Source: an uncultured Treponema sp.
Lineage (GTDB): Bacteria; Spirochaetota; Spirochaetia; Treponematales; Treponemataceae
NCBI GenBank assembly: GCA_937876905.1
Contig: CALEFI010000003.1
Location: forward strand, 6,541-70,540
Reading direction: 5' to 3'
DNA length: 64,000 nt
In this document: piece by piece, positions 1 through 64,000 of the stretch
Numbering within the stretch: position 1 is the first letter of the stretch
How the letters are laid out: each line of letters starts with the position of its first letter
The notes under the pieces: generated by a model
Told to the model about the DNA's origin: nothing
The model's input: only the letters and a program-made list of their open reading frames with translations
Databases searched by the model: none
Program-made: the position numbers and the translations under genes

Positions 1-734
1 ACAATTTCTGCAATATCATGTAGCTCTTCTCGAGAATAACGATTAAAATCAATACAAGCATCAAACCTACGTAGTAATGCCTTGTCAAAAGAATCAAAAA
101 GATTTGTAGTTGCAATCATTACGATTTGGTCATTTAGATTATCCATTCCTTTTAAAACGGCAGAGGTAGCACGTCCCATTTCTCGTAAATCATTAGAATT
201 TGTTCTATCCAACGCAATTGAATCAATCTCATCAAAAAGAATAATCATTCTTTCAGGATGGACAACAGAATTAAGTTGGCAAAAAAGATTTGATATATTT
301 TTTGCTGTTTGTCCCAATTTACTATCAATTAAGTTATCAAAATCAACAACATATAATTCTCTAGAAAGAATACGAGCAATTTGTTTCACAGTTTCTGTTT
401 TTCCAGTACCGGGAGCCCCATAAAAAAGGTATTTATTAATTCCGACATTTTGTCCAATTGCATTTACGATGCCCAAAATATCATTTTTAATAATTTCCGG
501 AAGCGGTAGAGGTTCCTTTGAATATTCAATTCTATGTAAAAAGGAATTCTCATACTCATTCATTTGAGGAACAAAGGTATTTGCTTTAGAAAGAAGAGCC
601 ATGATATATTCTGCAAGTTCTCTATCTCCCGAAGAATTAAAATCATTTGCAATTGCATAGGCTTCATCTCTAAAAGAAACATCATTTCCTTCTGCATAGT
701 ATTTAATGAGATTGATTACATTTTTCTTTTTCAT
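1..734 (-). CDS. Classical AAA+ ATPase (FtsH/CDC48-type module after a ~100-aa N-terminal domain); 3' end runs off the window
   Basis: My reverse-strand translation starts at ATG 734 (MKKKNVINLIKYYAEG...), preceded by AAGAGGTG. Motifs: Walker A YGAPGTGKT, Walker B MIILFDEIDS, sensor-1 ATTN, ALLRRFD. It is absent from the ORF track because no stop lies in the window. The plus-strand ORFs 82-423 and 564-761 are antisense to it. Confidence 0.8.
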   Translation of the reverse strand, partial: MKKKNVINLIKYYAEGNDVSFRDEAYAIANDFNSSGDRELAEYIMALLSKANTFVPQMNEYENSFLHRIEYSKEPLPLPEIIKNDILGIVNAIGQNVGINKYLFYGAPGTGKTETVKQIARILSRELYVVDFDNLIDSKLGQTAKNISNLFCQLNSVVHPERMIILFDEIDSIALDRTNSNDLREMGRATSAVLKGMDNLNDQIVMIATTNLFDSFDKALLRRFDACIDFNRYSREELHDIAEI

Positions 735-754
735 AAGGTCACCTCTTATATGAA

Positions 755-783
755 AGTATAGCATACTAGGGACAAATTTACAA
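755..783 (-). promoter_or_regulatory. Putative sigma70-type promoter for the AAA+ ATPase gene
   Basis: On the minus strand: TTGTAA (783-778), 17-nt spacer, TATACT (760-755), about 20 nt upstream of the RBS and ATG. Confidence 0.35.
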
Positions 784-816
784 CATTTGGGACATTACTA
801 TTTAATATAAAAAATA

Positions 817-845
817 TTGACGATTGATTCTAATTTTTGTATATT
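817..845 (+). promoter_or_regulatory. Putative sigma70-type promoter for the small-ORF transcript
   Basis: TTGACG (817-822), 17-nt spacer, TATATT (840-845). This predicts a ~180-nt leader before ATG 1033. Confidence 0.4.
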
Positions 846-883
846 CAGGATGTATGTATAATACTGAGGAACGTCGTTCCAAT

Positions 884-953
884 AAAAAACCTCAGGCGGC
901 AACCTGAGGTAATAAAAGAAACATCTGACGGGCAGATATTTTCATAAAAAAAT
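884..953 (-). ncRNA. Candidate ~70-nt cis-antisense sRNA opposite the leader of the small ORF
   Basis: Minus-strand promoter-like TTGTAT (989-984), 17 nt, TAGAAT (966-961). There is an internal 5-bp hairpin (ATCTG/CAGAT around 923-937). A GC-rich 7-bp hairpin CCTCAGG-6nt-CCTGAGG (909-890) is followed by TTTTTT (889-884) on the minus strand. No minus-strand ORF here could use that terminator. Confidence 0.3.
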
Positions 954-1032
954 ATGAATGATTCTATCAGTTATTCCTTGAAAATACAACCCATACAGAT
1001 GTTTCCTACTTCATATAAAAAGGAGGAAGCTT

Positions 1033-1206
1033 ATGGCAAAAAATCCACCTGTTGGTGACAACCGTAGAAATGGTGCTGTTCGCAAGCGTTCACAAGTTTT
1101 GAATCCCAAAACGAAACAGTATGTGAAACGTGATGCTGAAACAGGCCGTTTTGTGGCTGTCAAAAAAGATGGAACACCATTTAAAGGTGTCAGAAAAGAA
1201 AAGTAA
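1033..1206 (+). CDS. Small, highly basic hypothetical protein (57 aa)
   Basis: AAAGGAGGAAGCTT-ATG at 1033. Translation: MAKNPPVGDNRRNGAVRKRSQVLNPKTKQYVKRDAETGRFVAVKKDGTPFKGVRKEK. It has 17 K/R residues of 57 and no hydrophobic segment. It falls below the ORF-track length cutoff. Confidence 0.6.
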   Translation: MAKNPPVGDNRRNGAVRKRSQVLNPKTKQYVKRDAETGRFVAVKKDGTPFKGVRKEK

Positions 1207-1219
1207 TTTTCTTATTTTC

Positions 1220-1265
1220 TCTCCCTTGCAAATTCAATAATAGCAAGGGAGAAATTTGTATTTTT
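1220..1265 (+). terminator. Intrinsic terminator/attenuator-like hairpin between the small ORF and the caspase gene
   Basis: 10-bp stem TCTCCCTTGC (1220-1229) / GCAAGGGAGA (1243-1252), followed by AATTTGTATTTTT. Confidence 0.5.
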
Positions 1266-1277
1266 GAGGAGAATAAT

Positions 1278-2246
1278 ATGGGACGAAAAGCTCTCGTAAT
1301 TGGTATTGATAATTATCAAACTGCACCTTTACACGGTTGTGTAAATGATGCAAAAGAAATCGCTTCTTTGTTAAAAAATAATGAAGATAACTCTAAAAAC
1401 TTTGATGTTCGTCTTGAATTAGATATTCAAAAAAAGGAAGAACTTTCAGATGCAATACAAGCTTTATTTAAAGGAGACGATGAAATTGCATTATTGTATT
1501 TTTCCGGACATGGAACAACAAAAGATGATGGTGAGTATCTCTGTACTCCAGACTACACACCTAATTATCCAGGCGTAAAACTATCCGATATTTCTACATG
1601 GATAGTTAATTCTAAATGTAAAAATAAAATTATTATCTTGGACAGTTGTTTTTCAGGAGGAATGGGTAATAATCCGATTATGGCAGACTGTGCAGAACTT
1701 GCTAAAGGAGTTACTATTCTGACAGCAAGTAAAAGTACAGAGTATTCTGTTGAATGTAATGGGCATGGCATTTTTACTTCTCTTTTGATTCAAACATTAA
1801 AAGGTAGTGCTGCCGATTTACTTGGCAATGTAACTATTGGCTCAATCTATGCCTATATTGATAAAGCTCTTGGACCTTGGGAACAAAGACCAGTATTCAA
1901 AACAAATGTTCATGAATTTGTTTCACTTCGTAAAGTAAAAGCTCCCATCGATTGTAAAGATTTGAAAACATTAAAGGATTTATTTACAAATTCGAAAGAA
2001 GAATTTCCTTTAAATCCTTCTTTCGAATTTACTAATAATCCAAAAGAAAAGCATTCTTATACGAAACCATATGCAACAGAAGAGAATGTTGAGAAGCTAA
2101 AACTATTACAACGCTTAGAACGAGTTGGACTTGTAGAGCCTGTTGATACCGAACATTTGTATTTTGCTGCAATGGAGTCAAAGTCGTGTAAATTAACAGC
2201 CTTAGGGCAATATTATCTTTTGCTTGCTCAGAAGGAAAGAATATAA
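1278..2246 (+). CDS. Caspase-like (peptidase C14 / metacaspase-fold) protease with an unassigned ~100-aa C-terminal domain
   Basis: The N-terminus ALVIGIDNY, His in LLYFSGHG (His78) and Cys in IIILDSCFSGG (Cys124) match the caspase catalytic dyad layout. RBS GAGGAG lies upstream. Confidence 0.85.
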   Translation: MGRKALVIGIDNYQTAPLHGCVNDAKEIASLLKNNEDNSKNFDVRLELDIQKKEELSDAIQALFKGDDEIALLYFSGHGTTKDDGEYLCTPDYTPNYPGVKLSDISTWIVNSKCKNKIIILDSCFSGGMGNNPIMADCAELAKGVTILTASKSTEYSVECNGHGIFTSLLIQTLKGSAADLLGNVTIGSIYAYIDKALGPWEQRPVFKTNVHEFVSLRKVKAPIDCKDLKTLKDLFTNSKEEFPLNPSFEFTNNPKEKHSYTKPYATEENVEKLKLLQRLERVGLVEPVDTEHLYFAAMESKSCKLTALGQYYLLLAQKERI

Positions 2247-2256
2247 GGAGAGAGAA

Positions 2257-2643
2257 ATGAAAAAGAGAGCATTTATTAGTTTTGATTACGATCATGATTA
2301 TGATATAAAACAATGTCTTGTTGGTCAGGCAAGAAATCCTGATTCACCTTTTGAAATTATTGACATGTCAATAAAAGAACCTATCAGTTCCAATTGGAAA
2401 GAAAATGCTAGACAAAGAATCAGAAGGTGCGATGTTGTTGTTATTTTGTGTGGTGAACATACAGATACAGCATCAGGAGTAACAGCAGAATTAACAATTG
2501 CTCAAGAAGAAGGAATACCTTATTTCTTACTTCGAGGACGTTCTAATAGACCTTGTGCATGGCCTAATCATCGATATTCGACTGACAAGATGTACAATTG
2601 GACATGGGATAACCTAAAACTGCTGTTTCCAGGAGCGAGATAG
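2257..2643 (+). CDS. TIR-like protein (DUF1863 / ThsB-type)
   Basis: MKKRAFISFDYDHDYD..., then CDVVVILCGEHT and SGVTAELTIA (conserved Glu). ATG 2257 with RBS AAGGAG lies 10 nt after the caspase stop. The track ORF start at 2224 overlaps the caspase gene and was not used. Confidence 0.8.
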   Translation: MKKRAFISFDYDHDYDIKQCLVGQARNPDSPFEIIDMSIKEPISSNWKENARQRIRRCDVVVILCGEHTDTASGVTAELTIAQEEGIPYFLLRGRSNRPCAWPNHRYSTDKMYNWTWDNLKLLFPGAR

Positions 2644-2645
2644 TC

Positions 2646-3122
2646 ATGAAAGTTTTTATCTCTCATCAGCAAAATGACTCAGAAATAGCAACACAAACAT
2701 ACAGAGAATTACAGTCATATAATGTGAAAGCTTACTTGGATGTTTTTGATAATGCTCTTGTTTCTAATAGTCAAGCACTAACTGAACATCTAAAAAGTAT
2801 TGTTAGGAAAAGTTCTGATATTCTAGTCGTAATGTCAGACAGAACTAAGTTATCTTGGTGGGTTCCATTTGAAATAGGAATTGCTGCAAATCAAGATTTA
2901 CCAACAGTAACTTATTTACAAAACTATGTCACTTTACCTGAATATCTAGATTATTGGCCACGATTGAAAAATCTATCAGATATTTCAAAATATGTTGCAG
3001 CAAGAAAAAATCGTTTACAAGAAGAAAATGTTCGCAAAAACTTAGACTCCTCTGTAGAAATGTTTAGTTATAAACCTTCCACAACAGAAGAATTCTACAA
3101 GAACTTAAAAGCTATGTTATAG
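2646..3122 (+). CDS. TIR-domain protein (TIR_2-like)
   Basis: MKVFISHQQNDSEIA..., DILVVMS, and SWWVPFEIG (W..E motif, Glu76). Starts 2 nt after the stop of the upstream TIR-like gene. Confidence 0.8.
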   Translation: MKVFISHQQNDSEIATQTYRELQSYNVKAYLDVFDNALVSNSQALTEHLKSIVRKSSDILVVMSDRTKLSWWVPFEIGIAANQDLPTVTYLQNYVTLPEYLDYWPRLKNLSDISKYVAARKNRLQEENVRKNLDSSVEMFSYKPSTTEEFYKNLKAML

Positions 3123-3132
3123 TAAGAACCTG

Positions 3133-3176
3133 TCTCTCTTAAAAACTTAACAAACTTTTAAGAGAGATATTTTTCT
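3133..3176 (+). terminator. Intrinsic terminator of the caspase/TIR operon
   Basis: 12-bp stem TCTCTCTTAAAA (3133-3144) / TTTTAAGAGAGA (3156-3167), followed by TATTTTTCTT. Confidence 0.55.
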
Positions 3177-3199
3177 TAGATAAACGATAATTTAGCAGC

Positions 3200-3286
3200 C
3201 TAAACCTGAACAGAATTTACATCTATTTCCCCACTCATCAACTTTGGTAGTAAAGTATCACGGAGAGAAATCAATCGTTCGTTTTC
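3200..3286 (-). pseudogene. Relic of an hsdS 3' end (last ~28 codons plus stop)
   Basis: Minus-strand translation ENERLISLRDTLLPKLMSGEIDVNSVQV* compared with the intact HsdS C-terminus ENIRLTQLRDTLLPKLMSGEIDVESVKI* (5571-5657). No upstream coding continuation. Confidence 0.6.
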
Positions 3287-3316
3287 ACAGACATTGTTGT
3301 AAATATGTTCTGTATT

Positions 3317-5503
3317 TTATTTTTCAAATGAACCAAATAATTCTTCTATATCTTGAAAATCAGAGAAATGTTCCTCAAACTCATAATCGTCTCTATCATA
3401 ATTTTCTTCCATTTCTTTTTCTTCTTTCTTTTCGAATAACTCAGTTAATGTATTTAAATGGACATCTGAAATAGGAAAACATAATTTTTCTAGATTCTCA
3501 AAAGATTCTTGAATTTGTTGAACATCATATGAACTTGAACCTGTATCAGAAGCCCAATCCATATCATTTTCTATACTTTTATTAATTATTTCATTTTTTA
3601 TTTTTTCAGGAAGAAAATTAATTTTTTCATTAATATGTAAATATAATAAACATTCTTCTGTCGTATCAACTTCTTTAAAATCTTGAAAAAGTTTTTCTTT
3701 CACATCGTCGGTAAATGATTGTATTGGAAAATTTATCATAATGTCTGTTAATGAAGAATTTAATTTTTCACCTTTAAGAAAAACATCTAAAACAGTATTA
3801 CAGAAAGATTGTTTTAGTTCTTTTAATTGATATTTTTCGATATATATTGAAATTAAACTAAGTCTTGATGTTTTTGATTTATAAGAACTACCTGTATTAT
3901 TTTTTCGTAGAGATTCATAGAAAATATTTTCACACAGCGAGTTTAAAATTCCAATCTTTTTGTCCTTTCCTATTATGTCATCTTTTAAGACATAGATTTT
4001 TTGATCCCAATATAATTGTTTTAAATCAAAAAATTCAGGTTCGATATCTTGATTTTCTGAAATTTTACCCTTTATATAATCAATCAAAGATGGATTATGA
4101 AATGAAATAAAGTTTTCATTCCCTTTCTTAGAAATTACAATAAATGAATTTTCTAGTTCACTTAGAGATTGATTAAATATATCTGTAAATTCACTTCTAG
4201 ATAGCGACGGATTACTTTTATTTAACCATAAGAAAGAAATCTTCCTTAAATCATCAATATAAATATTATCATTCAAAAAATAGAGGGTATATAAAATATA
4301 TTTACATTCTCGACTAATATGTTGATTAAAAGCTTTATCCCATATTTTCTTCGGATGATTTAAATTTGCTATAAAGCTCTTATAGTAATTTTCCGGACTC
4401 AAATTCTCATACTCACGAGCTCCTGTTTTTGTCATCCATTCTATTAATCGAGGAGAATAATTCTGATGATTGATAATTTTATTATATCGCTTATCTTCTA
4501 TTATAAATTTGCAGAAATTAACGGGAACATTTGAGAAATACAAGTGATTATATAAAATTTGAGCTTTTTGAAATGGAGAGTAATCAGATAATTTTAACAC
4601 TGATGATTTACCATCAAGAGAAGATAGCTTTTCACTCTGTTGTATACCTTGGTTAAAAATATATTCTCTTGTTGTTAAGATAAACTTTGTAGATTGGTTT
4701 AAAATTTGCAAAATTTTGGTATAATCATCAAACTCTCCTTTTTCTTCAAACTGTGTTGCCCCAAGAAAATCATCATAATAGAAAATTTGCTTTTCGTCTT
4801 TCTTTAAAAGATTAAAAAAATCTTTCAATTTTCTTATTTGTATAAAAGTATAACCAGATTTACAAAAATATAAGCAAAGCATTTCAGCCATAGTAGTTTT
4901 ACCGATTCCAGGGATTCCTGAAATAATACAAAAAAAGTTTGATTTTAATAAATTAATAGCTTTAGAATAATAATCATTTTTTACCCATAGTTTTATTTTA
5001 TCAGACCATATTTCTTTCGTAATTTCAGAACGTGTATATAAATCACTATGAATAATTCTTTCTAAAACAGAAGCACTATCCATCCATAATTTTGGATGCC
5101 TTTTTTCAATTTCTGGATATTTTGATAAGATTGAATTAATTGCAACAGAATCTATAATATCATCAGATTCAATTGGAAACTCAGAAAAGATTTCCAAAAT
5201 ACTATCTTTATTTGCTGCAGTAAGACTTAAAGAGGTTACAATTATATATTTAGATGGAGAAAGTTTTTTGAGTTTTTCTACTTCTGCTTTCAACCCTGAC
5301 TTCAATTGAGTAATACCAGATTTTTCATAATGTTTACATTGAACAATAATTCTATCATGACTCTTGAAACAGCGTAAATCAATTCCACCATCTCTACCTG
5401 ATGTAAAACTTTCAAACTCTTTTTGATATTTTGTTTCAACAATACTTTTTGCTAATTGTTCAAAATCAAATGGAGATAAATTTTGAAATGTATAATTTGG
5501 CAT
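3317..5503 (-). CDS. Mrr-like restriction-endonuclease domain fused to a STAND/NACHT-like P-loop NTPase with a helical C-terminal region (Avs-like)
   Basis: N-terminus SGRDGGIDL...IIVQCKHY (D...QxK nuclease motif). Walker A ISGIPGIGKTT and Walker B IFYYDDFLG. About 330 aa of C-terminal helical region with an acidic tail. ATG 5503 with RBS GAGGAGG; the track start at 5539 lacks an RBS. Confidence 0.8.
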   Translation of the reverse strand: MPNYTFQNLSPFDFEQLAKSIVETKYQKEFESFTSGRDGGIDLRCFKSHDRIIVQCKHYEKSGITQLKSGLKAEVEKLKKLSPSKYIIVTSLSLTAANKDSILEIFSEFPIESDDIIDSVAINSILSKYPEIEKRHPKLWMDSASVLERIIHSDLYTRSEITKEIWSDKIKLWVKNDYYSKAINLLKSNFFCIISGIPGIGKTTMAEMLCLYFCKSGYTFIQIRKLKDFFNLLKKDEKQIFYYDDFLGATQFEEKGEFDDYTKILQILNQSTKFILTTREYIFNQGIQQSEKLSSLDGKSSVLKLSDYSPFQKAQILYNHLYFSNVPVNFCKFIIEDKRYNKIINHQNYSPRLIEWMTKTGAREYENLSPENYYKSFIANLNHPKKIWDKAFNQHISRECKYILYTLYFLNDNIYIDDLRKISFLWLNKSNPSLSRSEFTDIFNQSLSELENSFIVISKKGNENFISFHNPSLIDYIKGKISENQDIEPEFFDLKQLYWDQKIYVLKDDIIGKDKKIGILNSLCENIFYESLRKNNTGSSYKSKTSRLSLISIYIEKYQLKELKQSFCNTVLDVFLKGEKLNSSLTDIMINFPIQSFTDDVKEKLFQDFKEVDTTEECLLYLHINEKINFLPEKIKNEIINKSIENDMDWASDTGSSSYDVQQIQESFENLEKLCFPISDVHLNTLTELFEKKEEKEMEENYDRDDYEFEEHFSDFQDIEELFGSFEK

Positions 5504-5513
5504 TTTTTCCTCC

Positions 5514-5570
5514 TCACAACTCCACCCCAATCTTCCCACTCATCAACTTTGCCAACAAAAACTCGTGGAA
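5514..5570 (-). pseudogene. Second degenerate relic of an hsdS 3' end, directly after the intact hsdS stop
   Basis: Minus-strand translation FHEFLLAKLMSGKIGVEL* resembles LLPKLMSGEIDVE. It shares an exact 17-nt core, CCCACTCATCAACTTTG, with relic 3200-3286. Its stop codon overlaps the RBS of the STAND gene. Confidence 0.5.
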
Positions 5571-6728
5571 TTATATTTTAACAGATTCAACATCTATTTC
5601 TCCAGACATAAGTTTTGGCAAAAGTGTATCACGGAGTTGTGTCAGTCGTATATTTTCTTGTTGCTTAAATAAAATTTGTTCATAAATCGATTCAACAATA
5701 TATGTAAATTTTTCAGAGTCAGTATTTGATAAAACGGTAATAGTTTCTGTTTCAAAATCTCTTGTTACAATGGCATCGAAAGTTGCTCCATTTGCTTTAT
5801 ATTTTAAAGAAGAAATCACTTCTAGTGTATAAAAATATGCCAGTAATTGATTGTTATCTTTACCTTTCAATGCATAACATGATTGATTCATAGCCATTGG
5901 TAAGCCTGCAAGACATACTTTGCCGACAGTTCCTCTGGCTGTTACAAAAATAGTATTTACTGGATATAACTTGCTATTGCAGTTTTCTAGTCCATTTTTG
6001 GTTATTGTCTTTTCCGTTATTAAGCAATAAGGATTTCCAACATCCTTGGGGGTAAAGAAAGGAATGTCTCCATTCCAATAATTTTCATTATTTGTTTTTG
6101 GAGTTCCTCCTCCCAAAATATCAATCACATCAGTGAATTTAACTAACTTGGAAGAATTATTTAAAAAACGCTTGAAAATCGCCTGTGCCTGCTGCTCCAA
6201 ATTATCGTTTATCTTATTGTTCAGCTCGATTTTATCGTCGAGGGAAGAAAGTATTGCGGCAATTTTTTGTTGCGTGGCAAGTGGTGGAAGATTGATTGAA
6301 AGATTTGTAACGACATCAGTTTGAACTCTTTGTCGCCCGGAAGAACCAACCATAGATTTTATTGCAGGTTCTCTGATTATAGAACTTGTAATAAGATAAT
6401 ATATAAAATATGGGTCTGAAATATTATCTTTTGCACGAAAAACTATATATTCTGTGGAACCAAAACCGATTTCGTTATCATCAAGAATATTTACCATTGC
6501 AGTTTTTCCATTTTCAAGACAAGGAGTAATTCGAGCCATAATTGTATCTTTATTTCTAAATTTTGCTCCACCAGAATATGCTTCAGTAGAAAAACTTGAA
6601 ATAGAGCGACAATAGGGTTGAAGTATATCCATACCTATTTTTTTTGCGATAGCCCCTTTTTTTATTGATTCTGTTGGATTTATTTCTACAACTTCTCCCA
6701 GCTTACATTCCTTCCAATCTTCTTTCAT
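5571..6728 (-). CDS. hsdS: Type I restriction-modification specificity subunit
   Basis: Two variable TRD halves are separated by the conserved LPPLATQQKIAAILSSLDDKIELNNKIN. The C-terminal conserved helix is LRDTLLPKLMSGEIDV. ATG 6728 with RBS AAGGAG; the N-terminal extension in the track ORF covers a repeat element. Confidence 0.85.
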   Translation of the reverse strand: MKEDWKECKLGEVVEINPTESIKKGAIAKKIGMDILQPYCRSISSFSTEAYSGGAKFRNKDTIMARITPCLENGKTAMVNILDDNEIGFGSTEYIVFRAKDNISDPYFIYYLITSSIIREPAIKSMVGSSGRQRVQTDVVTNLSINLPPLATQQKIAAILSSLDDKIELNNKINDNLEQQAQAIFKRFLNNSSKLVKFTDVIDILGGGTPKTNNENYWNGDIPFFTPKDVGNPYCLITEKTITKNGLENCNSKLYPVNTIFVTARGTVGKVCLAGLPMAMNQSCYALKGKDNNQLLAYFYTLEVISSLKYKANGATFDAIVTRDFETETITVLSNTDSEKFTYIVESIYEQILFKQQENIRLTQLRDTLLPKLMSGEIDVESVKI

Positions 6729-6744
6729 TTTACTACTCCTTTTC

Positions 6745-6781
6745 CCCAGATTTTGCGTAGCAAAATCGAATCCGTGTGGCA
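6745..6781 (+). repeat. 37-nt hairpin-containing repeat, copy A (identical to 19311-19347)
   Basis: CCCAGATTTTGCGTAGCAAAATCGAATCCGTGTGGCA, containing the 8-bp stem / 3-nt loop GATTTTGC-GTA-GCAAAATC. It lies in the hsdM-hsdS spacer, about 20 nt 3' of the hsdM stop. Confidence 0.8.
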
Positions 6782-6801
6782 ATATCCTCACTGGGCACGC
6801 C

Positions 6802-8322
6802 CTATATCTTCCAACCAATTCCTGCAAGGTTTTGCTTAATTTCTTCTTCTAGTTTGTGGCTTTGTTCAAACATTTGGCCTAGTTCTGTTGTAAGGCGGGT
6901 CATTTTTTCATCAAAAGGTTCGGCATCCTCTTCTTTTTCCTCAATTCCGACATAGCGGCCAGGGGTGAGGATGTAGTCTTGTTTTGCAATTTCTTCTGTA
7001 GTAGCAACGGTACAAAAGCCTTTTTGATTTTCTAAGGTTCCGTTTTGGAAGTCTGTAAAGGTTTGTGAAAGACGATTGATGTCTTCTTCAGAAAAATCAC
7101 GGTGCTTGCGGTCTACCATGTGGCCCATGTTTCGGGCATCAATAAACAGGGTTTTTCCAGCTTGCCTCTTATTGCGGCTGATGAACCAGAGGGTCACGGG
7201 AATTGTCACGCTGTAAAAAAGCTGGGTGGGCATGGCCACAATGCCTTCTATCAAGTCTGCCTCGATTATTTTACGGCGGATTTCACCTTCGCCACTTGTC
7301 TGGGTGCTAAGCGCTCCGTTTGCAAGAACAAGTCCGATTTTTCCATTTGGTGCAAGGTGATAAATCATGTGCTCTATCCATGCATAGTTGGCATTTCCTG
7401 CCGGTGGCAGTCCGTATGCCCAGCGGGGGTCGTTCTGCAGCTTGTCCTGTCCCCAGTTGCTCAGGTTAAACGGTGGATTTGCCATGATGTAGTCGAACTT
7501 TTGAGTTGCATGAAGGTCATTGAAAAAGGTGTCTTCGTGGTGCTTTCCAAAGTTTGCATCAATGCCACGGATTGCCATGTTCATTTTTGCCATCTTCCAA
7601 GTGTCAGCATTGGCTTCCTGTCCGAAAACTGAAATGTTGCTTCTGTTTCCGGCATGTTCCTGTATGAACTTTACGGACTGAACGAACATTCCGCCAGAAC
7701 CACAACAGGGGTCATAAACTCGTTTTCCTTCCGTTGGCTTGAGGATGCCAACAATCGTCTTTACGACACTGGCAGGTGTGTAGAATTCGCCGCCCTTTAC
7801 CCCTTCGTAGCTTGCAAACTGTGCGATGCAGTATTCATAAGTACGGCCCAGCAGGTCTTTGCTTGCTTCGGTGTCGCTCATGTCCATGTTGGTAAAGACA
7901 TCCACGACGTTTCCCAGTACTCGTTTGTCAAGTTCTGGGTTTGCGTAGTTTTTTGGGAGCACCCCCTTTAAGCTTCGGTTGTCGTCTTCAAGAGCAAGCA
8001 TTGCTTTGTCGAGAAGGGTTCCAATTTCTGGTGTGTGCGCTGCCTTTGCAATTTCGCTCCAGCGGGCTTCTGGCGGAACAAAGAAGATATTTTCAGCTTC
8101 ATAGGCATCAGGGTCGTCTTCAAATCCATCACCTTCTTCCACCAGCTCGTTATATTTCTTTTCAAATGCAGTCGAGATGTATTTTAGAAAGATGAGTCCA
8201 GTAAAGATTTTGCGGTAGTCTGCAGCGGGAATATGCCCCCAAAGCTCACAGGCCGCATCCCAAATCTGCTGCTCAAAGCCGATTGTTGCAGACGATGATT
8301 TAGGTGATTTTTTCTTTGCCAT
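6802..8322 (-). CDS. hsdM: Type I restriction-modification N6-adenine DNA methyltransferase subunit
   Basis: HsdM N-terminal domain (IWDAACELWGHIPAADY). SAM-binding motif VYDPCCGSGGMF. Catalytic motif MANPPFN. Confidence 0.9.
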   Translation of the reverse strand: MAKKKSPKSSSATIGFEQQIWDAACELWGHIPAADYRKIFTGLIFLKYISTAFEKKYNELVEEGDGFEDDPDAYEAENIFFVPPEARWSEIAKAAHTPEIGTLLDKAMLALEDDNRSLKGVLPKNYANPELDKRVLGNVVDVFTNMDMSDTEASKDLLGRTYEYCIAQFASYEGVKGGEFYTPASVVKTIVGILKPTEGKRVYDPCCGSGGMFVQSVKFIQEHAGNRSNISVFGQEANADTWKMAKMNMAIRGIDANFGKHHEDTFFNDLHATQKFDYIMANPPFNLSNWGQDKLQNDPRWAYGLPPAGNANYAWIEHMIYHLAPNGKIGLVLANGALSTQTSGEGEIRRKIIEADLIEGIVAMPTQLFYSVTIPVTLWFISRNKRQAGKTLFIDARNMGHMVDRKHRDFSEEDINRLSQTFTDFQNGTLENQKGFCTVATTEEIAKQDYILTPGRYVGIEEKEEDAEPFDEKMTRLTTELGQMFEQSHKLEEEIKQNLAGIGWKI

Positions 8323-8391
8323 AGTGCTATCCCTCTGAAAATAAAGTATTCAAAACGATTTGAGGCAATCCCCCAAGCCACGCTCCTAACC

Positions 8392-8454
8392 ACTCCCCTC
8401 ACCCCTCCAGCTGGGCGGAGACCTCCTCCCACTGGGCGGTCAGCTGGTCAATCC
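8392..8454. repeat. Displaced, slightly diverged copy of the ABC-F gene 3' end (att-like direct repeat, left copy)
   Basis: Aligns by eye with 9143-9206 with only a few mismatches and one indel. It encodes ...IDQLTAQWEEVSAQLEG* compared with the genuine ...IDQLTAAWEEVSAQLEG*. Confidence 0.75.
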
Positions 8455-8672
8455 TCCATCTCCGCATCTGGCACTTTTGCCAATACCGCCAGAAATTTAT
8501 CTCGGGAACCCCTTGCACCTCTCTCTTCCAAATACCTCTGCGTTTCCAAGGCAGAAATCTTCTCCGCCACAGCCGATACAATGAATTGATTTATAGAAAT
8601 TTTATCCTTGACAGCAATTTCTTTTATCAATGAATGATATGAATCAGGTAGCCTCAAACTCAGTGTTGTCAT
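8448..8672 (-). CDS. RHH/HicB-family type II antitoxin
   Basis: MTTLSLRLPDSYHSLIKEIAVKDKISINQFIVSAVAEKISALE is a ribbon-helix-helix pattern. Its start lies 1 nt after the PIN gene stop. Confidence 0.75.
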   Translation of the reverse strand: MTTLSLRLPDSYHSLIKEIAVKDKISINQFIVSAVAEKISALETQRYLEERGARGSRDKFLAVLAKVPDAEMED

Positions 8673-8673
8673 T

Positions 8674-9093
8674 TTATCCCTCCATTTCCGCCAGAAATTC
8701 TTTTGGCGTTTGAATTTTTATGCCTAAATCTTCTGCCCGCAGAAAATCCCGTTTATTGTAAGTAATAACCCTTTCCGCTCCTGCACTGATTGCCAGCTCC
8801 AGCACATGGTCATCAAATTGATCCTTCAAATAAGGTCTCCAAAGATAAAATATCTTTGTCTTTATGCCAACTGCACAGAGGTAGTCGATAAAGTCTTCAA
8901 TATCAGAGTCCAAAATAATCCCCTTATCAAGATGATTTTTAAGGACTGCCTCATACTCCAATATCAAAGGAACAGAAACCGCACAATCAAACATTCCAGT
9001 CCCAACTTGTGAAACCAGCTCAAACGCCTTGCCTTTATTGCTTTGCAACGAGGAGAGGATCACATTTGTATCGATTACAATCAAGGGTCTCAC
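8674..9093 (-). CDS. PIN-domain toxin (PIN_3-like)
   Basis: IVIDTNVILSS (N-terminal acidic Asp), ...LEYE..., ...DDHVLELAISAGAERVITYNKRDF, matching the PIN acidic-residue layout. Confidence 0.8.
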   Translation of the reverse strand: MRPLIVIDTNVILSSLQSNKGKAFELVSQVGTGMFDCAVSVPLILEYEAVLKNHLDKGIILDSDIEDFIDYLCAVGIKTKIFYLWRPYLKDQFDDHVLELAISAGAERVITYNKRDFLRAEDLGIKIQTPKEFLAEMEG

Positions 9094-9142
9094 TTATAGT
9101 ATTATATATAATACTATAAGTGGTTGTCAATTTGCATTATCA

Positions 9143-9206
9143 ACTCCCCTCTACCCCTCCAGCTGGGCAGAGACCTCCTCCCAGGCGGCGGTGAGCTGGT
9201 CAATCT
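9143..9206. repeat. ABC-F 3' end, right copy of the att-like direct repeat
   Basis: See 8392-8454. This copy is the functional end of the ABC-F CDS. Confidence 0.75.
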
Positions 9207-11190
9207 TGGTGGCAAGGGCTTCCACTGCGGCCTGCACCTGGCGGCTTTTCTGGGCATCGCTGTAGACCTCCGGCTGGGCAAGCTGGTTTTCCAGCTGGAG
9301 CTTTTCCTCCTCGGCGGCGGCGATTTCCTCCAGCAGCCGCTCCTCCTCCCGCTCCAACTTGCGCCGCTGGTTTCTCAGTCGCTTCTGCTCCTCGTACTGC
9401 AGGGCACCTGCACTGGGAGCACTGACATTGGAAGCCATAGCACTCTGACCGCTTTGCCTGCCGCCACTTGCCCCGCTGCCAGACCCCAGCTGGCCGGGCA
9501 CCACTTCCCTGCCCTCAGCCTCAGCTGCAATCCGCTCCAGGTAGTACTCGTAGCTGCCGGGAAAATTCCTGGCACGGCCACAGGAGGTTGGAGTTCCCGC
9601 TTGGGCAACACCAGCCTCTCCCTCCAGGGATTCCGGCGGCGGGGAAAGCTCCAGCACCCGGGTGGCCAAGGACTGGATAAAGCCCCGGTCGTGGGAGACA
9701 AAGACCACCGTCCCGCCAAAATCCTTCAAGGCATCCAGCAGCACATCCTTGGAATGCAAGTCCAAGTGGTTGGTGGGCTCGTCCAAAATCAGCAGGTTTA
9801 CGGGTTTGAGCAAGAGCTGCAACAGGGCCAGGCGGCTCTTTTCCCCACCGGAAAGCACATCCAGGCTCTTGAACACATCGTCACCACGGAACAGGAAGGA
9901 GCCCAGCATGTCTCGTACCCGTGGCACCAGCTCCAAGGGTGCCTGACCCTCGATATATTCCAGCACCGTGATGGAGCCGCAAATCCGTTCCGCACTGTCC
10001 TGGGAAAAGTAGCCCACCGCCACCCCAGCTCCCTCCCGCACGCTGCCCTGGAAGGCGGCATCCTCCTTGGCAAGGATTTTCAGCAGGGTGGTCTTTCCTG
10101 AGCCATTGCAGCCCACCACCACCAGCCGCTCCCCCTTTTCCAGTACCAAGTCCAGCTGGCTCAGCACCTGATGCACCCCATCGTAGGACTTGCTGACACC
10201 CTCCAGTGTCAGCACCAGGCGGCCTGAATGAGGAGCGGGAGGAAAGGTAAAGCGCATCTTTTTCAGCGACTCTGGAATCTGCACCTGCTGGGCCAAAAGC
10301 CTGTCCAGCATCTTCTGCCGCTCCTGGGCCTGGGCCGCCTTGGTAGCCTTGGCCCCGAAGCGGCGGATAAAGTCCTCCAGCTTGCGGATTTCCTCCTGCT
10401 GCTGCTGGTAGGTAGCCATGAGGCTTTCCAGCTCCACCTGACGAACCTTCTCATAGTTGGTGTAGTTGCCTGCATAGCGGCGTAGCTGACCGTTGAACAG
10501 CTCGTAGACCTCGGTAACGGTGGTATCTAAAAAATATCGGTCGTGGCTTACCAGCAGGAATCCGCCGGAAAAGGAATTCAAGAATTCCTCCAGCCAGTTG
10601 CGAGCCTCCAGGTCAAGATAGTTGGTGGGCTCGTCCAAGAGGAGGATGTCCGGCCGCTGCATCAGGGCCTTGGCCAGGGCAATGCGCATCTGCCAGCCGC
10701 CGGAAAATTCCTGGGTCTGGCGGTCCAGGTCACGGCGGGAAAAGCCGAGTCCCAAAAGCACCTGCTCCGCCTGGGCCTCCCGCCGATACCAGCCAGACTC
10801 CTCCAGCCAGGTGGTAATCTGATGGTGGCGCTCCAGCAGGGGGCCGCTTTTTTGACTGGAATCCTTGAGGGCATCGCCGATTTCCTCCAGCTCCCGCTGC
10901 AGCTGGTAGCCATAGTCAAAGGCCCGGTCAGCCTCCTGTCGCAGGGTGCAGCCTGCATGGACAATGCCAGACTGAGGCAGATAGACAATGCGGGCATCCT
11001 TTTGGGCAATCCGCTGGCCGCTGTCGGGAGCCAGCTCCCCGGCCATAATCTTCATCAGGGTGGATTTGCCTGAGCCATTGGCACCACTTAAAGCCGCCTT
11101 TGTTCCTGCCGCAAGATTTACCGACACATCCTTCAGGATGTCCCGATCACCAAAGGCCAGGGATACCTTTGAGAACTGCACGAAGGCCAT
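9151..11190 (-). CDS. ABC-F family ATPase (two ABC cassettes, C-terminal coiled coil)
   Basis: GANGSGKST / LSGGWQMR / LLLDEPTNYLD, then GCNGSGKTT / LSGGEKSR / LILDEPTNHLD. No transmembrane domain. Glu/Lys-rich coiled-coil tail. Confidence 0.9.
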   Translation of the reverse strand: MAFVQFSKVSLAFGDRDILKDVSVNLAAGTKAALSGANGSGKSTLMKIMAGELAPDSGQRIAQKDARIVYLPQSGIVHAGCTLRQEADRAFDYGYQLQRELEEIGDALKDSSQKSGPLLERHHQITTWLEESGWYRREAQAEQVLLGLGFSRRDLDRQTQEFSGGWQMRIALAKALMQRPDILLLDEPTNYLDLEARNWLEEFLNSFSGGFLLVSHDRYFLDTTVTEVYELFNGQLRRYAGNYTNYEKVRQVELESLMATYQQQQEEIRKLEDFIRRFGAKATKAAQAQERQKMLDRLLAQQVQIPESLKKMRFTFPPAPHSGRLVLTLEGVSKSYDGVHQVLSQLDLVLEKGERLVVVGCNGSGKTTLLKILAKEDAAFQGSVREGAGVAVGYFSQDSAERICGSITVLEYIEGQAPLELVPRVRDMLGSFLFRGDDVFKSLDVLSGGEKSRLALLQLLLKPVNLLILDEPTNHLDLHSKDVLLDALKDFGGTVVFVSHDRGFIQSLATRVLELSPPPESLEGEAGVAQAGTPTSCGRARNFPGSYEYYLERIAAEAEGREVVPGQLGSGSGASGGRQSGQSAMASNVSAPSAGALQYEEQKRLRNQRRKLEREEERLLEEIAAAEEEKLQLENQLAQPEVYSDAQKSRQVQAAVEALATKIDQLTAAWEEVSAQLEG

Positions 11191-11201
11191 GACAAATCCC
11201 C

Positions 11202-12524
11202 CTAGCTTCCCTGACGGGAGAAAAAGATAACCACAGGATTGGAGCTCCGGCTGGAAATGGTCTTACCATCAAGGCTTACGCCGGTCGTCGCCTCAAGCCG
11301 CAAGCCATCAGCCTCAAGCTTGTACAGGAAATTTACCCCTCGTGCTCCCTGGTCAAAATGGAAGGTAATCACACCGTCGTATCGACTGGCAAGGGAACGG
11401 GACAGGAAATGATCGAAGGAGACAGTTCCCCGCCCCAAGGCGCCTTGGGGAATGACGGCGGGCTGAAGCTGGCGGTAGCCACTCCACTGGAACTGACCTT
11501 CGCCGTTGAAGGAGAGCTTTCCATAATTGGAGCTGGAAAAGGCCGGGCCAAAGGCTTCCAGCTCGGCGTAGAGCTGACGGCGGCGATTTCGTTCCTTTGA
11601 GATGAGCGAGTCAAGCCCTTCCTCCAGAAGCACAAAGTCATAGGAGGTGGGTCGCCCAGACTCGTCGGTATACTGCACCACAATGTAGTCATCCTTTCTG
11701 ATAGTGACACTGATGGGGGTGTCGGTAAACCGATACTTGTTGGTACCAGTCTTCTCCACCCCAACGTAGGGGAAGGATACCGCAAGGTCATCCACCTTCA
11801 GCTGCACCGTGCCGGACTGGAAACCAGTATCAAATTGGTATCGTTTTTCCAGCTGCTCCAGATCCAGATTGCGAGACTCCACCATGTTCCGGTAGCTGTC
11901 GGGATACCAGCGTCGTGCCAGCACCTTCTCCAGCGCCTCATCCTGCTGCTGGGTTGCAGCTGCCACCTGTGCAGTTTCCTGTTCATCCACTTCCCGATTG
12001 TCAAAAAGCCGTAGATTGTAGGAAAAGCACCAGCCCTGGGTTCCGTCCCCAGTCAGCACCCGCAGCCAGTCTCCCTCCATTGCATTGGAACCGGACATAA
12101 CTGCTGCACCTTCGCCACGATACAGCACCTTGATAACCTCATCCTTACGCAGGCGGTACACCTGCTTGGCTGTATTTACTGGCTCGGCACGCATGGGAAG
12201 GCCATCCAGCGCAACACGGGCGTACTGGTATTGGTATTCAGCGTATCGCTGGAAGGACTTTCGGGCGGCAGACTTGGAGGCAGGCTCGGTAATCTGCCAC
12301 AGGGGCACCTCGAATTTTTCGTCGGAATCAAGATGCCCAATGGCGTAGGTCTGAGAGATGTTTGACTTGATGTACACCTGCACGAGGTCTCCATCATTCA
12401 GATTCTGCTCCGGCAGGGACCAGAGCATGACGCTATAGCCCAGGCGGTTGGAGCAGCTGGTTACAGCAAGAACAAAAGGGAGGAGCCCGCAGATGATGGC
12501 TCCCAGAGGAAATCGCTTGAACAT
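11202..12524 (-). CDS. Putative lipoprotein with an SH3b-like segment
   Basis: MFKRFPLGAIICGLLPFVLAVTSC (signal peptide plus lipobox). GDWLRVLTGDGTQGWCFSYNL is SH3b-like. The start at Met 12524 was chosen for the signal peptide. Confidence 0.55.
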   Translation of the reverse strand: MFKRFPLGAIICGLLPFVLAVTSCSNRLGYSVMLWSLPEQNLNDGDLVQVYIKSNISQTYAIGHLDSDEKFEVPLWQITEPASKSAARKSFQRYAEYQYQYARVALDGLPMRAEPVNTAKQVYRLRKDEVIKVLYRGEGAAVMSGSNAMEGDWLRVLTGDGTQGWCFSYNLRLFDNREVDEQETAQVAAATQQQDEALEKVLARRWYPDSYRNMVESRNLDLEQLEKRYQFDTGFQSGTVQLKVDDLAVSFPYVGVEKTGTNKYRFTDTPISVTIRKDDYIVVQYTDESGRPTSYDFVLLEEGLDSLISKERNRRRQLYAELEAFGPAFSSSNYGKLSFNGEGQFQWSGYRQLQPAVIPQGALGRGTVSFDHFLSRSLASRYDGVITFHFDQGARGVNFLYKLEADGLRLEATTGVSLDGKTISSRSSNPVVIFFSRQGS

Positions 12525-12598
12525 GGATAGAGAATACCACAAAGCCCATGATTGGGAAATAGGGAGCCCCATTTTCCCCACCACGTCCCTTTTCCCGC

Positions 12599-13669
12599 TC
12601 AGCGCACCTTCAGCATGATTCCCACCAAGGCCATCGTAATCAGCACCTGCATAATCATAAACTTGATGAGAACCTGGGTGGGAGACCAGCCGTGATTGTG
12701 CCGCATGTGGTCGTGGAGGGGGAAGCGAATCTTAGAAAAGACTCGGATCTTGAAGAAACGCAGGAGGATTATCTTCAGCAGGCCCATGCCTCCGTTCACA
12801 AAGATGATGGAGGAGGTGGCCAGAATCAGGAAGGGGTTTCCGCTCACCAGCACACAGACTCCGATGTAAAAGCCCAGGGCACGGCTTCCGGCATCCCCCA
12901 TCAAAACCTTACTGGGAAAGGCATTGTGCCACAGGTAGCCCATTAGCACACCCGCCAGGGCAAAGGTCATCACCGCCCAGCTCGCTCCCTGACTAATGTG
13001 GGGAACCAGCAGGTAAGAGGCTATCTCCTTGTGGCCAAAGACAAAGTAAAACAGGCAGCCCATAGTGATGAGGGCAATCAGCACCAGCGTGCTGGAAAGG
13101 CCGTCCACGCCGTCGGTACAGTTGGTGGTGTTGATGGAAAGCCACAGCAGCACAGTAGCTACCATAATGTAGAGCCAGGGAGCAATCTCCACGGCCCCGG
13201 ACAGGAAGGGAAGCCAGATGTAAATATTGCCGTCGCTCGTCGTCTGGGAGATAAAGCCGTATAGCAGAATCGAAGCCACCAGGCAGATTGCCAAATCCAG
13301 GGCACCCTTTAGGTACTCACCCCAGCTGGCGGTGCTGCGGTCGTCCAGGAAGCCCGTCACCATGGTAAGCCAGGTAAGGGCCAGCATGGAGGCCTGGAGA
13401 CCCCGCAGCGGCACCACCAGCACACAAATCAGGGTAAAGAAGGTGATGAACACAGAGCCCGCCCCGGTGGGCTTTCCCTTGGCAGCCTCCGCCGTCAGGG
13501 TAAACTCCCGCCCCCGATCATGGGGAAGCCAGCCGTAGAATTTGGGCAGGAGAAAGCAGGTAGCAAAGTAGCCAAGGTAGAGGGCCAGCACAATCAGCAC
13601 CACGTAGGACTGCAAGAGACGGGCGGGCCCAAAGGATTCCATCAGCCAGGAAGCAAGGTAAAAGAGCAC
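12599..13669 (-). CDS. MraY-family (polyprenyl-phosphate sugar-phosphate transferase, GT4) paralogue with divergent motifs
   Basis: Ten-TM-like hydrophobic profile. NCTDGVDGL, LMGDAGS, and PLHDHMRHNHGW in place of PIHHH. C-terminal LKVR as in E. coli MraY. Confidence 0.7.
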   Translation of the reverse strand: MLFYLASWLMESFGPARLLQSYVVLIVLALYLGYFATCFLLPKFYGWLPHDRGREFTLTAEAAKGKPTGAGSVFITFFTLICVLVVPLRGLQASMLALTWLTMVTGFLDDRSTASWGEYLKGALDLAICLVASILLYGFISQTTSDGNIYIWLPFLSGAVEIAPWLYIMVATVLLWLSINTTNCTDGVDGLSSTLVLIALITMGCLFYFVFGHKEIASYLLVPHISQGASWAVMTFALAGVLMGYLWHNAFPSKVLMGDAGSRALGFYIGVCVLVSGNPFLILATSSIIFVNGGMGLLKIILLRFFKIRVFSKIRFPLHDHMRHNHGWSPTQVLIKFMIMQVLITMALVGIMLKVR

Positions 13670-13679
13670 CGTCTACCCC

Positions 13680-15389
13680 TTAGTGCTTGAAGTGGCGGGT
13701 TCCGGTGAATACCATGGCGATTCCATGCTTGTTGCAGGCATCGATGGATTCCTGGTCCCGCAGGGAGCCGCCAGGCTGCACAATGGCCTTGATGCCGAAT
13801 TCGGCGGCCTTTTCCACACAGTCGGCGAAGGGGAAGAAGGCATCGCTCACCAGCACCTGGGCGGCCTCAGCTCCAGCGGCATCAGTCACCGCCTTGGCCC
13901 GCTCCAGCGCCTGTCCAGCAGCCCAGATGCGGTTTGTCTGGCCGCAGCCGATTCCGATTGCCGCCCGGTCTTTAATCACCAGAATTGCGTTTGACTTGGC
14001 AAACATAGCCACCGCCATACCAAAGGCCATCTCGTCAATCTGGGCCTGGGTGGGACGGGCCTTGGTCACAATGTCCCAGCGGCTGAACAGCTCATTGTCC
14101 CGGTTCTGCACCAGAAGGCCGCCGTCTACAGCGATGCACTCCCAATCCTCGTCGGCGGAAATCGCAGCCTCCACCAGCCGCAGGTTCTTCTTTTCGGCAA
14201 AGACAGCCTTGGCCTCGTCGGTAAAGCCGGGGGCGACAATCACCTCCAGAAAGCACTTACTCATTTCCTCCGCCGCAGCCTTGTCCACCACGGCGCTGCA
14301 TCCCACAATGCCTCCGAAGATGGAGACCGGGTCGCAGTCGTAGGTCTTCTTGTAGGAGTCAAGCACGGAGGCTCCCAGAGCGGCCCCACAGGGAGTGTTG
14401 TGCTTCAGGGCCACGGTAAAAACGCTGCCGGAGGCCTCACCAAAGGACACGGACAGGGGGGAGCCGGAGGGACTGGCCTTGGAGCCGTCAGCCAGCTTGC
14501 CGCAGATGGGGCCCTCCCACTGGGAATAGTCGGTGCCGGAAACACTGGAGGCCTGGCGCACAAAGCGGTTGAAGGCACAGACCGACTTCCAGGCCACATC
14601 AAGGTCACGGATGTTGTTGTAGGAAAGCTCCTTGCCCTGTAGCTGCTCCATGCCACCAAAGGCCCCCTTCCGGTCTGCCCATAAATAGAGGGCAGCCTGC
14701 TGATGGCCGTTTTCCCCGTAGCGGAGGGACTGCCCCTTCACCAAGGACATGGGATAGTACTGGGGCAGCAGGGGATCAAAGCTGGCGGCCCCATCCTCCG
14801 CCACAGCCGAATCAAGCCCATCGAACATAAAGCGGCACACGGCGGCATCGTAGGCACTGGTGAGGTTGAACACCTTGCCTGCCAGACGACGGTGCAGCAC
14901 CAGATTCTTGGAGCCAGAGGCAATTTCCTCCATGGCATCGGCATAGTCGGCAGGGTCGGTAAGCACCAGCACGTCCTGCCAGTTCTTGGCGGCAGAGCGC
15001 AGCATGGTGGGACCGCCGATGTCGATGAATTCCACCGTCTCCTCAAAGGAAAGCCCCGCCTGCACCTTGTCAAAGAAGGGATAGAGGTTGACGCACACCA
15101 GGTCGATGGGAGCCACACCCAGCTGACTCAAGGAGTCCATGTGGGCGGCCTTGTCCCGGATGGCAAGGATTCCGGCATGAACCTTGGGGTGCAGGGTCTT
15201 TACCCTCCCGTCAAGACATTCCGGAAACTCGGTCACGGCGCTCACATCGGTGACAGGCACTCCCTGCTCCACCAGATACTTGGCTGTTCCGCCAGTGGAA
15301 AGAATCTCCCAGTCACTCTTATGCAGAAAGCTGGCTAGCTCCAGCACACCATCCTTTACGAAAACACTGATAAGGGCACGTCTACGCAT
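13680..15389 (-). CDS. purH: Bifunctional AICAR transformylase / IMP cyclohydrolase
   Basis: RRALISVFVKDG...STGGTAKYL (IMPCH/MGS domain). ...ALKHNTPCG, VIVAPGF, GGSLRD, HFKH C-terminus. ATG 15389 has a GAGG RBS; the track start at 15413 is TTG. Confidence 0.9.
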   Translation of the reverse strand: MRRRALISVFVKDGVLELASFLHKSDWEILSTGGTAKYLVEQGVPVTDVSAVTEFPECLDGRVKTLHPKVHAGILAIRDKAAHMDSLSQLGVAPIDLVCVNLYPFFDKVQAGLSFEETVEFIDIGGPTMLRSAAKNWQDVLVLTDPADYADAMEEIASGSKNLVLHRRLAGKVFNLTSAYDAAVCRFMFDGLDSAVAEDGAASFDPLLPQYYPMSLVKGQSLRYGENGHQQAALYLWADRKGAFGGMEQLQGKELSYNNIRDLDVAWKSVCAFNRFVRQASSVSGTDYSQWEGPICGKLADGSKASPSGSPLSVSFGEASGSVFTVALKHNTPCGAALGASVLDSYKKTYDCDPVSIFGGIVGCSAVVDKAAAEEMSKCFLEVIVAPGFTDEAKAVFAEKKNLRLVEAAISADEDWECIAVDGGLLVQNRDNELFSRWDIVTKARPTQAQIDEMAFGMAVAMFAKSNAILVIKDRAAIGIGCGQTNRIWAAGQALERAKAVTDAAGAEAAQVLVSDAFFPFADCVEKAAEFGIKAIVQPGGSLRDQESIDACNKHGIAMVFTGTRHFKH

Positions 15390-15503
15390 TTCTACCTCTT
15401 GCGTTATTTTCAAGCAGTATACAAAATTTTCATATAAAGGCCAAGAGTTTCAGAATCATTGGGCATGGCATGGGAGACCAAGGAGCCATCAAAGCCTGCG
15501 CAA

Positions 15504-16673
15504 CTAGCCCCTCAGCTTGTCCACCATGGCGGCAATCCGCTCCACGGCCAGCTTTATCTTGTTGATGTCTGTGGCGTAGCAGCAACGGATGTAGCCAGTG
15601 CCGCCTGCTCCGAACACATCGCCGGGGACAACGGCCACCTGGTATTCCTCTATCAGGCGGGTGGCGAATTCCTCCGCCGTAAGACCGGTGGAGCTGATGT
15701 TGGGGAAGATGTAGAAGGCACCCTCCGGCTCCACCACCTCAAGCCCCATCTCCACAAAGGCCTTGTACATCAGGTTCCGCCGCTGCTGGTAGGAGACCCG
15801 CATCCGCTCCACCTCCGCCCAGCCGGTCCGCAGGCCCTCCAAGGCGGCGTACTGGCTCATAATGGGGGCACAGATGGTGCTGTACTGGTGCAGCTTAAAT
15901 ACCTGATCCATCAGCTCGGCGGAGCAGCACAGGTAGCCGATTCGCCAGCCGGTCATGGCAAAGGCCTTGGAAAAGCCGTTGAGGACGATGGTGTAGTCCT
16001 TCATGCCGGGAAAGGAGCCGATGGAGCAGTGCTTGTTTTCATCATAGACCAGCTCGCAGTACACCTCATCGGAAAGCACCCAAATCTGGTGTCGCTTTAC
16101 TACCTCGGCGATTTTCTCCAGCTCGGCAGCGGGAATCATGCGGCCCGTGGGATTGCTGGGGGAGCAGAGCATCAGCGCCTTTGTTTTCGGGGTGATGGCA
16201 GCCTCGATTTGTGCCGCCGTGGGATAGAAGCCGTTGACGGAGGTGTCCAGATGAATTAGCTTTGTGTCGCAGAGGGCCGCCAGGGGCTGGTAGGACACGT
16301 AGCAGGGCTCGCAGATGATGATTTCATCCCCAGGATTCAGCACGGCCCGCAGCACCGCGTCGATGGCCTCGGACACACCGATGGTAATCAGCACCTCAGC
16401 AGTGGGGTCATAATGGAGCTGATAGCGCTCTAGGTAACGGGCTATTTCCTGACGCAGCTCCGGCAGGCCCCAGTTGGAGGTGTAGGAGGTGTGGCCCTGC
16501 TCCAGGTGGTAGTAGGCCTCCTCCCGCATAATCCAGGGAGTGGAAAAATCTGGCTCGCCCACCCCCAGCGAGATGATGTCGTCCCGTCCCTGAATCAGCT
16601 CGAAGAATTTACGGATGCCGGAGGGCGGAGTCCCAGTAATCTTTTGTGAAAAACGGTCGCTTCTGCTGTTCAT
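15504..16673 (-). CDS. Class I/II PLP-dependent aminotransferase (aspartate/aromatic type)
   Basis: GEPDF, SPSNPTG, and NGFSKAFAMTGWRIGY (PLP-binding lysine motif). Confidence 0.85.
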   Translation of the reverse strand: MNSRSDRFSQKITGTPPSGIRKFFELIQGRDDIISLGVGEPDFSTPWIMREEAYYHLEQGHTSYTSNWGLPELRQEIARYLERYQLHYDPTAEVLITIGVSEAIDAVLRAVLNPGDEIIICEPCYVSYQPLAALCDTKLIHLDTSVNGFYPTAAQIEAAITPKTKALMLCSPSNPTGRMIPAAELEKIAEVVKRHQIWVLSDEVYCELVYDENKHCSIGSFPGMKDYTIVLNGFSKAFAMTGWRIGYLCCSAELMDQVFKLHQYSTICAPIMSQYAALEGLRTGWAEVERMRVSYQQRRNLMYKAFVEMGLEVVEPEGAFYIFPNISSTGLTAEEFATRLIEEYQVAVVPGDVFGAGGTGYIRCCYATDINKIKLAVERIAAMVDKLRG

Positions 16674-17158
16674 CAGGCGGTTACTCCCTGTCGTCTGTCC
16701 TTCTTCTCGTCCACATAGAGCACGTCATTTTCCTTGTAGACCTTTAGCATAAAGTGGGTCTTGGTGCTTTTGACCCCATTGAGGGTGGAGAGCTTGCGGG
16801 CCACAAAGAAGGCCACCTCCTGCAAGGACTCTCCCTCGATGACCACCTTGAGGTCGTAGCCGCCGGACATGAGGTAGAGGGACTTGACCTGGGGATAGCG
16901 GTAGATTCGGTCGGCAATGGCATCAAAGCCATGCTCCCGCTCAGGTGTCACCTGAATCTCGATTTCCGCCCGCACCCTTTCCTTGGATTCCGCCACCTTG
17001 TCTGGATTGACGATGGCGGCATATTTCAGAATCACGCCGTCCGCCTCCAGCTTTCTGATGATTTCTGCCACCTCGTCCTCGCTGCGCTTTGTCATGGCGG
17101 CAATGTCCGCAACAGAAAGCCGGGCATTGTCCTGCAGCAACTGCAATATCTCTTCCAT
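16673..17158 (-). CDS. Lrp/AsnC-family transcriptional regulator
   Basis: N-terminal HTH (LQDNARLSVADIAAMTKRSEDEV) plus a C-terminal RAM-like domain. Start/stop is coupled to the aminotransferase gene. Confidence 0.8.
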   Translation of the reverse strand: MEEILQLLQDNARLSVADIAAMTKRSEDEVAEIIRKLEADGVILKYAAIVNPDKVAESKERVRAEIEIQVTPEREHGFDAIADRIYRYPQVKSLYLMSGGYDLKVVIEGESLQEVAFFVARKLSTLNGVKSTKTHFMLKVYKENDVLYVDEKKDRRQGVTA

Positions 17159-17179
17159 AGATTGCCAACTCCTTGATAA

Positions 17180-17812
17180 TCAGGTATTTTTAATGCGGTA
17201 TGCCTCTTGGCACAGCCGCCTCACTTCATCCAAGTCGGATTGTACCATCCAGCTGCCGCCCACTGCCAGCACATTTTTTTGCTGGAGGTAGGACTTCAGG
17301 TTTGATGCGGAAATTCCCCCAGTGGGAACAAATTGAACCTGGGGATAGGGACCAGCCAGGGCCTTCAGCATGGCAATGCCGCCCAGCACCTCGGCGGGAA
17401 AGAGCTTCAGCACCCGCAGGCCACGCTCCAGGGCGGCCTCTATTTCTGAAGGAGTAGCCACACCGGGAATCATGGGAATGCCCGCTGCCAGCACCCCTTC
17501 GATAACCCTGCCGTTGGAGCCGGGAGCCACCACAAACTGGGCTCCAGACCCAATGGCGGCGGCGGCCTGCTCCGTGGTCAGCACCGTTCCCGCACCCACC
17601 AGCATCTGTGGCAGCTCCCGACGGATGGCAGCAATGCCAGCGGCGGCGGCCTCGGTTCTAAAGGTTACCTCCGCCACAGGAATCCCACCCTCCAGCAGGG
17701 GACGAGCCAGGGGAACGGCATCCTCCACCCGCTCCAGCTTGATGACGGGAATGATGCCCGCCTTGCCAATCGCATCGTATATTTCTGCAAATTTTTCTGT
17801 CATCGCCGTCAA
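17180..17812 (-). CDS. eda: KDPG/KHG aldolase
   Basis: IIPVIKL, EVTFRT, GAGTVL, and LKLFPA (Schiff-base Lys context). Adjacent to kdgK. Confidence 0.85.
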   Translation of the reverse strand: MTAMTEKFAEIYDAIGKAGIIPVIKLERVEDAVPLARPLLEGGIPVAEVTFRTEAAAAGIAAIRRELPQMLVGAGTVLTTEQAAAAIGSGAQFVVAPGSNGRVIEGVLAAGIPMIPGVATPSEIEAALERGLRVLKLFPAEVLGGIAMLKALAGPYPQVQFVPTGGISASNLKSYLQQKNVLAVGGSWMVQSDLDEVRRLCQEAYRIKNT

Positions 17813-17820
17813 CCTCCAAT

Positions 17821-18855
17821 CTACCGCTGCACCCGTCCGGAGCCGCCACCCTCCATCAAAGCCAGCACCTCTTCCCTACTGGTAAGATTGAAGTCGCCGG
17901 GGATGGTATGCTTGAGGCAGGAGGCGGCCACTGCAAAGTTCAGGGCCCGCTCTTCGTCCTCAAGCTCCTGCAGGCCGTAGATGAGACCGGCGGAAAAGGC
18001 ATCCCCGCCACCGACCCGGTCCACAATGTCTGCAATCTGATATTTCCTTGAGCGATGGAAGCCAGTTTTTCCCAAGAAGACGGCAGACCAGCCGTTGTTG
18101 TCGGCAGAATGGCTTTCCCGCAGGGTGATGGCCACCTGCTCCACATTGGGATAGGTTTTTTGAAGCTGCTGGGCCAACAAGCGGTAGCTTTCCTCCTCCA
18201 GATGGCCGGACTCCACGTCCACCTGGGGGGCGGCAATTCCCAGAGACTTTTGGATGTCCTCCTCGTTGGCAATCACCACCTGACAATGGGACACAATCTG
18301 GCCCATCACCTCCGGGGCGGACCTGCCGTATTTCCACAATTTCTTTCTATAATTCAAGTCAACGGAAACCCTCAGCCCCAACTCCTGGGCGGCACGCACC
18401 GCCTCCAGTGTAGCGTCGGCCGCAGCCTGGGAAATGGCGGGAGTGATGCCCGTCACGTGGAACCAGAGGACGTCGGAAAAAATGGATTTCCAGTCAAAGC
18501 TCCCTGCTCCGCAGCGGGAAATGCAGCTTTCCTCCCGGTCGTAGACTACCACCGAGGGGCGGGCGCAGGCACCATTTTCCAAAAAATAGATTCCCAGACG
18601 GCCATCCTTTTCCACTCGGCAGCGGGACACGTCCACTCCATAGCCTCGAAGCTGGGCCAAGGCTGCCCGCCCAATGGGATTGTCCGGGACGGCGGTAAGG
18701 TAGGAGACATCGCAGCCAAGGTGGGCCAGGGAAACGGCAACATTTGCCTCGCCGCCGCCAAAGGTCGCCTCCAGCCCATGGGACTGGAAGAAGCGCTCCT
18801 GACCCGGAGCCTTGAGCCGCAGCATAATCTCACCGAAGGTAACTGTTCTTGACAT
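17821..18855 (-). CDS. kdgK: 2-dehydro-3-deoxygluconokinase (PfkB family)
   Basis: [14 protein letters not shown]-terminal motif and the [14 protein letters not shown] PfkB signature. Confidence 0.85.
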
Positions 18856-19310
18856 ATAGTCTCCTCAACTATTTTATAGAGTAAAACATTTTCGAAATTG
18901 GGGAACCCCCTGATTCTTTGAGATGTGGGCTCACCAAGCCTCCAACATTTTCCCATTATAAAGAACTTCAACAAAAATTTGAAGACGAATCGACAAAAAT
19001 GGTATACGCAGTTTTCAGAACAAGGGGATTTACTCAAGTCCGCTGGAAACTTCGTTGAGAAAAACGACCTTCACTTTTTTAAATCCTTAGGAAAAAAACT
19101 CCACATTATCCCTCTCCAAGCCCTACGTCTCGGAAGCCCCTCCAAATCCCACCTCCAAAGAGAGGAACCGTAGTGACGGACAAGTCTGAACTTACATCAA
19201 ATTTCCGGGAATTTTTCTGAAAAAATTGCCACAGGTCTTCGGAAAACCTACGGTTTTCCTGTGTCGGGGTGGGTTCCTTGCGTATCAAGTGTGAGAATTC
19301 CTCCCTTGTT

Positions 19311-19347
19311 CCCAGATTTTGCGTAGCAAAATCGAATCCGTGTGGCA
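19311..19347 (+). repeat. 37-nt hairpin-containing repeat, copy B (identical to 6745-6781)
   Basis: Same 37-mer in the same orientation, about 25 nt 3' of the mnmE stop. A second unrelated 8-bp/3-nt hairpin, GGAAAACC-TAC-GGTTTTCC, sits at 19241-19259. Confidence 0.8.
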
Positions 19348-19372
19348 TCCTAAAAGTAAGCAACGTTTTTCC

Positions 19373-20854
19373 CTACTTTCCCAGACAAAACCTGCTGAAC
19401 ACAGTGTCCAGAATGTCCTCTGTTGTCACCTCGCCGGTAATCTCACCCAAGGACTCCAGAGCCTCCTCCACATCCTGTACCACAGCATCAAGGGTATAGC
19501 CCTCCTCAGCTACCTCCAGCCCGTGAACAACGGCTTCCAAGGCGGCTTGGGCGCAGTCTTTTTGCCGCTCTGTTCCCAAACCCACCTGTCCAGCCCCTGC
19601 ATGACTGATGTTCCGAAAAAGGAGCCGACAGATTTCTTCCACCAGCTGAGCCGTTCCCTGACCAGTCCTGGCACTTAGACGCACCACAGTGTCCACAGGC
19701 AAGCCATCCATACCAGACTCAGAAAGACTGTGGAGGGCCACCTTGTCCCACTTGTTCAGCACCAAGGCCAGTGGTGGGCTTTCAGCTGTCGGCTTATCAT
19801 CAGGGCGATTATCATCGCAGCCACAACAATCGGAGGAATTTTCCGCCCTCCTGCGATTCTCCAAAAATTCCCTGTCCTCCTCTGTCAGACCGACGGTGGA
19901 GTCCACCACGTAGAGAATCAAATCTGCCTCCGCCGTCAAATCCTGGGTGCGCTGGATGCCGTGGCGCTCCACCTCGTCGTCGCTTTCCCGCAAACCGGCA
20001 GTGTCAAAGAGGCGGGCGGGAATGCCGCCAAAGGACACCCAGCCCTCAATCCAGTCCCGGGTGGTTCCGTGGATGTCGGAGACGATGGAGCGGTCCTCCT
20101 TCAGCAGGGTGTTGAAGAGGCTGGACTTTCCCGCATTGGTCCGCCCGCAGAGCACCACCCTCACCCCGTCCTGATACAGCCTCTCGCATGACCAGGAGGC
20201 ACACAGGGAGGCAAGGCGGCGGCGGGCCTCTTCAAGCTGACTGCTATCAAAGGCATCGGCAATGGCTTCCTCATCCTCTGGATACTCTATTTCTGCTTCA
20301 AGGGCCGCCAAGGTTTCCCGTAAAAGGCTTTTAATTTCGTCCAGCTCCTGAAACAAGCCACCTGCCAGCCTTCCTGCAGCCCGCCCACGGCTGGTGTCGG
20401 TCTTGGCAGCGATGATTTCCTGCACCGCCTCGGCACGGGTCAAGTCGGCCTTGCCATTGATAAAGGAGCGGAAGGTAAACTCTCCCGGCAGGGCCGCCCG
20501 GAACCCATGGCTGGTGAGCAGGCGTAAAATCCCTGTCACCATGCCGGGACCACCGTGGCAGCTGATTTCCACCATGTCCTCCCCGGTAAAGCTGCGGGGA
20601 GAGCGGAAGACGGACACCAGCACCTGGTCTATCCGCCGCCCCATAGCCTCCTGTCCGGCAGCTGGTTCTATGAGCCAGCCATAGACAATGGTGTTTCCTT
20701 CCGCCTCCAACAAGGCCTTGGGACGGGAAAAGAGGGGAGCCAGCAATTCTATGACACCCTTGCCGGAACAGCGGACAATTCCCAGGGCGGCGGGAGCCAA
20801 TGCAGTGGCAATGGCGGCAATGGGCTCCTCTGGGGTGTAGCCAGCAGAATTCAT
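19373..20854 (-). CDS. mnmE: tRNA modification GTPase
   Basis: G-domain motifs GRTNAGKSSL, DTAGLR, NKWD. C-terminal FCLGK. Carries a ~25-aa Cys-rich insertion in the G domain. Confidence 0.9.
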   Translation of the reverse strand: MNSAGYTPEEPIAAIATALAPAALGIVRCSGKGVIELLAPLFSRPKALLEAEGNTIVYGWLIEPAAGQEAMGRRIDQVLVSVFRSPRSFTGEDMVEISCHGGPGMVTGILRLLTSHGFRAALPGEFTFRSFINGKADLTRAEAVQEIIAAKTDTSRGRAAGRLAGGLFQELDEIKSLLRETLAALEAEIEYPEDEEAIADAFDSSQLEEARRRLASLCASWSCERLYQDGVRVVLCGRTNAGKSSLFNTLLKEDRSIVSDIHGTTRDWIEGWVSFGGIPARLFDTAGLRESDDEVERHGIQRTQDLTAEADLILYVVDSTVGLTEEDREFLENRRRAENSSDCCGCDDNRPDDKPTAESPPLALVLNKWDKVALHSLSESGMDGLPVDTVVRLSARTGQGTAQLVEEICRLLFRNISHAGAGQVGLGTERQKDCAQAALEAVVHGLEVAEEGYTLDAVVQDVEEALESLGEITGEVTTEDILDTVFSRFCLGK

Positions 20855-21840
20855 TGTCCAGCTCCTTCGGCTTTCAGCTCATTTACAGAAAATGCCATAC
20901 CAAATCGGATAAAAAGCAGCGGACACAGGTACACCACCACAAAGCCAGCAGCAGCAAACTGAATGAATTTCAAAAGGATGGCCAGCTCCATTGCAGGAGA
21001 CAGCTGTCCCACAAGATTTTTTATCACTTCAAATATCAGAAAGCTTGCACCAGTTACCAGCAAGCCCAAGGGAAAGCGGAGCAGCCGCTGGGCAGGAGTT
21101 CCCCTTGCATCCCAAAACCTGCCGCTCCTCGTCCACATAATCCGTCCCACCAAAAAGCCGAACAGGGCTCCATTCAAGGAGGTGTGACTTCCAGAAAAAC
21201 GATTTAACGCAAAAACCACCACGGCCGCCAACAGCACCTGCAAACTAGGCCGCCATCTGCTCACCAGGGCTGCCACCGGATTCCAAAACAAAATCAAGCC
21301 TACGGAGGTCAAAAATCCCAGGCTCAGTCCCAAAAGCACGTCGCTAGGATAGTGGACCCCAAGGTAGATGCGGCTAAAGCCAATGAGCAGGGGCAAAAAG
21401 CCTGCCACCAACAGCTTGAAAACAAGGCAGGGAGAGCATTTTTTGTTGTGGCAGCTTCCATCAGCCCCGCAGCTTTTCTTTCCCATTACATAGCGGGCAA
21501 AGAGGGGATAAAAGGTAGCAGAGCCTTGGGAATGACCAGAGGGAGTGGAAAAGCCGGACTCCTCGATGATAAATACTGAAGGATTTCGCACAAAAGGGCG
21601 GGGAACCTGCAATACTTCTTTAATGGCGGTATTGAGAGCACCGGCAAAAATGATGGCAGCTCCCAGCCGGAATCCCCTTCTTCCGTCCACACACCAATAT
21701 AATAGAAGAACCAGCCCAAAATAGAAGGCTGGATCACCAAGAAAAGAGATGGACTGCATCAAAAATGTCAGTGCCGGGGACTGGAGCTGCTGAACCCAGC
21801 GGATAGCCTCCAGCCCCCATTCGTAGACAGGCTCCATCAT
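20851..21840 (-). CDS. PAP2-family membrane phosphatase
   Basis: KEVLQVPRPF, PSGHS, SRIYLGVHYPSDV (the three PAP2 motifs), plus extra C-terminal TM helices. Confidence 0.8.
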   Translation of the reverse strand: MMEPVYEWGLEAIRWVQQLQSPALTFLMQSISFLGDPAFYFGLVLLLYWCVDGRRGFRLGAAIIFAGALNTAIKEVLQVPRPFVRNPSVFIIEESGFSTPSGHSQGSATFYPLFARYVMGKKSCGADGSCHNKKCSPCLVFKLLVAGFLPLLIGFSRIYLGVHYPSDVLLGLSLGFLTSVGLILFWNPVAALVSRWRPSLQVLLAAVVVFALNRFSGSHTSLNGALFGFLVGRIMWTRSGRFWDARGTPAQRLLRFPLGLLVTGASFLIFEVIKNLVGQLSPAMELAILLKFIQFAAAGFVVVYLCPLLFIRFGMAFSVNELKAEGAGQ

Positions 21841-24263
21841 ACTCCGTCGGCCCCAGCCGCTCCGTCACCAATCATTGCGGCCTGGGGGCTTGCCCCCTCT
21901 CCTTGAATCCGACTTTCAGAAAGGTTGCCCGATGCATCCTCGGCCACCGCCTCCTGAACATCCTCCTTGTCAGAGAAGGTGCCGGTCAGGGCCGGCTTGC
22001 GGGAACCAGCCTCCGCCTCGGCAACGCCCCAGGGATAGGGATCCTCATCGCCCACATCCGGCCGCACATCATCATACCGTCCGATATTGTTCCAGTACAT
22101 GTAGCCGTGGTTGGCCGCATCCCGCACCCCAAAAATCTGGCGCTGGACATAATTCGCATCATAGTAGCGCTTGTCGTAGGACACTCCCAGATAGAAGGCC
22201 TGGGCCCAGGGCCGAATCACACTCTTGTTCCGGGCTATGACGGAATTGCGGTAGGTTCCATAGAAGTAAATCCGGTAGGGACGCTCTGCGGCGGGGGCAT
22301 GGGCCAAAAAGGGCTGCTCAAAGTGGCTGGGATAGAACATGGGGCAGATGACGTCCACATATTCCGACAAAAGCTCCACGTCCTGACCAGTGCGCGCCCC
22401 ACTGCGATACCAGCCGTTGGCCCCATAGATGTCGATGCCAATGGGAGCCTGGATGTTCTGGCGGGCATAGGACAGGAAGGAAATCAGAGGGCTCTCCTTG
22501 TCCATGCCCCGGTCCTGCCAGCGGTAGCTTGCCCGCCACAGATTTGTCCCATCAGTGGGAAAACGGATGTAGTCAAACTGGATTTCGTCAAAGCCCCGGC
22601 GAATCAGCTCCTGGGCCACCGCCACATTGTACTCCCACACCTCGTGGCAGTAGGGGTCCACCCAGTGCTCGTCGTAATACAGGGTTTCCGTGCCGGTGAC
22701 ATTGCCAGCCTCGTCAGTAATCTCCCTCGTCCCCTTGGTTCCAATCCAGCGGCTGCCGCTGGAGCTGTTCCACACGGCGTACTTACTGTCGTCATATTGG
22801 GCCAGATGCTTGTCCTTGAACACCACAATTCGGGCGATGAGATAGATGTCCTCCCTCTTAAAGCGCTCCACAAACTGCTCCAGGTCAACGGCATACTGAC
22901 TCACATAGCCCTTCTCCTTTACCAGCGGATCCTGGGTGTCGTAGCGTAAAAGCCCGTAGTCATCCTTCATGTCGATGACAATGCTGTTGAGCTTGTTCGC
23001 CTTCAAGGTCTTGATGATGGCATCCTGCCCAGACTTGGTGCGCCCCTGATTTGCCGGCAGATACAGCGACTTGATTTGGGTCAGCTCCTCCGACACGTAG
23101 GGAGCGTACACCTTCTGGGGCTTGAGCATCCACAGCTCATTCAAAACCAGGCTCGTACTGAAGCCGCTGCGGTTCCTGGGGATGTAGGCGGTGTACACCG
23201 GCTCCGGCACCTTGGCCAGTGACTGCTGCCAGGAGCTGTAGTCCGACGGGACACCCACGTTCCGGCCGCTGGACAGATTGAGCATGGAGACGCTTCCGGG
23301 ACTGGTATACACCAGATTGGAGCCGGTCCAGCCAAGGCCGTCGATGGTGTCGGCAGGCTCCGTCCCCTCGTAAATCTTTACTCCCTGCTTCCTCTCCCAG
23401 TCCAGACGGAAGATATTGGGCATAAAGGTTTGGGAGATATAGATTTCCGTCACCGGGAAGCCCCTTTCGTCAAGACTCACCACCGGCAGGATGTCCGCCA
23501 GCTCGTCGGGCTGGCCCTGGGTGGGCATGGCGGAAAATCCCTTTACGATGTCCGTCCACCCGGCCTTGGACTTGTCGGGCTGGATGTAGGACAGGCCGTA
23601 AATCGGGTGGGACAGAAAGACCGTCAGCTCCGTTGCGGGACTTCCGTCGGCCTTCCTCTTACCACCCACAGCCATGTCTGCCACCGCCACGGCCTTTGCT
23701 CCCGCAGTCTTTGCGCTAAACCCTAAATTCTTCCACGTCTTGCCATAGTCCCGACTCAAATATACCGAGTTGTCAGTGGTAGCCACCAGAATCTGATGAT
23801 TTTGGGGATGGACTGCCAAGTCCTTTATCTCCTTGGCACGCTGTACCAGCCGCACCTCGCCGTCCACATACTCCTTCAAGGTAAGCATGGGCAGGCCGGA
23901 GTCAGCTCCAATCAGGGTGAAGGTCTGCAGGTCAGCACTGCGTAAAAGTCCGTGTCCGGTGACAAAAAACCACTCCTGCTGCCCGTCAACGTAAGTCTCC
24001 ACAATCTGCGTCACCCGGCTCTCATTCCACAGCGGCTCAGGGGTGTCATTTCCAATGATTTTGTACAGGCCGCTTTCCGTCCCCGCAAGGATGTTCTGGA
24101 GGATGTGGGCCTCATCGGGGCTGGGCAGATTGTCCGGCAGCTGGTAGAGATTCTGCATTCGGCCCCCAATCGCCACAGCCTGTCCCAAGCCGTTTTGGGC
24201 CATCAATGGAAGGGAAAGGAGCACAACAAAGCAAAGCATTGTGATACAGGGAATTTTACGCAT
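21837..24263 (-). CDS. Secreted protein: N-terminal beta-propeller-like region plus a DUF4015-type putative glycoside hydrolase domain
   Basis: Signal peptide MRKIPCITMLCFVVLLSLPLMAQ. NSIVIDMKDDYGLLRYDT and IQFDYIRFP are typical of the GHL/DUF4015 family. The start was moved to Met 24263. Confidence 0.6.
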   Translation of the reverse strand: MRKIPCITMLCFVVLLSLPLMAQNGLGQAVAIGGRMQNLYQLPDNLPSPDEAHILQNILAGTESGLYKIIGNDTPEPLWNESRVTQIVETYVDGQQEWFFVTGHGLLRSADLQTFTLIGADSGLPMLTLKEYVDGEVRLVQRAKEIKDLAVHPQNHQILVATTDNSVYLSRDYGKTWKNLGFSAKTAGAKAVAVADMAVGGKRKADGSPATELTVFLSHPIYGLSYIQPDKSKAGWTDIVKGFSAMPTQGQPDELADILPVVSLDERGFPVTEIYISQTFMPNIFRLDWERKQGVKIYEGTEPADTIDGLGWTGSNLVYTSPGSVSMLNLSSGRNVGVPSDYSSWQQSLAKVPEPVYTAYIPRNRSGFSTSLVLNELWMLKPQKVYAPYVSEELTQIKSLYLPANQGRTKSGQDAIIKTLKANKLNSIVIDMKDDYGLLRYDTQDPLVKEKGYVSQYAVDLEQFVERFKREDIYLIARIVVFKDKHLAQYDDSKYAVWNSSSGSRWIGTKGTREITDEAGNVTGTETLYYDEHWVDPYCHEVWEYNVAVAQELIRRGFDEIQFDYIRFPTDGTNLWRASYRWQDRGMDKESPLISFLSYARQNIQAPIGIDIYGANGWYRSGARTGQDVELLSEYVDVICPMFYPSHFEQPFLAHAPAAERPYRIYFYGTYRNSVIARNKSVIRPWAQAFYLGVSYDKRYYDANYVQRQIFGVRDAANHGYMYWNNIGRYDDVRPDVGDEDPYPWGVAEAEAGSRKPALTGTFSDKEDVQEAVAEDASGNLSESRIQGEGASPQAAMIGDGAAGADGV

Positions 24264-24524
24264 ACTTAGAGTATCGGACAATATCCAATATTTCAAAACT
24301 GGTACAGGCACAATAATCATGGTTGAGTCGGAATTTAGAGACAGGTTATAATAAATATAAAATAATAATAAAAGTAAATTTAATATTATTACAAATAATA
24401 ATTGACATATTCTTGTTTTAATGTAAAAATATATCGATACTGCAATAGATTATAAACAAGTACCGATGTTCAAGCAGCACATAAGATGGGGCTGCCCCAT
24501 TTTAAATATTTTTTGGAGGAGCTA

Positions 24525-25961
24525 ATGATGAAAAACAAGAAAATTCTGATCATCATTCCTGTCGCGCTGGTAGCATTCGTTGCTGTGTACGCTGGCATCA
24601 TGCTCAGTGGCCGTGGAATCACCGCCACCGAGCTTGACGCCCAGTTTGTGCAGGTAATCGAGAACAACGGCTGTCTGCAATGTCATGCCGCTGACCCTGA
24701 TGCCTTCTGGTATCAGAAGCTGCCTGGATTCACTGGATTGTTCGAGAAGGACATGACCAACGGCTATCGGTCCATCGACCTGGAGAAGGTGGTGAACCAG
24801 ATCAACAACGGCGAGCCCGTGAACATCGCCGATGTCGCAAAGATTGAGCAGTCCACCTTGAACAATGACATGCCCGTCATCCAGTACACCATCGTGCACT
24901 GGGGAGCCGACCTGAACGCCAAGGAGCAGCAGATTGTCTACGACTGGGTGAGGGAAAAGCGGACAGCCCATGTGGAAGCCTTTGCCGCCGAGTACAACAT
25001 GGCTATGAATGATGCATTCATCAGCGAGCCTGTCATGCCGCTGCCTGACCCCGCCATGTTCAATGTGAACCACCAGAAGGCCATGCTGGGACTGGACCTG
25101 TTCCATGACACACGGCTTTCTATCGACAGCACCATTTCCTGCGCATCCTGCCACGCACTTGACAACGTGGGACAGGACAGTTCGCCCCATGCCCGTGGCG
25201 TGGGCAGCCAGATGGGTGGAATCAGCGCTCCCTCCGTGTACAACGCCGTGTTCAATGTGCAGCAGTTCTGGAACGGCCGTGAGCCGGACCTGCAGGGACA
25301 GGCAGGCGGACCTCCCGTCAATCTGATTGAGATGGGCTACGAGAGCTTTGACGACATTGTCGCCGAGCTTTCCAAGGACAGCACCATGGTGGCCCGTTTC
25401 GCCAGCATCTATGGAGCGGAGGGAATTACCCAGAACAGCATCACCGATGCCATCGCCGAATTCGAGCGCCTGCTGGTCACCAACAACAGCCCCTTCGACA
25501 AGTATCTGCTGGGAGACAAGACTGCCCTCACCTCCGAGGAAATCCAGGGATACGAGCTGTTCAAGAAGAACTACTGCGCCACCTGCCACGTTGGAGCCAG
25601 CATGGGTGGCCAGAGCTTCGAGAGGCTGGGAACTGTGCTTGATGCAGCCATCTACTTTGAGGAGCGTGGCACCGAGCAGAATGGTGACGACCAGGGACTG
25701 ATCGGCTTCACCGGGCTGGAAGACGACCGCTACAAGTACAAGGTGCCGAACCTGCGCAACGTAGCCCTCACCGGTCCCTGGATGCACGATGGAACCCACG
25801 TCACTCTTGAGGATGCGGTGCGGACCATGTTCCGCTTCAACACACCTACCGCAAATCCCAGCGACGAGACCGTTGAGAAGATTGTATTGTTCCTGAACAC
25901 GCTCAACGGCGAGAACGAGTACCTGGACTACAAGAACGTGCCCAGCAACAAGCTGCGCTAA
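24525..25961 (+). CDS. Membrane-anchored tri-haem cytochrome c peroxidase homologue (quinol peroxidase / YhjA-like)
   Basis: N-terminal TM helix ILIIIPVALVAFVAVYAGIML. Three CXXCH motifs (CLQCH, CASCH, CATCH). CCP hallmark GPWMHDG. Confidence 0.8.
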   Translation: MMKNKKILIIIPVALVAFVAVYAGIMLSGRGITATELDAQFVQVIENNGCLQCHAADPDAFWYQKLPGFTGLFEKDMTNGYRSIDLEKVVNQINNGEPVNIADVAKIEQSTLNNDMPVIQYTIVHWGADLNAKEQQIVYDWVREKRTAHVEAFAAEYNMAMNDAFISEPVMPLPDPAMFNVNHQKAMLGLDLFHDTRLSIDSTISCASCHALDNVGQDSSPHARGVGSQMGGISAPSVYNAVFNVQQFWNGREPDLQGQAGGPPVNLIEMGYESFDDIVAELSKDSTMVARFASIYGAEGITQNSITDAIAEFERLLVTNNSPFDKYLLGDKTALTSEEIQGYELFKKNYCATCHVGASMGGQSFERLGTVLDAAIYFEERGTEQNGDDQGLIGFTGLEDDRYKYKVPNLRNVALTGPWMHDGTHVTLEDAVRTMFRFNTPTANPSDETVEKIVLFLNTLNGENEYLDYKNVPSNKLR

Positions 25962-26036
25962 CATAATCAACTTGTAGGAGTTAAGCAAATTATGGGGCCG
26001 GTCGTTCCTGGCTGGCCTCATTTTCAATTACGAAAT

Positions 26037-27140
26037 ATGAGCAAGAACAGGATCATTCGTTTTTTATCTTCCATTCGGCTGGCTATCATCCTCATGGCGA
26101 TTATCGCCGTCTTGTGCGTCATTGCCACGGTGATTCCCCAAAAACTGGATGACAGCCACTACACCAGTCAATTCGGGGCAATCGGAAAATCCATCATCAC
26201 CTTTTTGGGGTTCGACCACGTGTTTTCCTCCCCCTTGTTCTTTATCCTTGGCATTGCCTTTGCCATAAACCTGTTTGTCTGCACCTACGGACGCATTGAG
26301 ATTGCCGTCAAGCGGACAAGAAAAAGCGGAGCCTCCGTGGGAATCTGGGGTTCACCCATTCTGCACCTGGGACTCTGCATTCTCTTGGTTGGAGTGGCTC
26401 TGAGTCTTGTTTCAAAACACGAAATATACTATGAGATTCCTGTGGGAGAGACCGTCACTGTTGCGGGGAAAGATGGAGGCTTTGCCCTCACCCTCAATGA
26501 TTTTTCCGTGGACTATTACGAGGACAACATCTCTCCCAAGCAATACAGAAGTTTCGTCACAGTGCACAGACCGAAGCTGGAGCCTGTCCCCATGGAAATC
26601 CAAGTGAATTCCCCTGTGAAATACAACGGTGTCTCCATCATGCAGCAGTCCTTCGGCTGGGAAATCCTGGTGACATTGAGCACAGGTCAGGCCAGCACCC
26701 AGTTGAAAATCAAGGACGAGGACTGGATTGTCATGAACGAAAGCCCGGAGGGAAACACCATCCTGGGCATTGCATTCTATCCAGACTACGATGAGGAGCA
26801 AGGCATTGCCCAGATACGAAGCCATCGTGCCGACAATCCACACATTGTCTGGGTGCTGCAGGAAGGAGATGAGCCGGTGGCCATCGACACCCTGGCACAG
26901 GGAGAGACAAGCCTCATTCAGGAGCCGCTGAGCATTACATTTGATGGCTATCGCTACTATAGTGGACTTCAAATGAAGTATGACCCAGGAATTCCGATAA
27001 TCTTTTGTGGATTCCTGCTTATTTGTCTAGGACTGCTGATGATGTATGTTCTTGGTGGCAGGGACAGGAAAGCTGCCTTCAGAATGAGCGGAGCCGACGT
27101 TGACAGCAAGGATACAGTCAAAAAGAAAACGCCAGAATAA
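26037..27140 (+). CDS. ccsB: ResB/CcsB-like cytochrome c biogenesis protein (system II)
   Basis: N-terminus FLSSIRLAIILMAIIAVLCVIATVIPQ is typical of ResB. TM helices flank a large soluble loop. Located immediately upstream of ccsA. Confidence 0.7.
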   Translation: MSKNRIIRFLSSIRLAIILMAIIAVLCVIATVIPQKLDDSHYTSQFGAIGKSIITFLGFDHVFSSPLFFILGIAFAINLFVCTYGRIEIAVKRTRKSGASVGIWGSPILHLGLCILLVGVALSLVSKHEIYYEIPVGETVTVAGKDGGFALTLNDFSVDYYEDNISPKQYRSFVTVHRPKLEPVPMEIQVNSPVKYNGVSIMQQSFGWEILVTLSTGQASTQLKIKDEDWIVMNESPEGNTILGIAFYPDYDEEQGIAQIRSHRADNPHIVWVLQEGDEPVAIDTLAQGETSLIQEPLSITFDGYRYYSGLQMKYDPGIPIIFCGFLLICLGLLMMYVLGGRDRKAAFRMSGADVDSKDTVKKKTPE

Positions 27141-27181
27141 TTAAATCCATAGAATTTTAGACTTTCCAAAGGAGCAAATGT

Positions 27182-28000
27182 ATGATAAGATTAACCGACA
27201 ACATTGACTATTTTGCATTCACCTTGGCTATCATGGCAACAACAGCCATGGTTTTGAATCTCTGGCTAAAGAAAGACTGGCTGCAAAAAGCAACCGTCGC
27301 CTTGGCCTGCGGTTCCACCCTGTTGATGCTGGCTGAATTGATTGTGAGGACAGTCCAAACAAGAAGGATTCCCGTGAACAGTGTTTACGAATTCATACTG
27401 TTCTTTTCCTTTGTCCTTCTTGCCCTCTCCGTCTTCTGGCTTGTCAAGGTCAAAATTAATGTTGTTGCAGCCTTTGTTTTGGCAGTAGCGACGGCGCTGA
27501 TTGGCGTGAGTTTTGGCTTGTCCGATGCCATTGCCCCACTCATGCCCGCCCTGCAGAGTCGCTGGCGTGTTGTCCATGTGCTGACCGCCATCGTTTCTTA
27601 CAGTGCTTTTACTGTGGCCTTCGGGATTGCATTGTTCTACATAATTACAATTCCCAGAAGGGTTCCGGCAGGGGGGCTTTCCACAGAAAAGGCCGAACGA
27701 AGCCTTTTCCTTGAAAGGCTGATGTTCAATTCTGTGGTGGTAGGATTCATCTTCCTCACACTGCTGCTCATCACCGGCTCGATTTGGGCAGAGGAGGCGT
27801 GGGGAGCTTGGTGGAGTTGGGATCCCAAGGAGACTTGGGCTCTCATTACTTGGATTATCTATGCGGTGTACATGCATTTGCATTCAAAACCCTTTTGGAA
27901 GGGGCACAAGGGTTGCTACCTGTCGGTAGCTGGGTTTGCCTGCGTCTTATTTACACTTTTAGGAGTGTCTTTTTTGATGGGAGGCTTGCACAGCTATTGA
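27182..28000 (+). CDS. ccsA: Cytochrome c assembly protein CcsA/ResC
   Basis: Polytopic membrane protein with the tryptophan-rich WWD motif WGAWWSWDPKETWALITW and flanking His residues. Confidence 0.85.
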   Translation: MIRLTDNIDYFAFTLAIMATTAMVLNLWLKKDWLQKATVALACGSTLLMLAELIVRTVQTRRIPVNSVYEFILFFSFVLLALSVFWLVKVKINVVAAFVLAVATALIGVSFGLSDAIAPLMPALQSRWRVVHVLTAIVSYSAFTVAFGIALFYIITIPRRVPAGGLSTEKAERSLFLERLMFNSVVVGFIFLTLLLITGSIWAEEAWGAWWSWDPKETWALITWIIYAVYMHLHSKPFWKGHKGCYLSVAGFACVLFTLLGVSFLMGGLHSY

Positions 28001-28071
28001 TGGAAAGTATATTTTAATTTAATTTGTTAGTGTCCAGGACAACTGGACACTAACAAACAAAGGATGGAATC

Positions 28072-29355
28072 ATGAGCGATTTTGACGTTATCGTGGTTGG
28101 TGCCGGTCTTGCAGGTAACACAGCAGCATACCTGATGGCAAAGGCCGGGCTGGGGGTTCTGGTCATCGAACGGAGCGAGACCATAGGCGGCAAGAACGTC
28201 ACCGGTGGACGTATGTACAGCCATAGTCTGGAAAAGATTTTTCCAGACTTTGCCAAGGAAGCTCCCTTGGGACGCCGCATCATCAAGGAGCGCATCTCCA
28301 TGTTGACTGCCGACAGTGCGACAACATTCGAGTATGCTGCTGAAAAATTAGGCGAGCAGGGCAAGGCCACCTATGCTGTCCTGCGCGCCGAGTTTGATCC
28401 TTGGCTCGCCGGTAAAGCTGAGGAAGCCGGTGCCGAATACGTGACAGGAATCCGTGTTGACGAGGTGCTGGTAAAGGACGGCAAGGTCTGTGGTGTCATT
28501 GCAGGCGGTGACGAGATGACGGCCGATGTAGTGCTTTTGGCAGATGGCGTGAATTCCTTGCTGGCCCAGCAGTTGGGCATGAAGAAGGAGTTGCACCCCA
28601 CGCAGGTTGCAGTCGGTGTCAAGGAAGTCATCAAGATTGGCAAGCAGAAAATCAACGACCGCTTTGGCGTGGCCGACGGTGATGGTGTGGCTTGGCTCTT
28701 TGCAGGAGATACCACTGGCGGTAGCATCGGCGGTGGATTCATCTACACAAACCAGGACAGCCTTTCCGTAGGCATTGTAACCACCATCGCAGAAATTGGA
28801 CGCAACGACATCGCTCCCCGTGACATGGTCGAGCGGCTTAAGGCTCATCCCATCGTGCAGCCCCTTATCAAAGATGGAGAGGTGGTTGAGTACGCAGCCC
28901 ACCTGGTAACGGAGGGGGGCTATGACATGATTCCCACCTTGTATCGTGACAATGTACTGGTGGCTGGTGACGCAGCTGCATTCGTTATGAACCTTGGATT
29001 CACCATCCGCGGTATGGATTTGTGTATCGAGTCTGGACGCTTGGCAGCCGAGACCATCATCAAGGCAAAGGAAGCCGGAGACTACAGCGCCAAGACCCTG
29101 TCCCAGTACAAGACGGCCTTGGACAATAGCTTCATTATGAAGGACATGATGCATTTCCGCAAGATGCCCAAGTTCATCGAGAACCACCGCATCTTCACCC
29201 AGTATCCCGCCTTGGCAGACAAGATTATGAGTGACCTGTTCATCATGTACGGACAGGAGCCGGTCAAGTTCAAGAAGAAGGCTATGGCGGCAGTCAAGGA
29301 TGTAGGTTTGATGAACCTTCTCAAAGATGGAATGAGTGCAATGGGGGCAATGTAA
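28072..29355 (+). CDS. fixC: FixC-like FAD-dependent oxidoreductase (ETF:quinone oxidoreductase type)
   Basis: DVIVVGAGLAGNTAAYLMAKAG dinucleotide fold. Its stop overlaps the fixX start (TAATG). Confidence 0.8.
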   Translation: MSDFDVIVVGAGLAGNTAAYLMAKAGLGVLVIERSETIGGKNVTGGRMYSHSLEKIFPDFAKEAPLGRRIIKERISMLTADSATTFEYAAEKLGEQGKATYAVLRAEFDPWLAGKAEEAGAEYVTGIRVDEVLVKDGKVCGVIAGGDEMTADVVLLADGVNSLLAQQLGMKKELHPTQVAVGVKEVIKIGKQKINDRFGVADGDGVAWLFAGDTTGGSIGGGFIYTNQDSLSVGIVTTIAEIGRNDIAPRDMVERLKAHPIVQPLIKDGEVVEYAAHLVTEGGYDMIPTLYRDNVLVAGDAAAFVMNLGFTIRGMDLCIESGRLAAETIIKAKEAGDYSAKTLSQYKTALDNSFIMKDMMHFRKMPKFIENHRIFTQYPALADKIMSDLFIMYGQEPVKFKKKAMAAVKDVGLMNLLKDGMSAMGAM

Positions 29356-29639
29356 TGGCAATGTCAATTGATGATAAGCTGGGTCTTAACAAATTTAATG
29401 CAGACATGAGTTGGAGCCACATCGATGTGGACAAGAATCATCCCAATAAGGAAGAGATTCGCAAGGTTGTGTTAGCTTGTCCTGCACATCTGTATCGTGA
29501 GGAGGAGGACGGTTCCGTCCGCTTCAACCATGAGGGATGCCTTGAGTGTGGAACCTGCCGTGTCGTAAGTGGTGGAAAGGTTGTCAAGAAGTGGGAGCAT
29601 CCCCAGGGCGGCAAGGGTGTCCAATTCCGCAAGGGGTGA
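29355..29639 (+). CDS. fixX: FixX ferredoxin-like protein
   Basis: 94 aa. CPAHLY...GCLECGTCRV cysteine pattern. Confidence 0.8.
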   Translation: MAMSIDDKLGLNKFNADMSWSHIDVDKNHPNKEEIRKVVLACPAHLYREEEDGSVRFNHEGCLECGTCRVVSGGKVVKKWEHPQGGKGVQFRKG

Positions 29640-29643
29640 ACAT

Positions 29644-30597
29644 ATGAAAGAAGAACAGCAGGTTGTAATGGGAAAATTGACACTTCAGATAATTATTGAC
29701 TGTTGTACACCAAAGGCGATATGGCTTTCGGCTCTTGCTCCTGCTGTTCTTGGTGTTTTCTTTGCTATGGAAACCGGGGTGTCATTGTCGGCACCTCTGG
29801 TTGCCATAGTAATATTGATTCCAGTTCTTTTCAATGCAAGCATCAATTTAATAAACGATTATTTTGATTATATAAAGGGCAATGACACAGCAGAGAATAT
29901 TTATGGCAACAGTGATGCCCCCTTGGCCTTCAATAAGATACAGAACCCAAAGCCTGTTCTGTGGGCGGGCTTTCTCTGTCTTTTGATAGGCAGTTTGCTG
30001 GGTATCTATGTAATTAATCAAGCTGGTGTCAAGCCATTGATTATTGGAGGGATTGGAGCCCTCGCTGTCCTCACCTATTCAGGCTGGAAAACATCCGTCT
30101 CTTATCTCCCCATCGGGGAGCCAGTGGCAGGATTTGTAATGGGAGGACTAATTCCTTTGGGGGTATACACTAGCCTGACAGGTACCATAGACTGGTTTAT
30201 TCTTTACAAGAGCATTCCCATGATGTTGATTGTCTCCCAATTTATGCTGGTGAATAATACCTGCGACATGGAGCGGGACAAGGCCGTCGGGCGCAAGACA
30301 CTTTCTATTGTCATAGGCAGAGAAAATGCCCACAAGGTAGCAGCCTGTTTTACCTTCCTGTGGATTTTTACCATGCTCCATGTAAGCCTCTTTTGGTATA
30401 CCTTGGGCAGTCCCATAATAATTGCAATGATAGTTAAATTGAGAAAACAGTTTGTAACGATATACACAGGACCCCGATTAAGCACAACCAAAATCCCGGA
30501 TGTTTGGAACATGGTTCAGGTTGCCACAGGTGTCGGTGTGTTTTATCCAGTTTCTATTCTTTTGCATATACTCTTAATCAAGCTGATGATGTTGTGA
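29644..30597 (+). CDS. menA: UbiA-family prenyltransferase, MenA-like (DHNA polyprenyltransferase)
   Basis: Polytopic membrane protein with NLINDYFDYIKGND and a second Asp-rich region NNTCDMERD. ATG 29644 was chosen over the overlapping track start. Confidence 0.65.
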   Translation: MKEEQQVVMGKLTLQIIIDCCTPKAIWLSALAPAVLGVFFAMETGVSLSAPLVAIVILIPVLFNASINLINDYFDYIKGNDTAENIYGNSDAPLAFNKIQNPKPVLWAGFLCLLIGSLLGIYVINQAGVKPLIIGGIGALAVLTYSGWKTSVSYLPIGEPVAGFVMGGLIPLGVYTSLTGTIDWFILYKSIPMMLIVSQFMLVNNTCDMERDKAVGRKTLSIVIGRENAHKVAACFTFLWIFTMLHVSLFWYTLGSPIIIAMIVKLRKQFVTIYTGPRLSTTKIPDVWNMVQVATGVGVFYPVSILLHILLIKLMML

Positions 30598-30613
30598 CAG
30601 GAGTTTCCATTTC

Positions 30614-31618
30614 ATGTTTTTCAATGCTTTACCCGAATTAAAGGAAGAACTTGCACAAGTATCTTGTGAAATGGAAAGCCTTTTACCAGAGGATTGGAAC
30701 CAAGGTACTGTTGGGGAAATCATAGATGATGTTATGAACAGTCGTGGCAAAGGAGTCCGTCCGAGTCTTCTCCTTTTGATGGCAAAACTTGGCCCGAATT
30801 ATACCCAGTGCAAGTCCCGTATCTTTCGCCTCGGCGCCTTGTCGGAATTTATCCACATGGCATCCTTAATTCATGATGACATAATTGATGATTCTCACAT
30901 AAGGAGAGGACAACCTACAATACAAGCGAAATATGGCAAGGATATGGCTGTTTATGCCGGCGACTTGATTCTTGGTCAAACCCTACTCATCATTTTGCGT
31001 GATAAACTACAAGACTCTGGAATGCTTCTGGCCCAGACCATCCAAGACATGTGCAAGGGTGAGATAAATCAGGCAGCCTGCCGTTACAAGGTTTCTGTCA
31101 CCGAGGATGAATATTACCAGAACATTTATGGCAAGACAGTATCCATGTTTGTTAGCGTCTGTAGAATTGGTGGCATGGAAAGCGGCTGCTCTGACAAGGT
31201 TGTCGATTTGATGGGAACCATTGGCCTTCACTTGGGGTATTTGTTCCAGATTCGGGACGACCTTCTTGACTTCAGCCTACATGATATGGGAGATATAAAA
31301 TCCATACGCCTCGATTTTCAAGAGGGCATCTTGACTCTCCCAGTCATTTACACCCTCAAAAATCCCCTGTGTAAAGCTGGCGTGGAGGATTTAATTGAAC
31401 TAGCCCGGACTGGCAGCCTTACTGATGATGACATGGTGCACCTAGATACATTTATCATGCAGGCAAAAGGTTTTGAAAAAACAGTTCAAGTAGCAGAAGG
31501 CCACCGACAGAAGATACTGGACTTGCTCTCCTCCCTGCCACAACACGACAAGAAAACCATCATGCTCATCCAGCACCTTCTTTCCAAGCTACCACTTCCC
31601 AAGCCACCTAAAAAATAA
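30614..31618 (+). CDS. Long-chain polyprenyl diphosphate synthase
   Basis: FARM motif LIHDDIIDDSHIRRG and SARM motif FQIRDDLLDF. Confidence 0.85.
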   Translation: MFFNALPELKEELAQVSCEMESLLPEDWNQGTVGEIIDDVMNSRGKGVRPSLLLLMAKLGPNYTQCKSRIFRLGALSEFIHMASLIHDDIIDDSHIRRGQPTIQAKYGKDMAVYAGDLILGQTLLIILRDKLQDSGMLLAQTIQDMCKGEINQAACRYKVSVTEDEYYQNIYGKTVSMFVSVCRIGGMESGCSDKVVDLMGTIGLHLGYLFQIRDDLLDFSLHDMGDIKSIRLDFQEGILTLPVIYTLKNPLCKAGVEDLIELARTGSLTDDDMVHLDTFIMQAKGFEKTVQVAEGHRQKILDLLSSLPQHDKKTIMLIQHLLSKLPLPKPPKK

Positions 31619-31682
31619 TTTTTACCTGCCCCCAAACTACTAAACTACATTTTTCACTCACAAAGCCAACTATTTTCTATAA

Positions 31683-31717
31683 GAAAAAAAACAGGGCTGC
31701 CCAAAGGACAGCCCTGT
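31683..31717 (-). terminator. Intrinsic terminator after the acyl-CoA dehydrogenase gene
   Basis: ACAGGGCTG-9nt-CAGCCCTGT hairpin (31691-31717), followed on the minus strand by a T8 run (31683-31690). Confidence 0.7.
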
Positions 31718-31750
31718 ATCAGTCAAGACACTATCTTGCCGTAAGGATAA

Positions 31751-32899
31751 TTAGTTAATCCCCATCTTGCCAGAGATAACAATCTTCTGAACCTCAGAGG
31801 TTCCCTCGTAGATCTCGGTGATCTTTGCATCACGCATAAAGCGCTCGAAGGGGAACTCCCGGGTATAACCCATACCACCAACCAACTGGAGACAGCGGCG
31901 GGTAACATCGGAAGCAACCTCAGAAGCAAACAACTTACCCTGAGCTGAGTAGAATCCCAATTCAGGATCGTCCTCGTCCTTACAACGGGCAGCCTTGTAC
32001 AACAGGAGGCGAGCAGCGTTGACCTTGGTCTGCATATCTGCCAATTCGAACTGTGTGTTCTGGAACTGGCTGATACGCTTGCCGAACTGTACACGCTCCT
32101 TGACATACTTGATACACTCGTTGATGGCACCCTGAGCAATACCCAGAGCCTGAGCACCGATACTGACACGTCCACCGTCAAGGGTCTTCATAGCAACCTT
32201 GAATCCCTCTCCGATAGTTCCAAGCAAGCGATCCTTGGGAATCTTGCAGTCTTCAAAGAAGAGCTGGCAGGTGGAAGAACCCTTGATACCCATCTTCTTT
32301 TCGTGGGGACCAACAGTGAATCCAGCATCACCCTTCTCTACGATGAATGCGGTAATTCCACCACGAGTTCCCTTGGACTTGTCTGTAGCAGCAAAGATAA
32401 CGAAGATTTCTGCATAACCAGCGTTGGTGATGAAAATCTTTGAACCGTTCAGCAGCCAGTGATCACCCTTGTCAACAGCAGTGGTTTCTGTTCCACCAGC
32501 ATCAGAACCAGCATTAGGCTCAGTAAGACCGAAGGCTCCCAACTTTCTTCCAGAAGCCAACTCTGTCAGATACTTCTTCTTCTGTTCCTCAGTTCCATAG
32601 TAGCTAATGGGCCAAGCACAAAGTGAAGTATGAGCAGCAACCATAACAGAAGTGGTACCACAGACCTCTGCCAGTTTCTCACACACTACAGCATAAGTAA
32701 GGAATGACATTCCCTGTCCTTCGTATGCTGTATCGAAAGCGATACCAAACATACCCATGTCTGCAAGTTCCTTCCATGTTTCAACGGGGAACTCTTCCTT
32801 CTCGTCCACGTCATGTGCACGAGGAGCAACCTTTTCTGCAGCATACTGAGAAATCATGTCAACAATACTCTGCTCATCCTCTGTGAATTTAAAATTCAT
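31751..32899 (-). CDS. Short-chain (butyryl-CoA-type) acyl-CoA dehydrogenase
   Basis: ACAD family pattern: FGLTEPNAGSD, the C-terminal catalytic Glu region YEGTSEVQ, and the 382-aa size. Lies downstream of etfBA. Confidence 0.85.
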   Translation of the reverse strand: MNFKFTEDEQSIVDMISQYAAEKVAPRAHDVDEKEEFPVETWKELADMGMFGIAFDTAYEGQGMSFLTYAVVCEKLAEVCGTTSVMVAAHTSLCAWPISYYGTEEQKKKYLTELASGRKLGAFGLTEPNAGSDAGGTETTAVDKGDHWLLNGSKIFITNAGYAEIFVIFAATDKSKGTRGGITAFIVEKGDAGFTVGPHEKKMGIKGSSTCQLFFEDCKIPKDRLLGTIGEGFKVAMKTLDGGRVSIGAQALGIAQGAINECIKYVKERVQFGKRISQFQNTQFELADMQTKVNAARLLLYKAARCKDEDDPELGFYSAQGKLFASEVASDVTRRCLQLVGGMGYTREFPFERFMRDAKITEIYEGTSEVQKIVISGKMGIN

Positions 32900-32964
32900 T
32901 CTCTTTCCTCCTTATGGAAATTTATTTTTATTCCCCCACCCAATGCAGGGGAATATATAACCAA

Positions 32965-33978
32965 TTAGCCACGTGCCTTCTTGATTTCCTCAATCAGAAC
33001 AGGCAACACATCGAAGAGGTTTCCAACAACACCGTAGTCAGCACGGTTGAAGATGGGAGCCTCGGGATCCTTGTTGACCGCAACAACGCAGTCAGCCCCA
33101 CTGATACCAGCCAAGTGCTGGATTGCGCCAGAAATACCACAAGCGATATAGAGCTTGGGAGAAACAGTCTTTCCAGTCTGTCCGACCTGGTGTGCATAAG
33201 GAATCCAGCCTGCGTCAACTGCCGCACGGGAAGAACCAACCTCAGCCTTCAACTCCTTTGCCAACTCACGGATGATGTTGAATCCATCCGGGCCACCAAC
33301 ACCACGTCCACCGGAAACGATGATTTCAGCTCCCTCCAAGTCAACCTTGTCGGCAGACATATCAGCCAGCACCTCCAGAACCTGGGTACGAATCTGGTCT
33401 GGAGAAACCTTTACTTCCTCACGGATAATCTCAGCATTGCCTCCGACAAGTTCCCTCTTGAACACACCAGGACGAACAGTACCCATCTGGGGAGTGTGAT
33501 CAGGGCACTTGATGGTGGCCATCAGGTTTCCACCAAAGGCAGGGCGTGTCCATGCCACGATGGTAGAACCATCCTCAAGCTGATCAACGTCAAGCGCAGT
33601 ACAGTCAGCCACAAGACCAGTATCCAGACGAGCATTTACACGGGGGCCTAAGTCACGTCCATTATTGGTAGCGCCCAGCATCGCACTCAAAGGCTGATAC
33701 TTCTTCATCAGCTCACAAACGGCGATGGTATAAGCATCCGTAGTATACTTCTTATACACCTCATCGTCAACAACAACAATCTGGTCAGCACCATGCTCCT
33801 GCACAGCCTTGACAGCAGCATCAACATTATAACCAATGACAAGGGCAACTAGCTTTCCACCCTGCTTCTGGGCCATCATCCTACCAGGAGTCAACAACTC
33901 CAAGCCCACATTCTTTGCGGAACCATCCTCATTTGTCTCAACAATTACCCAAAGATCGTTGGTCTTATTGCATTTCAT
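32965..33978 (-). CDS. etfA: Electron transfer flavoprotein alpha subunit
   Basis: C-terminal FAD-binding pattern VSGGRGVG...LYIACGISGAIQHLAG. Confidence 0.9.
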   Translation of the reverse strand: MKCNKTNDLWVIVETNEDGSAKNVGLELLTPGRMMAQKQGGKLVALVIGYNVDAAVKAVQEHGADQIVVVDDEVYKKYTTDAYTIAVCELMKKYQPLSAMLGATNNGRDLGPRVNARLDTGLVADCTALDVDQLEDGSTIVAWTRPAFGGNLMATIKCPDHTPQMGTVRPGVFKRELVGGNAEIIREEVKVSPDQIRTQVLEVLADMSADKVDLEGAEIIVSGGRGVGGPDGFNIIRELAKELKAEVGSSRAAVDAGWIPYAHQVGQTGKTVSPKLYIACGISGAIQHLAGISGADCVVAVNKDPEAPIFNRADYGVVGNLFDVLPVLIEEIKKARG

Positions 33979-33997
33979 ACTCTCTTCTCCCCTTCCT

Positions 33998-34801
33998 TTA
34001 GATAATGCTGTTATCGTTCAGCATCTTGAACAACTCTTTTGCACCTTCTTCCGGTGTATCTTTCTCAATCTTAATTCCACCTTCCCGCTTCGGAGGAACA
34101 AAACTCTTCTTAACCTTAGTGGGAGAACCATTGAGTCCGAGACGAACTTCCTCAATCCCGGCCAAATCTGCAACAGAAATGTTAGGAATCTCGGCCTTGT
34201 TTGCGGCAAGCTTACGCTTGATGTTAGGATAGCGAACTTCCCATGAGGGCTGTGTATAGGTAATGAGACAAGGCATCTTTGTACCGACAATCTCAAATCC
34301 ATCGTCAGTCTGCTTCTTTACCTTCAGCGTGTCACCAGCAACCTCAACCTCCCAGCAGTTTGTGACCTGGGGAACGTCCAGCCACTCAGCAAGCTCCGGG
34401 CCAACCTGTCCAGTATCACCATCGATAGCCTGCTTTCCGCAGAAAATTGCATCAAACTTGCCTTCCAACTCCTCCAGCTTCTTTACAGTCATCTTGAGGA
34501 CATAGCTAGTGGCAATGGTGTCAGAACCACCGAACTTGCGGTCAGTAACCAAGTAAGCCTTGTCGGCAGCAATGGCAAGACACTCCCTCAATGCCTTTTC
34601 AGCCTGGGGAGGTCCCATGGTGACAACCACAATCTTGGCATTGGGGTCAGCATCCTTGATACGTGCAGCCGCCTCCAATGCATAGGTGTCAAAAGGATTG
34701 ACAATGCTAGGCACACCTTCACGAATAAGGGTGTTCTTTACCGGATCAATCTTGATTTCTGTCGTGTCCGGAACTTGTTTGATACAAACAAGAATATTCA
34801 T
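33998..34801 (-). CDS. etfB: Electron transfer flavoprotein beta subunit
   Basis: MNILVCIKQVPDT...NPFD...AIDGDTGQVGP. Confidence 0.9.
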   Translation of the reverse strand: MNILVCIKQVPDTTEIKIDPVKNTLIREGVPSIVNPFDTYALEAAARIKDADPNAKIVVVTMGPPQAEKALRECLAIAADKAYLVTDRKFGGSDTIATSYVLKMTVKKLEELEGKFDAIFCGKQAIDGDTGQVGPELAEWLDVPQVTNCWEVEVAGDTLKVKKQTDDGFEIVGTKMPCLITYTQPSWEVRYPNIKRKLAANKAEIPNISVADLAGIEEVRLGLNGSPTKVKKSFVPPKREGGIKIEKDTPEEGAKELFKMLNDNSII

Positions 34802-35121
34802 ATCTTCGTACCTCCTGTATCTGCGATCCGCTCTAAGATGTTCGCTATGAATAATGTACTTTCTCTACTTTAACACTGCTTCTCCAAAAAAGCAAGGAGA
34901 AAAAAACAAAAATTTCTAAATATGTGTTGATTTCGGAAAAAAATATCGATACCCCACAATACAAATGCCGCCACACCACCTTTCGACGAGGGACATGAAA
35001 TTGCCATGCACAAAACAAGCCCCAAACGACAGGGTCATTTCATCAAAATTGCTTTCTTGGAGCTTGCTGTGGAGAAACCCAAGAACGCAGACTCCAACAA
35101 GAAGCCCACCTCGATGACACG

Positions 35122-35628
35122 TTACCTCACCAAAACCCTTTCCACCTCGCAAACATACATGAAATGATAATCTTTGTCGGGATAAATCTTCTGGTCAAGC
35201 TCTTTGTCCACAAAACACCTGGGATCCAGTTGCTGGGAAAACAACTTGCGGCATATCAGCACGAGGCGAGACTGCTCGAAATAAGGAACTCCATCCTCAT
35301 GGCACACAACAAGACCGGCCTTCGCAATCTTTGGCTCGTCACGGCCAGAAACAGTGCCCAAGTAACTCAGCTCCCTGCGAAACCCGTCCTCCAGCACACA
35401 GAGAGAAAGTCCACTTGAACCATCCACAAACTCCTTGGTGTAGCGCTGCGGGCGGATAAAGATGAAGGCCACGTCCTTATGCCACATCACACCAAAACCA
35501 CCCCACGATGCAGTCATGGTGTTCACCCTATCGTCAACCTCTGCGGTAACCAGCAACCAATCCTTTCCAATGGTAGAAAAGGCATTCACTGAAAGCTCCT
35601 CTGGCTTGATTCTTCTGAATTCATTCAT
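35122..35628 (-). CDS. Flavin reductase-like (flavoredoxin family) protein
   Basis: NTMTASWGGFGVMWHKDVAFIFIRPQRYT. The start is ambiguous between 35664 and 35628, and neither has a clear RBS. Confidence 0.65.
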   Translation of the reverse strand: MNEFRRIKPEELSVNAFSTIGKDWLLVTAEVDDRVNTMTASWGGFGVMWHKDVAFIFIRPQRYTKEFVDGSSGLSLCVLEDGFRRELSYLGTVSGRDEPKIAKAGLVVCHEDGVPYFEQSRLVLICRKLFSQQLDPRCFVDKELDQKIYPDKDYHFMYVCEVERVLVR

Positions 35629-35699
35629 AGTGCAAATGATAACGCTAGAACCAGCTTTCTGCAATCTTGCCCTCAGCAGGGAATTCCATGCTTTATCAA

Positions 35700-35728
35700 T
35701 TGACAGATGTATTACAAATTTGTATTAT
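35700..35728 (+). promoter_or_regulatory. ahpC promoter with a palindromic operator in the spacer
   Basis: TTGACA (35700-35705), 17 nt, TATTAT (35723-35728). The perfect palindrome TACAAATTTGTA (35713-35724) overlaps the spacer and -10. Confidence 0.45.
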
Positions 35729-35787
35729 CTACAAAGCAGTTGCATAAGCTAACTTGTGTAGCTGATATTTTTTCAAGGAGTTTTGCT

Positions 35788-36351
35788 ATGTCATTGATTA
35801 ACAAGGAAATCGGCGAGTTCACCGTAGAGTCTTACCAGAAGGGTGCCTTCAAGACTGTTTCCAAGAAGGACATTCTGGGCAAGTGGTCCGTATTCTTCTT
35901 CTATCCTGCTGACTTCACCTTCGTGTGTCCCACTGAGCTGGAGGACCTGCAGAACAAGTACGCCGAGTTCCAGAAGATTGGCTGCGAGGTGTATTCTGTC
36001 TCCACCGACACCCACTTTGTACACAAGGCTTGGGCCGACACCTCCAAGACCATCAAGGCCATCGAGTATACCATGCTCGCCGACCCCACCCACGTGCTTG
36101 CCAAGGACTTTGAGGTTTACATTGAGGGCAACGGCCTGGCTGAGCGGGGAACCTTCGTTCTGAACCCCGAGGGAAAGATTGTTGCCTACGAGGTGAACGC
36201 CGGCAACGTTGGACGCAATGCCGAGGAGCTGCTGCGCAAGGTGCAGGCCAGCCAGTTCGTTGCCAAGAACGGCGACCAGGTTTGCCCCGCCAAGTGGCAG
36301 CCCGGTGCCGAGACACTGAAGCCCAGCCTGGACTTGGTAGGAGCCCTGTAA
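35788..36351 (+). CDS. ahpC: Peroxiredoxin, typical 2-Cys AhpC
   Basis: FFFYPADFTFVCPTEL peroxidatic Cys and VCPAKW resolving Cys. RBS AAGGAG before ATG 35788. Confidence 0.9.
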   Translation: MSLINKEIGEFTVESYQKGAFKTVSKKDILGKWSVFFFYPADFTFVCPTELEDLQNKYAEFQKIGCEVYSVSTDTHFVHKAWADTSKTIKAIEYTMLADPTHVLAKDFEVYIEGNGLAERGTFVLNPEGKIVAYEVNAGNVGRNAEELLRKVQASQFVAKNGDQVCPAKWQPGAETLKPSLDLVGAL

Positions 36352-36353
36352 TT

Positions 36354-38012
36354 ATGAGCGGCCGCAACGATACAATCTACGATGTAGTTGTTATCGGTGG
36401 CGGTCCTGCTGGTCTCACAACAGCCCTGTATTTGGCCCGCGCCAGATACAGGGTTCTTGTTGTAGAGAAGGAGAACTTTGGCGGGCAGATTACCATTACA
36501 CACGAAGTGGTAAACTACCCCGGAGTGGAACATACCAGCGGTGCTGCCCTGACCGAAACAATGCGAAAGCAGGCACAGAATTTTGGTGCCGAATTCATGC
36601 TGGCCGAAGTGGAGCGGATTTCTGTGGCGGGCGATGTAAAGAGCGTCCACACCACTAGGGGAGAGCTCAAGTGCTTCGGCATTCTTTTGTCCACCGGAGC
36701 TCGTCCACGCATGATTGGATTCAAGGGCGAGGCCGAATTCAAGGGTCATGGCGTGGCCTACTGTGCCACCTGCGACGGTGAGTTCTTTACCGGGAAGGAG
36801 GTCTTTGTCATTGGTGGAGGCTTTGCCGCCGCTGAGGAGGCCGTATTCCTCACCAAGTATGCCCGCCACGTCACCATCCTCATCCGCAAGGACGACTTTG
36901 CCTGTGCCAAGTCCGTTGCAGACGAGGCGCGAAACCACCAGAAGATTACCGTACTCACCAACACCGAGGTGGATGAGGTCACCGGAGATTCTGTCCTCCG
37001 TGCCATCCGCTACCGCAACAACAAGACTGGCGAGGTGACGGAGTACAAGGCCGAGGCGGGAGACAACCTCGGTGTCTTTGTGTTCGCCGGATATGAGCCT
37101 GCCACAGAATTGCTTCAAGGTCTTGCAGACTTAAATGAACAAGGCTACGTTATTACCAACGAAAATATGCAAACCAATGTGCCGGGGCTCTATGCCGCAG
37201 GAGATGTCCGCATCAAGAGCCTGCGCCAGGTTGTCACCGCCGTAGGTGATGGCGCCATTGCCGCCACCGAGCTGGAAAAATATGCTGCCGCCATGCAGCG
37301 GAAGACTGGCATCAAGCCGGAGCAGCCACAGGGGGCAGCTGCAAGCCAGCCAGCTTCCCAGGACAGCGGAGCCCAGGAAGCAGACGGCAACCAGAGCAGC
37401 GACCTGTTCACCCCCGACATGCTGACCCAGCTGAATACGGTGTTCTCCAAGATGGAGAATCCCCTGATTCTGGAGCTGCAGCTGGACGACCGCCCCGTTT
37501 CCCAGGAACTGGAGAACTACATGGAGGAGCTGGCCAAGCTCACCTCAAAGCTGGAGGTTCGGGTGACGGCTTCCGGCGGCGACCAACACAAGCCCTGCGT
37601 CCGTATTTGCCGGGGAGACGGCAGCTGGACCGGCTTGGCCTTCCATGGAGTGCCCGGCGGCCCCGAGTTCACCAGCTTTGTGCTGGGTCTCTACAACGCT
37701 GCAGGCCCCGGACAGCAGCTGGATTCTGACGTCATGTCCGATGCCCAGACCATTGCAAAGCCGGTGGACATCAAGATTCTGGTGTCACTGTCCTGCACCA
37801 TGTGCCCCGACCTGGTGGTGGCCGCCCAGCGCATTGCCTCCCTGAACAGCAATGTCTCGGCGGAGGTCTACGACCTGAACCACTTCCCGGACCTGCGGGA
37901 CAAGTACCAGGTGATGAGCGTGCCCTGCATGATTATCAACGGAGGCGAGTCCTCCTTCGGCAAGAAGAATGCCCGCCAGATTTTGGACCTGATTCAGGCC
38001 CAAGCAAACTAA
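36354..38012 (+). CDS. ahpF: AhpF-like NAD(P)H peroxiredoxin reductase with permuted domain order (TrxR module N-terminal, AhpF-NTD-like thioredoxin folds C-terminal)
   Basis: DVVVIGGGPAGL at residue ~10, CATCDG, VFVIGGGFAAAEEA, AAGDV. Then a Q/A/S-rich linker. Then HGVPGGPEFTSFVL...VSLSCTMCPD...VMSVPCMIING. Confidence 0.8.
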   Translation: MSGRNDTIYDVVVIGGGPAGLTTALYLARARYRVLVVEKENFGGQITITHEVVNYPGVEHTSGAALTETMRKQAQNFGAEFMLAEVERISVAGDVKSVHTTRGELKCFGILLSTGARPRMIGFKGEAEFKGHGVAYCATCDGEFFTGKEVFVIGGGFAAAEEAVFLTKYARHVTILIRKDDFACAKSVADEARNHQKITVLTNTEVDEVTGDSVLRAIRYRNNKTGEVTEYKAEAGDNLGVFVFAGYEPATELLQGLADLNEQGYVITNENMQTNVPGLYAAGDVRIKSLRQVVTAVGDGAIAATELEKYAAAMQRKTGIKPEQPQGAAASQPASQDSGAQEADGNQSSDLFTPDMLTQLNTVFSKMENPLILELQLDDRPVSQELENYMEELAKLTSKLEVRVTASGGDQHKPCVRICRGDGSWTGLAFHGVPGGPEFTSFVLGLYNAAGPGQQLDSDVMSDAQTIAKPVDIKILVSLSCTMCPDLVVAAQRIASLNSNVSAEVYDLNHFPDLRDKYQVMSVPCMIINGGESSFGKKNARQILDLIQAQAN

Positions 38013-38053
38013 CCCAAAGAAGGGGCTCTCCATAAGGAGGCCCCTTCTTTGGG
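38013..38053. terminator. Long hairpin after ahpF (no clear U-tract)
   Basis: CCCAAAGAAGGGG(C-CTCC)...(GGAG-G)CCCCTTCTTTGGG forms a ~18-bp stem with one bulge. Confidence 0.4.
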
Positions 38054-38384
38054 TGCAACAAACCAATTAGCTCTGCCACTCGGCCCCGTAATCATTATCG
38101 AAGTCCCGCCAACATTTGAATCCATCGTCGCCGGCAAGCCCTATCGTCATAGGTCCAGTTACTCCTTGGCAATATTTTCAGACTGTCGTTGGGTTTTCTT
38201 ACCTTGGCGGATTCCAAGGTTGCGGGTAGTTTCGTCCCGGTAGCTGGTGCTGTACCATGCGTACACTGACGTTCATCATGCTTATGCCTCCGGCGACTTA
38301 ATATAAGTTGTTTGTATTTAAAGTAAGTCACAACAGCTTGTTTGTCCAGGAGTTTTGAGTTTCGGAGGAACTGCTCCCCCCAAC

Positions 38385-38416
38385 AAAAAAGGCCGGGGCT
38401 GGAGCCTCGGCCTTTT
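38385..38416 (-). terminator. Intrinsic terminator after serA
   Basis: GGCCGAGGC-TCCA-GCCCCGGCC hairpin on the minus strand, followed by TTTTTT. Confidence 0.65.
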
Positions 38417-38454
38417 CGCTTGTTCTCGCCAGTTGTCACCGGGTGGCAGCCCTG

Positions 38455-39633
38455 CTAGCCAGCGATGGGACGCACGCCGATGAGCCCCTTGATGGCTCCC
38501 AGCTTGTACATGGAGGCACCGTCCACGGGGGTGTCCACGTCGATGACGGTGTAGGCCACGTCGCCACGGCTCTGGTTTGTCATGCCGGAGATGTTCAGGC
38601 TGGACTCTGCCAGGGCGGTGGTAATCTGGCCCACCATGTTGGGGATGTTCTTGTGGGCGACGCACAGCCGTGTTCCGCCAGCGGGGATGGGCTCCTCCAG
38701 CCTGCACTTGGGGAAATTTACGGAGTTGATGATGGTTCCGGTCTCCAGGAAGTCCCGCAGCTGCCGCACAGCCATCAGTGCGCAGTTTTCCTCCGCCTCC
38801 GGGGTGGAGGCTCCCAGATGGGGCAGGCAGATAACCTTGTCGTTGCCCAAAAGCTCCTCGTCGGCAAAGTCGGTGACAAAGCAGTCAAGCTTGCCGGACT
38901 TGATTCCCTCCAAAATGTCGGCGTTCACCACCAAGCCGCCACGGGCCAGGTTGACGATTCGCACGCCCTTCTTCATGGCCTTGATGCGGTCGGCATTGAT
39001 GAGACCCTTGGTCTCAGGGGTTTGGGGCACGTGGATGGTGATGTAGTCGGCCCTGGTGAGGATGGTGTCCAGGGTCTCGGCCTTTGCCACGGAGCGGCTC
39101 AAGGACCAGGCGGCATCCACAGAGATGAAGGGGTCGTAGCCGATGACCTCCATGCCCAAATCGGAGGCACTGTTGGCCACCATTGCACCAATGGCTCCCA
39201 GACCGATGACACCCAGGGTCTTGCCACGAATCTCCGGGCCAACGAACTGGGACTTGCCCTTTTCCGCCAGGTCTGGAATCTCACTGCCCTTGCCTGCAAG
39301 ACCCTGCACCCACTCTGCGGCCTGGATGACGGGGCGGCTGGCCAAAAGCAGGCCCAAAAGCACCAGCTCCCGCACGGCGTTGGCGTTGGCTCCTGGTGTG
39401 TTGAACACCACGATTCCCCGCTCTGTCATGGCGGGAATGGGGATGTTGTTGGTGCCGGCTCCCGCACGGGCAATGGCCTTCACCGAGTCAGGAAGCTCCA
39501 TGCTGTGCATGTCGGCAGAACGGACTAGGATGGCGTCGGGAGTCAGCAGCTCGGAGGCCACCTCGTAGTCGTCGCGGGGCAGCTGGGCCAGCCCCTGGGC
39601 GGAAATCTTGTTCAATGTCTGAATCTTGTACAT
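38455..39633 (-). CDS. serA: D-3-phosphoglycerate dehydrogenase with a C-terminal ACT-like domain
   Basis: 2-hydroxyacid dehydrogenase pattern GVIGLGAIG, NLARGGLV, HLGAST. Adjacent to serC. Confidence 0.85.
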   Translation of the reverse strand: MYKIQTLNKISAQGLAQLPRDDYEVASELLTPDAILVRSADMHSMELPDSVKAIARAGAGTNNIPIPAMTERGIVVFNTPGANANAVRELVLLGLLLASRPVIQAAEWVQGLAGKGSEIPDLAEKGKSQFVGPEIRGKTLGVIGLGAIGAMVANSASDLGMEVIGYDPFISVDAAWSLSRSVAKAETLDTILTRADYITIHVPQTPETKGLINADRIKAMKKGVRIVNLARGGLVVNADILEGIKSGKLDCFVTDFADEELLGNDKVICLPHLGASTPEAEENCALMAVRQLRDFLETGTIINSVNFPKCRLEEPIPAGGTRLCVAHKNIPNMVGQITTALAESSLNISGMTNQSRGDVAYTVIDVDTPVDGASMYKLGAIKGLIGVRPIAG

Positions 39634-39718
39634 AGCTACTCCTAAAAGATGGATTACACCGAAGAATCATCCTCCTCGGCAGGCTTTGTTGCGGTGGCAC
39701 GTGCCGGTTCTGGCTGTC

Positions 39719-40831
39719 CTACCTGTTTTCGGCCGCAAACTTGTCCATAAAGGCAATGAGGGCCTTTACTCCCTCAATTGACATGGCGTTGTAGATGGAG
39801 GCCCGCATTCCACCCACCAGACGATGGCCCGCCAGATTCACCAGTCCGGCGGCGGAGGCCTCAGCCACGAACCTCTTGTTCAGGGCGGCCACCTTGTCTG
39901 GGTCAGTCTCCCGTGTCACAAAGGGGATGTTCATCAGGGAGCGACTGTTCTTTTCCACAGGACTCTTGTAGAAGTCGCTGCTGTCGAGGTAGCTGTAGAA
40001 CAGGTCTGCCTTCTCCTGGTTCCGCTTGAGCATTCCCTGCGCTCCGCCGTTAGCCTCAATCCAGGCCAAAACCTTGCCCATGAGGTAGATGGTGTAGCAG
40101 GGCGGGGTGTTGTACATGGAATCGCTGTCGGCGTGGGTCTTGTAGACCAGCATGGTGGGCGTGAGCGGTGCGGGGAACTCCGTGATGAGGTCCTTGCGGA
40201 TGATGACCAGCGTCACTCCGGCGGGGGCCAGATTCTTTTGTGCTCCGGCAAAGAAGATGCCGAACCTGCTGATGTCCACCGGCTCGCTCAGGATGCAGCT
40301 GGAGGCGTCCGCCACCAGCGGAATGTCGGTACCGTCGGAGCGCTTGCCCATTTCAGGCAGTGTGGCCCACTTGGTGCCCACGATGGTGTTGTTCAATGTG
40401 ATGTAGCCGTAGTCGTAGTCCCCCTCAATCCGCTTGACTTCGGGGATGAAGGTGTAGCCATGGTCCTTGGAGGAGGCGATGACATCCACTGTCAGGTACT
40501 TCTTGGCCTCCTTGATGGCCTTGTCGGACCAGATGCCGGTGTCCACGTAGGCGGCCTTGCCCAGCTTTTTCAGGTTCATGGGAATCATGGCAAACTGGGT
40601 GCTGGCCCCGCCCTGCAGGAAGAGGACGGAGTAGTTGTCAGGAATGCTCATCAGCCTGCGAACCCGTGCCTCGGCATCCTGGATGATGGGCTCGTAGTTC
40701 TTGGAGCGATGGCTCATCTCCATGACGGACTGGCCGGAGCCCTGGTAGTCCAGCATCTCGGCTGCAGCCTCCTGCAGGACAGACTCTGGCAGGCAGGAAG
40801 GGCCTGCGGAAAAATTGTATACACGACTCAT
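39719..40831 (-). CDS. serC: Phosphoserine aminotransferase
   Basis: YNFSAGPSCLPESVL, MEMSHRS, and QKNLAPAGVTLVI (PLP-binding Lys region). Confidence 0.9.
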   Translation of the reverse strand: MSRVYNFSAGPSCLPESVLQEAAAEMLDYQGSGQSVMEMSHRSKNYEPIIQDAEARVRRLMSIPDNYSVLFLQGGASTQFAMIPMNLKKLGKAAYVDTGIWSDKAIKEAKKYLTVDVIASSKDHGYTFIPEVKRIEGDYDYGYITLNNTIVGTKWATLPEMGKRSDGTDIPLVADASSCILSEPVDISRFGIFFAGAQKNLAPAGVTLVIIRKDLITEFPAPLTPTMLVYKTHADSDSMYNTPPCYTIYLMGKVLAWIEANGGAQGMLKRNQEKADLFYSYLDSSDFYKSPVEKNSRSLMNIPFVTRETDPDKVAALNKRFVAEASAAGLVNLAGHRLVGGMRASIYNAMSIEGVKALIAFMDKFAAENR

Positions 40832-40867
40832 AAAAAACTCCTTCGGGATGACCTTTGCCGTCCCATT

Positions 40868-41515
40868 CTATTCATTCTGTAAGAGACTCCCCGCCGCCAG
40901 TTGGCGCAGGGAATGGATTGCAGACACATTTTCCACCCGCACCTGGGGCGGCACCGTCAGCAGCACGTTGGTGTAGTTCACAATGCCCCGGATGCCCGCC
41001 TGGGCCAGACGCTTCCCGTAGGCGGCGGCAACCGCATCCGGCACTGTCAGCAGGGCAAAGACGATTGCCTCCTGACGGATTACCTGCTCCAGCCGTGAGG
41101 CGGGGTAGAGGGGAAAGCTTGCCTCCAGCAACTCCACCCGGTTGACGCTTTCGTCAAAGCCCGCCACCAGCTGGAATCCCGCCGCCTCCAGCTCGCTGTC
41201 GTCCAGCAGTGCCGCCCCGATTTTCCCAAGTCCCAGGATGCAGCAGCGGTGCCTGGCCTGGCCCTGCGTGGCAGCTCCAAAAATCCGCTCTATGGCCGCC
41301 TGCAATTCCCGGATGGGGTAGCCCTTGGCGGCTCCGCAACGGATACCCAGCTGGCTGACGTCCCGCCTGATGGTGGCATCCGTCCAGCCAGTGAGCCGGG
41401 CGATGTGGCGGGAGGTGATGGCGGCTTCCTCTGCAAAGCCATCGCCCCTCTGTTGTCGCAACAGCAGCAGCAGGCTGAGCAGTCGTTTTCTGGAAGGCTC
41501 TGAAAGGCTAGCCAT
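40868..41515 (-). CDS. rex: Redox-sensing transcriptional repressor Rex
   Basis: N-terminal wHTH (PSRKRLLSLLLLL...ITSRHIARLTGWTDATIRRD) plus Rossmann motif CCILGLGKIGAAL. Rex boxes lie upstream. The start is 41515 or 41539. Confidence 0.8.
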   Translation of the reverse strand: MASLSEPSRKRLLSLLLLLRQQRGDGFAEEAAITSRHIARLTGWTDATIRRDVSQLGIRCGAAKGYPIRELQAAIERIFGAATQGQARHRCCILGLGKIGAALLDDSELEAAGFQLVAGFDESVNRVELLEASFPLYPASRLEQVIRQEAIVFALLTVPDAVAAAYGKRLAQAGIRGIVNYTNVLLTVPPQVRVENVSAIHSLRQLAAGSLLQNE

Positions 41516-41555
41516 AAGCTCCCCCTGATTTCCGCCCAAGACGGAAGATATAACC

Positions 41556-41571
41556 TGTGAAATATTTCACT
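41556..41571. promoter_or_regulatory. Rex-box-like operator 1
   Basis: TGTGAAATATTTCACT compared with the consensus TGTGAA-N4-TTCACA. Lies directly upstream of rex. Confidence 0.55.
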
Positions 41572-41681
41572 AATTATGATAAAATTATACCGAATTGTCG
41601 CTGGTGTGGCAAGGGAAATTTGTGGAAAATTTGCTGATTTTCTGAGATTATGCAGCAATTTTCCCAAAAAAATCGAAAAAA

Positions 41682-41697
41682 TGTGAATAAATTCACA
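41682..41697. promoter_or_regulatory. Rex-box-like operator 2
   Basis: TGTGAATAAATTCACA has perfect palindromic half-sites. It lies in the rex / lipoprotein-gene divergent intergenic region. Confidence 0.6.
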
Positions 41698-41963
41698 TTT
41701 AATGTATCCTCCAAACACGGGGGCAGCCCTAATAGTGGCAAATCCTGAAAATGACTCGTTGTGAAATCCTGCTTCCAAGATTCCACCTGTGGGGGCAGGC
41801 ACCCTCTGCCAATATACGATGACAGAATATGATTTGGCATTCTAAACTGAAATATTAAAAATATATAACAAATTGGGGATGTATCTAAATTTACGTTGAC
41901 AAATTATATTTTTAGGTAAACAATTGAGATACAGCAGAAGCATATTTTTTTAAGGAGGAAGTG

Positions 41964-42353
41964 ATGAAAAAAGCATCGTTTTGCATTGGTGCGCTTGCAC
42001 TGCTGGTGGCGCTCTTTTTCGGATGTACGGATGGCGGGCTTGTGGCCACGGTATCCAATTCCACTGGCAGCGACATCCGGCTGGTTTCTGTCGGCACGGC
42101 GGAACCAAAAGAGAACCTTCCGCTAGTGATTCCGGCTGGCACGAGTACCACCTTGCATTTTTCCAATTTTCCTGACGGTTTTTACTTTGAGGTGGAGCAT
42201 GAGGGGAAGATTTACGAAGGGTACAGCGGCAGCCTGGAGGGAAGCATTGGACACAAGGGAAGCGTATCCATTGACATTTTTGCGGAGGACGACAAGCTAT
42301 CCTCCGCAAAGGGCGCATTGAAGGAGCTTGGCAAAAGAGATGACCAAAATTAA
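41964..42353 (+). CDS. Small lipoprotein, function unknown
   Basis: MKKASFCIGALALLVALFFGC lipobox. RBS AAGGAGGA. Confidence 0.65.
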   Translation: MKKASFCIGALALLVALFFGCTDGGLVATVSNSTGSDIRLVSVGTAEPKENLPLVIPAGTSTTLHFSNFPDGFYFEVEHEGKIYEGYSGSLEGSIGHKGSVSIDIFAEDDKLSSAKGALKELGKRDDQN

Positions 42354-42363
42354 AGGAGTTTAC

Positions 42364-42846
42364 ATGAAGCGAATCCTTGGGCTATTTTGTTTTGTGCTCT
42401 GTTCCCTTTCCCTGATTTCCTGTGCCTCCAGCAGGGTGGAGCCCCAGCCGCTCCCTGCCGACGTGGACTCCCAGATGATTGTGAACAGGGGAACCTGGCT
42501 CCATGACGGCTTCCAGCTGGCAGACGGTCAGAAGTTGTCCAAGGGACAGCTGAACCAGCTGCTTCTGAATGTTCCCCAGAACGAGGCTGTCATCTGCAAC
42601 TCTAGGATAATGAGCGGAGTGAGCTGGGCAATGCTGGGGCTGCTGGTGGCAAGCTACGCCACCAACGCAACCTATCAGATTGGCGGAGGGGACTTTCCTC
42701 ATACCGACACAGTGTTGACCACTACCTACTGGACAGGTTTTGCCGCACTATGGGGAAGCCTTCTTACCTCCGATATGGCCAGAACCTTGCGGCAGAAGGC
42801 TGTGGACAACTACAACCTGTACATCCAGGGAATTCCCGTCAAATGA
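42364..42846 (+). CDS. Lipoprotein with C-terminal TM-like segments (paralogue A)
   Basis: MKRILGLFCFVLCSLSLISC lipobox. C-terminus AVDNYNLYIQGIPVK is shared with the next gene. Confidence 0.65.
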   Translation: MKRILGLFCFVLCSLSLISCASSRVEPQPLPADVDSQMIVNRGTWLHDGFQLADGQKLSKGQLNQLLLNVPQNEAVICNSRIMSGVSWAMLGLLVASYATNATYQIGGGDFPHTDTVLTTTYWTGFAALWGSLLTSDMARTLRQKAVDNYNLYIQGIPVK

Positions 42847-42918
42847 GGACAGGGATTTCCGGCAGACAATACATTTTAGCTGTTTGCCATTTTGTATAAC
42901 ATATCAGGAGGTCCTTTG

Positions 42919-43389
42919 ATGAAACGATTTTTTTCCCATTTTGCTTGTCTCTCTGTCCTGCTCGTCCTTTCTTCCTGTGCTTCTGCCCCCGACCCGATTC
43001 CGCCAGAAGTGGAGGGAACGCCGCTACGGAACAGGTATTACAGTGAGTGGGGCGGCTCCAACTATAGGTTTCTGGACGGAACCAAGGTGAGCCGGAGCCA
43101 GCTGGAGAACATTCTGCTGGAGGTTCCCGGAAACGATAAGGTGTTGCGGAACTCAAAGATAGCATGGGGGACGGGGTGGGCTTGGCTCGGTGTGTGGTGC
43201 GCCGCTGTTATAGCCGGTGGCATCTACGAGGACAGCTGGCCCGGCGCCGAGGCAATGGGTATTGCCATGCCCATTGTGGAGACCATAGCTACGGTTGGCA
43301 TGATTGGTGGGTTCTGCTGGGGCATCTGGGAGGAGAACAGGGCCGTGGGCAACTACAACCTATACATACAGGGAATTCCCGTCAGATGA
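42919..43389 (+). CDS. Lipoprotein (paralogue B of 42364-42846)
   Basis: MKRFFSHFACLSVLLVLSSC lipobox. Same architecture as paralogue A, with C-terminus AVGNYNLYIQGIPVR. Confidence 0.65.
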   Translation: MKRFFSHFACLSVLLVLSSCASAPDPIPPEVEGTPLRNRYYSEWGGSNYRFLDGTKVSRSQLENILLEVPGNDKVLRNSKIAWGTGWAWLGVWCAAVIAGGIYEDSWPGAEAMGIAMPIVETIATVGMIGGFCWGIWEENRAVGNYNLYIQGIPVR

Positions 43390-44348
43390 GGATGGTGGAT
43401 TTCCGGCGGCTGGTGGGAATCCTGCTGTGCGGGGGAGTCCTGCTGCATCAAGAGGCATTTTCCCAGCCGGCCACTCCCCAGTGGCCCAGCTGGCCCCTGC
43501 CGCCCTCAGTTTCCTCGGACGGCAGCGTCTTCTTTCTGGACATGGAGACCGCCCTGCATTTCCAGACCATCCGGCAGCACATCTTGAAGGAGGAGGGAAC
43601 CCTGAGCCGCCTGGACTGGGGGCATCTTTTTCCCGTGGTGGCCATCACCTTCCAGGCGCAGCCTGAAGACTGGTGGTTTCTGCTTTCCACAGAGGCGGGC
43701 ATTCCCCTTGACCTGGGGACGGTGGAGGACTGGGACTTTCAGCCGGGAACCTCGAACGTGACCCACTACTCCCAGCACCACCTGCGTCTGGACAACCGCC
43801 TCGGCGTTACGGTGGCGGCAGGCTACAATGTTGAGCTTCCGGTGTGCCTGCTGCGCCCCCAGCTGGGATTCAGCTACCGCAGGCAGACTATGAGCGGGCA
43901 GGACGGCTACCTCCAGTACCCGGTGGCAGGATTCTGGACAGGGAACGAGCCGCAGGAGAAGGTAAATGGAAGGGTGCTGCAGTACCAGCTGGACTTCTTC
44001 ATGCCATCGGTGGGCCTGTTTGCCCGGTTCAATACACACTTTCCATTGACGGTGGAGGCGGGAATCATTCCCTATCTGTGGGTAAACGCCGTGGACTCCC
44101 ACTTTGTCCGCCTGCGTCAGTTCAATGACTACATGCACGGCGGGCCCGGCTGCTGGCTGGAGCTAGGGTTGCAACTGTATTCGTTGCACTTTTCCCTGGG
44201 AGTAGAATATTTGCGGGCCTTCTCTGGAAAGACCGTCTCCAGCACCATCGGCACAAATCCCGCCCCCTCCAGAGACTCCACCTCCACTCCCGCTTATGAC
44301 TCCCTCAGCATCTATCTTTCCCTCAGCTGCACCTTCCTCGCCCGCTGA
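43386..44348 (+). CDS. Putative outer-membrane beta-barrel protein
   Basis: Signal peptide MRMVDFRRLVGILLCGGVLLHQEAFSQ. Alternating aromatic/hydrophilic strands (GFSYRRQ, LQYQLDFF, LGVEYLRAF). The start overlaps the upstream stop (ATGA). Confidence 0.5.
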   Translation: MRMVDFRRLVGILLCGGVLLHQEAFSQPATPQWPSWPLPPSVSSDGSVFFLDMETALHFQTIRQHILKEEGTLSRLDWGHLFPVVAITFQAQPEDWWFLLSTEAGIPLDLGTVEDWDFQPGTSNVTHYSQHHLRLDNRLGVTVAAGYNVELPVCLLRPQLGFSYRRQTMSGQDGYLQYPVAGFWTGNEPQEKVNGRVLQYQLDFFMPSVGLFARFNTHFPLTVEAGIIPYLWVNAVDSHFVRLRQFNDYMHGGPGCWLELGLQLYSLHFSLGVEYLRAFSGKTVSSTIGTNPAPSRDSTSTPAYDSLSIYLSLSCTFLAR

Positions 44349-44389
44349 ACCGGCACTCTTGACTTTCCTCTCCTCGATCCGCTTGCCGC

Positions 44390-44896
44390 CTAAACCCTTT
44401 CCTCCAGCTGTAACAGCAGCCGCTTTGCCTCCACTCCGCAGCCAAACCCACCTAGGCCGCCGTCCTTCTGGATAACCCGGTGGCAGGGCACTAAAATCAA
44501 AATCTTGTTGCGGTTGTTGGCCTGTCCCACCGCACGCATGGCATTTGGCTTTCCGACGGAGACGGCAATGTCCCTGTAGCTACGGGTCTGGCCGTAGGGA
44601 ATGGCTTGCAATGCCTGCCACACGGCTTGCTGAAAGGGTGTTCCCGTCTGTTTTATGGGCAGCTGGAAGGATTTCCGCTGGCAGGCAAAATACTCGTCAA
44701 GCTGGCGACTGGCTTCCAGCAGCAGGGGAGATTCCGGTGGCATGAATTGGCAGGCGAGCGGCTCCGCTCCACCAGGCATGGCAGAAACCAACCCCACCTC
44801 CACAACAAAGCCCCCCGACTCAACAATCTTCAGGGGGCCGATTGGGGTGCGGAGGATGCAGGTTGCCTCCCCGCATCCCTGGTCATCCTGTGTCAC
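44390..44896 (-). CDS. ogt: Methylated-DNA-protein-cysteine methyltransferase
   Basis: Active-site motif VPCHRV, and IPYGQTRSY. Confidence 0.85.
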   Translation of the reverse strand: MTQDDQGCGEATCILRTPIGPLKIVESGGFVVEVGLVSAMPGGAEPLACQFMPPESPLLLEASRQLDEYFACQRKSFQLPIKQTGTPFQQAVWQALQAIPYGQTRSYRDIAVSVGKPNAMRAVGQANNRNKILILVPCHRVIQKDGGLGGFGCGVEAKRLLLQLEERV

Positions 44897-45927
44897 TGCA
44901 CCTGAGCCCTGGCCGTTTCCTGTCCCTCCACCAGCAGGACCAGCTGGCTTCCCTTGGGCAGGGCGTAGGGCACGGTCAGTTGACCACCAGGATGTGCAAA
45001 GCTGGTGAGGGTGCTCTGCTGGCCGTCAGGGGTGACGACCTGCACCTGCATGTTCAGGGCATAGGGATAGGCCGGCAGCTCGACGCTGAAGATGCCGTAG
45101 CTGTTGCCATCCACTGGCTGGGACGGAAAGGCAAACTCTGCCGCCAGTCTGCCATAGTTGGGGATGGATTCCCCGGCTGAGGCTTGTGACACGATGGTCC
45201 CCGCCTTGCTACCAGCAAGCTCCTCCTCCGTGGCGGGACGGGCGGTAAAGTCAAAGGCAATCTTGCTACGGCTCATCTGGGCAAGAATTTCCGCAACCGC
45301 CATGCCCACAAGGTCGGGAACAGGGGTCTGCTCATAGTTGGGGCCACGGCTTACCACTAGGTCCAGCTCCACCGCTTGGGAAATCTCCGTGCCGGGAGGG
45401 GGATTTTGGGCCAGGATGGTTCCCGCCTTCGACCCGTCAGCCTTGTAGAGGATGTCTCCCACAGTGACAAGGAGTCGGCTGCTGGCAAAAAGGGTCTGAA
45501 GCTCGATTTGCAGGTCATCCAGCGTCATGCCCGTATAGTCCGCAACCTGATTCAGCACCGCTCCACGGCTCACCACCAGGTTGATGCGGCGGGTGGCCTT
45601 GACAATGGTGCCCGGCACGGGATTCTGCTCCAGAATGACCCCCTTGTCGCCGGGGTCGCTGGAATATCGCAGCTGGATTTTGGGATACAGCTCCCGCACC
45701 TGCATTTCCAGCAGGCCCTCCTCCAGCGGCAAGCCGGTGACATCGGGAACCAGCACCTCCTCTTGTCCCCTGACCCACAGAAAGAAGACAAAGATGGCTA
45801 CAGCCATCATCACCATGATTGCGGTGAGGCAGAGGAAGAAAATTCCCCTAGTGGTAATCTGCCCGTCGTCTGAGTCAGGCTGAATGGGAATCCTCAGTTT
45901 TGCACGTATCTTTTTTTGCTCTTTCAT
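44893..45927 (-). CDS. Membrane-anchored PASTA-repeat protein
   Basis: One N-terminal TM helix followed by three VPDVTG/VADYTG/VPDLVG-initiated PASTA-like repeats. Confidence 0.65.
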   Translation of the reverse strand: MKEQKKIRAKLRIPIQPDSDDGQITTRGIFFLCLTAIMVMMAVAIFVFFLWVRGQEEVLVPDVTGLPLEEGLLEMQVRELYPKIQLRYSSDPGDKGVILEQNPVPGTIVKATRRINLVVSRGAVLNQVADYTGMTLDDLQIELQTLFASSRLLVTVGDILYKADGSKAGTILAQNPPPGTEISQAVELDLVVSRGPNYEQTPVPDLVGMAVAEILAQMSRSKIAFDFTARPATEEELAGSKAGTIVSQASAGESIPNYGRLAAEFAFPSQPVDGNSYGIFSVELPAYPYALNMQVQVVTPDGQQSTLTSFAHPGGQLTVPYALPKGSQLVLLVEGQETARAQVQ

Positions 45928-45944
45928 GGCCTCTTGTCCTTTCG

Positions 45945-46967
45945 TTAGCTTGGTTCAGTAATGAATTGAGTACAACAACAACCGACGAGACTGCCGCTCC
46001 CGTTCATAAAGTCCTTCCAATTCATAGCCTTCTTGGCCTGCCACTGGAGGTTCGTGATGCACAGTATCCCGTCGCCAGTCTGCACCAGGATTCCCGCCGA
46101 CTTGTCCACCCCAAGGACGGTTCCGGGGGCAGGCGGAGCCGGGTAGTCAGACCGAATCTGGGGCGGAAGCTCCCCTGTATACACTGCCGTCCGGTGAATC
46201 TTGAGCGTACTGCCTTGGGCACAGGTAAAGGCTCCCGGCCAGGGAGTAAAGGCCCTGACCCTGGCATCAATGGCGGCGGCGGAGTCGCTCCAGCAAATAC
46301 AGCCCTCCTCCTTTCGCAGCATCTGGCAGTAGGTGGCCTTTTCTCCCTCCTGGGGAACACCCTCCGGCAGGGTTCCAGCCTTGACCGCCGCAGTCACCAG
46401 CTCCTCCAGCTGGCGGGAACCGATTTCAGCAGCCTTCAGCAGCAGGGAGTCGGCGGTTTCCGTGCCATCCAGTGGCAGCACCACCTGCGAGAGAATATTG
46501 CCGCTGTCCATCTCCAGAGCAATCTTCTGCAGGGTAACGCCGGTCTGTGACTGCCGGTCCAAAATGGCTGCGGGAATGGGGGCACAGCCCCGATACAGGG
46601 GAAGCAGCGAGGGATGCAGGTTGACCCCGCCCATGGGGAAAAGGGACAGAAACCTTGGTCCGAAAATCCTTCCGTAGGCAAAGCAAACCAAAAGGTCAGG
46701 CTTGAGGGCAACCACCGCATCACGGGCGGCTGCATCAAGCTTTTCCGGGGTGAGCACGGGGATGGAAACACCAAGCTCCGATTCCAGCTGGCGGGCAGCC
46801 TGCGCCACCGGCGTAGGAATCAGCGTCTTGCTGCGGCCCTGGGCTGAAGGCGGATTGGTCAGTACGCCCACAAGAACAAATTCGGTTCCATGGGCGGCCG
46901 CCCGTGCCAGGTGCAGCAGCGGAATGGCTGCCGCCTCCGGGCTCCCTGCGTAGAGAATCCGAATCAC
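45945..46967 (-). CDS. fmt: Methionyl-tRNA formyltransferase
   Basis: MIRILYAGSPE..., NLHPSLLPLYRG, and the def-fmt gene order. Confidence 0.9.
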   Translation of the reverse strand: MIRILYAGSPEAAAIPLLHLARAAAHGTEFVLVGVLTNPPSAQGRSKTLIPTPVAQAARQLESELGVSIPVLTPEKLDAAARDAVVALKPDLLVCFAYGRIFGPRFLSLFPMGGVNLHPSLLPLYRGCAPIPAAILDRQSQTGVTLQKIALEMDSGNILSQVVLPLDGTETADSLLLKAAEIGSRQLEELVTAAVKAGTLPEGVPQEGEKATYCQMLRKEEGCICWSDSAAAIDARVRAFTPWPGAFTCAQGSTLKIHRTAVYTGELPPQIRSDYPAPPAPGTVLGVDKSAGILVQTGDGILCITNLQWQAKKAMNWKDFMNGSGSLVGCCCTQFITEPS

Positions 46968-47527
46968 TAGGCTCCCGCCCTCCGTGCCTTCTTCGCAGCA
47001 ATTTTTGCAGCCTTGGCAGCCCGTGCGGCCTCCTTTTCTGCCCTGCGAGCGGCCCTGCGCTCAAATTGCTGCACAATCTTTTCCTTGAAGCCTGGATCAC
47101 CCCGGTCGATGTAGAGGATGCCCTCCAGATGGTCGTACTCATGCTGGATAACACGGGCCAAAAAGCCCTCTGCCTCCAGCACAAAGGGGCGGCCATGCTC
47201 GTTCAGCGCCTGCACAGTTATTTTTGCTGGCCGGGATATTTTTTCGTACACGTCGGGAATGCTCAGACAGCCCTCTTCATAGTCGCACATTTCCTGGGAG
47301 GTGGACACAATCTGCGGATTGATAAAAACCCGGCGCACCTCGTCGTCGGCAACCACGACAAAGAAACGCCGCAAGATTCCCACCTGCGGTGCGGCCAGCC
47401 CAACGCCACCACTCTCTTCCATGGTGTCAAACATAGCCTGGATGGTGGAGCGCAGTTCGTCGTTCACTTCTTCCACCGGCAGCGACTTTTGCCTCAGCAA
47501 GTCCTGCCCAAGATGCAAAATTTCCAT
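46967..47527 (-). CDS. def: Peptide deformylase with a Lys/Ala-rich C-terminal tail
   Basis: GVGLAAPQVG, EGCLSIP, HEYDHLEG. The start is uncertain (47527, 47536 or 47563). Confidence 0.85.
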   Translation of the reverse strand: MEILHLGQDLLRQKSLPVEEVNDELRSTIQAMFDTMEESGGVGLAAPQVGILRRFFVVVADDEVRRVFINPQIVSTSQEMCDYEEGCLSIPDVYEKISRPAKITVQALNEHGRPFVLEAEGFLARVIQHEYDHLEGILYIDRGDPGFKEKIVQQFERRAARRAEKEAARAAKAAKIAAKKARRAGA

Positions 47528-47616
47528 ATATTGCATGGTATAAAAAGCGGGGGCTAAAGTCAAGGATGGGGCTTGCCTCCCTTTTACAATTATGCTGAGC
47601 CTGCTATACTGTGCCC

Positions 47617-49341
47617 ATGATTGCAGAGGCCACCATCACCCTGCGTGATGCGCAGGATGCGGAAAACCCGCCGGAAAAATTGGTTCGCCGCCAACTGGCT
47701 GCTGTCCTGGGATGCAGCCAGCGGGAAATCAACGGCTTTATACTGAAGAAAAAGTCCTTGGATGCCCGCCACGGCAGGGTAAAATTCCACCTGCGCTACC
47801 AAGTCTTTACTGGTTCAGACAAGCCCGACTCGGTGCCACCCGCCCCTCTGGAGTACAAGCCCTGCCCTCCTGATGGGCCGCAGGTGGTGGTGGTAGGCTC
47901 CGGGCCTGCGGGACTTTTTGCCGCCCTCAAGCTGATTCAATCAGGTGTGCGGCCAATCCTGCTGGAGCGAGGGAACCCCGCTCCCTGGCGGAAGCGGGAC
48001 ATTGCCGCAGTCAGCACCCGCCACGAGGTAAACCCCGACTCAAACTATTGCTTTGGAGAGGGCGGAGCCGGCACCTTTTCGGACGGCAAGCTCTACACCC
48101 GCTCTGGCAAACGTGGCAATGTGGAGGGTATCCTCCGGGTCTTCCACCACTTTGGAGCCGACTCCCAGATTCTCACCGACTCCCACCCCCACATCGGTAC
48201 CGACCGCCTTCCTTCCGTCATCCAGGCCATGACAACGACAATCCTACGCTGCGGCGGACAGGTGCATTTTGGCTGCCGTTGCACCGGCCTTTTGTTTGAT
48301 GCGAACTCCCGCCGGGTAGTGGGTGTTGAGGCGGTGGACCTGTTGCTGGAAGGACAGCCAGGCAGTGCAGGAGAGGCACCTTCTAGCCCACGCCAGTTTT
48401 ATGGCGAGGCCGTAATCCTTGCCACTGGGCATTCCGCCACCGATGTGTACCAGTTCCTTGCCCGTCAGCTGCCCGCAGCCTTGGAGGAAAAGACCTTTGC
48501 CATGGGCCTGCGGGTGGAGCACCCCCGGCACGTCATCGACAACATCCAGTTCCACGGAGCCCAAAAGAAGGTACGGCTGGGGGCAGCGGAATACCGGCTG
48601 GTAGCCCAGGTGGAGGAGCGGGGAGTGTACTCATTCTGCATGTGTCCCGGCGGCCTCGTGGTGCCTTCCTCAAGCTGTCAGGAGGGGCTGGTAGTAAACG
48701 GTATGTCCCCTTCCAGCCGTGGGGGCAGGTGGAGCAACGCCGCCATTGTGGTGGAGATACATCCCCAGGACTTTGACCTTGTGATTGCCCAGCTGGAGGA
48801 AGCCCTTGCAGAGATTGGCATTGATGTGGCGGCAGCCGTAGCCGCCTGCGGACTGGAGCCTCCCCCGCTGAATGAGGATGAAATGAGCAGTGGACAGGGA
48901 CGCGGACTGTATCTCAGAACCCTGCTGGAAGTCCTGACCAAGGCCCACGGCCAAGGACAACAGGCTCCCGCCCAGCTTTTGGTAGACTTTCTGGAAAAAA
49001 GGGAAAGCGCCGCCCTACCCCGCTCCAGCTATGCGCCGGGCCTAGTGGCCTCCCGCCTGGACCAGTGGCTGCCACCCTATCTGAGCCAACGCCTCAGAAT
49101 CGCCTTTGGCGAATTCAACAAGAAGATGCGAGGCTTTGTGTGCCAGGAGGCCGTGCTGATTGCGGCGGAAACCCGCACCTCCACCCCGATCCGCATCCTT
49201 CGGAGTCCAGACACCCTGGAATGCAGGGCGGCGGCGGGCTTATATCCTGCAGGAGAGGGGTCAGGATATTCCGGGGGAATCGTGTCCTCCGCCATGGACG
49301 GGGAGGCCGTGGCCGCTGCCATCATCAGGAAGCTGGGGTAG
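47617..49341 (+). CDS. FAD-dependent protein (COG2509-like NAD(FAD)-utilising dehydrogenase)
   Basis: VVVVGSGPAGLFAALKL, GEGGAGTFSDGKL, and the C-terminal YPAGEGSGYSGGI. Confidence 0.75.
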   Translation: MIAEATITLRDAQDAENPPEKLVRRQLAAVLGCSQREINGFILKKKSLDARHGRVKFHLRYQVFTGSDKPDSVPPAPLEYKPCPPDGPQVVVVGSGPAGLFAALKLIQSGVRPILLERGNPAPWRKRDIAAVSTRHEVNPDSNYCFGEGGAGTFSDGKLYTRSGKRGNVEGILRVFHHFGADSQILTDSHPHIGTDRLPSVIQAMTTTILRCGGQVHFGCRCTGLLFDANSRRVVGVEAVDLLLEGQPGSAGEAPSSPRQFYGEAVILATGHSATDVYQFLARQLPAALEEKTFAMGLRVEHPRHVIDNIQFHGAQKKVRLGAAEYRLVAQVEERGVYSFCMCPGGLVVPSSSCQEGLVVNGMSPSSRGGRWSNAAIVVEIHPQDFDLVIAQLEEALAEIGIDVAAAVAACGLEPPPLNEDEMSSGQGRGLYLRTLLEVLTKAHGQGQQAPAQLLVDFLEKRESAALPRSSYAPGLVASRLDQWLPPYLSQRLRIAFGEFNKKMRGFVCQEAVLIAAETRTSTPIRILRSPDTLECRAAAGLYPAGEGSGYSGGIVSSAMDGEAVAAAIIRKLG

Positions 49342-49421
49342 ATGGCTTTGAAAGGGGGAAAAAATCACAAAAAAGTGCTTCCCGTATGTGTTTTTTTGGA
49401 GTATAATACGATATTGTAGGT

Positions 49422-51105
49422 ATGATTGAGATGAGAAAGACTTTTGCAGGACTTATATGCCTTGTCGCACTCCCGTTCCTCGCCCACAGCCAGACAGCCG
49501 TTCCGGTGGTGAAGGAACACTTCCCCATTAGGGAGCTGGCATGGGACTCCACGGACCGGCTGTTTGCCTACATGGAGCGGGACACCATCCTCCTGCGGAG
49601 CTCGTCCGGCTACGACATGCTGGGAACCGTAGAGTTCCCCGGAGTGCTTGGCTTCTCCCTATACCATGAGGACGAATCCGACGTGCAGATAATAGCCGGA
49701 GCCGCCGACGGAACCCTCGCCGTCTGGTCAGTCCCTTCCTTAAATCCCCCCCCCCCTATATCTGACCGATCCTGAGTCGGAACGAGGCGACCTTCCGCCC
49801 CACTTCATAACCACCGCCACAGAAGCCATGGACGTGCTGGCGTTCAGCGGCAATGCGAACTATATCGCCGGACATCTTGTCGGGGATGCCAGCATCGGGA
49901 TTCACTTCAGGCTGCGCTACACCAACGAACTGGTCTCCAAGAACATAGAGGACTACCCTTCCCCCGTATACGGCATGGCGTTCAGCTCCGACAACGCATA
50001 CCTGGCGGCTGCCTCACTGGACGGGGTGGTACGCATCTGGAGCAGCGAGACCGGGCGGTTCCAACGGGAGCTTCCCATCTACACCCGGAACAGCGTCCCC
50101 GTCTCCTACATCCCCGGCACATACAACCTCCTCGTCCCCTCCGGCCAGGCAGTCGCCGCCGTCATCGACCCGACAGGCCACGAGCTGATGCGGATCGAGG
50201 CCCGAAGCCCAATCCGCCAGATGCGGCTACTGTCCGACAGCAGAAGGGTGGCCATACTTACCGAGGAGAACCGGCTGGAGATATATGACCTGGCCAAGGG
50301 GAAGCATCTCGGATACCTCCCCTCCTTCAACGTCACCAGCATCACCTCCTTCGCCTTCAACTCCGACGACAGCCATGTCCTGATGGGGCATGAGGACGGC
50401 TCCATCTACAAGGTGGCGGTGAGGAAAAACCTCATCGCAGCTAGGAACATGCCGGTGCTCCGCCTGATTGGTGAGGACGAGGTGGTGGTGAAGGGGGAGA
50501 GGTTCACCGAGAGGATTCCCCAGCCCGTCCTGTACCAAGCGGAGGAGACCATTCCGGACGTGGACGGGCTGAACCCCCTGTTCAAGAAGCCCGTCCACGG
50601 GCTGGAGCTGCTGGCGGGAACCACCTTCCTGCCCGACCCGCACCTGGTGGGAATAGACTTGAGCGCCGGCTACCTCAACAACATCCTGCTGCACCCCTTC
50701 TACCTGGGGGCCCACTTCACCTGGTCCGTGGGACTGCCCGACAAGGACTTCCCCTACGAGTATGAGGTTTATGGGAAGAAGGTTGCCTCGCCCCTGCTGC
50801 TCTCGTTTGCGCTGGGAATACCCTTCGGCATCATCCTGACCCCCTTCGAGGCGAACCGGGACATAGAGCTGTCCGCAGAGGTAAACCTGGGCTCTGCCCT
50901 GCACTACCTGTGGAACAGGGAGTTCGGGAGCAAGACCATATCCAGCCACGTGTACCCAGCCTTCGTGGGCTCCCTGGCCCTGGGCGTGGGCTGGCGGGGG
51001 CTCACCTTCCGGGTACACGGCGACTACAACACCCAGCTGGGCTTTATGTTCAGCATGAACCTGGGATATACATTCACCTTCCCCTCAAGGGGGCGGGACA
51101 ACTGA
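49422..51105 (+). pseudogene. WD40-repeat plus C-terminal beta-barrel-like surface protein, split into two ORFs at a poly(C) tract (phase-off state, pseudogene or homopolymer sequencing error)
   Basis: ORF 49422-49775 has a signal peptide and a WD-like repeat ending DGTLAVWSV. ORF 49828-51105 has further WD-like repeats (LDGVVRIWS, HEDGSIYKV). Removing one C from the C11 tract joins the two frames with no intervening stop. Confidence 0.65.
49746..49756 (+). repeat. Homopolymeric C11 tract
   Basis: Counted directly: 5 C at 49746-49750 plus 6 C at 49751-49756. Confidence 0.9.
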
Positions 51106-51121
51106 CGCAAGGAGGAAAACC

Positions 51122-51616
51122 ATGGGGAAACGGACGCATTTTCGGGCAGCAGTGCTGCTTGTCCCTCTGCTGGCAGGATGCTATGCGGGAGTCGGCCATA
51201 TCTTGGAGGAGGACTACAACCCACGCTTCACCGTGATACCGCTGACGGTGCAGGCTCCAGCCCCGCAGCCACAAACACCGCCCCAGCCCCAGACGCAAGC
51301 GGGCAACACAAGTCAGGGAGGGGCGGCAGAAGGCAACTTCTGTTCCGTAAACCTGCAGATAACCTTCGTAGAGAGTGACGTGCAGAAGATAAAGCAGAAC
51401 GGCTACACGGTAACGATCTCCCTGTACGACAAAGCGACAGGGGTGGTCGTCCGGGATGCTGACGGAAGGACCACCGAACAGACTGTGGACACGAGCCAGC
51501 TACCCAAGGTGCGCTACGCCGTGGACAAGGTTCCGCCAGGGATGTACCAACTGCGGATAACCATCACTGACGGAAAAGACAGAACCTGGATTCATGCTGA
51601 TGACATCTACATCTGA
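51122..51616 (+). CDS. Lipoprotein (modular family, member 1)
   Basis: MGKRTHFRAAVLLVPLLAGC lipobox followed by a PQ-rich linker. RBS AAGGAGG. Confidence 0.7.
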   Translation: MGKRTHFRAAVLLVPLLAGCYAGVGHILEEDYNPRFTVIPLTVQAPAPQPQTPPQPQTQAGNTSQGGAAEGNFCSVNLQITFVESDVQKIKQNGYTVTISLYDKATGVVVRDADGRTTEQTVDTSQLPKVRYAVDKVPPGMYQLRITITDGKDRTWIHADDIYI

Positions 51617-51641
51617 AAGAATTTAGTTAAGGAGGAAAACC

Positions 51642-52151
51642 ATGAGGAAACGGACGCATTTTCGGGCGGCCGTGCTGCTTGTCCCGCTGCTGGCAGGATG
51701 CTATGCGGGAGTCGGACACATGCTGGAGGAGGACTACAACCCACGCTTCACCGTGATGCCGCCGACGGTGCAGGCTCCAGCCCCGCAACCACAGCCACAA
51801 CCCCAATACCAGGGTTTCCTGCTACACAAAAAACCTGGGTGGGGGTTTTCATGTTCCTTGAGATCATCTCCTACCGGGAACAGTAGAGACCTTGTAGAGT
51901 TCAAAGACCTTCCTGTTCCTATTCCTGCTGATGCTGTATTTACGATTATAGACTACTTTACTGGACAGGAGATTAAGTTGGACAGCAGCTATTATAACCA
52001 TGACACCAAAACGCTTTATCTTTACCCCGGAGAGTGGGGACTGCAAGAGACCTATTCGTATCCAGGCATCGACCACACACTTGTAATGACAGGGACACTG
52101 GATGATGGCACCCGTGTCCGTGGCACTTGCCCGCTTGCTGTCACACCATAG
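51642..52151 (+). CDS. Lipoprotein (modular family, member 2)
   Basis: MRKRTHFRAAVLLVPLLAGC. The first ~50 aa are near-identical to member 1, and the C-terminal domain is unrelated. Confidence 0.7.
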   Translation: MRKRTHFRAAVLLVPLLAGCYAGVGHMLEEDYNPRFTVMPPTVQAPAPQPQPQPQYQGFLLHKKPGWGFSCSLRSSPTGNSRDLVEFKDLPVPIPADAVFTIIDYFTGQEIKLDSSYYNHDTKTLYLYPGEWGLQETYSYPGIDHTLVMTGTLDDGTRVRGTCPLAVTP

Positions 52152-52166
52152 CAAGGAGGACTTGCA

Positions 52167-52937
52167 ATGAAAAACACTGTATTATCTTTGGTGTGCATAC
52201 TGGTGGTGCTGGCCACCGGCTGCCCGAACCAGCAGCAGGTAAACGCCAGACGAGGGGCAGCCCATGCCCCCATCCTGAACGCTGGCGACAATGCGGCGGA
52301 CGACAGCCCTTCGGTCAGCGAGCCAATTCCGCTGATGGCTCCCGTCGGCTTTACGGAAGAGACCATCCTGGTCAAGCTCACCGATACAGCCGACAAGCCC
52401 CAGTTTTCCTTGCAGGACTCCATGAAAAACGCAACCACCAACTTGACGGAAATGAATGCAGTGGGATTTGGAAAGCTGGAGAAGGACATGGACAAGGACG
52501 GATACTACGCAATCAGCGTGCCGTGGCCAGATGCCAACAAATGGCTGCATGTCACGGCCGGAACCGAGATTGACGGGGAATTCAAGGAGGGAGTGCTAAT
52601 TGACATTTTTGGCAACAAGCTTACCGTCACCGAGCTGCGGTTCAGCTTTTTTTATAAGAAACCTCCAAATGCCAACTTCAACAACAATGTTACGACCCTT
52701 GTTGTTGAATCGCAGGCCTCCTATGCCAAGGCGCAGATTGTGGACACCTCACAGTCGATGAAGGTCCGGGTCTTTCCTTATAGTGGTTTTGATAATTTCC
52801 AACTCCGTCTTCAGGTGGAGGCAGACGTGGCAGATGCCACCGGGTATGAGCGGACATTCAGTCAGTTCGTGTACTGCGGCATAAAATACAGTGACCTGCC
52901 AATTCCAAGCTTTTATGAGATGTTCGCAGGATACTGA
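52167..52937 (+). CDS. Lipoprotein, function unknown
   Basis: MKNTVLSLVCILVVLATGC lipobox. Confidence 0.65.
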   Translation: MKNTVLSLVCILVVLATGCPNQQQVNARRGAAHAPILNAGDNAADDSPSVSEPIPLMAPVGFTEETILVKLTDTADKPQFSLQDSMKNATTNLTEMNAVGFGKLEKDMDKDGYYAISVPWPDANKWLHVTAGTEIDGEFKEGVLIDIFGNKLTVTELRFSFFYKKPPNANFNNNVTTLVVESQASYAKAQIVDTSQSMKVRVFPYSGFDNFQLRLQVEADVADATGYERTFSQFVYCGIKYSDLPIPSFYEMFAGY

Positions 52938-53079
52938 CTTCCTGCCATGTCCCATGGGCATGGCGCCCATGGGATTTCTGCAAGGGAGATTCTTCTTCAA
53001 GCCGGTGTTTCCCGCACAGCGTCACAGAGCCTGCGGAGACTCCGGCTTGCGCATGTCTGCCACTGGTGGCGCACCCGCC

Positions 53080-53589
53080 TCAACCCATAAAGGCTAGGAC
53101 GGGCTGCTGCCTCAGACTTCCGATGAAAATCCAGATGAAAAAGCCGCAGAGCACCAGCTTGAGGCCCGTTCCCAGCAGGAAGCCCAGGAAGGCCCCGCCC
53201 GCCGACTTGAGCGCCCGTCCCAGGTTCTTGTGGTCGTGAATCAGCTCTCCGGCCAAGGCTCCCAAAAAGGGGCCAAGGATAATTCCCCAAGGCCCCATGA
53301 ACACACCGGCAATGAGGCCAATGGTGGCTCCCCAGGCTCCGGCCTTGGAGCCTCCCGTCCTCCTTGTCAGGTAGACGGGGATGAGGTTGTCCAGCACCGA
53401 AATGCCGGCGGTGGCCACGCCAGTAATTACCAACAGCAGGGTGGAGATGGTACAATAATGGGAAAAATAGGCGGAAAAAAGTCCGCACCAAGCCAGAATC
53501 ACCCCCGGCAGGATGGGGAGCACGCAGCCCACCGTTCCAACCAGCAGGCAGACAGCCCCAAGAATCGCAAGAAAAATATCTAAACCCAT
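53080..53589 (-). CDS. DUF456-family membrane protein
   Basis: MGLDIFLAILGAVCLLVGTVGCVLPILPG..., with Gly-rich TM helices typical of DUF456. The start was moved to Met 53589. Confidence 0.65.
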   Translation of the reverse strand: MGLDIFLAILGAVCLLVGTVGCVLPILPGVILAWCGLFSAYFSHYCTISTLLLVITGVATAGISVLDNLIPVYLTRRTGGSKAGAWGATIGLIAGVFMGPWGIILGPFLGALAGELIHDHKNLGRALKSAGGAFLGFLLGTGLKLVLCGFFIWIFIGSLRQQPVLAFMG

Positions 53590-53694
53590 GCATTCAATAT
53601 AGCGATTTTTAGTCTCCGCATAAAGGGTCAAAATTCGCCAGGATTTAGCCGGAGTTCCCTGGGCGGACAAGCTCCAATTCCGTCAGGAGGGGAG

Positions 53695-54984
53695 CTAGAG
53701 GGGAAGCTGCAAGGGAAAAAAACGGGGAGTCAGCAGTATGATGCTCAGGCAGGCGACGAGGGTCAGTTTCCAGCCGTACTTGTAGTAGTCGGCAAAGTCG
53801 TAGCCAGCAACCTCCGTCATAGCAATCTGGGAGGCGGCAAGGGGTGTGAGGGCGGCGTAGCTTGCCGCCTGGGTAATGCCGACGGTAAAGGCCATGGGAT
53901 TGTAGCCATAGGTCTCGCACATGGACAGGGCAATGGGCAGGACGATGATGATGGCGGTGGAATTCGTGATGAACTGGCTGATGAGCAGGGTCAGCAGAAC
54001 CAAGACCACATAGCTGACAAGGGGTGAATTCATTTCGCCCAGTGTGCCGATGACTGCCCGGCCAATCAGGTCTCCGGCCCCAGAGTCGGTGAGGGCGTTG
54101 GCAAGGCCCAGGCAGGCAGCAAGGAATATGACGGACTCCCAGTGCAGCTGCCTGACTATGTCCTCCGTGGAGCAAAGTCCCGCAAGGAGGCAGAGCATGG
54201 CGGCGACCATGGCGGTCATGGCGGTGGGAAGAAAGCTGAACACATAGGAGAGGGTCATAAGCACCACGATGACCAGCATGCGGAAGAGCTTCTTCTTGTC
54301 GAAGGTCATCTCACGGAATGCCTTGCTGTCACTGTCCGTACAAAGCTCCACCTCTTCCCGTCCGCCCCATATCCTGATTCCATCCCGAAAGCCCACAAAA
54401 TAGAGGAATATCAGGGACAGTGCCAGGGTGGAAAGCCCCGGTCCGGTGAGCTCCCACATCCCCATTTCCATCCCGCCCATCTTTGACAGGATGGCATTTG
54501 CTGTCAGCTGGGGCGTGGTGCCGATGAGGGTGCTGGCCCCGCCGAACATGGCTGCCAGGGCAATGGGCAGCACGTGGTTCCTCCGCTTCATTTGGGGAGA
54601 TATTCTGCATACGCTGTCGATGATGGGCAAAAAGGCGGCTATCAATGCCGTGTTTGCAAGGAACATGGCCAGGATGCCAGTGAGGGTGCAGCTCAAAAGG
54701 AGGAAGCGTCGCTCGCTGCCTTTGGCAAGGCGGATGGCCAGCCTTCCCAGCAACTGGGCCGCCCCTGTCTTGAACATGGCAATGCCCACAACCATGGCAC
54801 TGGCCATCAGCAGAACTATGCTGTTGGAAAATCCAGAAAAGACCTGCTCAAAGCTGCTGACATCCAACAGGACCATCAGCAGGCATCCCAATATCCCGGT
54901 GGCCGCCGCAGGAATCCACTTGGTGAGAAAGAGGACAACGCAGACGGCCAGGACCAGGAGACCCGTTATCTCCGGTTGAAGCAT
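53695..54984 (-). CDS. Anion permease of the ArsB/NhaD-SLC13 (citrate-transporter-like) superfamily
   Basis: 429 aa, about 10-12 TM helices, two-fold internal symmetry of hydrophobic blocks. Confidence 0.6.
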   Translation of the reverse strand: MLQPEITGLLVLAVCVVLFLTKWIPAAATGILGCLLMVLLDVSSFEQVFSGFSNSIVLLMASAMVVGIAMFKTGAAQLLGRLAIRLAKGSERRFLLLSCTLTGILAMFLANTALIAAFLPIIDSVCRISPQMKRRNHVLPIALAAMFGGASTLIGTTPQLTANAILSKMGGMEMGMWELTGPGLSTLALSLIFLYFVGFRDGIRIWGGREEVELCTDSDSKAFREMTFDKKKLFRMLVIVVLMTLSYVFSFLPTAMTAMVAAMLCLLAGLCSTEDIVRQLHWESVIFLAACLGLANALTDSGAGDLIGRAVIGTLGEMNSPLVSYVVLVLLTLLISQFITNSTAIIIVLPIALSMCETYGYNPMAFTVGITQAASYAALTPLAASQIAMTEVAGYDFADYYKYGWKLTLVACLSIILLTPRFFPLQLPL

Positions 54985-55008
54985 CAGCGGCCCCAGCCTT
55001 GCAAGACC

Positions 55009-55773
55009 CTAGACAATGGTCCAGCCACCATCCACCAGCAGCAGCTGGCCGGTAACATAGCTTGACGCATCGGAGACGAGGTAGATGAGGGCTCCGTTCA
55101 ATTCTCCGGGATTGCCTCGGCGTCCCATGGGGCAGTTGTTGGTGATGTTATCGTCGTACCGTTGGTCAGTCACCTTGTCCGCCATCTCGCTCTTGAAATA
55201 GCCGGGGCCCAAGGTGTTCACGGTAATTCCTGACTTTGCCCACTCAGCCGCCAGTGCCTTTGTCATCATATATACCGCACCCTTTGCGGTAGAATAGCCG
55301 CTCCGGGGAAAGCCGTTCATGGTCACCTGACAATGGAAGGAGCCGATGTTTACAATCTTGCCGTAGTTCTGGGCGAGCATAACCCGCCCCACCTCACGAG
55401 CCACATAGAACACACCGTTGACATTGGTTCGCATCACGTTTTCCCACAGCTCATCGGTGGTGTCCACCACTGGAGTGGCAAAGCCGGCGGCAGCATTGTT
55501 CACCAGAATGTCAATCCGTCCGAACTCCTTGTGCACGGTCTCCACGGCCTCCTTTATGTTGGCGGTGTTGGTTACATCGCAGGGAACCACCAGGCATTTT
55601 ACCCCGTAGGATTCCACCTCCCTTTTGACCTCCTCCAGCTTTTCCACCCGGCGGGCCATCACCGCAACATTTGCCCCCTGTTCAGCCAGGCAGAGGGCGA
55701 ACTGCCGCCCAAGTCCAGACGAGGCCCCGGTTACAATGGCATATTTTCCTGCAATGTCAAAATAATTCTTCAT
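55009..55773 (-). CDS. Short-chain dehydrogenase/reductase (gluconate-5-DH / KduD-like)
   Basis: TGASSGLG, NNAA, YSTAKGAV (YxxxK). Confidence 0.85.
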   Translation of the reverse strand: MKNYFDIAGKYAIVTGASSGLGRQFALCLAEQGANVAVMARRVEKLEEVKREVESYGVKCLVVPCDVTNTANIKEAVETVHKEFGRIDILVNNAAAGFATPVVDTTDELWENVMRTNVNGVFYVAREVGRVMLAQNYGKIVNIGSFHCQVTMNGFPRSGYSTAKGAVYMMTKALAAEWAKSGITVNTLGPGYFKSEMADKVTDQRYDDNITNNCPMGRRGNPGELNGALIYLVSDASSYVTGQLLLVDGGWTIV

Positions 55774-56047
55774 GTCGTGTTCCTCCTTGCTTGCCCTGGC
55801 CAGTCATGCCGGCGGACAAGTAGCTTAAAATAGCACCATTGAAGCGCCGCTGTCAATACTCGTCCTTGCAGACGAGGAGCTGGTCAAAGGACATTTCCTG
55901 TCGCTTTCCCGTAGCGACTCTGTTGATTTTCTGATTTCCTTGTGATAGCATGGCCTCGTTTCATTCTGGAGAAGCCAAAGGACTTGCATTGCCCGCCGGT
56001 TTCCCCAGGCATCTCTCAATCGCATGATTAAGGAGGATTGCTGCATC

Positions 56048-57337
56048 ATGCAAAAAAACATCTTCAGAATGGATGGCCGGTTCTACTATGGATGGGTCAT
56101 CCTCTTTGTGGGATTTATGTCCATGTTCATCTGCTACGTGGTCAAGGTCAATCTGACCTCCCTGTTCTACACGCCGATTTGCAATGACTTGGGAATCACC
56201 CGAACGGCCTTCACCCAGACGAACACGATAATGACCATCACCATGCTGATTAGCTCGGCCTTCATCGGGAAAATCTACAAGAAGTATCCAGTCAAATACG
56301 TCCTGACTGGCTGCGTTGTCCTTACCAGCCTGTGCTATGTGCTGATGTCCCGTGCCACGTCCTTGTGGCAGCTGTACCTCCTGAGCGCTGTTCAGGGCTT
56401 TGGCTGGGGTGGGGCCACCAATCTGCCAGTGACCATTATGGTAAGCAACTGGTTCGGGCCAAAAATCAAGGGAACGGCCATGTCCATCGGAATGCTGGGT
56501 AGCGGAGCGGGAGCGCTGGTCTTGGTTCCCATCGCAAACAACATCATCGCAAGCTACGGATGGCGGGCGGGCTACCTTGCCCTGGCGGGCATCAACGCCA
56601 TAATGATTCCGCTGGCCCTGGCTCTGGTGATAAGTATGCCAGCCGACAAGGGCTTTGAGACCCGTGTGGGAGACCCCTCTCCCGATGAGGTAAAGGCTGC
56701 CGGCGGCGTGTCCACCCAGAAGACGGGCATAACGGGAAAGGAGGCGCTGAAGACCGCCCGCTGGTGGTTCCAGTGGTTTGCCGGACTCACCACCATGATC
56801 GGAGCATCCGCCTTTTCCACCCAATGTGTGGCCTACTTCACCGACATTACCGGCAACAGCACTCAGGCAGCGGGCATCTACGCCGGAGCCTTGGGAACCC
56901 TGATTTTGGGAAAATTCCTGCTTGGCATCTTCTCCGACATCTTCCACATCAAGCGGACAGCCGTGATAGCGCCAATGTTCTATGCTGCGATGTTCATCGC
57001 CATGATGCTTGCCGCCAAGGACATGCGCTTTGCCACCGTCATGCTGCCACTCTACATGATTGGCGGCGCCGTCCCCTCGGTCATTCCATTTCTGATTACT
57101 GCCAGGAATTTCGGAGACAAGGAATACGGTGTTATGAGTGGATGGATGAACATGGCGGGAAACATCGGCCAGATTATCGGCCCCACTGCCGCCGCCTTTA
57201 TCTTTGACATCACCGGAACCTACCGACTGGCCTGGATTATCTTCGCCGTACTGATGGTGGTGGTGGGTATCCTCTACATGCTTTCCAGCATGACCAGCAA
57301 GAAAAAGATTGAGGAGTTGGGATACAAGCCCCAGTAA
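56048..57337 (+). CDS. MFS transporter (oxalate/formate antiporter-like)
   Basis: Twelve-TM profile with N-terminus YYGWVILFVGFMSMF. The long opposite-strand ORF 55961-57412 is a GC-rich antisense artefact. Confidence 0.8.
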   Translation: MQKNIFRMDGRFYYGWVILFVGFMSMFICYVVKVNLTSLFYTPICNDLGITRTAFTQTNTIMTITMLISSAFIGKIYKKYPVKYVLTGCVVLTSLCYVLMSRATSLWQLYLLSAVQGFGWGGATNLPVTIMVSNWFGPKIKGTAMSIGMLGSGAGALVLVPIANNIIASYGWRAGYLALAGINAIMIPLALALVISMPADKGFETRVGDPSPDEVKAAGGVSTQKTGITGKEALKTARWWFQWFAGLTTMIGASAFSTQCVAYFTDITGNSTQAAGIYAGALGTLILGKFLLGIFSDIFHIKRTAVIAPMFYAAMFIAMMLAAKDMRFATVMLPLYMIGGAVPSVIPFLITARNFGDKEYGVMSGWMNMAGNIGQIIGPTAAAFIFDITGTYRLAWIIFAVLMVVVGILYMLSSMTSKKKIEELGYKPQ

Positions 57338-57562
57338 ACAGCCCCACATTGCAGGGTGCGGAGTAGCTCCGCTCCCTGGTGACGGCCAATGCCCAGTCGT
57401 TCCAGTCAACACTGCTGGGCAACGGCCTAGCCGGAATGGGCTTACTTGCCCCTTCCGGCTTCAACCTGAACTATTTCCTGTCATAGAAAAACCATATTTT
57501 CCTCCGAGTAGCTGGAGGAATCATCGCTGGCTTCAGTTATAGCTCAAGTTTTGTATTGTATC

Positions 57563-58462
57563 TCACTCCACCCACACCGCCGCCCCGCCGTGGACGGGAT
57601 GGGTGAACACCTGGAAGCTGCGGTTGTACACCAGCCGGAGGTTTTCCTCCGTCATCACTTCCGCCGGGCTGCCCAGGATAAGCTGGGGGGAGATGCCTGG
57701 GGCGGCGAGGCCTGCTGACGGAGTGGCAAGGGGGCGCAGCAGGGCAAGTTCTTTGGCAAAGGCGGCGGCCAGGTTGATGTCGTGGATGGACAGGAGGACG
57801 GCGGTTCCTTGCTGGCGGGCCAGTTCCTTTGTGGCGTGCAACAGGTCGTGGCGGAGTCCCAAGTCAAGGTTGGCGGCAGGCTCATCCAGCAGCAGGATGT
57901 TTGGCTGCTGGCAAAGGGAACGGGCGATGCGCACCCGCTGGAATTCGCCGCCAGAAAGCTGGTGGACTTTCCGGTGCAAGAGGCTGGTAAGCTGGAGCTG
58001 CGCCGCCACCACCTCCGCCTGCTCATAATCCTCCTTTGAGTACATGCCGGTGAGTCCAGTGTGGCAGTAGCGGCCGGTGAGAATCACCTCCCGCACAGTG
58101 AAATTCCACAGGCTGGATTCCGTCTGGCTCATGTAGGCCAGTCTTTTTGCCCGCTCCTTTGGTTTCATTCTGTGCAAGTCCTGTCCCTCCAGAGTGATTG
58201 TGCCAGTGAAGGTCAGTCCATGACGGCCAAGTCCGGCCAGCAGGGCCATGAGTGTAGACTTTCCGCAGCCATTAGGGCCGCTGAGGCAGATAAAGTCTCC
58301 CGCCTTCAAGGTGAGGCCGATTTCACTCAGGATGTGCCGTCTGCCGTACCAGGCGGAAACTCCCGCAACCTCCAGCAGCGGGTGGCTTGCGTTGCTGTAC
58401 TGGCCGTCAGGCTTGGTCTGGCCTTCCGGGACTTGCGGCGGACAATGCATTTTGTCAATCAT
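57563..58462 (-). CDS. ABC transporter ATP-binding protein (iron-chelate/cobalamin FecE/BtuD type)
   Basis: GPNGCGKSTLM, LSGGEFQRV, LLLDEPAANLD. The start overlaps the permease stop. Confidence 0.85.
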   Translation of the reverse strand: MIDKMHCPPQVPEGQTKPDGQYSNASHPLLEVAGVSAWYGRRHILSEIGLTLKAGDFICLSGPNGCGKSTLMALLAGLGRHGLTFTGTITLEGQDLHRMKPKERAKRLAYMSQTESSLWNFTVREVILTGRYCHTGLTGMYSKEDYEQAEVVAAQLQLTSLLHRKVHQLSGGEFQRVRIARSLCQQPNILLLDEPAANLDLGLRHDLLHATKELARQQGTAVLLSIHDINLAAAFAKELALLRPLATPSAGLAAPGISPQLILGSPAEVMTEENLRLVYNRSFQVFTHPVHGGAAVWVE

Positions 58463-59483
58463 AGTCTTCCCCTCTCCCCGCAAACAGAAGGGAGACAAAG
58501 AAGGGTGCCCCCGCCAAGGAAGTGACCAGCCCCACGGGAATTTCGGCGGGGGAGATGGCGGTACGGGCAATCAGGTCGCAGAGAATCAGGAAGCTGGCTC
58601 CAAAGAGGACGCTGGCCGGAATCAGGATGGAGTGGCGGGGGCTGTGGAGACGGCGCAGAAGGTGAGGCACAATCAGCCCCACAAAGCCGATGGTTCCCCC
58701 GGTGCAGACGGCGGCGGCGGCGGCCAGGGAGCCTGCGCCCAACACCAGGACCTTTGTGGCCGCCAGGTTCAGTCCCAAGGCCTGGGCCGAGGTTTCCCCG
58801 CCACCAAGCAGGTCCAAGCTTCGGGGGCAGAGGCACAGCAGGCAGAGGGCAAGGATGCCCGCCGGCAGAATAAAGTGCAGCTCCTGCCAGCCCTTGCCGT
58901 TGAAGCTGCCCAGAATCCATACGAACATCTTGTACAACTCCCGATCCTTTGTCAGCACCAGCAGGGAGGTGAGGGCAGAAAAGAAGGCGGAGGCGGCAGT
59001 GCCGGTGAGGAGGAGGATGGTGCCACCGCTGTACCTTCCGTGGAAGCGGGAAGCACCAAAGACGATGAGAACCGCCACCAGTGCTCCGGCAAAGGCAAAG
59101 ACCGGGATGACAAAGCTGCCGAAAATCCGGCTGGCATTGAAAAATTGCACTGGCAACAGGGCGGATGCCACCGCACCCAGGGCGGCCCCGGAGGAAATCC
59201 CCATGATGCCTGAGTCCGCCAGAGGGTTACGGAAGAATCCCTGGAAGACGGCCCCCGCTCCTGCCAAAAGACCGCCGCAGAGTGCCGCCAGCAGCACCCG
59301 TGGCAGCCGAATCTCCCGGATGATGGTGGCGGCAAAGCTGGAGTCTGCGTCAGCCTGTCCTTTCCCGAACAAGGCAGCCACCACTTCCTTGGCGGAGAAG
59401 GATTCCGTGCCCAAGGCCACCCCAAGGACAAGGCTTGCCAGCAACAGGCAGGCTCCCAGTCCGAAGGCAAGGAGATTCCTCAC
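58455..59483 (-). CDS. FecCD-family ABC permease
   Basis: IREIRLPRVLLA, GGTIGFVGLIVPH and the hydrophobic profile. Confidence 0.85.
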   Translation of the reverse strand: MRNLLAFGLGACLLLASLVLGVALGTESFSAKEVVAALFGKGQADADSSFAATIIREIRLPRVLLAALCGGLLAGAGAVFQGFFRNPLADSGIMGISSGAALGAVASALLPVQFFNASRIFGSFVIPVFAFAGALVAVLIVFGASRFHGRYSGGTILLLTGTAASAFFSALTSLLVLTKDRELYKMFVWILGSFNGKGWQELHFILPAGILALCLLCLCPRSLDLLGGGETSAQALGLNLAATKVLVLGAGSLAAAAAVCTGGTIGFVGLIVPHLLRRLHSPRHSILIPASVLFGASFLILCDLIARTAISPAEIPVGLVTSLAGAPFFVSLLFAGRGEDYD

Positions 59484-60403
59484 TCCGCCTCCCCAAGAAT
59501 CAGACGGGCCAGCTCCAGCGCCATCAGCCCGACTCTGGGACCGGGACGGGAGAACAGGTCGCTGTCAACAGGAAAGATTCTTCTATTAATTACAGCAGGA
59601 AGATTTTGCCAGCCAGCCCTGCGTGCAATGGCCTGCACCCCCAAGTCACCCTGAAAATGGTAGTCCGGGAAAAAAATCACGTCGGGCTGGCGGGCGATGA
59701 TGCTCTCCTCGCTGACCTGGGGATAGGCTTGGGGAACCTGGCCGAAGATGTTCTCCCCACCGATGATAGCCAGCAGGTCGGTGATGAAGGAGTCCTTTCC
59801 CGGAGAAAAATAGGGTGCTGCCGCCACCTCCCAGTAGACTGATTTTGGGGTTCGGGCCACAACCGAAGTTCCCGTCAGTTTCCTGGCTTCCTCCAGCTGT
59901 CGGGAAATGGTGTCCAGCAGCAGCATGGTCTCGTCCATCTTGCCGGTGAGGGAACCCAAGATCATAATCTCATCCTGGATGCTCTGAACTGACTCGGCCC
60001 TGGAGACAAAGACCTCTATGCCCAGCGATTCCAGCGGCTGGACGAGGTGGTCGTGCATCACTTCGGCTAGGCACACCAAGTCAGGCTGGAAGGAAAGAAT
60101 CCGCTCCAGGCTGATGGTCTTGCCGTCAAAGCCTCCAACGGAAGGAATTGACGTGGCTTCCGGCGGCCAGGTGCAGAAGTCGGTTCGGGCCACAAGCATG
60201 TCCTGTGACTGGAGGGCAAAGAGGGTTTCGGTAACGGAGGGAACCAGGGAGATGATGCGGGCGGGAGGCTGGTCTTTCTGGCGGGCCGACACCTTCCCTG
60301 CTCCGGAAAAGCTCCCCCTTGGCGATGCGTCTCCCCGTCCAAAGGAAAACAGCGGCAGGGCAAGGAAAAAGACTACGAGGGAAAAAATCATCAGTCGTTT
60401 CAT
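59480..60403 (-). CDS. Periplasmic binding protein, class III (BtuF / iron-siderophore type)
   Basis: Signal peptide MKRLMIFSLVVFFLALPLFSF. RIISLVPSVTETLFAL. The start was moved to Met 60403. Confidence 0.8.
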   Translation of the reverse strand: MKRLMIFSLVVFFLALPLFSFGRGDASPRGSFSGAGKVSARQKDQPPARIISLVPSVTETLFALQSQDMLVARTDFCTWPPEATSIPSVGGFDGKTISLERILSFQPDLVCLAEVMHDHLVQPLESLGIEVFVSRAESVQSIQDEIMILGSLTGKMDETMLLLDTISRQLEEARKLTGTSVVARTPKSVYWEVAAAPYFSPGKDSFITDLLAIIGGENIFGQVPQAYPQVSEESIIARQPDVIFFPDYHFQGDLGVQAIARRAGWQNLPAVINRRIFPVDSDLFSRPGPRVGLMALELARLILGEAE

Positions 60404-60574
60404 GGGAGGGATTCTAGCATATTTTTCTGTCCATTGCATCAACCACAAAACTGACACAATATGCACCGAATCCAGAATATCCTGTAGGAAACCATAAGGC
60501 CACAGTTTTTGGGTCTGCCCTAGGATATATTCTGGACAATTATCAGGACTTGATTGATAATGCATACAAGAAGC

Positions 60575-61071
60575 TTGCGGATTTCCCGAATTGCTGGAGG
60601 AAACGAGACGGCAGGCGTATATCAATCCTTGTAAACAATATCTTGCAAAATGACATTGAGAATCGGTACTCCATCAAATACAAGGCGGCATTCGAGCAGC
60701 TTGCCCAGCATCTTTTGAACACTGCTCCTGCAACAAAAAGCAAAATCAGAATTCGAGGGAAAAGGTCTACGCTGTTGATGCCGCCCTGATGAAAACCGGC
60801 AAAATGCATGTGCCGGAGCGAATCTTGGCTGGCGGCTTGAGACAATCGTTTACATTGACCTGCTTCGCCGCTCAGAAACCAAGGCTACGATGTCTACTAT
60901 TACGGCGAAACTTCCGGGGAATGCGACTTTGTCCTGTACCAAGGAAAAACTGTCTGTCAGCTGATACAGGTGAGCTATGACAAGGTTGCAATCGTAAGGG
61001 ACAACCACCGCATTTCCGTGGTGAGCGCCTATAGCTGGCTGATGAACCAGCAGGAAGTCCACGGGGGGTGA
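60575..61071 (+). pseudogene. Degenerate 3' remnant of an AAA_14/DUF4143-family ATPase gene (several frameshifts, N-terminal ATPase part missing)
   Basis: Pieces occur in different frames: GFPELLEETRRQAYIN; NNILQNDIENRYSIKYKAAFEQLAQHLL; EKVYAVDAALM; VYIDLLRR; GYDVYYYGETSGECDFVLYQGKTVCQLIQV...*. They follow the order typical of DUF4143 proteins. Confidence 0.5.
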
Positions 61072-61088
61072 GGAGATCCCCGCCCGCA

Positions 61089-62150
61089 TCAATCTGCCAG
61101 CTGGTAGCGGCTGACAACCACGGAAAGCTGGTTTGCAAGGCCGCTGGTGGCGTACACTCCCCTGTCCTCCCCGATGATGACACCCTCTGCCGCTTCCGAT
61201 TCCAGAAGCCGCAGTCCCCGCTCCCGTCCCAGAATGAATACGGAGGTGGAAAGGGCGTCTGCTAAAAGGGAGCTGGTGCTGACGATGGTGACGGACTGGA
61301 TGTCGTTTTGGATGGGATAGCCCGTGGCGGGATTTAGGATGTGGTGATAGCGGATGCCCTCCTGCTCAAAGAAGCGCTCGTACATGCCGGAGGTCACGAC
61401 GCTCCTGTTCCAGACTGACAGGGCTAGGGCGGGGCTGCCCGTTGGATTTGCCGGGTCCTTTACGCCCACCCGCCAGCTGGAGCCGTCGGCCTTTGTCCCG
61501 TAGGCATAGATGTTGCCCCCCAAGTCAATGAGCGCCCGCTCCAGCCCGGACTCCTGGGCTATGGCCACCAGCTGGTCTGCGGCGTAGCCCTTGGCAATGC
61601 CGCCCAAGTCTAGGGCCATACCCTGCCTAGGAAGGTATACGGTGCTGGCAGCCGGGTCAATTTCCACCAGCCGCCAGTCCACCAGGGAGCGGGCGTGGTC
61701 AATTTCCTCCGGGGAGGGAACCCGGCTGTTGTCGCCGCCAATGTCCCATAGTCTCACCAAGGGACCGACGGTAGGGTCAAAGGCTCCACCAGTTCGCTCG
61801 GCAATCCGCAGTGCTTCCTGCAGCACCAGAACCAGCTCTTCCGGCACCACTACAGCGGCAATTCCTGCTGCCTGGTTTACCTGAGACAGCGTGCTGGCGG
61901 CTAGCTTGGTGCTGAACACCTGTTCTATTTCCTTGAGTCGCTGGAACATCTGGATGTATAGCTCCGTGGTTCCTGCCTCAAAGAGGTTGATGGTACAGAC
62001 CGTGCCCAGCTGAAGCTGGGACTGGGGGGGCAGGCTCCTTTTCTGACAGCCAGAAATGGACAGGAGGAGTATTAGAATTACTACCAGAGTTCGGACGGGA
62101 AAACGCTCTTGCAGCATGGGAATGGGGATTTTCTTCGGTTTCATAGTCAT
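61089..62150 (-). CDS. apbE: FAD:protein FMN transferase (ApbE) lipoprotein
   Basis: Lipobox LLLSISGC, DLGGIAKGYA, HHILNPATG. Confidence 0.85.
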   Translation of the reverse strand: MTMKPKKIPIPMLQERFPVRTLVVILILLLSISGCQKRSLPPQSQLQLGTVCTINLFEAGTTELYIQMFQRLKEIEQVFSTKLAASTLSQVNQAAGIAAVVVPEELVLVLQEALRIAERTGGAFDPTVGPLVRLWDIGGDNSRVPSPEEIDHARSLVDWRLVEIDPAASTVYLPRQGMALDLGGIAKGYAADQLVAIAQESGLERALIDLGGNIYAYGTKADGSSWRVGVKDPANPTGSPALALSVWNRSVVTSGMYERFFEQEGIRYHHILNPATGYPIQNDIQSVTIVSTSSLLADALSTSVFILGRERGLRLLESEAAEGVIIGEDRGVYATSGLANQLSVVVSRYQLAD

Positions 62151-62218
62151 TTAAATATAACGGAAATTTGCTTTTTATGATAGAATGCGCAAGACTTTGC
62201 AGAGAACAAGGAGACAAC

Positions 62219-62818
62219 ATGAAACTACATCATCCAGCAGAACAAATTCTTGATGCAAACCTCGCACTCCAGATGCTGCGGGAGGGAAACCAGCGCTTTG
62301 TGCAGGGGGAGCTGTGCGACAAGTCAACCTACACGGTGGACCGGGAGACGCTGACTGCGGGACAAAAGCCCTTTGCCGTAGTAATTTGCTGCTCGGACAG
62401 TCGGGTGGTGCCGGAAATCTTCTTTGACCAGCGGCTGGGAGACCTCTTTGTCATCCGCAACGCTGGCAACGTGGTGGACGGCGTGGTGCTGGCCAGCGTA
62501 GAGTATGCGCTGGAGGGGTTGAACTGCCCGCTGGTGGTGGTGTGTGGTCATAGCCATTGCGGGGCTGTTACGGCAATCTGCAAGGGTGGCCATGACCTGC
62601 CCCATCTCCAGAGCCTGATACGGAGAATCAACCCCGCAGTGCAAGCAGGTGGCAATGTGGAAATGGTGGCACAGGAGAATGTGCGCAATATGGTGGCCCA
62701 GCTCAAGCAGGATGTGGAGGAGATGGGAGTCAAGGCCACTGTGGTGGGAGCCTACTACGACATCTTTTCCGGGGAGGTGATTTGGCTGGACTCCTGGATT
62801 GCAAGGGGCTATCGCTGA
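62219..62818 (+). CDS. Beta-class carbonic anhydrase
   Basis: CCSDSRV and GHSHCGAV zinc-ligand motifs. RBS AAGGAG before ATG 62219. Confidence 0.85.
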   Translation: MKLHHPAEQILDANLALQMLREGNQRFVQGELCDKSTYTVDRETLTAGQKPFAVVICCSDSRVVPEIFFDQRLGDLFVIRNAGNVVDGVVLASVEYALEGLNCPLVVVCGHSHCGAVTAICKGGHDLPHLQSLIRRINPAVQAGGNVEMVAQENVRNMVAQLKQDVEEMGVKATVVGAYYDIFSGEVIWLDSWIARGYR

Positions 62819-62853
62819 GAAGAAAGCTCCGGGAAAGCGGACAGGTCTTGGCC

Positions 62854-64000
62854 TCACCGTAGCACTCCAATCAAGTCCTGTCTGCCAGCCTTTTCCAGTG
62901 CCTCCCGCACCAGGCGGCGGTTTTCCGGCCTGTTGAACTGGAGCAGGGCCCGCTGGAGCCGCCGCTCGTGGCCTCCCCGTGGCACGTAGACCTCCTCCAT
63001 GGTGCGGGGATCAAGGCCGGTGTAGTACATGCAGGTGGCGAGGCTTCCCGGCGTGGGGTAGAAGTCCTGCACCTGGTCCGGCACAAAGCCGTTCTTCTTC
63101 AGGTGGAGTGCTACCTCTATGGCGGCGTTGAGGTCGGCACCGGGGTGGCCGGCGATGAAGTAGGGAACCAGATACTGCTTTTTGCCCAGCTCCTGGTTGA
63201 TGTGCTTGTATTCTGCCTCGAAATCCTTGTACACCTGGTGGCTGCTCTTCCGCATAAGGGACAGAACGTGGTTGTTCACGTGCTCTGGGGCAACCTTCAG
63301 CTGGCCGGAGATATGGTGCTGGCACAGTTCACGGAAAAAGGTCCTGTTCTTTTCCAGCATCAGGTAGTCGAACCGGATGCCGCTGCGAACAAAGACCTTC
63401 TTTATGCCGGGAAGCTTCCGCAGCCGTCGCAGGAGGGTCAGGTAGTCGCTGTTGTCCACCTCAAGATGGGGACAGGGCTCGGTACCGAGGCATTCCCGAT
63501 GGATGCAGGCTCCGGCCTTCGCTTGCTTGGCACAGGCATCCCTGCGGAAGTTGGCGGTGGGGCCGCCGACATCGTGGATGTAGCCCTTGAAATCAGGCTC
63601 TTTGGTGAGAAGGAGAGCCTCCCGCTCCAGGGATTCATGACTGCGTGCTTGGATTCTCTTGCCCTGGTGGAAGGTGATGGCGCAGAAGGAGCAGGCCCCA
63701 AAGCAGCCCCGATTGCTGGTGAGGGAAAATTTTACCTCCTCAAGTCCCGGAACGCCAGCTTTTCCGTTTTCTGCGGGGCCGTCGTAGATGGGATGCCAGC
63801 GGCGGGTAAAGGGCTGCTCCATCACCTGGTCAAATTCCTGCTGGCTCAGGGGCAGGGCGGGTGGCTCCTGAACTACGAAGCGGGCCTCGTTCTGTTCTAT
63901 CAGGATGTGGCCGGAAATGGCGTCGGTGTTCTGCTCCTGCAGCAGGTAGGAGCGGGCGAATTCGGCCCGGCCCTCCGCCGAATTGCTGGACACCTGGGCA
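62854..64000 (-). CDS. ygiQ: YgiQ-family (UPF0313) radical SAM protein; N-terminal part lies beyond the window
   Basis: SNRGCFGACSFCAITFHQG radical-SAM Cys triad. The reading frame stays open to the window edge, and Met 63993 in the track is internal. Confidence 0.8.
   Translation of the reverse strand, partial: AQVSSNSAEGRAEFARSYLLQEQNTDAISGHILIEQNEARFVVQEPPALPLSQQEFDQVMEQPFTRRWHPIYDGPAENGKAGVPGLEEVKFSLTSNRGCFGACSFCAITFHQGKRIQARSHESLEREALLLTKEPDFKGYIHDVGGPTANFRRDACAKQAKAGACIHRECLGTEPCPHLEVDNSDYLTLLRRLRKLPGIKKVFVRSGIRFDYLMLEKNRTFFRELCQHHISGQLKVAPEHVNNHVLSLMRKSSHQVYKDFEAEYKHINQELGKKQYLVPYFIAGHPGADLNAAIEVALHLKKNGFVPDQVQDFYPTPGSLATCMYYTGLDPRTMEEVYVPRGGHERRLQRALLQFNRPENRRLVREALEKAGRQDLIGVLR

Follow-up and report, generated by a model that had tools for sequence, protein, structure and literature searches.

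Type IV Thoeris is composed of a TIR protein, ThsB, and a caspase-like protease, ThsE (Rousset et al., bioRxiv 10.1101/2024.10.24.620036, with a Science version in 2025). Defence is abolished by mutation of either PsTIR E79 or PsCaspase C129 (Rousset et al., 10.1101/2024.10.24.620036), and the cloned DNA of the validated systems is provided in Table S2 of that study. A published MacSyFinder rule assigns loci to type IV Thoeris where a TIR_2 (PF13676) or ThsB (PF08937) gene lies within one gene of the protease, and a DefenseFinder profile, Thoeris_IV ThsA_Casp4, also exists (methods of the NAR 2026 paper). Multiple sensors have been described for type I Thoeris by Ofir et al. (bioRxiv 10.1101/2021.01.06.425286), who reported two consecutive thsB genes without BLASTP similarity to each other, each of which works with the single effector, and found their phage ranges to be additive.

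Here we analysed a 64,000-nucleotide stretch of DNA (the window) from a spirochaete-like gut lineage whose nearest relatives are Treponema MAGs. Judged by gene content and homology, the locus is very probably type IV Thoeris with a caspase-like effector and two TIR genes. The cassette is a bona fide type IV Thoeris homolog that carries an additional TIR, and its architecture has been catalogued before.

The caspase-like protease and its adjoining TIR genes

The cassette comprises three open reading frames, all on the plus strand, at 1278-2246 (322 aa), 2257-2643 (128 aa) and 2646-3122 (158 aa), with gaps of 10 nt between the protease gene thsE and the first TIR gene and of 2 nt between the two TIR genes. 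All three proteins scored above the Pfam curated cut-offs, the first matching Peptidase_C14 (PF00656; E=1.8e-21, 77.4 bits, cut-off 21.4), the second ThsB_TIR (PF08937; E=2.7e-8, 34.6 bits, cut-off 21.2) and the third TIR_2 (PF13676; E=4.8e-9, 37.2 bits, cut-off 28). In addition, the PADLOC 2023 models gave 'caspase' and ThsB matches in the cassette, with ThsB models matching the third protein at E-values down to 6.6e-12. The locus accords with the published type IV rule, as two TIR genes lie directly downstream of the protease. A Pfam scan of six neighbouring proteins found no SIR2, SLOG or Macro gene, which places the locus outside types I, II and III, and the single STALD match fell on a TIR itself, below threshold (E=0.018). 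The original prediction had proposed a Thoeris-like system with a caspase effector, in which a C14 caspase fold with an intact His78/Cys124 dyad is followed 10 nt downstream by a ThsB-type TIR and 2 nt further by an unrelated TIR_2-type TIR, with no ThsA-type SIR2, SLOG or Macro gene nearby; all of these points were borne out, the system corresponding to type IV Thoeris.

The thsE gene (1278-2246) encodes the caspase-like (C14) effector protease of 322 aa. Residues 3-322 of ThsE aligned with residues 2-321 of EcCaspase, the protease of the validated E. coli 328 system, with 42% identity (E=2e-80), and this alignment takes in the entire C-terminal region that had previously been left unassigned. 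EcCaspase itself (321 aa, 'caspase family protein') was read beside EcTIR, the operon having been located in 14 complete E. coli genomes with the published EcTIR DNA. Both His78 and Cys124 were invariant in a 12-sequence family alignment that spans phyla, and the published start of PsCaspase, MRKALVVGI, fits the family consensus over these first nine residues. We also obtained a full-length match to phrog_18397 (E=8e-79), while NCBIfam NF047832 ('caspase, EACC1-associated type') covered the caspase domain only and remained, at 102.6 bits, below its cut-off of 140.

Consistent with these assignments, Foldseek matched the AlphaFold (AF2) model of ThsE (pLDDT 83, pTM 0.81) to MALT1 paracaspase and to caspases-4 and -11, with E-values down to 2.6e-13, all of them generic hits. 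A sequence search of the PDB with ThsE gave weak metacaspase matches only (E ~0.01), and neither this search nor Foldseek found a ThsE structure in the PDB copy. Likewise, an exact-sequence look-up in the assembly index returned no identical copy of the protease. The family as a whole is very large and extends across bacteria and archaea; its best 120 matches listed are 317-375 aa long, nearly all of them ~322 aa. Since EcCaspase has 321 aa and the family relatives are nearly all of this size, sequence comparison indicates that ThsE is canonical in length and not short, as had been supposed.

The C-terminal domain of ThsE (residues ~208-322), modelled alone with 31 diverse sequences, reached a pLDDT of 89.5. 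It contains 21 columns that are invariant across the 31 sequences and is alignable throughout with EcCaspase. Against the PDB, the domain model found its best matches in winged-helix proteins of the MarR/PadR type, but with E>0.01 and TM ~0.4 these were too weak for any fold to be assigned. Rousset et al. (bioRxiv 10.1101/2024.10.24.620036) hypothesised a C-terminal receptor with an N7-cADPR pocket at the dimer interface. This domain is the presumed signal receptor of ThsE, in agreement with the original prediction, which had named it as the candidate, and a dimer-interface N7-cADPR pocket is our best guess for how it is built.

Two TIR types and their distribution among related loci

The two TIR proteins, here called A-type and B-type, show no similarity to each other by BLASTP. 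The A-type thsB gene (2257-2643) encodes a ThsB/DUF1863-type TIR of 128 aa, counted from the ATG at 2257, the mechanical ORF opening at an upstream TTG at 2224. This protein belongs to the same TIR type as the validated PsTIR (35% identity, E=2e-20), and its predicted catalytic residue, Glu78, aligns with the catalytic Glu79 of PsTIR and is invariant in 92 of 92 relatives. The B-type thsB gene (2646-3122) encodes a TIR_2-type protein of 158 aa with a conserved C-terminal extension of ~70 aa. Its predicted catalytic residue, Glu76, resides in a WVPFEIG motif and is invariant in all 20 relatives compared, and its similarity to EcTIR is weak (26% over 94 residues, E=0.025).

To place this arrangement among related loci, we scanned one genome per species, which yielded 80 loci encoding relatives of the protease, and classified the flanking ORFs by phmmer and iterated HMMs. 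In the 62 related loci with complete flanks, two TIR genes were the commonest layout (28 loci, versus 23 with one), and the remaining loci contained either three (seven loci) or none (four loci). The exact order of caspase, A-type and B-type TIR is shared by 11-12 loci, which belong to Treponema, Clostridia, Lachnospiraceae and Oscillospiraceae. The founding study points in the same direction: Table S1 of Rousset et al. contains an 'Additional TIR IMG Gene ID' column, filled in ~45 of ~200 rows in the part of the table counted by hand. Algoriphagus faecimaris DSM 23095 (L042 of our survey) has a type IV Thoeris entry there that includes an additional TIR, and its TIR-caspase-TIR order agrees with the consecutive gene IDs given; Parcubacteria GW2011_GWE2_39_37 (L025) is also among the entries of the type IV table. 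Because additional TIRs are listed in Table S1 and two TIRs form the commonest layout of the 62-locus survey, the two-TIR type IV layout is not new, and the earlier view that it matched no described architecture did not hold.

The defence island and the small basic ORF

The cassette sits in a low-GC stretch (23-38%) beside host DNA of 55-60% GC, and its DNA homology with the five nearest relatives (L001-L005), at 76-80% identity, extends only from ~870-881 to ~3190. It is a cassette of ~2.3 kb that is carried in a low-GC defence island within a type I restriction-modification locus. On its left, a minus-strand gene that runs from 734 off the left edge of the window encodes an IetA-like AAA+ ATPase. 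Its match to NCBIfam 'anti-phage ATPase IteA' (E=1.1e-30, 107 bits) stays below the cut-off of 510 because the window edge truncates the gene, and no partner protease, as in IetAS, is visible. On its right, and convergent with the cassette, the gene at 3317-5539 encodes a Mrr_cat-nSTAND3 NTPase that matches PADLOC PDC-S73 over its full length (E=1.5e-138), and the genes further out are hsdS, hsdM and a PIN toxin pair. Both the AAA+ ATPase and the STAND NTPase were considered as parts of the system and rejected: all 80 related loci lack them, and homology of the cassette stops at ~880 and ~3190. Because of this absence and of the bounded homology of the cassette, the two genes are independent tenants of the defence island, outside the Thoeris system. 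The original prediction had linked a small basic ORF and the divergent AAA+ ATPase to the system; both genes are present, and neither proved to be a feature of it, the ATPase being missing beside the system in 80 of 80 related loci and the small ORF accompanying the cassette in the five nearest relatives only and occurring elsewhere beside other cargo.

The small basic ORF (1033-1206, plus strand) encodes 57 aa and corresponds to phrog_12550 and to the PADLOC candidate PDC-S38 (PDLC05010; E=8.6e-33, residues 1-57 of 57). Its 1332 homologs are spread across phyla, from spirochaetes to Bacteroidota, Planctomycetes and methanogens, with Treponema, Methanobrevibacter, Hymenobacter, Marinifilum and Aquisphaera among those listed; the best 120 of the 1332 are 74-91% identical, nearly all of them at least 75%. 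Only in L001-L005 does it precede thsE (5 of 80 loci). Given its absence from the other 75 type IV loci and its occurrence elsewhere beside non-TIR cargo, it was rejected as a core Thoeris gene.

The surroundings of the small ORF vary considerably. On contigs with a common upstream flank, one and the same small protein is followed in some cases by caspase, ThsB and a 192-aa gene and in others by a 203-aa ThsB gene, and in a mobilisable element the small ORF stands after the relaxase operon and before variable cargo. In 80 further metagenome loci it was often found 43-64 nt downstream of TIR-caspase-TIR cassettes. Metagenome loci also placed it downstream of a type I Thoeris of the form ThsB-ThsA(SIR2_2+STALD)-ThsB and of a DUF1883-TIR gene, and in others the same slot held non-TIR cargo, namely an HTH+M78 peptidase, a DEAD helicase or a 481-aa protein without a Pfam match. 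At least eight distinct genomic contexts show the small ORF at a distance of 40-130 nt from, and on the same strand as, a lone TIR gene or a Thoeris system of type IV or type I. On its far side there is typically a convergent gene, either for a 1310-aa ResIII+Eco57I enzyme or hsdR. We read the small ORF as a backbone mini-gene that edges a cargo-exchange slot by restriction-modification genes, with Thoeris as frequent, non-exclusive cargo. PDC-S38 was not mentioned in the literature searched.

Between the stop codon of the small ORF and the ribosome-binding site of thsE (1266-1272), folding and covariation reveal a terminator- or attenuator-like element on the plus strand, consisting of a stem-loop (1220-1252) and a T-rich run (1253-1265). 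The stem-loop has an MFE of -19.6 kcal/mol (z=-2.96), five of its 12 pairs show compensatory two-sided changes across seven loci, and 95 of 98 loci have a strong structure after the small ORF. Since no space is left for a thsE promoter past this terminator-like element, thsE may be expressed by read-through. The region upstream of the cassette is also conserved (880-1032, plus strand) and contains a hairpin (889-910) that scored as terminator-like on the minus strand, a palindrome, ATCTG-N5-CAGAT (923-937), a TTGAAAATACAA box and a strong AGGAGG ribosome-binding site. These motifs are invariant columns in a seven-locus alignment and are confined to the window clade (14-15 of 98 loci). A consensus promoter scan of positions 500-3500 returned 13 sites compared to 12.8 in shuffled sequence, and no promoter was therefore named; a search of positions 1-10000 against Rfam gave nothing at E<=0.1.

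Proposed mechanism and comparison with known systems

At this locus the analysis shows which genes and domains are present, that the effector is homologous over its full length to a validated one, that the catalytic residues are retained and that the architecture recurs. The mechanism, with its signal molecule, protease specificity, protection against phage and sharing of tasks between the TIRs, is inferred by homology to the characterised systems of Pseudomonas sp. 1-7 and E. coli 328. Upon phage infection, a TIR protein would sense a phage cue and, by means of its catalytic Glu, would convert NAD+ to N7-cADPR. ThsE would bind this signal with its C-terminal domain, probably across a dimer, and binding would switch on the His78/Cys124 protease, which would then cut many cellular proteins after arginine so that the infection is aborted. 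Most likely, the two TIRs respond to different sets of phages and act on one common effector, which would make the defence range additive; the two-thsB result from Bacillus dafuensis is a direct precedent for this model of two sensors and one effector.

That the B-type TIR is instead no independent sensor and acts only with another TIR, as an obligate, hetero-oligomeric partner or as a modulator of the signal, seems unlikely to us. Its distribution is what suggests such a role: in the survey of 80 loci, a sample skewed to relatives of the window locus, the B-type stands beside thsE in 27, always with an A-type or third-type TIR except in L010, where the A copy is frameshifted, and L070, which is cut at a contig edge, so that another TIR is present or possible in every case. 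It is the sole TIR in none of the 80 loci, whereas the A-type is alone in 28, and the survey thus shows one TIR type appearing solely as second TIR; the 2-nt gap between the TIR genes further suggests coupled expression. However, Glu76 and 47 other positions of the B-type are at least 90% conserved, as for an active enzyme, its pairing with varied partners argues against a specific heteromer, and in the sole tested precedent, that of B. dafuensis, each of the unrelated ThsB proteins works alone with the effector. The B-type could accordingly be read in two ways, as an add-on sensor only or as dependent on a partner TIR. Less probable still is a signal other than N7-cADPR, or the production of different molecules by the two TIRs with only one of them activating ThsE. 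The good conservation of the presumed receptor domain, with its 21 invariant columns and its alignment with EcCaspase, speaks against this, and the failure of TIR lysates from other Thoeris types to activate ThsE suggests a selective effector. On the other hand, both TIRs are distant from characterised ones, and since the proteins of the cassette are moderately identical (35-42%) to their validated counterparts and genes of a single published TIR cluster occur in type I as well as type IV configuration, the signal could differ from N7-cADPR.

The small basic ORF bears on a further alternative, in which the cassette includes it and the stem-loop as functional components, for example as a leader or attenuator that holds a toxic protease to a low level of read-through, or as a small regulator or substrate, so that the functional unit would comprise four genes. 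We regard this as doubtful. In the five nearest relatives, conservation of the cassette extends to the ORF and its flanks (DNA homology 880-3190), and the stem-loop with its compensatory changes abuts the ribosome-binding site of thsE; yet both validated type IV systems function without such an ORF (Rousset et al., 10.1101/2024.10.24.620036), and it is missing from 75 of 80 type IV loci. The same small protein precedes swapped cargo between otherwise identical flanks and elsewhere stands right after Thoeris cassettes of type IV and type I, which could speak for a functional link, but it also lies beside non-TIR cargo, including hsdR and a mobilisation operon, and the side on which it stands, upstream or downstream of the cargo, varies as would be expected of a backbone gene bordering an insertion hot spot. 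Of comparably low probability is that PDC-S38 and the stem-loop form a portable companion module of nucleotide-signalling defence cassettes, which could use read-through to set the level of a toxic effector, or could serve as a small regulator or bait. The recurrence of this mini-gene and stem-loop with swapped defence cargo is the sole lead with some novelty: PDC-S38, which flanks interchangeable cargo beside restriction-modification genes, could be the sign of a hot spot for cargo exchange or of a shared regulatory leader.

Taken together, our results support the functional part of the original prediction, a Thoeris system with a caspase effector, and not its claim to novelty, given that the layout is already catalogued, the protease is of canonical length and the neighbouring genes are no core parts of the system. 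The locus adds little to type IV Thoeris, for which the family, the N7-cADPR signal, the activity of the effector and multi-TIR variants have been published. It does provide a natural operon of one effector and two TIRs in which to ask whether additive sensing, so far reported for type I only, extends to a caspase effector.

Finally, we compared the cassette with known systems. PDC-S38 and PDC-S73, which its neighbours match over their full length, are PADLOC candidate families with no mechanism described. The use of a C14-fold protease for abortive infection, as in type IV Thoeris, is shared by gasdermin-activating proteases and by SAVED-CHAT/PCaspase of type III CRISPR, and promiscuous arginine-directed cleavage has been proposed for both PCaspase and ThsE (Rousset et al.); no gasdermin, CRISPR, SAVED or CHAT genes were found among the neighbours scanned. 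Activation differs between these systems, depending on a TIR-made nucleotide in type IV Thoeris and on proteolytic processing in the other caspase-like defence proteases. The cassette resembles type IV Thoeris in its ~322-aa C14 protease, which shares the C-terminal domain and is 42% identical to EcCaspase, in its adjoining short PsTIR-type TIR with a catalytic Glu, in its defence-island setting and in its additional TIR. Unlike the validated type IV systems, it carries a second TIR of a type that is absent from both, and its gene order is effector-first, where the published type IV table has both orders. In the succession of one effector gene and two consecutive, BLASTP-unrelated TIR genes it is like the type I Thoeris of B. 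dafuensis FJAT-25496, but it has a caspase-like protease where that system uses a SIR2-SLOG NADase, which a cADPR isomer activates.

An interchangeable cargo beside a small basic protein

The small ORF upstream of the Thoeris cassette (1033-1206, plus strand) encodes a 57-aa basic protein of the PADLOC candidate family PDC-S38, which corresponds to phrog_12550. Among the best 120 of 1332 homologs, proteins from distant phyla and from archaea share ~75-91% identity. Comparison of the window with the other loci carrying PDC-S38 homologs (L082-L089, L090-L095 and the 80 metagenome loci L096-L175) revealed that the gene lies on the same strand as its cargo and immediately adjoins it, and that the cargo is interchangeable between loci. 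This cargo includes type IV Thoeris, located either upstream or downstream, as well as type I Thoeris, lone TIR genes, an HTH+M78 peptidase and a DEAD helicase, while a ResIII+Eco57I enzyme or hsdR is the usual neighbour.

Non-coding elements flank the small ORF on both sides. Between its 3' end and the thsE ribosome-binding site we found a stem-loop followed by a T-run (1220-1265), supported by covariation, with compensatory changes at 5 of 12 pairs across the seven loci compared; strong structure is present 3' of the small ORF in 95 of 98 loci. Two conserved elements lie upstream: a hairpin (889-910), in which L005, one of the loci nearest to the window, shows compensatory changes, and a palindrome, ATCTG-N5-CAGAT (923-937). 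Outside the clade of the window, the conservation of both extends only to the L090/L091 group.

TIR combinations beside ThsE

Within the 80 loci encoding ThsE relatives, a set biased towards relatives of the window, the B-type TIR was never the sole ThsE-adjacent TIR (0/27 B-type loci, counting one with a frameshifted A-type copy, L010, and one ending at a contig edge, L070). The PsTIR-like A-type was the sole TIR in 28 loci. In two caspase-ThsB cassettes, L091 and L093, a third gene (192 aa; 5612-6190 in L091) occupies the place of the B-type TIR; its product had no match in a Pfam scan and might represent either a diverged TIR or a sensor of some other type.

Neighbouring defence genes

On the minus strand, an AAA+ ATPase gene (1-734) runs past the left window edge, and its top NCBIfam match, 'anti-phage ATPase IteA' (E=1.1e-30), is below the cut-off; the gene probably belongs to a separate IetAS-like system. 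Convergent with the cassette, a minus-strand gene (3317-5539) encodes a 740-aa Mrr_cat + nSTAND3 NTPase (PADLOC PDC-S73, E=1.5e-138). In L005 the cassette lies ~1 kb from hsdS-like DNA and no STAND homolog was detected at that locus, so the NTPase gene seems to have been inserted separately. Type I R-M genes hsdS (5571-6827) and hsdM (6802-8322) follow, and after them a PIN-family toxin (8674-9093) preceded by its small partner (8448-8672). At ~9100 GC content rises abruptly from ~23-38% to 55-60% and host genes begin (ABC-F, MraY-like, PurH).

Other ThsE loci and phage relatives

Two further arrangements were observed: a Methanomethylophilaceae archaeon (L059) carries two divergently oriented ThsE copies, each with TIR genes, and L041 encodes a 1067-aa caspase-domain protein just past its Thoeris system on the opposite strand. 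The window's ThsE protease matches the phage protein family phrog_18397 over its full length (E=8e-79). The validated E. coli-type TIR+caspase operon (L081; strain 165, NZ_CP020509.1, 3886579-3887956) resides within a prophage, with the holin, lysozyme and Rz lysis genes on one side and the Q antiterminator on the other, which is a typical moron position.

Follow-up and report, generated by a model that had tools for sequence, protein, structure and literature searches.

A STAND defence gene flanked by hsdS tail copies in a decayed type I restriction-modification locus of an uncultured Treponema sp.

Introduction

In the TRD shuffling of type IC and lactococcal systems, the conserved central and C-terminal segments of hsdS serve as crossover points. 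Exchange at conserved hsdS segments probably took place in the locus that we describe here too, but there a non-hsd gene was part of what was exchanged, and duplicated tails remained.

The closest precedent is the pneumococcal tvr (SpnIV) locus with its tail-end repeats (TER; Kwun et al. 2018, PMC6265443). In both cases direct repeats of ~70 bp, derived from the 3′ end of hsdS, flank non-hsd genes within a type I locus and are exchange points of the intervening DNA. The tvr cargo is a toxin-antitoxin pair and the recombinase itself, and the downstream tvr repeats belong to usable TRD cassettes (PMC6265443). Here, in contrast, one defence gene makes up the whole cargo, the repeats further downstream are orphan tails and there is no recombinase.

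Two further groups of loci are relevant. The first are the epigenetic invertons, which are phase-variable type I loci with multiple hsdS genes (Huang et al. 2020, PMC7672463; Atack et al. 2020, PMC7394358). Like them, the hsdM family studied here commonly comes with a full hsdS, an inverted half-hsdS and a tyrosine recombinase; the present locus differs in that it has neither a recombinase nor a usable second hsdS, and in that its three hsdS tails are co-oriented. The second are defence genes embedded in type I restriction-modification (R-M) operons, e.g. PrrC in EcoprrI (Payne et al. 2024, bioRxiv 10.1101/2024.01.29.577857). That study defined candidates, PDC-S73 among them, by ‘guilt-by-embedding’, and left the origin of embedding open save for the idea of a ‘genomic sink’. 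In our locus, too, a co-oriented defence gene appears to be nested in an hsd unit; it differs from these cases in that the junctions have been mapped to the hsdS tail, and in that hsdR is not visible in the window, by which we mean the whole stretch of 64,000 nucleotides that was analysed.

Results

The hsd genes and their setting

The genes and tail copies on which the argument turns are as follows.

6802..8322, minus strand: hsdM, type I methyltransferase subunit, 506 aa (Pfam N6_Mtase 4e-110, HsdM_N 7e-24)
5571..6731, minus strand: hsdS, the present specificity gene, intact, 386 aa with two TRDs (Pfam Methylase_S 3.8e-42, in two stretches)
5571-5657, minus strand: true hsdS tail, ENIRLTQLRDTLLPKLMSGEIDVESVKI and stop, of the distal type ..GEIDVESVKI and stop
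5514-5570, minus strand: relic 2, FHEFLLAKLMSGKIGVEL and stop, a truncated hsdS tail that continues in frame after the stop of hsdS
5509..5513, minus strand: Shine-Dalgarno sequence GGAGG of the STAND gene, read from the sequence
3317..5503, minus strand: STAND gene, 728 aa, with an Mrr_cat nuclease, an nSTAND3 NTPase and a helical C-terminal domain (Pfam nSTAND3 2.1e-46, Mrr_cat 5.8e-8)
3200-~3304 (core 3200-3286), minus strand: relic 3, ENERLISLRDTLLPKLMSGEIDVNSVQV and stop, an hsdS tail, well preserved, that follows in frame after the stop of the STAND gene

Of the three type I subunits, the methyltransferase and specificity genes are intact. No hsdR was seen in positions 1-9100, the rest of the window is without an ORF of more than 827 aa, and hsdR could be situated beyond the window's left end. 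Relatives of hsdM with 74-92% identity were found in gut and rumen metagenome contigs. Exact-sequence look-ups of the hsdM and STAND proteins returned no record. The locus is part of an AT-rich defence island (region GC 23-34%) beside an ABC-F gene of the ~57% GC host, and a relic of the 3′ end of this ABC-F gene is found at the inner edge of the island. A scan for promoters and terminators across 2900-8700 gave no excess over shuffles, so we make no statement on transcription units beyond the Shine-Dalgarno sequence.

Three hsdS tails

The starting point of this work was a sequence-only reading of the locus, which proposed three co-oriented copies of the HsdS C-terminal tail. All three are confirmed on the minus strand at the positions listed, each with a terminal stop codon, and both relics continue in frame straight after the preceding stop codon. 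A tail profile HMM, trained only on 82 genuine tails from independent loci, was compared with the six-frame translation of the window. It matched relic 3 with E=1.5e-19 (66.5 bits), the true tail with E=1.7e-17 and relic 2 with E=2.2e-4; the next-best match had E=1.4. The profile alignment stretches relic 3 to ~3304, ~12 nt past the STAND stop codon (3317-3319). A repeat search aligned 3209-3286 with 5580-5657 (71% over 78 nt) and 3225-3246 with 5530-5551 (91% over 22 nt). Furthermore, the exact 17-mer that the earlier reading had reported as common to the flanking relics was found only at 3230-3246 and 5535-5551, where 0.03 matches are expected by chance and 0/100 shuffles gave two.

These results bear on the possibility of an artefact. 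A chance likeness might be suspected from the low GC of the region, but the profile E-values of both relics and the non-random 17-mer speak against it, and the outcome that the earlier reading had named as fatal, a relic similarity no better than chance, failed to materialise. Alternatively, assemblers may have joined loci at common tail k-mers, a concern given that all of the comparator loci are short-read metagenome contigs. However, the exact repeats are just 11-17 nt, under the usual assembly k-mers, and from a mis-join one would expect a single hybrid tail rather than tails in tandem or on both flanks. Three separate samples also contain the cassette with its relic, and the ABC-F relic argues for a real chromosomal insertion. 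We regard an artefact of either kind as extremely improbable.

The STAND gene and its protein

The TGA of relic 2 (5516-5514) adjoins the GGAGG (5513-5509), with the ATG at 5503, 5 nt further. The identical arrangement is found in locus L003, there behind an intact hsdS. Since the ribosome-binding site is kept as it is behind intact hsdS elsewhere, the STAND gene is probably co-transcribed with hsdMS. It is co-oriented with hsdS, lies straight behind it and is upstream of the canonical hsdS terminus described below.

The protein corresponds to the PADLOC candidate PDC-S73 over its full length (E=1.4e-138, residues 1-708 on profile positions 1-715 of 752). Walker A (G196-T203) and Walker B (D244/D245) are invariant across 33 homologues, as are, in the homologue alignment, residues D38, D42, Q55 and K57 of the N-terminal Mrr_cat effector, which we take to be the D..QxK catalytic motif of Mrr. 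Against L003 the gene has a pN/pS of 0.28. An AlphaFold2 model (pLDDT 81) predicts a helical C-terminal domain, in which no repeat family was identified. A Foldseek search with this model placed Avs4 (8dgf, 2.6e-9) on top, followed by Avs5, with E-values of 1e-9 to 1e-7 but a TM of ~0.3; the best structural matches of the predicted fold were 8dgf, 9jap and 9nc9. A PDB sequence search gave no match.

The likeness to Avs4 and Avs5 (AVAST) extends to the domain order, with the effector at the N-terminus, the STAND NTPase in the middle and a helical domain at the C-terminus; the nSTAND3 domain is as in Avs5. However, the protein is half the size of Avs4 and 11-13% identical to it, and its effector is Mrr_cat, not the SIR2 of Avs5. 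By homology, we infer that it is an Avs-type sensor. On this model, recognition of a phage component would fall to the helical C-terminal domain, oligomerisation to the STAND NTPase and DNA cleavage to the Mrr-like nuclease.

STAND homologues are also found outside hsd loci (three at 40-44% identity and 35 from reference genomes), and the gene is mobile in its own right. None of these homologues adjoins hsd genes; they are uninformative on tails. The viral contigs searched contained no relative.

The original hsdS terminus

Three short features are relevant to the former end of the hsdS unit.

3181..3199, minus strand: post-stop motif GCTGCTAAATTATCGTTTA, canonical in this hsdS family, 19 nt, an inverted copy of the CR1 core that marks the original hsdS-unit terminus
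6193..6211, plus strand: core of the hsdS central conserved region (CR1), coding for ..INDNL.. on the minus strand, from a motif scan; the inverted partner of 3181-3199
3180..3203, plus strand: remnant INDNLAA and stop, preceded by a stop codon; by translation, the terminal codons of a silent half-hsdS in convergent orientation, of the kind seen in L058 and L061

Across related loci the post-stop motif stands directly behind a tail and its stop in 59 cases. In the window the motif, GCYGCTAAATTNTCGTTTA, is found behind relic 3 only; neither the stop of the present hsdS nor relic 2 is followed by it. It cannot be the mere 3′ end of a convergent gene, as it is also found behind hsdS stops without a convergent half-gene. 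The motif region is 20/21 identical to L058 and L118. L058, among the nearest hsdM relatives (hsdM 91%), has a single hsdS end at the canonical terminus and no STAND gene, just as the sequence-only reading had expected of related genomes, and we take it to represent the empty site; a search for an empty site in the same species found none. The idea that the original operon ended at ~3200 stands in so far as the post-stop motif and L058 place the canonical hsdS-unit end there. Relic 3, however, is not simply the original end in situ, as its proximal part travels with the cassette in L001-L003.

A decayed inverton-type locus

A second half-hsdS together with a tyrosine recombinase is found in 28/62 related loci. 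In the window, the 24-nt remnant of a convergent half-hsdS adjoins relic 3 (compare 7958-8494 in L061, ending ..NRINDNLAA and stop). The alternative first offered for this locus, that it once carried several hsdS alleles, is also true of this hsdS family. Recombination at the hsdS repeat and a former set of multiple alleles are complementary, not rival, explanations.

Invertons are characterised by two or more hsdS genes that face opposite ways, and by inverted repeats. Here the opposite strand keeps the 24-nt remnant only, while the inverted CR1-core pair survives at 6193-6211 and 3181-3199. A tyrosine recombinase, present in the relatives L061, L065, L073 and L124, was not found in positions 1-9100. 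We read the locus as the relic of an inverton-type locus, not a working one.

A block shared with other loci

The STAND gene and parts of the tails on both sides of it recur elsewhere.

3214..5551, minus strand: shared mobile block of distal tail, Shine-Dalgarno sequence, STAND gene and proximal tail, 96.7% identical to L001-L003 (blastn and junction alignments)

L001-L003 are contigs from three separate samples, in which the block lies behind a different, intact hsdS. The shared sequence runs from within relic 2 (5551) to within relic 3 (~3214), and the flanks differ: upstream L001-L003 have another hsdS, and downstream they have GmrSD_N where the window has TIR genes. Relic 2 is composed of a distal 37 nt from the cassette and a degenerate proximal 19 nt. 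Positions 5504-5551 are identical to L003 at 45/48 sites, there the tail of an intact hsdS, as against 10/19 for 5552-5570. Relic 3 was compared segment by segment with the L003 relic and with the L058 tail.

3316-3287: L003 29/30, L058 16/30
3286-3260: L003 23/27, L058 15/27
3259-3231: L003 23/29, L058 21/29
3230-3200: L003 22/31, L058 23/31
3199-3179: L003 13/21, L058 20/21

The identity to L003 falls where that to L058 rises, and these opposite gradients show relic 3 to be a chimera, proximally like the cassette and distally like the resident family. Its 13/73 mismatches to the L003 copy are above the synonymous rate of the adjacent gene (pS 0.062, p=5e-4). We also considered whether the proximal part of relic 2 and the distal part of relic 3 are halves of one old relic. 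This is unlikely, because relic 2 is degenerate over its proximal 19 nt and relic 3 is pristine.

The hsdS of another locus, L054, is 99% identical in amino acids and 97.8% in nucleotides to that of the window up to ~5621 (..GATACACTTTT). It diverges in the tail, between ..ACACTTTT and CCAAA, at the same tail codons as the cassette junction. Thereafter L054 carries other cargo, with a second tail relic ahead of an AAA_13 gene, and that AAA_13 gene is found in L059 behind an intact hsdS tail.

In a survey of 96 hsd loci, breakpoints cluster at CR1 and at the tail: of the ends of matches with at least 90% identity, 35 fall in -70..+5 relative to the tail, 35 in +5..+100 and 0 in -500..-100. L090 and L048/49 are broken hsdS genes. 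In L004-L007 a 58% STAND homologue is also found behind hsdS, yet without relics. Orphan tails flanking cargo were found in none of 80 hsdM-anchored loci, and the pattern is limited to the window, L001-L003 and L054. The earlier suggestion that the hsdS tail is a landing pad for defence cargo is therefore rejected as a general rule.

It might be argued that the tails had no causal part. Relics 2 and 3 would then be leftovers of silent hsdS′ genes of the former inverton, and the STAND gene would have arrived by an unrelated illegitimate insertion or deletion. Such debris could be expected where multi-hsdS loci are as common as in this family, a half-hsdS remnant does lie beside relic 3, orphan tails around cargo are rare elsewhere and the tandem tail needs an illegitimate event anyway. 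However, the boundaries of the ~97% block lie inside tails on both sides, the same hsdS changes partner inside the tail in L054, relic 3 is a graded chimera and a relic is also found ahead of the AAA_13 cargo. We consider passive debris very unlikely.

Discussion

Our preferred reading, to which we give a probability of roughly 0.7, is that the locus is a type I R-M module of the multi-hsdS (inverton) type, now decayed, and that recombination within its tail-end repeats put the cassette in place. A 2.34-kb module, consisting of a distal hsdS tail, the Shine-Dalgarno sequence, the Mrr-nSTAND3 defence gene and a proximal hsdS tail, would have been set inside the 3′ end of the hsdS unit via recombination between conserved hsdS tail copies of ~60-100 nt. 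The left junction would lie at the K-L-M-S codons (5551) and the right junction within 3286-3200, beyond which follows the canonical hsdS terminus of the resident family. Most likely, DNA from another hsdS locus came in by homologous or homeologous crossovers, with the downstream tail relic as the putative right-hand homology arm.

The original proposal, that the STAND gene entered by recombination at the hsdS 3′ repeat, is partly supported, in that the gene is a foreign cassette with its homology boundaries inside relics 2 and 3, but a simple single homologous crossover cannot yield the tandem of true tail and relic 2. A pair of crossovers within the tail of one recipient predicts two tails, whereas three are present (with true tail, TAA and relic 2 in succession). 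For this reason we reject, as a complete account, both a plain double crossover and a single Campbell-type integration at the tail of the present hsdS; the tandem would require one further event. A further point against tail recombination is that the longest exact tail-tail matches, at 11-17 nt, are short for RecA-dependent exchange. The lack of relics in L004-L007, of orphan tails around cargo in the 80 hsdM-anchored loci and of an empty site from the same species also weighs against it, as does the metagenomic nature of every comparator.

A tvr-like site-specific event is in our judgement unlikely. In such an event a tyrosine recombinase, now lost or acting in trans, would have looped out the cassette between two direct tail-end repeats and inserted the resulting circle into another tail. 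In the pneumococcal tvr locus, direct ~70-bp tail-end repeats guide the recombinase-mediated excision and reintegration of a circle with non-hsd genes, and long tvr repeats recombine also without TvrR or RecA (PMC6265443). The position of the STAND gene between relics 2 and 3 is of this type, hsdM relatives encode Phage_integrase proteins between hsdS copies, L063 and L124 have two tails in direct orientation, and three breakpoints lie within a few nt of the same P/KLMSG codons. On the other hand, no recombinase gene was found in positions 1-9100 of the window, in L001-L003 or in L054, the breakpoints do not fall in the conserved site of the family, made up of the CR1 core plus the inverted copy behind the stop, and the integration of a single circle also predicts two tails, not three.

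A bolder idea, which we think quite unlikely, is that a cassette platform uses hsdS tail-end repeats as its att-like sites. Defence genes, one at a time and with a piece of tail at either end, would be cut out and put back elsewhere, by a recombinase in trans or a RecA-independent route, and passed between type I loci of unrelated bacteria. If true, defence genes would become embedded in an integron-like manner.

Returning to recombination within the tails, the locus hints at how defence genes become nested in type I R-M operons. Nested genes in R-M, BREX and similar operons now serve the discovery of new immune systems. In the example mapped here, the junctions of a ~97%-identical defence cassette, common to the island of a GC-rich host and to AT-rich contigs, lie inside the conserved hsdS tail, and L054 is a second locus with the same tail signature and other cargo. 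For now we have one well-documented case and two companions, which do not make a rule. Should the pattern prove to be wider, defence cargo would have a predictable point of exchange in the conserved tail of the specificity gene, and past insertions could be recognised by their orphan tails.

Results

The hsd genes lie in an AT-rich island (positions 1-9100, 23-48% GC) of a window that is otherwise about 57% GC. The GC content steps sharply, from 23-28% in the STAND gene through about 33% in hsdS and about 48% in hsdM to about 57% in the host sequence. The genes of the island are as follows.

734-1, minus strand: IetA-like AAA ATPase, continuing past the left end
1033-1206, plus strand: basic ORF, 57 aa
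1278-2246, plus strand: caspase-like gene (Pfam and PADLOC)
2257-2643 and 2646-3122, plus strand: two TIR/ThsB-like genes (Pfam and PADLOC)
ending at 3200, minus strand: relic 3, a second hsdS tail after the STAND gene
5503-3317, minus strand: STAND gene, 728 aa, with GGAGG before its ATG
5570-5514, minus strand: relic 2, an 18-codon hsdS-tail fragment
6731-5571, minus strand: hsdS
8322-6802, minus strand: hsdM
8448-9093: HicB-like/PIN toxin-antitoxin pair, adjoining hsdM

No hsdR was found in 1-9100, and elsewhere in the window no ORF exceeds 827 aa; neither a recombinase gene nor a tRNA gene was seen in the island or on its visible margin. Further defence-type genes lie downstream of the STAND gene (1-3122). 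The last 53 nt of the neighbouring ABC-F gene are present twice at 91% identity (8401-8453 and 9153-9205), bracketing the HicB-like/PIN pair, which is thus the window's second small cassette flanked by repeats of the 3′ end of the gene upstream.

The sequence-only reading had proposed three copies of the hsdS tail, namely the present C-terminal end (5571-5657) and the two relics. These are confirmed by a repeat search of the window (3209-3286 with 5580-5657, 71% over 78 nt; 3225-3246 with 5530-5551, 91% over 22 nt), by the 17-mer CCCACTCATCAACTTTG, which occurs at 3230 and 5535 only (0.03 matches expected by chance), and by a tail profile. This profile was built from 82 genuine tails, all from other loci, and searched against all six reading frames of the 64-kb window. 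It gave relic 3 an E-value of 1.5e-19, compared with 1.7e-17 for the true tail and 2.2e-4 for relic 2; the best remaining match was at E=1.4. Relic 3 reaches back to about 3304 in the profile alignment and so begins close behind the STAND stop. Each relic starts in frame immediately after a stop codon, an arrangement that could have arisen by chance (about 1 in 9) or could reflect the insertion process. These stops are the hsdS TAA for relic 2 (5570) and the STAND TAA for relic 3 (3316); the comparator locus L003 is arranged likewise.

A 2340-nt block (window 5551-3214), the cassette, is 96.7% identical to L001-3, contigs of three separate samples. At its left end L003 carries the tail of a different, intact hsdS, whose TGA abuts the same GGAGG; the window and L003 are identical at 45/48 positions over 5504-5551, but at 10/19 over 5552-5570. 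On the right side, the L001-3 sequence that corresponds to relic 3 is degenerate (ENERLISLCDTLLQKLMGVEIEV, then a stop); past it the genes are unrelated, with GmrSD_N in L001-3 and TIR genes in the window. An assembly artefact is an unlikely source of this arrangement, as the repeats fall short of assembly k-mer length, the tail structures are tandem or flanking, not hybrid, and independent samples carry the same cassette.

Two further loci show similar switches. The L054 hsdS matches that of the window (99% aa, 97.8% nt), and the identity runs to ..CGTGATACACTTTT (~5621), beyond which the distal tail and all downstream sequence differ. L054 also carries a tail relic (2334-2414, ending WLKLMSGEIDF and a stop), which comes after a 231-aa gene and immediately precedes an AAA_13 gene's SD. 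In L059 (14560-14660) the same AAA_13 pair stands behind an intact hsdS, the tail of which aligns with this relic. The AAA_13 gene in L054 is a second cargo gene with a short hsdS tail relic ahead. In all three independent comparisons (L001-3, L054 and L054/L059) the switch falls no more than a few nucleotides from the P-K-L-M-S codons. When matches of at least 90% identity are compared over 96 hsd loci, their ends number 57 per 100 nt in CR1, the hsdS central conserved region, 47 in the tail and 37 just after it; none fall within the target recognition part TRD2.

Related loci were collected by hsdM search (n=80; L056-L135), and in 59 cases GCYGCTAAATTNTCGTTTA lies directly behind the hsdS stop. 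This 19-nt motif is an inverted copy of the CR1 core (window partner sites 3181-3199 and 6193-6211) and is therefore probably the inversion site of phase-variable hsdM-family loci. In the window it follows relic 3 only (3181-3199), identical at 20/21 positions to L058 and L118. L058 (hsdM 91%) has one hsdS end (KLMSGEINVNSVQI, then a stop) followed by the motif, with no STAND gene, and so supplies the empty site that the capture model anticipated.

Relic 3 had been taken for the original hsdS end. The motif found only there and the L058 match favour this, but the relic is partly cassette-borne. Over five intervals (3316-3287, 3286-3260, 3259-3231, 3230-3200 and 3199-3179) its identity to the L003 relic falls (29/30, 23/27, 23/29, 22/31, 13/21), while that to the L058 tail rises (16/30, 15/27, 21/29, 23/31, 20/21). 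Furthermore, relic 3 differs from the L003 relic at 13/73 positions, a rate above the adjacent gene's synonymous divergence of 0.062 (p=5e-4). These results indicate a chimera, cassette-derived proximally and resident distally, which places the right-hand crossover inside relic 3.

A second, half-size hsdS is found in 28 of 62 tail-bearing loci, usually inverted with a Phage_integrase gene between, and in direct orientation in 2 loci. Loci with a second inverted hsdS and a recombinase are known epigenetic invertons (PMC7672463; PMC7394358). In the window, 3180-3203 (plus strand) encodes INDNLAA and a stop, eight codons with a stop codon ahead; these are the last codons of a silent half-hsdS in convergent orientation, just as seen in L061 and likewise in L058. 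The remnant marks the locus as a decayed member of the inverton kind, in agreement with the earlier suggestion that it once carried several hsdS alleles.

The STAND protein consists of Mrr_cat and nSTAND3 domains (Pfam) and matches PDC-S73 (PADLOC) over its full length (1.4e-138), a candidate defined by embedding in BREX, DISARM or type I R-M systems (bioRxiv 10.1101/2024.01.29.577857). D38, D42, Q55, K57, Walker A and Walker B are invariant across 33 homologues. The AlphaFold2 model (pLDDT 81) has structural matches to Avs4 (8dgf, 2.6e-9), Avs5 filaments, plant NRC resistosomes and Apaf-1; the Avs5 NTPase domain is also nSTAND3. By analogy, the protein may sense a phage component, oligomerise and then act as a nuclease. 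A pN/pS of 0.28 against its 96% homologue indicates that the gene is maintained.

An hsdS gene precedes the two closest relatives, P0001 (96%; L001-3) and P0002 (58%; L004-7). Homologues of 40-44% identity have other defence genes as neighbours, and neither hsdS nor hsdM lies beside the 35 homologues in reference genomes. Only the closest relatives are hsd-linked, therefore the STAND gene is independently mobile cargo. The cargo-bearing hsdS genes of L003 and L054 are not preceded by hsdM (an EamA-type transporter gene lies at 3-311 and an LPD3-domain gene at 1-387, respectively), which suggests hsdS-plus-cargo modules away from complete hsd operons.

Discussion

Recombination between tail copies is the best-supported account of the cassette's placement. 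The cassette's upstream tail would serve as the left homology arm and its downstream tail as the right. The sequence-only interpretation thus holds in large part: the proposed entry of the STAND gene at the hsdS 3′ repeat agrees with junctions that lie inside tails; a RecA-type process we infer. The longest exact tail-to-tail matches are just 11-17 nt. One more event must be assumed for the true tail, TAA and relic 2 to stand in tandem, possibly an illegitimate one or possibly the loss of earlier cargo.

An alternative is the excision and reintegration of a circle between tail repeats, for which the pneumococcal tvr locus is a precedent. There, direct ~70-bp tail-end repeats guide circle excision and reintegration with non-hsd genes aboard, and the exchange is partly independent of recombinase or RecA (PMC6265443). 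By analogy the cassette could have moved in this way, although 1-9100 holds no recombinase gene.

The tail had also been described as a landing pad for defence cargo. As an exchange point it is demonstrated in the window locus and two companions; a general landing pad is not proven, with no orphan tails flanking cargo in the 80 hsdM-anchored loci or in L004-7. The sites in L048/L049 (12768) and L090 (15508-15684) do not count as orphan tails, since there a frameshift or in-frame stop interrupts the hsdS gene itself.

PDC-S73-type genes embedded within type I loci were already known, as were, separately, hsdS loci with tail-end repeats. What is new is their combination, a defence-gene cassette with its junctions mapped inside hsdS tails.
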